Assembly (NCBI GenBank): GCA_963665125.2
Contig: CAXXUK010000002.1
Location: 496,245 to 520,244, forward strand
Length of the DNA: 24,000 nucleotides
Origin: an uncultured Desulfarculus sp.
GTDB taxonomy: Bacteria > Desulfobacterota > Desulfarculia > Desulfarculales > Desulfarculaceae
Direction of reading: 5' to 3'
The translations under genes were made by a program, and so were the position numbers. The first letter of the stretch is position 1, and each line of letters starts with the position of its first letter. The notes below the pieces were generated by a model, which was given only the letters and a program-made list of their open reading frames with translations, ran no database searches and had not been told where the DNA came from. Of this stretch, positions 1 to 24,000 are shown piece by piece.

Positions 1-1
1 C

Positions 2-118
2 TTTATCCGGGATCACACCACCCTGCTGATTATCAAGGAGGCCAAGACGGACGTTGGCCTCAGCGGCGTTGAGTTCGACAAGAACAAGATGGGCAACAAG
101 TGGAACGAGACCTTCTAG
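2..118 (+). CDS. 3' end (last 38 codons) of an unidentified protein-coding gene whose 5' part lies outside the window
   Basis: Frame 2 is the only frame open from the window edge to TAG 116-118 (FIRDHTTLLIIKEAKTDVGLSGVEFDKNKMGNKWNETF*). Third positions are G/C-rich as in neighbouring genes. Two strong hairpins follow directly. Confidence 0.5.
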   Translation, partial: FIRDHTTLLIIKEAKTDVGLSGVEFDKNKMGNKWNETF

Positions 119-122
119 TCAA

Positions 123-155
123 TATTGGAAAAGTCCGTCCTGGACTTTTCCAATA
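123..155 (+). terminator. Perfect 14-bp stem-loop after the upstream gene (terminator-like)
   Basis: TATTGGAAAAGTCC (123-136) pairs perfectly with GGACTTTTCCAATA (142-155) around a 5-nt loop GTCCT. It starts 5 nt after the stop codon. There is no clean U-tract. Confidence 0.55.
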
Positions 156-160
156 GACGG

Positions 161-184
161 TTGGCGAAAGCGACTTTTCGCCAA
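161..184 (+). terminator. Second stem-loop in tandem (9-bp stem)
   Basis: TTGGCGAAA (161-169) pairs with TTTCGCCAA (176-184). It lies directly after the first hairpin and upstream of the next gene's start. Confidence 0.4.
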
Positions 185-281
185 TCAACACAAATAGCTG
201 GTCCGAGACGGCGCAATTTGGGTGCGCCGTCCATGGCGCGCGCGAAACGATGCCTTTGGCGCGCTTGGGAGCGGTAGGGTT

Positions 282-1697
282 ATGAAAATCAACAATATTG
301 TCAAGTCGCTGTTATTGGTGTGGTGTCTGGGGCTGGTGCTGGGGCCTTGGGCGGCCCTGGCGGCAGAAGAAGCGGCCGACGACGACCTCAGCGGCCTGCT
401 GGAGCAGGAAACCTCCGACACTCCGGGCCTGACCATGGCCAAGGAGGAAAAGCTGTGGGGAATCCAGTACGAGGGCGAGCTGCGGGCCAACCTTTGGTAC
501 AAGTACGACGATGACCCGGAGTGGAAGACCACCAACCGCCTGGATCTGCTGGCCGAAAAAGAGGCCAACAACCTCAAAGTGCTGGGCCGGGTGAAGTTCG
601 ACTACCAGAACCTGGAGGCCGATCCGGACTTTCGCGCCGACGTGCGCGAGATGTACGCCCGCTACCGGGTGAAATCATCCTGGTTCGAATACCTGGACAT
701 GATCGCCGGCAAGAAGATCGTCTACTGGGGCAAGGGCGACGAGGTGCGCCCCCTGGACATCGTCTGCCCCGAGGACATGACCTCCAACATCTATTACCTG
801 AAGAACGAGCGCAAGACCGGCGTGCTAGGCCTGTTCGCCGACCTGGCCCTGAACCAGCACGTGACCCTGGAAGTCTTCTGGTCGCCGTATTTCCAAAAGT
901 CATGGACCCCGGATCTCGGTGATTATTTCGAGCCCTATGCCCTGCGTAAACTGCACGACGCGGGAGTGGCCGAGGGTTCGGCCATGGTTCCGGATAATTT
1001 CTCGGACATGGCCTCGGTGGGCGGCCGCCTGAAGCTTTCGGTGGCCCGCTTTGACATCGGGCTGTACGCCTACCAGGGCTACAGCAACCTGCCCACCTAT
1101 GAGATAACCTCGCTGATGCGCCACCCGGTCTACGGCATACCCATCCCCACCGAAGTGTCACCGGAATACTACCGCCTGACCATGTACGGCGCGGACTTCG
1201 AGCGGGCCGTGGGCGATTTCGTGCTGCGCGGCGAGGTGGCCTACATGGCGAACGGCGATCACGAAATGGTGGACTGGCAACACGACTACACTTTGCTGGT
1301 CCAATACCCCAACGGCATCGCCGACAGCCGCAGCCTGCAATACGTGGTGGGCCTGGACAAAAACAATCTGTTCATCCGCAATCTGTTCATGAACATCCAG
1401 TATGTTGGCCAGTACATCACCGACTATGACGACGTGTTCGCCGACGACCAGGTGACCCACGGCGCCACGCTGTATTTTCAGTATTCGATCATGGACTCGC
1501 TGTTCGTGTTCTACTACCGCGGCGTGGCCGACTTTACGCACCACACCTACCGCAACAGGTTTGACGGCGCGTACAAGATCAACAACTGGTCCGAGGTCTC
1601 CCTGGGCGTGATCATCTACAACGGTGACGCCGATACGCTGTTCGGCCAGTATGACAACCAGGACTTTGTCTATACGCAGCTCAAGGTGATCTTCTAG
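282..1697 (+). CDS. Secreted outer-membrane beta-barrel protein of unknown function (porin-like), 471 aa
   Basis: ORF 222-1697. I prefer ATG 282 because it gives a classical signal peptide (MKINNIVKSLLLVWCLGLVLGPWAALA/AEE). The mature part is rich in alternating aromatic/polar strands (Y/W/F/D/N/G) and ends ...YTQLKVIF with a C-terminal Phe, as in OM beta-barrels. Family assignment (e.g. DUF1302-like) could not be verified by eye. Confidence 0.7.
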   Translation: MKINNIVKSLLLVWCLGLVLGPWAALAAEEAADDDLSGLLEQETSDTPGLTMAKEEKLWGIQYEGELRANLWYKYDDDPEWKTTNRLDLLAEKEANNLKVLGRVKFDYQNLEADPDFRADVREMYARYRVKSSWFEYLDMIAGKKIVYWGKGDEVRPLDIVCPEDMTSNIYYLKNERKTGVLGLFADLALNQHVTLEVFWSPYFQKSWTPDLGDYFEPYALRKLHDAGVAEGSAMVPDNFSDMASVGGRLKLSVARFDIGLYAYQGYSNLPTYEITSLMRHPVYGIPIPTEVSPEYYRLTMYGADFERAVGDFVLRGEVAYMANGDHEMVDWQHDYTLLVQYPNGIADSRSLQYVVGLDKNNLFIRNLFMNIQYVGQYITDYDDVFADDQVTHGATLYFQYSIMDSLFVFYYRGVADFTHHTYRNRFDGAYKINNWSEVSLGVIIYNGDADTLFGQYDNQDFVYTQLKVIF

Positions 1698-1882
1698 CGC
1701 CTCGGGCACATTAATAAGGGCGGCGGCCTTCGCCAAAAGGGTGTGGGCAGCCCTGAAGGCCGTCGCCCGCACTTCAACCTCCCCCTTGACCGGCGTCAAG
1801 GCCATTGCCTAATATTTCCTAGAAGCACCAGGATTTTCAACCCTGCGAAAAATCTGTCTCCCTTTGCCCTTGGGAGCGGCAT

Positions 1883-2449
1883 ATGCCCAAACAAAGCGCT
1901 TGGCGGCAAGTGGCGCGGCCTGTATCCCTGGTCTTTTTGATCACGGCCGCATCGTATTTCGGCTATTTCGGTTCGCGGCAGGTAACCAACCCTTCCCTGC
2001 ACCAGATCATGGCCGCTTTTTTCGGCACCACCTATTTCATTTCCATTGCCCTGGGCTCCGTCTATGTCTTTGCCTCCAGCCGCCTGAAGGGCGCTGCTCT
2101 GGGCCTGGCCGTGGCGGCGTGTTTCGTCACCCCGCTGGCCTGGATGACCAAGGAGGTTTGGCGCATATCCGAGTCCCATCCCCTGGCCGAATGCCTGTAC
2201 TACTATCTCAACCCCCTGAATATCTGGCTGGTGTCGTTCATGTTCGTGGAGATGGGCCTGGCCTCCCTGATCATCCGGCCTCTTCTGCGCCGCCGGGGTC
2301 TGGGCCCGGACGGCGGCCCCGGGGCGGCCATGGCCGTGGTGGTCGTCAGCCTGGCCGTTGCCGTCTCGCTGTATGCCTGGGGTAAGGGGGAAAACATCTA
2401 CGTGCTGTTTCTGGGGGGCTACCGCGCACTCTTCGGATCGGGGGTGTAA
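1883..2449 (+). CDS. Hypothetical integral membrane protein (188 aa, about 5 hydrophobic segments)
   Basis: ATG 1883 has GGGAG 6 nt upstream. The sequence is strongly hydrophobic (e.g. VSLVFLITAASYFGYF, FFGTTYFISIALGSVYVFA, AAMAVVVVSLAVAVSLYAW). The stop lies 2 nt before the sulfatase ATG, suggesting co-transcription and coupling. Confidence 0.65.
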   Translation: MPKQSAWRQVARPVSLVFLITAASYFGYFGSRQVTNPSLHQIMAAFFGTTYFISIALGSVYVFASSRLKGAALGLAVAACFVTPLAWMTKEVWRISESHPLAECLYYYLNPLNIWLVSFMFVEMGLASLIIRPLLRRRGLGPDGGPGAAMAVVVVSLAVAVSLYAWGKGENIYVLFLGGYRALFGSGV

Positions 2450-2451
2450 CC

Positions 2452-3861
2452 ATGGCCAGCCGCGACAAGACCAATCGCCGCCAGGCCCTGCGTCTGATCG
2501 GTTCGGCGGCCGCCGCCGGGTATGTCGGCTTGAACTGGCCCGGTGCGTTGCGTCCGGCCCACGCCGCGCCCACCCAGAGGCCCAACATCATCTTTATCCT
2601 GGGCGACAACCACAATGCCGATGCCATGGGCTGCGCCGGCCATCCGTTTATTGATACGCCGGGCATGGACCGCCTGTCCAAGGAGGGCGTGCGCTTTGAA
2701 AACACCTTCAACACCACCAGCCTGTGCAGCCCCAGCAGGGCCAGCATCCTCACCGGGGCCTATGCCCACAACCACGGCGTGAAAAACAACCACACACCAT
2801 GGACCGGCCAGATGCCCACCTTTTTGGAGAATTTGAGCAAGGCGGGCTACGCCACGGCGTTTATCGGCAAATGGCACATGCCCGGCCACGGCCTGCCCAA
2901 GATGCCGTATCTGGACCTGTTCGTCTCCTACACCCACCGCGAGGGACAGGGTTCGTACTTTGACTGCCCGATGATCAAAAACGGCAGGCAGGTAGCCTCC
3001 CGGGCGCCGTACATCACCACCGAGGTCACCGACTACGCCATTGAGTTCATACAAAAGAACCAGGCCCAGCCAGGTGAGCAGCGCAAGCCGTTTTGCATCT
3101 ATCTGTCCCACCGCCCCGGCCATCCTCCGTTCCAGGCACCAGAGGACATAAAGGGAAGATACGACCATGCCGACGTCAAGGAAGTCCTGCCCGATAACGT
3201 GGATCCGTATTGGTACGGCAAGACCAAGGGCAATGTGTTCCAGGGCGTGATGATGGGCTCGTATTACGACCAATACCGCAAGTACTGCGAGACGCTCACG
3301 GCCATGGACCGCGACATCGTGCGCCTTTTGGATAAACTCGACGAAATGGGCTTGGCCGAAAACACCATGGTCATCTACATGGGCGACAACGGCATGCAGT
3401 GGGGCACCCACGATTGCCACGGCATACGCGAGCCTTATGAGGAATCGGCCAGGCTGCCATTGATCATCCGGGCCCCCTGGCTGATCAAGGACCCCGGCGC
3501 GGTAAGGGGGCAAATGGCCCTGAATATCGACATAGCCCCGACGTTTTTGGAGTTGGCCGGGGCGGCCATGCCGGGCCATGTGGACGGTCAAAGCCTGGTG
3601 CCGCTGCTCGCCGACGCCAAGGCCAAGGGGCGTGATGATTTCTTGATGGAGTTTTGGCGCTATTTCCCGGAGAACACGCCCAGCTACAAGGGCGTGCGCA
3701 CCAACCGCTACAAGTACGTCGAATTTGAGCGGGGGCGGGGGCCGTGGTTGTTTGATCTGCAAAACGACCCCAAGGAGATGAATAATCTCTACGGAACGCC
3801 CGAGGGGGACAAGGTTTTGCCGGGGTTGAGGAAGAGGTTGGGGGAGTATTTGGAGGGGTAG
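2452..3861 (+). CDS. Tat-exported Cys-type sulfatase (arylsulfatase / N-acetylglucosamine-6-sulfatase family), 469 aa
   Basis: There is a twin-arginine signal (TNRRQALRLIGSAAAAG...AHA). The N-terminal metal-site block is PNIIFILGDNHN. The formylglycine signature is SLCSPSRASILTG (C-x-P-x-R). Later sulfatase blocks are GKWH and YMGDNG. Confidence 0.9.
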   Translation: MASRDKTNRRQALRLIGSAAAAGYVGLNWPGALRPAHAAPTQRPNIIFILGDNHNADAMGCAGHPFIDTPGMDRLSKEGVRFENTFNTTSLCSPSRASILTGAYAHNHGVKNNHTPWTGQMPTFLENLSKAGYATAFIGKWHMPGHGLPKMPYLDLFVSYTHREGQGSYFDCPMIKNGRQVASRAPYITTEVTDYAIEFIQKNQAQPGEQRKPFCIYLSHRPGHPPFQAPEDIKGRYDHADVKEVLPDNVDPYWYGKTKGNVFQGVMMGSYYDQYRKYCETLTAMDRDIVRLLDKLDEMGLAENTMVIYMGDNGMQWGTHDCHGIREPYEESARLPLIIRAPWLIKDPGAVRGQMALNIDIAPTFLELAGAAMPGHVDGQSLVPLLADAKAKGRDDFLMEFWRYFPENTPSYKGVRTNRYKYVEFERGRGPWLFDLQNDPKEMNNLYGTPEGDKVLPGLRKRLGEYLEG

Positions 3862-4098
3862 GAACTTTAATCATCTACTAAAACGTGGTGATTTTGTTTG
3901 ACCGATATTGTTAGCTGGTTGTAGTATCAGTTAATGCCTATGGGGGTATGACGGCATGAGCCACGTTTCGCTCGGTCACGTGCGGGTTTATAAAAACCAC
4001 ATCTTTGAAAATAAATCCCCAATAACGACGTTTAAGAGTCAAGCTAAGCAAAGAAAATATACAGGTTTTCAGTGTGCATATATGTGCGAGGATGTTCA

Positions 4099-4986
4099 AT
4101 GAGTAAGGGAACGTACTACGTAGGTCGAATTAATAAGGGTGGACGTTTAGATAATAAAAATTTACTAAAAGCTATCATAAACTCAACAGAAATAACGCAT
4201 GGTTTATTCAAGTGGTCTATAACAAATATTGAAGAAGGGGAAGTTGATGAAGGGCCATATGTTTTTGGTTTTTTGTCTAAATATTATCTAGAGGGCCCCA
4301 TTAAAATAGTTAATGAAGAAGAAAAAAACCAAGAAGAGTATTCAGCTACTAATTTACTACGAGCAAGTAGCCCGTTTGTTTATCTTCCCGACTATGCAGG
4401 GATTGCGTATCTGCACGTTTGGGACGGGATACTTAATGAGACGTTTAGAAGTAGGTTTCAGCAAATAATCAAAGAAACCTTTGGAAATTTTTTTGTTGAT
4501 TTTACTATTGAGCCAATTATCGATTATAGAACATTTGTGCAGAAGATTATCGGACTAGATTCCATCCAATCAATAAATGCAACAGTTAGACCACCAAATC
4601 CATCATTTGGTCGACTTTGGAAGAATTTAAACGATTATATTATGGAGAGAAACGCACGCGAAGTGAATATTAGTGAAAAGGGAAGAGGCATAGAAGGAAT
4701 CAAATCAAAAATAGCTGATCTGTTATTGCGCATCATTGCAAATAAACTTTATGAACCAGACATTCCCCCGGATATTGCCGATGCTGCATTGTTGATGGCA
4801 GCTGATGGTTACGGTCATGGAACAATCAAGGGATATGATGGAAATTCAATTAGAACAATCAGGACGAGAGAAAACCAAGAAAGCTTTCCGTTTGATAAAG
4901 ACCCTGTGCCAAGTGAATTGGCATCTCGGTCCGCTTATGTATTTGAAAAAATATCAAAAAAGAGCGGAATGAGGCATGAAGACTAA
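4099..4986 (+). CDS. Orphan soluble protein of the low-GC island (295 aa), function unknown; candidate sensor/partner of a two-gene Rex-like module
   Basis: ORF 4072-4986. I prefer ATG 4099 because it has GAGGA (4088-4092) 6 nt upstream. Codons are A/T-rich and unlike the host. The protein is hydrophilic and K/E/N/I-rich, with no hydrophobic segments and no catalytic motif I can recognise. Its last 11 nt overlap the next ORF. Confidence 0.75.
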   Translation: MSKGTYYVGRINKGGRLDNKNLLKAIINSTEITHGLFKWSITNIEEGEVDEGPYVFGFLSKYYLEGPIKIVNEEEKNQEEYSATNLLRASSPFVYLPDYAGIAYLHVWDGILNETFRSRFQQIIKETFGNFFVDFTIEPIIDYRTFVQKIIGLDSIQSINATVRPPNPSFGRLWKNLNDYIMERNAREVNISEKGRGIEGIKSKIADLLLRIIANKLYEPDIPPDIADAALLMAADGYGHGTIKGYDGNSIRTIRTRENQESFPFDKDPVPSELASRSAYVFEKISKKSGMRHED

Positions 4987-5470
4987 TAAAATATTTTACT
5001 GGATTGGTATTTTGTTTCCGCTTCCTGAGGTATTAGTATTATTAATGTTTCCTCTCATATTCTTTGTATTTAATCAAGAAATAACTATTTTTATGAGGGA
5101 TATCGTTTCAATCAAAATATCATCTGATATCTTAAGCAAAATAGCATATGTTCCTCTAGCGATTATCCCCGTATCTGCCTATTTCGTGATTGGTATCTTA
5201 TCACCAGATCACGAGGATAAAAAAATCCTGCATAATTGGCAAGATCTTTGGGCTCTAAGGAGAACCTGCATGTCAGGCCTCGTATACCAAGCACTGTTCG
5301 CGGCCATTTCTCTGATTTCACTAGCTGCGTGCAGCTCTCAGAATGTCGAAAGCATGGAACTTGCTATTATAATTGCAGCGGTAGGGACGGCCTACTCCTC
5401 TTTGACATTTTTAAACGCTAAGGTCAGAGTACAAGAGTTTCTGTCTAGAGATAAAACCGAGAAACTCTGA
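4976..5470 (+). CDS. Small four-TM membrane protein of the low-GC island (164 aa); candidate membrane effector
   Basis: ATG 4976 lies inside the end of the preceding ORF (stop 4984-4986). There are four hydrophobic stretches: IFYWIGILFPLPEVLVLLMFPLIFFVF, IAYVPLAIIPVSAYFVIGIL, SGLVYQALFAAISLISLAA and MELAIIIAAVGTAYSSLTFL. Composition is as low-GC as its partner's. Confidence 0.7.
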   Translation: MKTNKIFYWIGILFPLPEVLVLLMFPLIFFVFNQEITIFMRDIVSIKISSDILSKIAYVPLAIIPVSAYFVIGILSPDHEDKKILHNWQDLWALRRTCMSGLVYQALFAAISLISLAACSSQNVESMELAIIIAAVGTAYSSLTFLNAKVRVQEFLSRDKTEKL

Positions 5471-5913
5471 GCGCGCGAATATTGTTTTGGAAGAGGCCCC
5501 TCTGGCCGCCGGCTCGCAAAAATATATCTGGCCCTGCTGGAATGTGACCGGCCCCGCGAGCGGAAATGCCTGTTAAGTTATATCTTCCCTGCCCAGTTGT
5601 GGACCGCACTGCTTTTGGCCGCTGCTCCTTGGCTGGGTTTCGATAACGGCGTGAGGGCGGTGCCCGGAGCGGGTGTCATGGCCGATCGCGCCGGGCGGTG
5701 TGCCTATTTACCGGCGTTGCTGTCCCACCCAACCGGCCCCAAACCTTCCACAGAATACGCCCCACACGCCGAGTAATAGCGTAATCCTGCCTGAGGCGGG
5801 CGATTCCATCCGCCAACACGCACGGAATACCTACAAACTCCAGCATATCCCAGGGAACCTCAGACCCAACTTGAGGCAACGTCATTTGGAGGGGGGAGAG
5901 GGGGACTGCTAGG

Positions 5914-6094
5914 CTGGCCAGGACGGCCAGACCGGATTGCCGCAAGGCAATCCGCGAGCCCCGGATCGGACTTGCTCCGTCCGGGACGCTGCACCTCGGG
6001 CCAGGGACGGGCCGAGGTGCAAAAAATCGTAGAGCCGGGGACCACCTTTGTCGAAAGGGGGTCCCCACTTCCCCCAGGGGAAAACGCCTTTTCC
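5914..6094. other. Cluster of six consecutive GC-rich stem-loops in an ORF-less gap (possible structured RNA or REP-like element)
   Basis: The six stem-loops are: CTGGCC/GGCCAG (5914-5930); CGGATTGCC-GCAA-GGCAATCCG (5933-5954, GNRA-type loop); CGGAC/GTCCG (5967-5983); GCACCTCGG/CCGAGGTGC (5991-6020); GGGGACC-A-CCTTT-GTCG-AAAGG-G-GGTCCCC (6037-6066); and GGAAAA-CGCC-TTTTCC (6079-6094). Strand and function are unknown. Confidence 0.35.
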
Positions 6095-6192
6095 GGGAGA
6101 CTTGACCCATCGCGGAGTTGGAAAAATGAAGTGCCCCTGCCCCGTGGCTTATTCATAGTCGAACACTAGACAATACCGGTGCCAGTGCATAC

Positions 6193-6208
6193 AGTTAGAG
6201 ACCGTTGC
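6193..6208. repeat. Left target-site duplication (AGTTA) plus left terminal inverted repeat of the IS
   Basis: AGTTA|GAGACCGTTGC was read directly. It mirrors the right end. Confidence 0.65.
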
Positions 6209-7484
6209 ACGGCGTCAGCTCCGAGAGTGCACTTTAATTGGTTGCAATAATTGGTTAAAATGTCCTTAACCATCGTGAATGGAGGGCATCTTTGGCCAAT
6301 CGGTTCGAGACAAGGCGGGGCGGTTTCGCGGACATGGCCGTGGCCAGCCGCAAACAGCCCAAAACCTTTCTGGATGATGTAAACCGCATCGTCGATTGGA
6401 AGCCCATCGAGGGCTTTCTGAAGAAAAAGCTTCGGCGCCACAAGGACGCGGTGGGCAATCCGGCTTATCCGCCTCTGGGCATGTTCAAGATTTTGCTGCT
6501 GCAACGCTGGCATGACCTGAGCGACCACAAGGCAGCCGAGGCCATGGCCGACCGAATTTCCTTTTGCCGTTTCGCCGGTTTTTCGTTGGATCACGAGTCG
6601 CCCGACGCCTCCACCATCTGCCGCTTTCGAAACCACCTGCAAGAGCGCGGCCTGCTGGACAAGCTGTTTAATATGATAAATCAGCAGCTTGAAGCGCAGG
6701 GTATTTTGGTGCGCACCGGCTCCAGCGTGGATGCCACCTTGATTCCATCCGCCCGCCAGCCCCGCAAAAAGCAGGAAGTGATCCTCGATGAACTCGACGA
6801 CCAAAACGACGATGATGACGACGACCGCCCCACCGGCTACAGCGTGGAAACCACCTATTCCGATGACACGGACGCCAAATGGACCAAGAAAGGCAAGAAG
6901 TACTGCTATGGCTACAAGGGACACATTGCCGTCGATGGGGAGCACGGGTTTATTCTGGCTGGCCACGCCACACCGGCCAACCGACCGGATTGCAAGGAAT
7001 TCATGGCCGTGGTCGACAACGCCAAGCTGAAGAAGGATGCTCCGGTCCTGGCCGACAAAGGCTACAGCAGCGCGGATAATCGAAGCCACCTGGAAGAGGC
7101 CGGTTACTTTGACTTGATCATGTACAAGGCGGCTCGCGGTCGACCGCTGAGTGATGCAGAACTCAGAGTGAACAAGGCAATCTCACGGGTGCGCTGCTCG
7201 GTGGAGAGGGCATTCGGCAGCATGAAGAAGCACTACGGCCTGGCGCGGGCCAGATATTTGGGCCTGGCCAAGATGAACATGCAACTGATGCTATCGGCCA
7301 TGGCCTTCAACCTGAAAAAGGCCGCGATACTGGCCGGCAGGTGATCAAAGACACCGGGGGGCAGGATGGGCAGCCAGGTAAAAGCTAGAAAAAACCCAAC
7401 GAAGCCCGGCCCAACTGCCTACTACACCGAAAAAATCATCTGAAAAGGAAAGTATGTCAGGACTCGGCTTTACGCAATGGTCTC
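6198..7484 (+). mobile_element. Intact IS5-family insertion sequence (about 1287 bp) with terminal inverted repeats and a 5-bp target-site duplication
   Basis: It carries a single DDE transposase ORF. The ends are GAGACCGTTGC (6198-6208) and GCAATGGTCTC (7474-7484), a 10/11 inverted repeat. It is flanked by direct AGTTA (6193-6197 and 7485-7489). Exact ends are uncertain by a few nt. Confidence 0.8.
6292..7344 (+). CDS. IS5-family DDE transposase (InsH-like N-terminal domain + DDE_Tnp_1), 350 aa
   Basis: TTG 6292 has GGAGGG 5 nt upstream. The N-terminal block (GGFADMAV...YPPLGMFKILLLQRWHDLSDHKAAEAMADRISFCRFAGFSL...STICRFRNHL) parallels E. coli IS5 InsH. The catalytic blocks are VDATLIPSA, VLADKGYSS and RVRCSVERAFGSMKKHYGLARARYLGL. 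There is an unusual poly-Asp insert (DELDDQNDDDDDDR). Confidence 0.9.
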   Translation: MANRFETRRGGFADMAVASRKQPKTFLDDVNRIVDWKPIEGFLKKKLRRHKDAVGNPAYPPLGMFKILLLQRWHDLSDHKAAEAMADRISFCRFAGFSLDHESPDASTICRFRNHLQERGLLDKLFNMINQQLEAQGILVRTGSSVDATLIPSARQPRKKQEVILDELDDQNDDDDDDRPTGYSVETTYSDDTDAKWTKKGKKYCYGYKGHIAVDGEHGFILAGHATPANRPDCKEFMAVVDNAKLKKDAPVLADKGYSSADNRSHLEEAGYFDLIMYKAARGRPLSDAELRVNKAISRVRCSVERAFGSMKKHYGLARARYLGLAKMNMQLMLSAMAFNLKKAAILAGR

Positions 7485-7489
7485 AGTTA
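7474..7489. repeat. Right terminal inverted repeat of the IS plus right target-site duplication (AGTTA)
   Basis: GCAATGGTCTC|AGTTA was read directly. The reverse complement GAGACCATTGC matches the left end at 10 of 11 positions. Confidence 0.65.
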
Positions 7490-7617
7490 ATGTATCCACG
7501 GACCCTGACCAGGAAAGCGCCATGCAAAACCTTGACTTCCCCATGATGGAATCGGAGGCCTGCGGCCCCGGCGGCCAGAACCAACAGGTCTGTTGAGGCC
7601 CCAAGACAACAGCCCGG

Positions 7618-8673
7618 GTGGTTGAAGACAAATTCAAGCAAAGTTTCGTTGTCGGCCGGGTGGAGACGCCCGCCGGGGATGTCCCCCGGGTGGCCACTGC
7701 TTGGACCGCCAAAGACCGTATAGGCGGTTTGGGCGTGCGGGTGGGCATCCGGCGGATGAACTACGCGGTTACGCCGGGGCTGTATTGCGTTGGTCAGCCG
7801 GACAAAGGCTCGCCCGTGCTGGTCTCGGCCAACTACAAGCTCAGCTTTGATCACCTGCGCCGGGAACTGGGCGGCATCAGCGCCTGGATTCTGGTGCTGG
7901 ATACCAACGGCATCAATGTTTGGTGCGCCGCCGGAAAGCGTACCTTCGGCACCGACACCCTGGTGGCGGCCATCAGGGCCGGCAACCTGGACCGGGTCGT
8001 GGAGCACCGCGCGTTGATAGTGCCCCAGCTCGGTGCGCCGGGCGTGGCGGCCCATCTGGTCAAGCGGGCCACGGGTTTTACGGTCAAGTACGGCCCCATC
8101 CGGGCGGCGGACCTGCCCTGGTATCTGTCCAACGGCCAAAAGGCCACGATTGATATGCGCCGCAAGGACTTTGGCCTGGCCGAGCGCCTTGTCCTGGCGC
8201 CCATGGAGTTTGTCCCGGCCATGAAGCTGATGCTGCCCGTGGGCCTGTTGCTGGCGTTGCTTCTGGCGGCCGTTGCGCCCGGCGGGTTCTGGGCCGCCCT
8301 GTCCGCAACGGCCTGGCGTCCGATCCTTATTTTGCTGCTGGGTGTCACGGCGGCGACGGTGCTGGGCCCGGCCCTATTGACCTGGCTGCCGGGGCGGATG
8401 TTCGCGTCCAAGGGCGCTGCTCTGGGCCTGTTGGCGTCCGTTGTCTGCGCCGCGCTCCTATTGCCGGACGCTTCGTGGGCCTTTATGGCGGGCGGCATAT
8501 TGATGTCCACCGCCGCGGCTTCGTTTGCCCTGATGAATTTCACCGGCGCGTCGACATATACCTCGCTGTCAGGGGTGAAGCGGGAGATGCGTATATGCGT
8601 GCCCATGCAGGCCGTCGCCGCCCTTGCCGGAGTCGCTTTGCTCGTAACGGCCTTGCTGGTGGCCGGGAGATGA
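7618..8673 (+). CDS. hgcA: HgcA, corrinoid protein of the mercury-methylation system (N-terminal cobalamin-binding domain + C-terminal multi-TM domain), 351 aa from GTG
   Basis: The diagnostic cap-helix motif GINVWCAAGKRTFGT is present (NVWCAAGK = 7915-7938, Cys codon 7924-7926). The preceding block is PVLVSANYKLSFDHLRRELGGISAWILVLDT. The C-terminal half is very hydrophobic (about 5 TM). hgcB follows directly. The start is uncertain: GTG 7618 has no SD (see finding on the upstream in-frame ORF). Confidence 0.9.
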   Translation: MVEDKFKQSFVVGRVETPAGDVPRVATAWTAKDRIGGLGVRVGIRRMNYAVTPGLYCVGQPDKGSPVLVSANYKLSFDHLRRELGGISAWILVLDTNGINVWCAAGKRTFGTDTLVAAIRAGNLDRVVEHRALIVPQLGAPGVAAHLVKRATGFTVKYGPIRAADLPWYLSNGQKATIDMRRKDFGLAERLVLAPMEFVPAMKLMLPVGLLLALLLAAVAPGGFWAALSATAWRPILILLLGVTAATVLGPALLTWLPGRMFASKGAALGLLASVVCAALLLPDASWAFMAGGILMSTAAASFALMNFTGASTYTSLSGVKREMRICVPMQAVAALAGVALLVTALLVAGR

Positions 8674-8678
8674 GATCC

Positions 8679-8948
8679 ATGAAAATGACATATCTGAAGG
8701 CTGTTACCACCCTTGAGCTTTTCCCGGTAAAGTGCGTGGGCTGCGGCATGTGCCTGGAGGTCTGCCCCCACGAGGTATTCATCCTGGATGACGGCAAGGC
8801 GGCGATATACGAAAAGGACGCCTGCATGGAATGCGGGGCCTGCGCCATGAACTGCCCGGCCGGGGCCATTGACGTTGACGCCGGGGTGGGCTGCGCTGCG
8901 GCCATCATCGCCACGGCCCTGCGCGGCGACAAGGCCGTCTGCTGCTGA
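8679..8948 (+). CDS. hgcB: HgcB, 2x[4Fe-4S] ferredoxin partner of HgcA (89 aa)
   Basis: The start reads MKMTYLKAVTTLELFPVK.... There are two CX2CX2CX3CP clusters (CVGCGMCLEVCP, CMECGACAMNCP), a conserved internal GVGCAA, and a C-terminal vicinal Cys pair (...KAVCC*). GGGAGA lies 8 nt upstream of ATG 8679. Alternative in-frame ATGs at 8670 and 8685 are possible. Confidence 0.88.
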   Translation: MKMTYLKAVTTLELFPVKCVGCGMCLEVCPHEVFILDDGKAAIYEKDACMECGACAMNCPAGAIDVDAGVGCAAAIIATALRGDKAVCC

Positions 8949-9013
8949 TTGTCGATTTTTATTTACACTAAACAAATGTTGTCATATGATCCCCTGAAAA
9001 AGTGGAGGGGATT

Positions 9014-9499
9014 ATGATGGTCAAGTATGAAGGCGTGGCCGTGTTCGTGGCCGACATGGATGCGTCCAGGCAGTTTTATGAAAAAGTGCTGGGCCAAAAG
9101 GTGTTGATGGACAACGGACCCCATGTGGCCTATGAGGGCGGTTTTTCGCTGTGGGAGGCCAAACACGCCGCCGAGGTGGTTTTCGGCCGGGCTCCGGCTG
9201 GGGGCGGCCCCCAAGGCCGGGACAACTTTGAACTATACTTTGAATGCCAAGACATTGACCTGGCGTGCCGGGCGGTGGAACGAGCCGGTGCGCCCCAGGT
9301 CCACCCCGTGGTGGAGCAGCCCTGGGGTCAGCGGGTGGCCCGCTTCCGGGATCCGGATGGCCATATGATTGAGCTGGCCGAGCCTCTGCCCCTGGTGGTG
9401 CGGCGGTTCCTGGACCAGGGCATGAGCCTGGAGCAGGTGGCGGAAAAGACCTCAATGCCCCTGGATTTGGTGCGGCAGATGGCGGCGGCGGAGGGGTAG
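9014..9499 (+). CDS. VOC-family (glyoxalase / bleomycin-resistance / dioxygenase fold) protein, about 161 aa
   Basis: ORF 9002-9499. ATG 9014 follows GGAGGGG. The pattern is typical of VOC proteins: VAVFVADMDASRQFYEKVLG...FELYFECQDID...WGQRVARFRDPDGHMIEL. Confidence 0.75.
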   Translation: MMVKYEGVAVFVADMDASRQFYEKVLGQKVLMDNGPHVAYEGGFSLWEAKHAAEVVFGRAPAGGGPQGRDNFELYFECQDIDLACRAVERAGAPQVHPVVEQPWGQRVARFRDPDGHMIELAEPLPLVVRRFLDQGMSLEQVAEKTSMPLDLVRQMAAAEG

Positions 9500-9508
9500 G
9501 TCGCCTTT

Positions 9509-9546
9509 GGTTTGCCCGGCGCCCAAGTCCTCGGTCCGGGCAAACC
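9509..9546 (+). terminator. 11-bp perfect stem-loop after the VOC gene (terminator-like, no U-tract)
   Basis: GGTTTGCCCGG (9509-9519) pairs with CCGGGCAAACC (9536-9546) around a 16-nt loop. It starts 10 nt after the stop. Confidence 0.45.
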
Positions 9547-9730
9547 CCGTGGCATATTCCGGTAGACCTTCTATGTATTACGGCGCGGGCGTCCAGACCC
9601 TGGGCCTATTTTTCTTGCCACGACTGGTCGATGCTGGTAAATGGGTGGCTGCGGCTGGGTATTGCCTTTGGGGACAACTGGGCCGCATTATTGAAAATAT
9701 GTGTGTTGTTAATTATTTCGGTAGGCACCC

Positions 9731-12076
9731 ATGAGTAAAACCAACGCCGCCAAGGTCGCCGGGGAACTGGGCCTGGCCCTGCAACAGGTTGAAGCGACCT
9801 CCGCCCTGCTGGATGAAGGCGCGACCGTACCCTTCATCGCCCGTTACCGCAAGGAACGCACCGGCTCGCTGGACGAAGAACAGATCCGCGCCGTACGGGA
9901 CAGACTGTCCCAGCTGGCCGAACTGGACAGCCGCCGGGCGGCGATTATCAAGAGCCTCACGGAACGTGAGTTGCTGACCCCGGAGTTGGAACAGAAAGTC
10001 AACGCCGCCGAGACCATGGCCGTGCTGGAGGACGTTTATCTGCCTTTCCGGCCCAAGCGCCGCACCAGGGCCACCATTGCCAAGGAGCGGGGCCTGGAGC
10101 CCCTGGCCCTGATGATCCTGGCCCAGGATGACGGCACTGACCCCCTGGCCCAGGCCGCGGCGTTCGTGGACGCCGAAAAAGAGGTGCCCGAAGTGGAGGC
10201 CGCCCTGGCCGGAGCACGGGATATCATCGCCGAGATAATCAACGAGGACCAGGACGCCCGCGCTTCCATGCGCGATCTGTACGAGGTCAAGGGCGTTATC
10301 CAGTCCAAGGTGATGACCGGCAAGGAAGAGGCCGGCCAGAAGTTCCGGGACTATTTCGAATGGTCCGAGCCCTTGGCCCAGGCCCCCAGCCACCGGGTGT
10401 TGGCCGTGCGCCGGGGCGAAAAGGAAGAGATGCTCAGCCTGCGCATCTCCCCGCCCGAGGAAGACGCCATGGCCCTTTTGAGCGGCCGCTTTGTCACCGG
10501 CCAGGGACCGTGCTCCGAGCAGGTGAGCCTGGCCGTGAGCGACAGCTACAAGCGGCTTTTGGGCCCCAGCATGGAGACCGAGGTGCGTCTGAGCTCCAAG
10601 AAGCGGGCCGACGAGGAGGCCATCAAGGTGTTCGCCGAAAACGTGCGCACCCTGATGATGTCGCCGCCCCTGGGCCAAAAGGCCGTGCTGGCCATCGACC
10701 CGGGCTTCCGCACCGGCTGCAAGGTCGTCTGCCTTGACCAGCAGGGCAATATCCTGGCCAACGATGTTATCAATATCATGACCGACAAGCAACGGGCCGA
10801 TGCTCTGGACAAGGTGCAAAAGCTCATCGCGGAGCACGGCATCGAGGCCATCGCCATCGGCAACGGCACGGCCAGCCGGGAAACCGAGAGCCTTTTCCGG
10901 GGCGTTGATCTGCCCGGAGGCATCCCGGTGGTGCTGGTCAATGAATCGGGGGCCAGCGTGTATTCGGCCTCCAAGCTGGCCCGTCAGGAATTCCCCGACC
11001 TGGATGTCAGCGTGCGCGGGGCCATATCCATCGGCCGCCGGTTGATGGACCCCCTGGCCGAACTGGTCAAGATCGACCCCAAGAGCATCGGCGTGGGCCA
11101 GTACCAGCACGATGTGGATCAAAAGTCACTCAAGGAAGGCCTGGAGGACGTGGTAATAAGCTGCGTCAACGCCGTGGGCGTGGAACTCAACACGGCCAGC
11201 GCCCAACTGCTGAGCTATGTCTCGGGCCTGGGGCCGTCATTGGCCCAGGGCATTGTTGAACACCGGGCTCAAAACGGGCCCTTCGCCTCGCGTCAGGCCA
11301 TCCTGGACGTGCCCCGCCTGGGGCCCAAGGCCTTTGAACAGGCAGCGGGTTTTCTGCGGGTCAGAGACAGTGAAAACCCTCTGGACTCCAGCGCGGTGCA
11401 CCCCGAGTCCTATCCCATTGTCGAGGCCATGGCCGGGGATTTGGACTGCACGGTGGCGGACCTGATCAAACAGGCCGAGCTGCGCCGCAAAATCGAACTG
11501 GGCCGCTACGCCAACGATGAGGTGGGCCTGCCGACCCTCCAGGACATCATTGCCGAGTTGGAAAAGCCGGGCCGCGACCCCAGGGAGGGCTTCGAGGCCT
11601 TTGCCTTTGCCGAAGGCGTGGAAAAACTCGAAGACCTCGAGCCGGGCATGAAGCTGCCGGGCATCGTCACCAACGTCACCAATTTCGGCGCGTTCGTGGA
11701 CGTTGGCGTGCATCAGGACGGCCTGGTGCACATCAGCGAACTGAGCGACGATTTCATCAGCGACCCCCGCCAGGCGGTGAAGGTGCAGCAGCAGGTCATC
11801 GTCACTGTGATGGAGGTGGATGTGGAGCGCAGGCGCATCTCGTTGTCAATGCGTCCGGCGCCTGGAGCGCCCCGCCGCCGGCCCGGCTCCAAACCCCAGG
11901 ACCATGCCGGGGGTGACCGCAGGCCGCCGCGGAGCGACAGGAAAACCAAGGGCAAGGGAAAGGGCAGGCCCAAGGCCGCCCAACCCGAGGCATCGCAGAA
12001 GGACAAGGACAAGAAACAGGATAAACCCTTCAACAACCCCTTTGCCGCCGCCCTGGGCGATCTTAAGCTCGACTAA
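9731..12076 (+). CDS. tex: Tex / YhgF transcription accessory protein (Tex N-terminal, YqgF-like, HhH and S1 RNA-binding domains), 781 aa
   Basis: The N-terminus (...EGATVPFIARYRKERTGSLDEEQIR) is characteristic of Tex. There is a YqgF/RNase H-like block (VLAIDPGFRTGCKVVCLD) and an S1 domain (GIVTNVTNFGAFVDVGVHQDGLVHISELSD...RRISLSMR). A basic tail ends ...NPFAAALGDLKLD. Confidence 0.92.
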   Translation: MSKTNAAKVAGELGLALQQVEATSALLDEGATVPFIARYRKERTGSLDEEQIRAVRDRLSQLAELDSRRAAIIKSLTERELLTPELEQKVNAAETMAVLEDVYLPFRPKRRTRATIAKERGLEPLALMILAQDDGTDPLAQAAAFVDAEKEVPEVEAALAGARDIIAEIINEDQDARASMRDLYEVKGVIQSKVMTGKEEAGQKFRDYFEWSEPLAQAPSHRVLAVRRGEKEEMLSLRISPPEEDAMALLSGRFVTGQGPCSEQVSLAVSDSYKRLLGPSMETEVRLSSKKRADEEAIKVFAENVRTLMMSPPLGQKAVLAIDPGFRTGCKVVCLDQQGNILANDVINIMTDKQRADALDKVQKLIAEHGIEAIAIGNGTASRETESLFRGVDLPGGIPVVLVNESGASVYSASKLARQEFPDLDVSVRGAISIGRRLMDPLAELVKIDPKSIGVGQYQHDVDQKSLKEGLEDVVISCVNAVGVELNTASAQLLSYVSGLGPSLAQGIVEHRAQNGPFASRQAILDVPRLGPKAFEQAAGFLRVRDSENPLDSSAVHPESYPIVEAMAGDLDCTVADLIKQAELRRKIELGRYANDEVGLPTLQDIIAELEKPGRDPREGFEAFAFAEGVEKLEDLEPGMKLPGIVTNVTNFGAFVDVGVHQDGLVHISELSDDFISDPRQAVKVQQQVIVTVMEVDVERRRISLSMRPAPGAPRRRPGSKPQDHAGGDRRPPRSDRKTKGKGKGRPKAAQPEASQKDKDKKQDKPFNNPFAAALGDLKLD

Positions 12077-12083
12077 TATGCGC

Positions 12084-12110
12084 GGGACCGGCCAGGCGCT
12101 GGCCGGTCCC
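12084..12110 (+). terminator. 12-bp perfect GC-rich stem-loop after tex (terminator-like, no U-tract)
   Basis: GGGACCGGCCAG (12084-12095) is followed by loop GCG and then CTGGCCGGTCCC (12099-12110). It starts 8 nt after the tex stop. Confidence 0.5.
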
Positions 12111-12367
12111 GTAGAACTACGGCCAATCGCTGCCAAAGTCGCGGCAAAAAAACACACAGTGTTCAAAAAAACGGTAGCCTTTGCCTCCCCCCTTTTTGTT
12201 AACATGGTCCAGCCAAAAAACGCACCGCGCTACTGTCGGCCAGTGGCAGTGTTTTTTCGGAGGCGGCCATTCGATCCGCAGCCGGGAGGATAGTGTTTGG
12301 CCCGGCGGCGTATTTGTTATTTTCGGCGGTAATCAACAGCAACCGATGTAGTGGGAGGTTTTTGGAT

Positions 12368-14113
12368 ATGTCGGACAAACCGTGGCACAAATCATCAAGG
12401 TGGCCCGAAGGAGTTCCCTTTGAGTTCGAGGGCAATTACAAACGGCCCGTTTTTTCACTTTTAGATGACGCGGCCAAAAACTATCCCGATGCCGTGTACA
12501 CCATTTTCCAGGGTGGCATGCGCACCTACAAGCAGGTCAAGGAATCGGCCGACAAGATCGCCAACTTCCTGGCGGCCAAGGGCATCAAGCACGAAGACCG
12601 CGTGGCCATGTTCCTGCCCAACATTCCGCATTATCCCGAAGCCTTTTTCGGCGCTTCAAAAGCGGGCGCGGCGTGCGTTACCTGCAACCCGCTCTACACC
12701 ATCGAAGAGCTCAATTTCCAACTCAAGGACTCCGACGCCAAGGCGGTTTTCTGCATGGATCACCCGGAGTTCTACAAGACAACCTGCGAGGCCATCAAGG
12801 GCACCAACGTCGAGACGGTCATCGTCTGCAACGTCAAGACCCACCTGCCTAAAATAAAGGCTATTCTGGGCGGTCTGCTGGGCAAACTCCCCAAGGCCGA
12901 CAATGTCGACCCCAAGCACGTCAGGTACGAAGACATCATGGCCCAGTACCCGGCCCAGGCGCCGAAAGTGGACATTGATGTCGAAAACGACCTTGCCGTT
13001 ATCCTTTACACCGGCGGCACCACCGGCGTGCCCAAGGGCGCCGAACTCAAGCACACCAACTTCGTCTACAACGTAATGGCTCTGGACCAGTGGATCCGCC
13101 TGCCCAACCGGCCCGGCGAAAAACCGGCCAAAATGGAGCGGGGCGGCGTACACACCTATTTGGGCGTCTTGCCCTGGTACCACAGCTTCGGCATCACCAC
13201 CTGCATGATCGGTTCGGTGTATAGCGCCAACCGCCTGGTTTGCATTCCTGATCCCAAGGCCGGCGATCCGCCTTTCACCGAGGTTCTCAAGTCCTGCGAA
13301 AAGTACGGCGTGACCATCACCGTGGCCGTGCCCACGATTTACACGGCCTTTGTCAACCATCCCAAGATCAATGACTTCGATCTTTCCAAGTTTATCGCCT
13401 GTTGTTCCGGCGCGGCTCCCCTGCCGGCCGAAGTGGTGCGCCAGTTTGAAAAGATCTCCGGTTCGGTGATCTTCGAGGGCTACGGCCTGACTGAGACAAC
13501 GCCGGTGTTGACCACCAACCCGACCTTTGCCGACAAGCGCAAGATCGGTTCGGTGGGCATGCCCCTGCCGGGCACCGACATCAAGATCGTGGACCTGGAC
13601 ACCGGCCTCAAGGAACTGCCCAATGGCGAAGACGGCGAGATTTCCGGCTGCGGTCCCCAGATAATGCGCGGCTACTGGAAACGTCCCGACGCCAATGACG
13701 AGGTGTTCAGGGAGATTGAAGGCAACCGTTACTTCCTCACCGGCGACATCGGCCATATTGATGAAGACGGCTTCATCGTCATCACCGACCGCAAAAAGGA
13801 CCTGATCCTGGTGGGCGGCTTCAACGCCTATCCCAAGGAGATCGAGGAAGTCCTGTACCTGCATCCCAAGGTGGCCCAGGCCGCCGTGGTGGGCGTGCCC
13901 GATCCGCGTAGCGGCGAGGCGGTCAAGGCCTTCGTGCAGCTCAAGGAAGGCGTCGAGGCCACGGAACAGGAGCTCAAGGACTTCTGCGCCGAGCACCTGG
14001 CCGGTTACAAGAGGCCCAGGGAGATCGAGTTCCGCGATGAACTGCCCACATCGGTGGTCGGCAAGATACTGCGCCGCGTGCTGCGCGACGAGGAGATCGA
14101 CAAGCGCAAATAA
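12368..14113 (+). CDS. Long-chain fatty-acid--CoA ligase (AMP-dependent synthetase/ligase, FadD-like), 581 aa
   Basis: ORF 12293-14113. I prefer ATG 12368 because it has GGGAGG 9 nt upstream (MSDKPWHKSS...). The AMP-binding signature is ILYTGGTTGVPKGA. Further blocks are EGYGLTETTP, TGDIGHIDEDGFIVITDRKKDLI and the C-terminal ...GKILRR. Confidence 0.9.
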   Translation: MSDKPWHKSSRWPEGVPFEFEGNYKRPVFSLLDDAAKNYPDAVYTIFQGGMRTYKQVKESADKIANFLAAKGIKHEDRVAMFLPNIPHYPEAFFGASKAGAACVTCNPLYTIEELNFQLKDSDAKAVFCMDHPEFYKTTCEAIKGTNVETVIVCNVKTHLPKIKAILGGLLGKLPKADNVDPKHVRYEDIMAQYPAQAPKVDIDVENDLAVILYTGGTTGVPKGAELKHTNFVYNVMALDQWIRLPNRPGEKPAKMERGGVHTYLGVLPWYHSFGITTCMIGSVYSANRLVCIPDPKAGDPPFTEVLKSCEKYGVTITVAVPTIYTAFVNHPKINDFDLSKFIACCSGAAPLPAEVVRQFEKISGSVIFEGYGLTETTPVLTTNPTFADKRKIGSVGMPLPGTDIKIVDLDTGLKELPNGEDGEISGCGPQIMRGYWKRPDANDEVFREIEGNRYFLTGDIGHIDEDGFIVITDRKKDLILVGGFNAYPKEIEEVLYLHPKVAQAAVVGVPDPRSGEAVKAFVQLKEGVEATEQELKDFCAEHLAGYKRPREIEFRDELPTSVVGKILRRVLRDEEIDKRK

Positions 14114-14135
14114 GCGCCGGATAGCCTGAAATGAC

Positions 14136-14168
14136 GCGGCGGGTTCCCTCGGGGGCCCGCCGTTTTTT
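14136..14168. terminator. Hairpin plus T-tract between the convergent acyl-CoA ligase and GGDEF genes (likely rho-independent terminator for the + strand gene)
   Basis: GCGGCGGG (14136-14143) pairs via CCCGCCG (14156-14162) with an inner CCC/GGG pairing, followed by TTTTTT (14163-14168). The T-tract overlaps the stop codon of the minus-strand gene. Confidence 0.6.
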
Positions 14169-15540
14169 ATGAGAGTCGGCCGGGAGCTGGTTCGGTCCTG
14201 TTGCGGCCTTTGTTCTTGGCCAGATAGAGCATTTCGTCGGCCCGTTTGAGCAGGTATTCCGCGGTTTCGGTGCGGCGGGTCATCTGGGCCGCGCCGATGC
14301 TGACGGTGATCCTGGCCCGGGAGGCCTGCCCGGACAGGCGCAACGCGGCCACCGCCGTGCGGATGCGTTCGGCCAGGACCAGGGCCTGGTCCAGACCCGT
14401 TTCCGGCAGGATCACCCCGAACTCCTCGCCGCCCAGACGTCCGGCCAAGTCTTCCGCCCGGACAACTTGGCGAAGGGTTTGGGAAAAGGACTTGAGAGCC
14501 TTGTCGCCCGTGGGGTGGCCGAACTCGTCGTTGATCGATTTGAAATGGTCCAGATCGATCATCAGCAGGGACAGGGGATTGCCGTGCCGGGCGCTGCGCT
14601 TGCATTCGGCCTGGAGCAGTTCCAGGAAATAGCGCCGGTTGTGCAGGCCGGTCAGGCTGTCGGTCAGGGCCATTGCCTGAAGCTTTTGGGCCGTTTCGGT
14701 CAGCTCCGCCGTGCGCTCCAAGACCCGCTGCTCCATCTCGTCAAAGGCCTTTTTCAGGCCCATCTCGGCAACGTCCCGGGCCCGGCTGCGCTTGTACAAT
14801 TCCCGGCGGGCCACCAACAGGGCTACCAGACCCGCCAGCCAGACCAAGCCGAACTGGGCCAGGGATCGGTTTATTTCCTGTTGCTTGTTGGCGAGCTTTT
14901 TGTCCAGAGGCATGCTGATGCTCAGGCCTCCGATAAGATCGCCGACCTTGTAGCCTATTGAGCCGTGGCACTTCAGGCAATACTCTTTGGCATACAGCGG
15001 CACCATGGAGCGGAGCGTGATTTTGCCGTCCCTGATTTCCCGGCCGGTGACCTTGTCCATTGGTTGCGCCTGCATTTTTTGCAGGGCGGCGCGTTCCCAT
15101 TGGTCCGGCGCCGACGCGGGCCTGAAAGGTTTCATGCTTGTGGCGTGGACGTAAATACGCTCCGGGTTGTTGTCTTTATTCGCTTCGGCCAGCAGGCGCA
15201 TGGCGTAGGCGCCGTTGACCAAGACCAGGCGTTTGCCCTTTGTGGTGGTGACCGCAGATTCAGTCACATGGCTCAAATAGGGATTTTCCGGAACCTTGTC
15301 GCTTTCGGCGACGTAGATCCCGCCATTTTCCAATATCCACCGGCGCAGGGTGTAGTCGCGCGCCAGGAACGCGCTGATCTCGGCCTCGTTGCGTTGGTCG
15401 AACCGTTGGTTGGTGCGCCAGATCGCCTCGCCTGCCAGACCGCAGGACAACAGCGACCAGCCCATGATCAGGACCAATATGACCAACTGCTCGGTGCGCG
15501 GCTTGCCGGTTTGACTTTTATTGTTGCCGGATGCGAGCAT
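14167..15540 (-). CDS. Diguanylate cyclase with periplasmic c-type-heme sensor domain (DUF3365/Tll0287-like) - TM - coiled coil - GGDEF, about 457 aa
   Basis: There is an N-terminal TM (LVILVLIMGWSLLSCGLAG). The sensor domain ends in a CxxCH heme motif, EYCLKCHG (14965-14979). A second TM is FGLVWLAGLVALLVA. The GGDEF domain has an RLGGEEFGVIL active site and an RAED I-site 5 residues upstream. ATG 15540 is preferred over TTG 15576, but the start is uncertain. Confidence 0.85.
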   Translation of the reverse strand: MLASGNNKSQTGKPRTEQLVILVLIMGWSLLSCGLAGEAIWRTNQRFDQRNEAEISAFLARDYTLRRWILENGGIYVAESDKVPENPYLSHVTESAVTTTKGKRLVLVNGAYAMRLLAEANKDNNPERIYVHATSMKPFRPASAPDQWERAALQKMQAQPMDKVTGREIRDGKITLRSMVPLYAKEYCLKCHGSIGYKVGDLIGGLSISMPLDKKLANKQQEINRSLAQFGLVWLAGLVALLVARRELYKRSRARDVAEMGLKKAFDEMEQRVLERTAELTETAQKLQAMALTDSLTGLHNRRYFLELLQAECKRSARHGNPLSLLMIDLDHFKSINDEFGHPTGDKALKSFSQTLRQVVRAEDLAGRLGGEEFGVILPETGLDQALVLAERIRTAVAALRLSGQASRARITVSIGAAQMTRRTETAEYLLKRADEMLYLAKNKGRNRTEPAPGRLS

Positions 15541-15678
15541 TGTGTATTGATTCCAAACGTCGCCGGGGAAAAGCAACCCAAATTCAAAGTCCGAACATTA
15601 TATGCCCAAATGAAGATGGAATTAAGAACATTCTGATATGAAACGCTATAGGTGGGAATCTTGACGTAAATTTGCCGG

Positions 15679-16245
15679 TTACACTTCAATGGCGGCTAGG
15701 ACGAACGTCAACAATTCACGCATGTCCTCTTCATCACCAGCGATGGATCCGCTACGAAAATACGTAACTGCTTGGAACAGTTTGAAAACGAAATAGGCGG
15801 CGGTGCGCACCTTCATTGTACGGAATTTACCCGTTTGCATGCCCTCTTCCAAGACTTCGCCCAGTAAGTCCAAAATGCCTTCTTCCACCTGCAAACGGAA
15901 GGGTTCGGCCAGAAACGGCAGGTATAGGTTATCTTCGTCGCGCAATATCTTGACCATGAACGGTTCCCGGCTGAAGTAGCCCACCGCCGCCGGGACTATG
16001 GCCTTGAGCCTCTCCACCGGATCCTGGACATGCCCGACCTGTTCCAGTATGGACTTGCGGGCCTTGAAAGCCTCGTCGATGAATACGGCGACGAACAGTT
16101 CTTCCTTGCTGCGGAAAAACTCGTACAAGGTCTTTTTACTGATGGCCGCGGCCTTGGCCACTTCGTCCATGGTTGTCTTTTTGACACCGAAACGGTCAAA
16201 AAGAGATCTCGCCGCTTCAAGTACTTTATTCTGCCGTTGGTCCAT
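15679..16245 (-). CDS. TetR/AcrR-family transcriptional regulator, 188 aa
   Basis: ORF 15679-16440, but the HTH begins right after ATG 16245 (MDQRQNKVLEAARSLFDRFGVKKTTMDEVAKAAAISKKTLYEFFRSKEELF). The upstream extension is P/A-rich junk. Confidence 0.85.
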   Translation of the reverse strand: MDQRQNKVLEAARSLFDRFGVKKTTMDEVAKAAAISKKTLYEFFRSKEELFVAVFIDEAFKARKSILEQVGHVQDPVERLKAIVPAAVGYFSREPFMVKILRDEDNLYLPFLAEPFRLQVEEGILDLLGEVLEEGMQTGKFRTMKVRTAAYFVFKLFQAVTYFRSGSIAGDEEDMRELLTFVLAAIEV

Positions 16246-16264
16246 GGCCGGCCAGTCCCCTTGC

Positions 16265-16301
16265 AGTGTAATCATGTACGAACTTGGGCAGATATTACAC
16301 T
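16265..16301. promoter_or_regulatory. Candidate operator: 8-bp inverted repeat AGTGTAAT-N21-ATTACACT upstream of the TetR gene
   Basis: AGTGTAAT (16265-16272) and ATTACACT (16294-16301) are perfect reverse complements. They lie 20-56 nt upstream of the TetR ATG, in the gap after the cupin gene. Confidence 0.3.
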
Positions 16302-16375
16302 TTAAGCTGGGTAATGTATAGGCGGTAGAAGCGGGCAGGGGCGGCAGATCAGCGCGCCCCCACCCGTAAGGGGCT

Positions 16376-16798
16376 TTATCCGCAACTTTGGAATTTGGGA
16401 GCCTCGGGCACGCAGTCGGCGCCTTGGCCGGGGCAGTCAATGATGCAGATCAGTTCCACTGGCTCATCGCCCAGCACGGTACCGCGGTGCTGCTCGTCTT
16501 CGTAAAACACCACGCAATCGCCGGGTCCGGCCTCGACCTTTTCGCCGTCGCCGTTTTCAAAGACCATGCGCCCGCTGATGATTAGCGGGGATTGCACGTA
16601 TGTGTGGTTGTGAAAGGGGATCATCTCCAGAGGCAGGCCGGGTTGCAGAGTATAGCGGCGCACGGCGTGTTTGTGGTGATAACGTTCGTCGCCCACTTCA
16701 TTGCTGAATATCCACTGGATGATCATCATGTCGTTTGGCAGGCCGAAAGGCTTGCCCACATCGATCTTTTGCACATCGTCTCTTTTACGCAGGATCAT
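16376..16798 (-). CDS. Cupin-domain protein (140 aa)
   Basis: ATG 16798 has AGGAG 7 nt upstream. The sequence is cupin-like: ...FHNHTYVQSPLIISGRMVFENGDGEKVEAGPGDCVVFYEDEQHRG.... The C-terminus is Cys-rich (CIIDCPGQGADC...SCG). Confidence 0.7.
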   Translation of the reverse strand: MILRKRDDVQKIDVGKPFGLPNDMMIIQWIFSNEVGDERYHHKHAVRRYTLQPGLPLEMIPFHNHTYVQSPLIISGRMVFENGDGEKVEAGPGDCVVFYEDEQHRGTVLGDEPVELICIIDCPGQGADCVPEAPKFQSCG

Positions 16799-16812
16799 TT
16801 TTTCACTCCTAA

Positions 16813-17643
16813 TTACTTGATGCCGGTGACCAGCAATGACGGCTCATGGCCGGGAATGATGAAACCGGGCTCGTCTTTTTCCGCGATGGCCTTGACCTTC
16901 TGAACGCTGTCGTAGAAGGCGTAGTAGTCGTAAATAATGGAATGCGGCACGGCCGGACCGAATACCTCCGGCGCCGGAGGTATGGCGTGGGTTTTGCCGT
17001 GCATGTCCATCATTTCCGTCAGGCCGGGGAACATCATGAAGTTGAAAAGAGATAAATCGCCAACCAGGACCCTGACGCCGCCGGCCGTGTTGACGGCCAC
17101 CGACTGGCTGCCCAGGGAGTGGCCCGGCGTTTTGTAGAGTTTTATGCCGTCGGCTATCTCATAGTCGCCGTCAATGGCCAGCCGGGGCATGGCCTTGATT
17201 TCTTCCACCACGCCGGGGTCATAGTCCATGCGGATGTTCTGCACGGGCAGGGGCGAAAGCAGATTGAGCCATTCGTCTTTTTGAAAGACAAGCTTGGCGT
17301 TTTCAAAAAGTTTGCAGTTGGCCGCGTGGTCGTTGTGCAGGTGGGTGTAGATCACCGTGTCGATGTCTTTGGGCCCCAGGCCTTCCTTTTCCAGGGCCGA
17401 CTTGATGAACGAACTGCCGCCCTCGGCGGGCAACAGGCCCCAGGCCATGCCGTCGATGATGAAGTTTTCCGAAATACCCGAGTCGACCAGGATGTTGCGG
17501 CCCTGGCTTTGCAATAAAAAACCCAGGTACGGCGCGCTGAGCTCTGGGTCGGTTTGCAGCGGTGGCATGCCGTTGGGCCAGATCAACGACAGTTTGGCCG
17601 TGATCTTGCCCAGATAAAGCACCTTGATTTCCCATTTGGTCAC
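16813..17643 (-). CDS. MBL-fold metallo-hydrolase (N-acyl-homoserine-lactonase-like), about 276 aa
   Basis: The zinc motif HxHxDH is present as YTHLHNDHAAN. Later blocks are TPGHSLGS and GD.... ORF 16813-17667 starts at TTG, but GTG 17643 has GGGAGG 6 nt upstream. The stop lies 14 nt before the cupin gene. Confidence 0.8.
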   Translation of the reverse strand: MTKWEIKVLYLGKITAKLSLIWPNGMPPLQTDPELSAPYLGFLLQSQGRNILVDSGISENFIIDGMAWGLLPAEGGSSFIKSALEKEGLGPKDIDTVIYTHLHNDHAANCKLFENAKLVFQKDEWLNLLSPLPVQNIRMDYDPGVVEEIKAMPRLAIDGDYEIADGIKLYKTPGHSLGSQSVAVNTAGGVRVLVGDLSLFNFMMFPGLTEMMDMHGKTHAIPPAPEVFGPAVPHSIIYDYYAFYDSVQKVKAIAEKDEPGFIIPGHEPSLLVTGIK

Positions 17644-17866
17644 TTTGGTCCTCCCTGAAATAGACAAAAAAACTAAAAGCGTTTATAAGTTTACATAAGC
17701 CGATGTTTGTGTCAATATTTTTTATGTATGCGACAAAAGCCTGATAATCGCAGGGACATCTTGCCAGGAGCCCCTAATTGGGATAGACCTTTAGGCCAGT
17801 GCTGAGATTAAATTCACAATGAGAATCCGCCGCCATACGCGGCGCGTTCAACCATGGAGTTGCACA

Positions 17867-19579
17867 ATGAAATTGGTAATCATCGGTGGAGTAGCCGGAG
17901 GGGCTACGGCAGCGGCCAGGGCCCGTCGTTTGGACGAGAGCGCTGAAATAGTAATTTACGAGCGGGGCCAGTATGTTTCGTTCGCCAACTGCGGTCTGCC
18001 CTATTACATAGGCGAGGTGATCCAGGAGCGCGACGCCCTTTTGGTCAGCACCCCGGAGATGTTCAAGGGTAAATACAACGTCGACGTCAAGGTGATGAGC
18101 GAAGCCGTGGCCATCGACCGCCAGGCCAAGACCGTGACCGTCAAGCACCTGATGACCGGCCAGGAGATCACCGAAAGTTATGACAAGCTGATTCTCTCTC
18201 CCGGCGCCGAACCGGTAAAGCCTCCCCTGCCCGGCGTGGATCTGCCCGGCGTGCTGAGCCTGCGTTCCATCCCGGATTCGGATACGATCAAGGCCCTGGT
18301 GGATTCGGGCAAGGTCAAAAAGGCCGTGGTGGTCGGCGGCGGCTTCATAGGCCTGGAGATGGCCGAAAACCTGGCCGAGCGCGGCGTGCGGATTACCCTT
18401 GTCGAGGCCATGGACCAGGTCATGCCTCCCATTGACTATGAAATGGCCACCTTGGTCCACGCCAACCTGGAGCTCAAAGGCGTCGACCTGCGCCTGAAGA
18501 CCAGGATCACCGGTTTTGAACAGGCCGGAGAGGGCCTGCTGGTCAACACCGAGGCCGGCGACAAGATCGAATGCGACCTGGCCCTTTTGTCAATCGGCGT
18601 GCGCCCGGAAAACGAGTTGGCCAAACAGGCTGGCCTGGACATTGGCCCCAGGGGCCACTTCCTGGTGGACAACAGCCTGCGCACCAACGATCCGGACATT
18701 TTCGCCGTGGGCGACGCCGTGCAGATCTGGGACTATGTCACCGGTCTGCCCGTGGCCATGGCGCTGGCCGGTCCGGCCAACCGCCAGGGCCGCATCGCCG
18801 CCGACAACGCCATGGGCCGCTCCACCGTGTACCGCGGGGCCCTGGGCACTTCCGTGGTGGGCCTGTTCGGCCAGGTCATCGCCAGCACCGGGCCGTCCCA
18901 GAAATTCCTGGAGGCCAACAACGTGCCCCATATGGTCGTCTACAGCCATTCGCCCAACCACGCCAGCTACTACCCGGGCTCGGAGATGATGGCCGTCAAG
19001 CTCATCTTCGCTCCGGGCAGCGGCAGGGTCCTGGGCGGCCAGATCATTGGCGGTCCGGGCGCGGAAAGGCGCATCGACGTGCTGGCCACGGCGGCCAAGG
19101 CCGGGCTGAGCGTATTCGACCTGGAAGAGCTGGACCTGGCCTATGCACCGCCGTTCGGCTCGGCCCGGGACCCAATCAACGTGGCGGGCATGGTGGCGGC
19201 CAACATGCTGCGCGGCGACATGAAAGCCGTTACGCCCCTGGCCATCGAGGACATGGACCCGGAGAACGATGTGCTCATCGACGTGCGCTTTGACGACGAA
19301 GTGGAAGAAACGGGCACCATCAAGGGCTCCATGCACATCCCTCTGCCCCAGCTGCGCTCGCGGCTGCCCATTCTGGACAAGTCCAAGCGCTACCTGGTGT
19401 ACTGCGCCATCGGCCTGCGGGGCTATCTGGCCTACCGCATCATGGTCCAAAACGGCTTTAACGTGGTGAATATCCTGGGCGGTTTCGGCCTGTACAGGCC
19501 CTGGTTGGGCCGGGCGGAAGGCGCCATCGTGGACAAGGATCAGGCAATCACCCTGGGCGCGGCCTTTGCCGCCTCGTAG
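17867..19579 (+). CDS. CoA-disulfide reductase / NAD(P)H persulfide-reductase-type flavoprotein fused to a C-terminal rhodanese domain, 570 aa
   Basis: MKLVIIGGVAGGATAAARARR is the FAD GxGxxG motif. SFANCGLPYY carries the redox Cys. VVGGGFIGLEMAE is the NAD(P)H site. The C-terminal rhodanese loop is YLVYCAIGLRG. ATG 17867 has GGAG 7 nt upstream. Confidence 0.88.
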   Translation: MKLVIIGGVAGGATAAARARRLDESAEIVIYERGQYVSFANCGLPYYIGEVIQERDALLVSTPEMFKGKYNVDVKVMSEAVAIDRQAKTVTVKHLMTGQEITESYDKLILSPGAEPVKPPLPGVDLPGVLSLRSIPDSDTIKALVDSGKVKKAVVVGGGFIGLEMAENLAERGVRITLVEAMDQVMPPIDYEMATLVHANLELKGVDLRLKTRITGFEQAGEGLLVNTEAGDKIECDLALLSIGVRPENELAKQAGLDIGPRGHFLVDNSLRTNDPDIFAVGDAVQIWDYVTGLPVAMALAGPANRQGRIAADNAMGRSTVYRGALGTSVVGLFGQVIASTGPSQKFLEANNVPHMVVYSHSPNHASYYPGSEMMAVKLIFAPGSGRVLGGQIIGGPGAERRIDVLATAAKAGLSVFDLEELDLAYAPPFGSARDPINVAGMVAANMLRGDMKAVTPLAIEDMDPENDVLIDVRFDDEVEETGTIKGSMHIPLPQLRSRLPILDKSKRYLVYCAIGLRGYLAYRIMVQNGFNVVNILGGFGLYRPWLGRAEGAIVDKDQAITLGAAFAAS

Positions 19580-20721
19580 AGCCTGAACAGACGGTCCATC
19601 AGATCAGCCGGATCAAAGCGGGCGCGGACGAAACGCAAACCGTTCGCGCCCATTTTTTGGGCCTTGGAGCCGTCATCCAGGCGCGCTGCGGCGTCGGCCA
19701 GGGCCGCGGCATCGCCGGGCGGCACGATATAGCCGCTTTGGCCGTGATCCAGCCAGTCGCCCACGCCGCCTACATCCGAGGCTATGGCCGGTATGCCCAG
19801 GTGCAGGGCCTCCAGCCCGACGATGCCGAAGGGCTCGGCCCACAGGCTGGGCAGCCACAGGCTGCGGGCACCGGCCAACATAGCGCTCATGCCCCGGCGG
19901 TCCTGCCAGCCCTTGAAAACGATGCGCCCCCCGGAGTTCCGGGCCCGTTTGACGATTTCATCCTGCATCGGTCCGCTGCCGGCCACCCACAGAGGCGGGC
20001 CGCCGCGCATCATCCCGGCCGCGTCCAGGGCCACGGCCACGCCCTTATGGCGCACCAGGCGGCAGGCCAGCAGGTGATAGCCGCCGGGGTCGCCGGTGGG
20101 CTTTTCCGTGATGCGGTGAACAAACGGCGGCAGCACCCGCAGGCGGCTCGGCCTCAGCCCGGCCTTTGTAAGCATCGCGGCCATGTATTGGGAGAGGACC
20201 AGCACCCTGCGCATCAGCCCGAGAGACTTCAGCCGCCGCCTGGTCACGGCGGCCAGGGCCTGGAAATAATCCATATCGTCAAAGCAGGCCGCGCAGTGGG
20301 AGCCCAGAGGCCTGCGGCAGGGTTGGCCGCTTGGGGTGATCATGCCCCGGCCGGGACAAAAGGGCCGATGGTCCTGGACAATGGCCACGCACGGCGCCAG
20401 ACGGGCCGCTGCGGCCGTCAGGGCCGGGTCCACCACGTTGTGGATGTGGATCACCTCGGGCTCGAAGTCGTTGATCGCCGCGGCCAGGCGCCGGAGAGCA
20501 CCCCGGCCGCCCCTTGGGGCCAGTCCGCTGCGGTCCAGGCCCTTGCAGCGGGCCATGGGGCCGATGCGCCGCCGTTCGGAAAGGGGCACGGACCTGTCGT
20601 CCCGGCCAAATACGAGCCGTGTCTCGGCCCGGCCCTGGGACAGTTCCAGGATGCCCAGCATGTGGCGGTCGGCCCCGCCGTACGCCGAGAGACGGTCGGC
20701 CATGTGCAATACGCGCAACAT
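19540..20721 (-). CDS. Glycosyltransferase family 4 (GT-B fold, GT1-type C-terminal domain), 393 aa
   Basis: ORF 19540-20922. I prefer ATG 20721 (MLRVLHMADRLSAYGGADRH...). The typical C-terminal block is SLWAEPFGIVGLEALHLGIPAIASDVGGVGDWL...G. The N-terminal extension in the track is P/R/S-rich junk. Confidence 0.82.
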   Translation of the reverse strand: MLRVLHMADRLSAYGGADRHMLGILELSQGRAETRLVFGRDDRSVPLSERRRIGPMARCKGLDRSGLAPRGGRGALRRLAAAINDFEPEVIHIHNVVDPALTAAAARLAPCVAIVQDHRPFCPGRGMITPSGQPCRRPLGSHCAACFDDMDYFQALAAVTRRRLKSLGLMRRVLVLSQYMAAMLTKAGLRPSRLRVLPPFVHRITEKPTGDPGGYHLLACRLVRHKGVAVALDAAGMMRGGPPLWVAGSGPMQDEIVKRARNSGGRIVFKGWQDRRGMSAMLAGARSLWLPSLWAEPFGIVGLEALHLGIPAIASDVGGVGDWLDHGQSGYIVPPGDAAALADAAARLDDGSKAQKMGANGLRFVRARFDPADLMDRLFRLYEAAKAAPRVIA

Positions 20722-20827
20722 GGCTTCTTTATGTAACAAGTTATGGGGGATTGGGAAAGCCCGGAACGGCCTAAAGGATCGGCCGCTGGAAAAAAAGCCG
20801 CTCCGGGCGGGGTGTGCGTTGACGGGC

Positions 20828-21193
20828 CTAGGCGAAAATATTGTCGGGTTTGTAGGGGTGAGTGCCCTCCACGACATCCACGCCGCATTTGGCCTTGATC
20901 TTTTTGATGATGGTTTCGGCATGGGGGCAGTGGTCGGTGATGCACGGGGCGATGTGCACCTTGGTCGGCTTTTCCTCCATGGGCGCGTTCCACAGCTTTA
21001 CCTGGGCCAGGCGGGTGACAATGGTGGCGCCGGGGCAGTCGCCGCAGTTCAACAGGCCCATGACCTGGGCGTCGCTGTCGGCATAGGCCGCGAAATCGCC
21101 CTCACGGCGGTTGAAGCCCACCAGACAGCGGCTGCAACCGATGCAGACGTCGTCCATTGCCTTTTTGCATCCAACTATGAGAATTTTTTCCAC
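20828..21193 (-). CDS. CGGC-domain-like small Cys-rich protein (121 aa)
   Basis: GTG 21193 has GAGG 6 nt upstream. The sequence reads MEKILIVGCKKAMDDVCIGCSRC...LLNCGDCPGA...APCITDHCPH. The Cys spacing resembles the CGGC domain family. This assignment is from memory of the family pattern only. Confidence 0.6.
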   Translation of the reverse strand: MEKILIVGCKKAMDDVCIGCSRCLVGFNRREGDFAAYADSDAQVMGLLNCGDCPGATIVTRLAQVKLWNAPMEEKPTKVHIAPCITDHCPHAETIIKKIKAKCGVDVVEGTHPYKPDNIFA

Positions 21194-21223
21194 CTGCTAC
21201 CTCACTTTTGCTTTTCGGGTGAA

Positions 21224-21619
21224 TTACGCTGTAAGCGCGCCCACGGCAACCAGCGCGTCAAAAAGTACCTGGGCTTCGTTTTGGCCGGGATTGGGCGGCA
21301 GCTTGGCCAGCAGGCCCAAACCCTCCGAGGCCTCGTGAAAGTCTTCGTCGCTCAAATCGCTGACCACGGCGCACCCCACCAGGGCGTTGACCCAGACAAG
21401 GCGGCCCGCCAGCTCCAGGCCGGTCATGTCCGGCAGGTTCTGTCCGCAGACCAACAGGACCGGGGCGACTTCCCGGACCCGTTCCAGGGCCTCCTCGCCC
21501 GTGGCCGCGGTTATGGCCAGTAAACCCTTTTGGGCCAATCCGGCAGCCAGTTCATCGGGGTTTTTCATGGCCAGCACACAGACTGGTTTGTTGTCCGTAT
21601 TCAAATGACTACACTCCAT
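21224..21619 (-). CDS. Stand-alone receiver-like (CheY-fold) protein lacking the phospho-acceptor Asp (pseudo-receiver), 131 aa
   Basis: A beta-alpha pattern is evident: VCVLAMKNPDELAAGLAQKG / LLAITAATGEEALERVRE / PVLLVCGQNLPDMTGLELAGRL / AVVSDLSDED / LLAKLP. The position aligned with the acceptor Asp reads G, and the N-terminal acidic pair reads MK. No clear SD, so the start is uncertain. Confidence 0.5.
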   Translation of the reverse strand: MECSHLNTDNKPVCVLAMKNPDELAAGLAQKGLLAITAATGEEALERVREVAPVLLVCGQNLPDMTGLELAGRLVWVNALVGCAVVSDLSDEDFHEASEGLGLLAKLPPNPGQNEAQVLFDALVAVGALTA

Positions 21620-21856
21620 TTAGTTAGGGTCGTCTATCAAGATTCAAGGATCGTACCAATGTGGGCCAAATGGTTGTTAAACTATAACAGCATGTTAGAC
21701 GGAGGCACTACTTGGCGGCGCTGTTGTGAAATGCAATATGAAATGGTTATATTGCAAAATGAAATATTGCTGGCGGGCATAACCTTTGACGAAGCAGCCC
21801 GAGTGCATTAGAATCCTCCACGTTTGATACATGTTCGAACGGATTGCGGTGAAAAA

Positions 21857-23221
21857 ATGGCGCATTCCAGCGTAAATACATGGGGCGGACCGTTTCGCCT
21901 GCTGGTGGGCTCCTTTGCCGGGCTTATTTTCCTGGGCGCGGCCGTGTTGGCCATGCCTTTTTGTCACGCCGCCGAACCGGTAAAACTCCTCGACTGCCTG
22001 TTTACCTCCGTCAGCGCGGTGTGCGTCACCGGGCTGATCACCGTAGACACGGCCACGGTGTGGTCGCCCGTTGGCCAGATCGTTATAGCCCTGTTGATTC
22101 AACTGGGCGGCATGGGCATCATGACCTATTCCATCGCCCTGTTGTATCTGGCCGGTCGTCAGCCGGGCATGCGCAGCCGCCTGGCCCTGCGCAGCGCCTT
22201 GGGCCCCATTCCGGTCAGCGAACTGGGCCTGATGATCCGCAATATCGTCCTCTACACCGCCACCTTGGAACTGGTGGGGGCGGCGCTGTTGTACTGGCGT
22301 TTCAGTCAGCAGTTCCCGCCGCTCAAGGCCGCCGGGTTCGCCCTGTTTCACGCCATCAGCGCCTTTTGCAACGCCGGTTTCGCTTTGTTCAGCGACAGTT
22401 TGATGGGATATGCCCACGACCCCCTGGTCAACCTGACCGTCATGGGCCTGATCTTTTTGGGCGGCATCGGCTTTTTGGTGCTCAGGGAGTTGCAGCAGCG
22501 CATTTTCAGGCGCAATGTACGCCATCCCAGAATGAGCCTCAGCGCCAAGATGGCTCTGCGCACATCGTTGGTGCTTATCGTCCTGGGCACGGTGGCCATA
22601 GCCGTATTGGAACTGGCCACCGACATCGGCCCGGATTTCGACCGCCACCCCTGGCAATTCATCTTTTGCTCGGTGACCGCCCGCACGGCCGGTTTCAACA
22701 CCATTGATTTGAATCTGCTGAGCAATTCATCGATTTTGATCCTGATGCTGCTGATGTTCATCGGAGCAAGCCCCGGATCGACCGGCGGCGGAGTCAAGAC
22801 CACGGTATTCGCCACCATTTGGGCCATGGCCTATTCGCGGATGAGGGGCCGCCCCACCACCGAGGCCTCCTACCGCACCATATCCGAAAACCAGGTCTCC
22901 CAGGCCCTGGCCCTGGTGCTGATCAGCCTGGGCGCGGTGGTGGTGGCCACTGTCTTGATGACCAGCATCGGAACCCTGGACCCTCTAACCGGCCATCATC
23001 GGGGCGATTTCCTGGTATTGGGTTTCGAGGTGGTCAGCGCCCTGGCCACGGTGGGCCTGAGCCTGGGCGCCACTCCCGTGCTGTCGGACGGGGGCAAGGT
23101 GGTTATAATCTTGTTGATGTTCATCGGCCGTCTGGGGCCGCTGACCTTGATCTACGCCCTGGCCTCACGCACCAGGGCCACGGGATATCAATTGGCCGAG
23201 GAGCAGATAGTCCTGGGCTAA
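21857..23221 (+). CDS. trkH: TrkH/KtrB-family potassium uptake transporter, membrane subunit (about 454 aa)
   Basis: The protein is highly hydrophobic with repeated pore-loop-like segments (SAVCVTGL, SAFCNAGF, VTARTAGFNT, SPGSTGGGVKT, VSALATVGLSLG). I prefer ATG 21857 over TTG 21824, but the start is uncertain. The RCK subunit gene follows. Confidence 0.88.
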   Translation: MAHSSVNTWGGPFRLLVGSFAGLIFLGAAVLAMPFCHAAEPVKLLDCLFTSVSAVCVTGLITVDTATVWSPVGQIVIALLIQLGGMGIMTYSIALLYLAGRQPGMRSRLALRSALGPIPVSELGLMIRNIVLYTATLELVGAALLYWRFSQQFPPLKAAGFALFHAISAFCNAGFALFSDSLMGYAHDPLVNLTVMGLIFLGGIGFLVLRELQQRIFRRNVRHPRMSLSAKMALRTSLVLIVLGTVAIAVLELATDIGPDFDRHPWQFIFCSVTARTAGFNTIDLNLLSNSSILILMLLMFIGASPGSTGGGVKTTVFATIWAMAYSRMRGRPTTEASYRTISENQVSQALALVLISLGAVVVATVLMTSIGTLDPLTGHHRGDFLVLGFEVVSALATVGLSLGATPVLSDGGKVVIILLMFIGRLGPLTLIYALASRTRATGYQLAEEQIVLG

Positions 23222-23237
23222 ACGCGGAGGCAAACCA

Positions 23238-23891
23238 ATGGAAGTCGCAGTCATAGGCCTTGGTAACTTTGGCCGGGCCCTGACCGAGCAGCTTTTTGAA
23301 CTTGGTCACGACATTTCCGTGGTCGATTCCAACCCTGCGGCCGTGGCCAAGGTCCAGGGCATCGCCCAACAGGCCGTGGTGGCCGACGCCACCAACCGCG
23401 GCGTGCTGGAAGAACTGGGCGTGAGCATGGCCGGAGCGGCCGTGATATCGGTGGGCGACAGCATCGGCGCCAGCGTGTTGATCACCCTGCACCTCAAGGA
23501 AATGGCCGTGCCCCAGATCATGGCCAAGGCCATCAGCACCGAACACGAAAAAGTGCTTTTGGCCGTGGGAGCCGACCGAGTGGTCTTTCCGGAGCGCGAC
23601 GCGGCCCACCGCCTGGCCGGGACCCTGGACAACCCGGACCTGATGGAGTTTTTGCCCATCGGCGGCGAATACCACGTGGTGGAGATGGAAACCCCCAAGT
23701 CCATGGTCGGCAAGACCCTGATGGGCCTCGACCTGCGCAAGAATTACAATGTCAACGTCATCGCCCTGCGCGAAAAGGGCAGCCAGCGCACCAGGGTGGT
23801 CATCAGCCCCGACTACGTCCTTACCGGCAATGACCGCATGGTGGTCCTGGGCGCGGCCAAGGACCTGGATCGCCTGCGCAAGGAGACTTGA
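23238..23891 (+). CDS. trkA: TrkA/KtrA-family RCK-domain regulatory subunit of the potassium uptake system (217 aa)
   Basis: ATG 23238 has GGAGG 7 nt upstream. The Rossmann motif is MEVAVIGLGNFGRALTEQLFELGHDISVVD. The C-terminal TrkA_C-like block reads VVEMETPKSMVGKTLMGLDLRKNYNVNVIALRE. Confidence 0.88.
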   Translation: MEVAVIGLGNFGRALTEQLFELGHDISVVDSNPAAVAKVQGIAQQAVVADATNRGVLEELGVSMAGAAVISVGDSIGASVLITLHLKEMAVPQIMAKAISTEHEKVLLAVGADRVVFPERDAAHRLAGTLDNPDLMEFLPIGGEYHVVEMETPKSMVGKTLMGLDLRKNYNVNVIALREKGSQRTRVVISPDYVLTGNDRMVVLGAAKDLDRLRKET

Positions 23892-24000
23892 TAGCGTTGT
23901 GAAATTGTCAGCCTTTTGGCTTTCACACTTTGCAAAAAAACAGCAATTATTCAGAAAGAAAAGCCAAGGATCTAAACAATAATAATAGCGATAATATCTA

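Follow-up and report, generated by a model that had tools for sequence, protein, structure and literature searches.

A horizontally transferred two-gene island from an uncultured Desulfarculus probably encodes a Rex-like exclusion module of a widespread bacterial family

Rex is one of the longest-known phage-exclusion systems, with a mechanism that is still debated. In phage lambda it consists of RexA, which is marked by dimerisation and non-specific DNA binding, and RexB, a small inner-membrane protein of four TM helices whose central cytoplasmic loop is important for function; the pair excludes T4 rII phage. The physiological role of the lambda pair is debated as well, and its RexA protein also modulates the lambda lysis-lysogeny switch (PMC11077077). 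The same work describes RdgC as a structural relative of RexA. In addition, the Pfam family DUF4747 has been tied in print to RexA, to Sbash gp30 and CarolAnn gp44, and also to Butters gp30 (PMC6426596, PMC6426606, PMC7542560, PMC13373217). All of these soluble proteins are paired with four-TM proteins, and phage exclusion has been shown experimentally for these pairs. The actinophage pairs (Sbash gp30/gp31, CarolAnn gp44/gp43 and Butters gp30/gp31), which are prophage-borne in Actinobacteria, exclude heterotypic phages in experiments, and bacterial DUF4747/CarolAnn operons have been treated as an immune pathway, for example in Acinetobacter where they lie 3' of capK/capS (PMC13373217).

We analyzed a window of 24,000 nucleotides from an uncultured Desulfarculus sp. 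in which positions 3862-5470 form an island with a G+C content of 0.372 by direct count, versus 0.602 in the flanks. Counted over 300-nt intervals, G+C is 0.55-0.69 at 2100-3900, 0.32-0.41 at 3900-5250 and 0.56-0.64 by 5400-6150. This 23-point drop across 1.6 kb is not chance, and it agrees with the collapse from roughly 60-65% G+C in the flanking genes to 23-42% in 60-nt lines of the island that an initial annotation had described. An ORF check likewise confirmed that the island is filled by two ORFs, here called genes A and B, that overlap by 11 nt (Table 1). Mechanically the ORF of gene A opens earlier, at a GTG at 4072, and we place its start at the ATG at 4099 because alignment with homologues supports this position; a Shine-Dalgarno sequence, GAGGA at 4088-4092, is located 6 nt 5' of this ATG. 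The region upstream of gene A probably serves the module as its promoter, a prediction made from its sequence, and it contains a sigma-70-like site (TTGACC-18 nt-TAGTAT at 3898-3927) that is a pattern match only, obtained with a consensus scan. At the island boundaries we found no tRNA, Rfam match, flanking direct repeats or terminator-like site, and a search for an empty site with a 24-nt junction probe of metagenome contigs returned no match. Looking up A, B and the sulfatase as exact proteins gave no match either.

Table 1. Features in and next to the AT-rich island, in window coordinates.
Feature	Coordinates	Strand	Basis or remark
AT-rich upstream intergenic region	3862-4098	+	Composition, sequence, consensus scan
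Gene A, 295-aa soluble protein	4099-4986	+	ORF, homologues, AF2 model, Foldseek
A/B overlap, 11 nt	4976-4986	+	ATG of B at 4976, TAA of A at 4984-4986
Gene B, 164-aa four-TM protein	4976-5470	+	ORF, hydrophobicity, phmmer, alignment, AF2
Transposase ORF, 350 aa, intact, DDE_Tnp_1 and DUF772	Starts at 6292		0.82 kb downstream

Protein A was initially annotated as an orphan with no recognisable catalytic signature. The second part of this description holds, as a Pfam scan revealed no catalytic domain. The first does not, given that there are at least 120 homologues of A at 35-52% identity. The profile of A retrieves 541 cluster representatives from a clade that spans more than 10 phyla, and PPNPxFG and DGYG motifs are invariant in the alignment of A homologues. 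Against Pfam PF15931.10 (DUF4747) the window protein scores 13 bits with a gathering cutoff of 27 bits, and precomputed PF15931.11 matches are on record for P0001 and for most A homologues. Furthermore, the A profile reaches the distant proteins P0295 and P0293 at E ~1e-31 over nearly their full length, and these score 44.9 and 31.5 bits, respectively, for DUF4747, both above the cutoff of 27. Since the A profile finds proteins that pass the DUF4747 threshold, A is therefore a branch of the DUF4747 superfamily, and its own score of only 13 bits places it in a divergent one. The claim that the module was undescribed also fails, as the family that A joins was already tied to RexA-type exclusion in the literature. 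The A-B module thus most likely comes from a widespread and already catalogued bacterial family (Rex-like/DUF4747) and is not an orphan.

The locus shares with the actinophage systems a two-gene unit of a cytosolic DUF4747-linked protein and a four-TM protein. With bacterial DUF4747/CarolAnn operons, which are treated as immune pathways, it shares a non-phage setting that often adjoins restriction-modification (R-M) systems. The actinophage soluble proteins are about 370 aa versus 295 aa for A, and all that A-B and CarolAnn gp44/gp43 have in common is the two-gene architecture and a start/stop overlap, which is 26 nt for the CarolAnn 44 and 43 genes. Specifically, hhalign of the A alignment with CarolAnn gp44 and of the B alignment with gp43 gave probabilities of <=0.2%, and hmmscan of CarolAnn gp44 itself gave no match to Pfam DUF4747. 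The conserved neighbours of A-B included no recognisable capK/capS-like pair. Neither A nor B is recognised by PADLOC-DB v2.0.0, where both lack a match at E <= 10, and there was no credible match of either protein in PHROGs or NCBIfam.

The AF2 model of A (pLDDT 91.4, pTM 0.87) has lambda RexA (8twq) as its best Foldseek match in the PDB, with an E value of 1.3e-6 and a probability of 1.00. Two RdgC entries (PDB 2OWL/2OWY) rank second and third, and at E <= 0.01 these three are the only PDB matches. Residues 1-127 of the model are beta-rich, residues 133-247 form an inserted beta/alpha domain of about four strands and four helices, and the C-terminus consists of strands followed by a long helix at 271-288. 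The model thus displays the two-domain organisation of RexA and RdgC, with a split beta-sheet domain, an inserted dimerisation-type domain and a C-terminal helix. The order is the same as in RexA, where residues 1-139 and 248-279 make up the split globular domain and residues 143-234 the dimerisation domain. Protein A is therefore predicted to have a RexA/RdgC-like fold. Profile searches, on the other hand, find no Rex similarity: window A has no match to the RexA profile (PF15969), only 1 of 32 A homologues matches it (E 0.008), and hhalign of A with RexA gave a probability of <1%, even when an alignment of 220 A sequences was compared with a 4-sequence Rex alignment (4-sequence RexA and RexB alignments were built from phage records). 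A stretch comprising A 154-178 and RexA 149-173 was aligned twice by hhalign without significance, and the A profile searched against PDB sequences gave only a spurious exopeptidase match at E 0.74.

The RdgC matches also speak for an alternative in which A is a DNA-binding protein of the RdgC kind and acts on recombination, on replication or on a genetic switch, much as RexA acts on the bistable switch of lambda, with B tethering or regulating it at the membrane and no role in immunity. It is consistent with this idea that RexA and its actinophage homologues bind DNA non-specifically, and that RexA biases the lambda lytic switch without a need for RexB. RdgC, a recombination-associated DNA-binding protein, is to our knowledge the product of a housekeeping gene that stands alone and lacks a membrane partner. 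A differs from it: it is tied obligately to B, moves horizontally and has a patchy distribution. An obligate TM partner that diverges together with A (see below) argues against this alternative. We regard it as quite improbable.

In regards to protein B, Kyte-Doolittle analysis gives hydrophobic segments at residues 5-34, 52-77, 98-121 and 128-147, which predict essentially the four-TM topology first reported, and its AF2 model is all-helical (pLDDT 82.7). In the family alignment, E18 is invariant and located inside predicted TM1. The most conserved region of the B family is the central loop (residues 76-97), with a consensus of K-x-L-x-x-W-P-x-Y-W-x-L-K that in the window protein reads KKILHNWQDLWALR. 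A k-mer search for B homologues returned only B itself, and its relatives were found via synteny instead; phmmer links window B to these syntenic proteins of other genomes, with E values down to 2.4e-16. In both this locus and lambda, the gene for a soluble protein of about 280-295 aa comes first and the four-TM protein encoded next has about 144-164 aa, and with RexA as the top PDB match of A the initially proposed Rex-like architecture is upheld. A possible kinship of B with RexB (PF15968) is not: none of 58 B family members matches the Pfam profile, hhalign of the B alignment with RexB, also with the 4-sequence RexB alignment, gave a probability of <1%, and a fold search against viral structures (BFVD) gave no significant match and did not retrieve RexB. 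B also differs from lambda RexB in having the invariant intramembrane Glu. In addition, lambda rexA and rexB are 15 nt apart whereas A and B overlap.

The 11-nt overlap implies that A and B are translationally coupled, and an identical overlap is present in the two closest homologues on long contigs. Among 80 genomes from many phyla, 68 have a multi-TM ORF of 151-174 aa directly 3' of the A homologue, so A and B homologues do co-occur. These partners are about 157 aa long and homologous across A loci. Of the 68 pairs, 56 overlap, by 1 or 4 nt in 47 cases, and the two genes are still together on a cyanobacterial plasmid where the identity of A is 29%. Close homologues of the pair include those of Pseudomonas sp. 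Q1-7 and Aeromonas sobria. Divergence of A is correlated with that of B (Mantel r = 0.81, reached by none of 2000 permutations), with A being the more conserved protein. In most homologue pairs dN/dS is 0.04-0.09 for gene A and 0.08-0.25 for gene B. From these sequence comparisons, A-B is a co-diverging pair under purifying selection across many phyla. This conservation led us to reject the reading that the nearby transposase carried in decaying or meaningless DNA rich in A+T, with ORFs that are chance features or pseudogenes, to which we assign a negligible probability. The transposase does lie 0.8 kb downstream and gene callers omitted B in some homologous loci; however, the omitted ORFs do exist and open with GTG or TTG, and both ORFs are intact with homologues in many phyla and invariant motifs.

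Homologous loci also carry the marks of mobility. At all loci measured (66 usable) the flanks are less AT-rich than the module (median -9.6 points), and modules with A proteins that are 88-95% identical are found in different genera, which together with the foreign composition bears out the earlier view that the island was horizontally acquired. Most frequent among the neighbouring families are type I R-M subunits, ResIII, AAA_15/21, DUF4917, HEPN, RVT_1, AbiEii, DarT, PLDc and transposases. Individual loci are located in R-M islands of type I or type III, in a region resembling an ICE, in an islet with Mrr and an integrase, and in a dnd cluster. By family counts, with no formal background, A-B often lies in a defence or mobile setting, with R-M, Abi, TA or mobile genes beside the homologues. 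In the window itself the neighbours are metabolic plus one transposase (a sulfatase, the transposase and hgcAB-like genes) and not defence genes. The intact IS that had been placed 0.7 kb downstream is supported as far as the intact transposase ORF of Table 1 is concerned; the element's terminal inverted repeats were searched for and none were found.

The tight A-B coupling with its fixed ratio, the strong signature of horizontal transfer with variable locations, and the TA and mobile genes that often adjoin would also suit a selfish addiction or TA-like cassette, in which the toxin is B, a small membrane protein, and A neutralises it from the cytosol, and which stabilises mobile DNA instead of sensing phage. 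In lambda, the RexA:RexB ratio matters as well. However, at 295 aa and with a conserved two-domain RexA/RdgC-type fold, A is far above typical antitoxin size, and an antitoxin would not usually be the better conserved partner, as A is. Moreover, those DUF4747-linked pairs that have been studied experimentally are directed against phages, and TA and Abi functions are compatible rather than mutually exclusive. We consider such a cassette unlikely.

A further difference from known systems is that lambda Rex is encoded in a prophage immunity region beside cI and co-expressed with this repressor, and a cI-like neighbour is found in every experimentally studied Rex-like system, whereas the A-B pair is chromosomal with no such neighbour. 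Specifically, no CI/Cro-type repressor is present next to the pair or conserved among homologous loci, no conserved third gene was found beside the pair among these loci, and neither 50,697 phage genomes nor IMG/VR (2.9 million viral contigs) contain the A-B clade, of which one distant copy was found on a plasmid. The lack of an adjoining repressor/Cro-type switch and of a conserved third gene and the absence of the clade from phages argue against the non-immune, RdgC-like role considered above, as do the pair's foreign composition, its patchy occurrence and the defence or mobile genes around it.

We conclude that the island is probably a horizontally transferred, self-contained two-gene Rex-like exclusion (abortive-infection) module. 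What survives of the original proposal of a Rex-like module is the coupled, horizontally acquired pair of a cytosolic and a four-TM protein, without the orphan status, the novelty or the homology to RexB. For this exclusion module, we propose that the product of gene A is a cytosolic sensor or DNA-binding partner and that B is a membrane effector or anchor. By analogy with RexA, A would probably be a DNA-binding dimer, and its putative trigger would be an infection-associated nucleoprotein or protein signal. B would be a four-TM inner-membrane protein made in a fixed ratio to A via translational coupling, and activated A would contact and act on its conserved central loop, which is presumably cytoplasmic. 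B would then conduct ions and dissipate the membrane potential, perhaps through the invariant membrane-embedded Glu. This depolarisation would stop macromolecular synthesis and abort phage growth, giving A-B its putative anti-phage phenotype of phage exclusion.

A-B does not found a new class of system. Earlier publications already cover the DUF4747-Rex link as well as the part that related pairs play in defence. What this locus shows is a protein of predicted RexA fold and a four-TM partner as a mobile bacterial module over many phyla, one that PADLOC overlooks and whose gene B is overlooked by some gene callers. For annotation, a "hypothetical, hypothetical" pair becomes a probable defence module. 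The family also provides targets for a sensor-gates-channel model outside lambda, namely E18 in TM1 and the central-loop W88 motif of B, and the PPNPxFG and DGYG motifs of A. A bolder and tentative reading, which we think possible though doubtful, is that A-B is a large, ancient, chromosomal Rex-type branch in which an RdgC-fold DNA sensor gates a proton-conducting Glu of a four-TM protein. If true, Rex would be a bacterial defence family that was later borrowed by temperate phages, and its diverse, mutation-ready homologues would be available for working out Rex-type exclusion.

In 300-nt windows, the G+C content is 0.55-0.69 across the sulfatase gene, drops to 0.32-0.41 from roughly 3900 to 5250 and recovers to 0.56-0.64 by 5400-6150, and a direct count gives 37.2% for the two-gene module versus 60.2% for its flanks. 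Together with the ORF calls, these values bear out the low-GC island with two ORFs that was described from the sequence. The start of gene A is placed at 4099 because GAGGA lies 6 nt upstream of this ATG and because the N-terminus MSKGTYYVGR aligns with MRRGRYYLGR of homologues. The ORFs of A and B overlap by 11 nt. Upstream of the island, a multi-TM ORF ends 2 nt before the sulfatase gene start, and the genes at 1883-3861, next to which the island lies, may constitute a small sulfatase operon. On the other side, a GC-rich gap of 0.8 kb without a convincing ORF separates the B stop from a transposase gene and contains a hairpin with 13-nt arms. The intact IS called there in the initial annotation holds as far as the transposase ORF is concerned, but neither terminal inverted repeats nor target duplications could be detected at 5471-7400. 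About 2.1 kb downstream of the island, 7618-8948 is a probable hgcAB mercury-methylation pair as judged by its motifs. Specifically, the first ORF contains GINVWCAAGK, which we take to be the HgcA cap-helix motif N(V/I)WCA(A/G)GK, and the codons that follow encode two CxxCxxCxxxCP motifs, CMECGAC and a C-terminal CC, as in HgcB.

Coordinates of features in the window and at homologous A-B loci (L handles) of other genomes
Sequence	Feature	Coordinates	Strand	Length	Remarks
Window	DUF1302 outer-membrane-type protein	222-1697			upstream of multi-TM ORF
Window	multi-TM ORF	1883-2449	+	188 aa	
Window	sulfatase gene	2452-3861	+		Sulfatase + SGSH_C
Window	gene A	4099-4986	+	295 aa	counted from ATG; mechanical ORF from GTG 4072
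Window	gene B	4976-5470	+	164 aa	
Window	hairpin	5990-6021			
Window	transposase ORF	6292-7344		350 aa	DDE_Tnp_1/DUF772; intact
Window	CdhD/CFeSP-type corrinoid-domain ORF	7618-8673	+	351 aa	C-terminal multi-TM region
Window	HgcB-like codons	8679-8948	+	89 codons	inside ORF 8475-8948
L087	upstream RT	8316-9899			
L088	upstream RT	2139-3722			
L092	upstream RT	8345-9958			
L089	uncalled B	10882-11358			
L091	uncalled B	10879-11349			
L096	A homologue locus	3908-5307			Picosynechococcus sp. PCC 8807 plasmid, NZ_CP016488.1

Protein A had been regarded as an orphan, which it is not. A first search found at least 120 proteins that align over their full length at 35-52% identity and originate from Herbaspirillum, Pseudomonas, Paraburkholderia, Verrucomicrobia and many metagenomes, and a profile built from 32 homologues and scored against 1.84 billion cluster representatives matched 541 (E <= 1e-3), of which 161 reached E <= 1e-30. 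The alignment contains the invariant motifs PPNPxFG and A..M..DGYG, the latter within the near-invariant DAALLMAADGYG, and no recognisable catalytic signature. Against Pfam DUF4747 (PF15931.10) the A protein of the window scores 13 bits, with a cutoff of 27, and hmmscan with this model gave no match for the homologues P0043, P0005 and P0119. PF15931.11 is recorded in precomputed annotation for most A homologues (P0001-P0120), and the model or threshold evidently differs between the two versions. Two further proteins, P0295 (44.9 bits) and P0293 (31.5 bits), pass the DUF4747 threshold and are matched by the A profile at E ~1e-31 over nearly their full length. The PF15931.11 records and the reach of the profile to these threshold-passing proteins indicate that A is a divergent branch that joins DUF4747 at the superfamily level. 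A DUF4747 match has been reported for lambda RexA, Sbash gp30, CarolAnn gp44 and Butters gp30, with the actinophage proteins said to match only weakly in HHpred; each of these four genes adjoins a gene for a four-TM protein, and each pair has been found experimentally to exclude heterotypic phages (PMC6426596, PMC6426606, PMC7542560). In addition, 17 'DUF4747/CarolAnn' operons, the listed examples all from Acinetobacter, are among the immune operons downstream of capK/capS in a 2026 paper (PMC13373217). The Rex resemblance noted in the initial annotation thus coincides with a published family link.

This Rex-likeness of A is evident in structure but not in sequence. The A alignment gave hhalign probabilities <1% against RexA, a 4-sequence RexA alignment and CarolAnn gp44, and hmmsearch scores were negative. 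AlphaFold models A with confidence (pLDDT 91.4, pTM 0.87), and the model's sole matches at E <= 0.01 among 350,542 PDB chains are lambda RexA (8twq_B, E 1.3e-6, prob 1.00) followed by two entries for RdgC, a reported structural relative of RexA (PMC11077077). Global TM-scores are low, at ~0.30; according to the RexA paper (PMC11077077), hinge and swivel loops connect the two domains of RexA and the crystal captures a closed conformation, which would lower global superposition with A. The order of secondary-structure elements in the model also fits RexA, with an N-terminal beta-rich region (1-127), an inserted beta/alpha domain (133-247; ~4 strands and 4 helices), and C-terminal strands that lead into a long helix (271-288), as compared with the split globular domain (1-139 + 248-279) and four-strand, four-helix dimerisation domain (143-234) of RexA. 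Among predicted viral structures, the model matched five proteins of metagenomic phages, all uncharacterised and 277-322 aa long (E 2e-13 to 2e-7, TM up to 0.62).

The hydrophobic segments of B (5-34, 52-77, 98-121 and 128-147) agree with the positions first estimated for four TM helices, and its AlphaFold model is all-helical. No B homologues were found by k-mer search. Phmmer relates B of the window to partners in other genomes down to E 2.4e-16, and the B-family profile, in which this protein is itself included, scores it at 121 bits. Glu18 within TM1 is invariant in 58 sequences, and the central loop (76-97) is the most conserved region, with the family consensus K-x-L-x-x-W-P-x-Y-W-x-L-K. 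The N-terminus and C-terminal tail are basic and the central loop contains Lys/Arg, a charge pattern that would fit an N-in topology with this loop in the cytoplasm. Homology of B to RexB or CarolAnn gp43 found no backing, as Pfam gave no match in any of the 58 members, hhalign of B against either protein gave nothing, and a fold search returned no significant match. One metagenomic phage, Siphoviridae sp. ctylc9 (BFVD A0A8S5S8L2, A0A8S5S8H0), is present in both match lists, ranking second among the A-like fold matches (E 1.9e-12) and third, without significance, among the B-like ones (prob 0.87, TM 0.48). This is a weak hint from predicted models that structurally related pairs may be present in phages, though the A-B sequence clade is not.

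We surveyed pairing in 80 genomes encoding an A homologue, locating B partners through synteny and requiring at least 2 strongly hydrophobic segments. An ORF of 151-174 aa (median 157.5) lies directly 3' of A in 68 genomes, and 60 of these partners have 3 or 4 such segments. In most of the 12 remaining loci, a contig end cuts the region or the frame is disrupted. B begins before A has ended in 56 of the 68 pairs, the overlap being 1 or 4 nt in 47 of these, and the two closest homologues on long contigs have the same 11-nt overlap as the window. At two loci (L089 and L091), the original gene predictions left uncalled intact B ORFs of 156-158 aa with a GTG or TTG start and a 4-nt overlap with the A stop; annotation of B-type partners in public genomes is probably incomplete. 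Pairwise distances of A and B are correlated (Mantel r = 0.81; 0 of 2000 permutations as high), and dN/dS for most pairs is 0.04-0.09 for A and 0.08-0.25 for B, indicating purifying selection on both. A cyanobacterial plasmid locus (L096) encodes an A homologue (29% identity, E 3e-13), then a 177-aa protein with four hydrophobic stretches as read by eye.

In every locus measured, the G+C content of the module is lower than that of its flanks (66 usable homologous loci, median -9.6 points; -23 points in the window), and no conserved third gene lies beside it. A is 88-95% identical at the protein level across Alcanivorax, Alloalcanivorax, Idiomarina, Pseudidiomarina and Marinobacter, and likewise for Neptunomonas/Marinomonas and Halomonas/Marinobacter (loci L004/L008, L002/L005/L006, L011; L015/L018; L075/L077). 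Synonymous sites of these modules are saturated in most comparisons, and B diverges ~3x faster than A. Among the two nearest genes per side, the commonest families are Methylase_S, HsdM/N6_Mtase, ResIII, AAA_15/AAA_21, DUF4917, HEPN_Swt1, DUF499, RVT_1, AbiEii, DarT, PLDc_2, HTH regulators and transposases, with unrelated housekeeping genes present as well. Among 132 immediate neighbours, PADLOC gave matches to type IIG enzymes for 7, to type I methyltransferases for 6 and to mad2 for 5. Examples include a locus with Mrr, RT, A-B, type III R-M and then three MNT/HepT pairs, a type I R-M operon that encloses A-B together with an RT, an ICE-like region carrying TraG, relaxase and EcoRII, an Mrr/integrase islet in Pseudomonas, the L096 dnd cluster, where dndD/dndE, an HNH endonuclease, a HigB toxin and a phosphorothioation-associated methyltransferase flank the pair, and solo insertions between metabolic genes, as in the window. 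The defence association is qualitative, drawn from counts of neighbour families. In two independent contexts (L087 and L088 have an identical gene arrangement), the gene immediately 5' of the A homologue, in the same orientation, encodes an RT (RVT_1, 527-537 aa). RVT_1 is also present among upstream neighbours (2 of 127), and this RT may be either a distinct defence gene or a partner that recurs. No member of the A-B clade was detected in 50,697 phage genomes or IMG/VR, and the clade is nearly absent from plasmids, indicating a bacterial, island-borne relative of prophage Rex systems.

The best-supported reading, and a fairly likely one, is that A-B acts as a Rex-type abortive-infection pair. 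As the cytosolic sensor, A would have the RexA/RdgC fold, probably form a DNA-binding dimer, and be produced in a fixed ratio with B, a four-TM effector that would collapse the membrane potential once A is triggered. Fold, pairing, conservation, mobility and context ground this reading, while sensing, DNA binding and effector action would follow from the precedents of lambda Rex, Sbash, CarolAnn and Butters. For Butters, the main antagonist is reportedly the soluble protein, with the membrane protein as a modulator, so control in the A-B pair could run in either direction. That the pair instead forms an addiction or TA-like cassette is unlikely, and a DNA-transaction or switch-modulating role, like the second function of RexA, is quite improbable. 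The view that A-B is junk DNA was refuted. By sequence, the pair falls outside the RexA, RexB and CarolAnn families and is unrecognised by PADLOC; it has the predicted fold and the architecture of Rex-type systems. The initial idea of an undescribed system therefore gives way to a putative new member of the already known Rex-like/DUF4747 group. Its value lies in the breadth of a chromosomal clade that lacks phage members and has sharply conserved residues, which gives new experimental handles on how Rex works.
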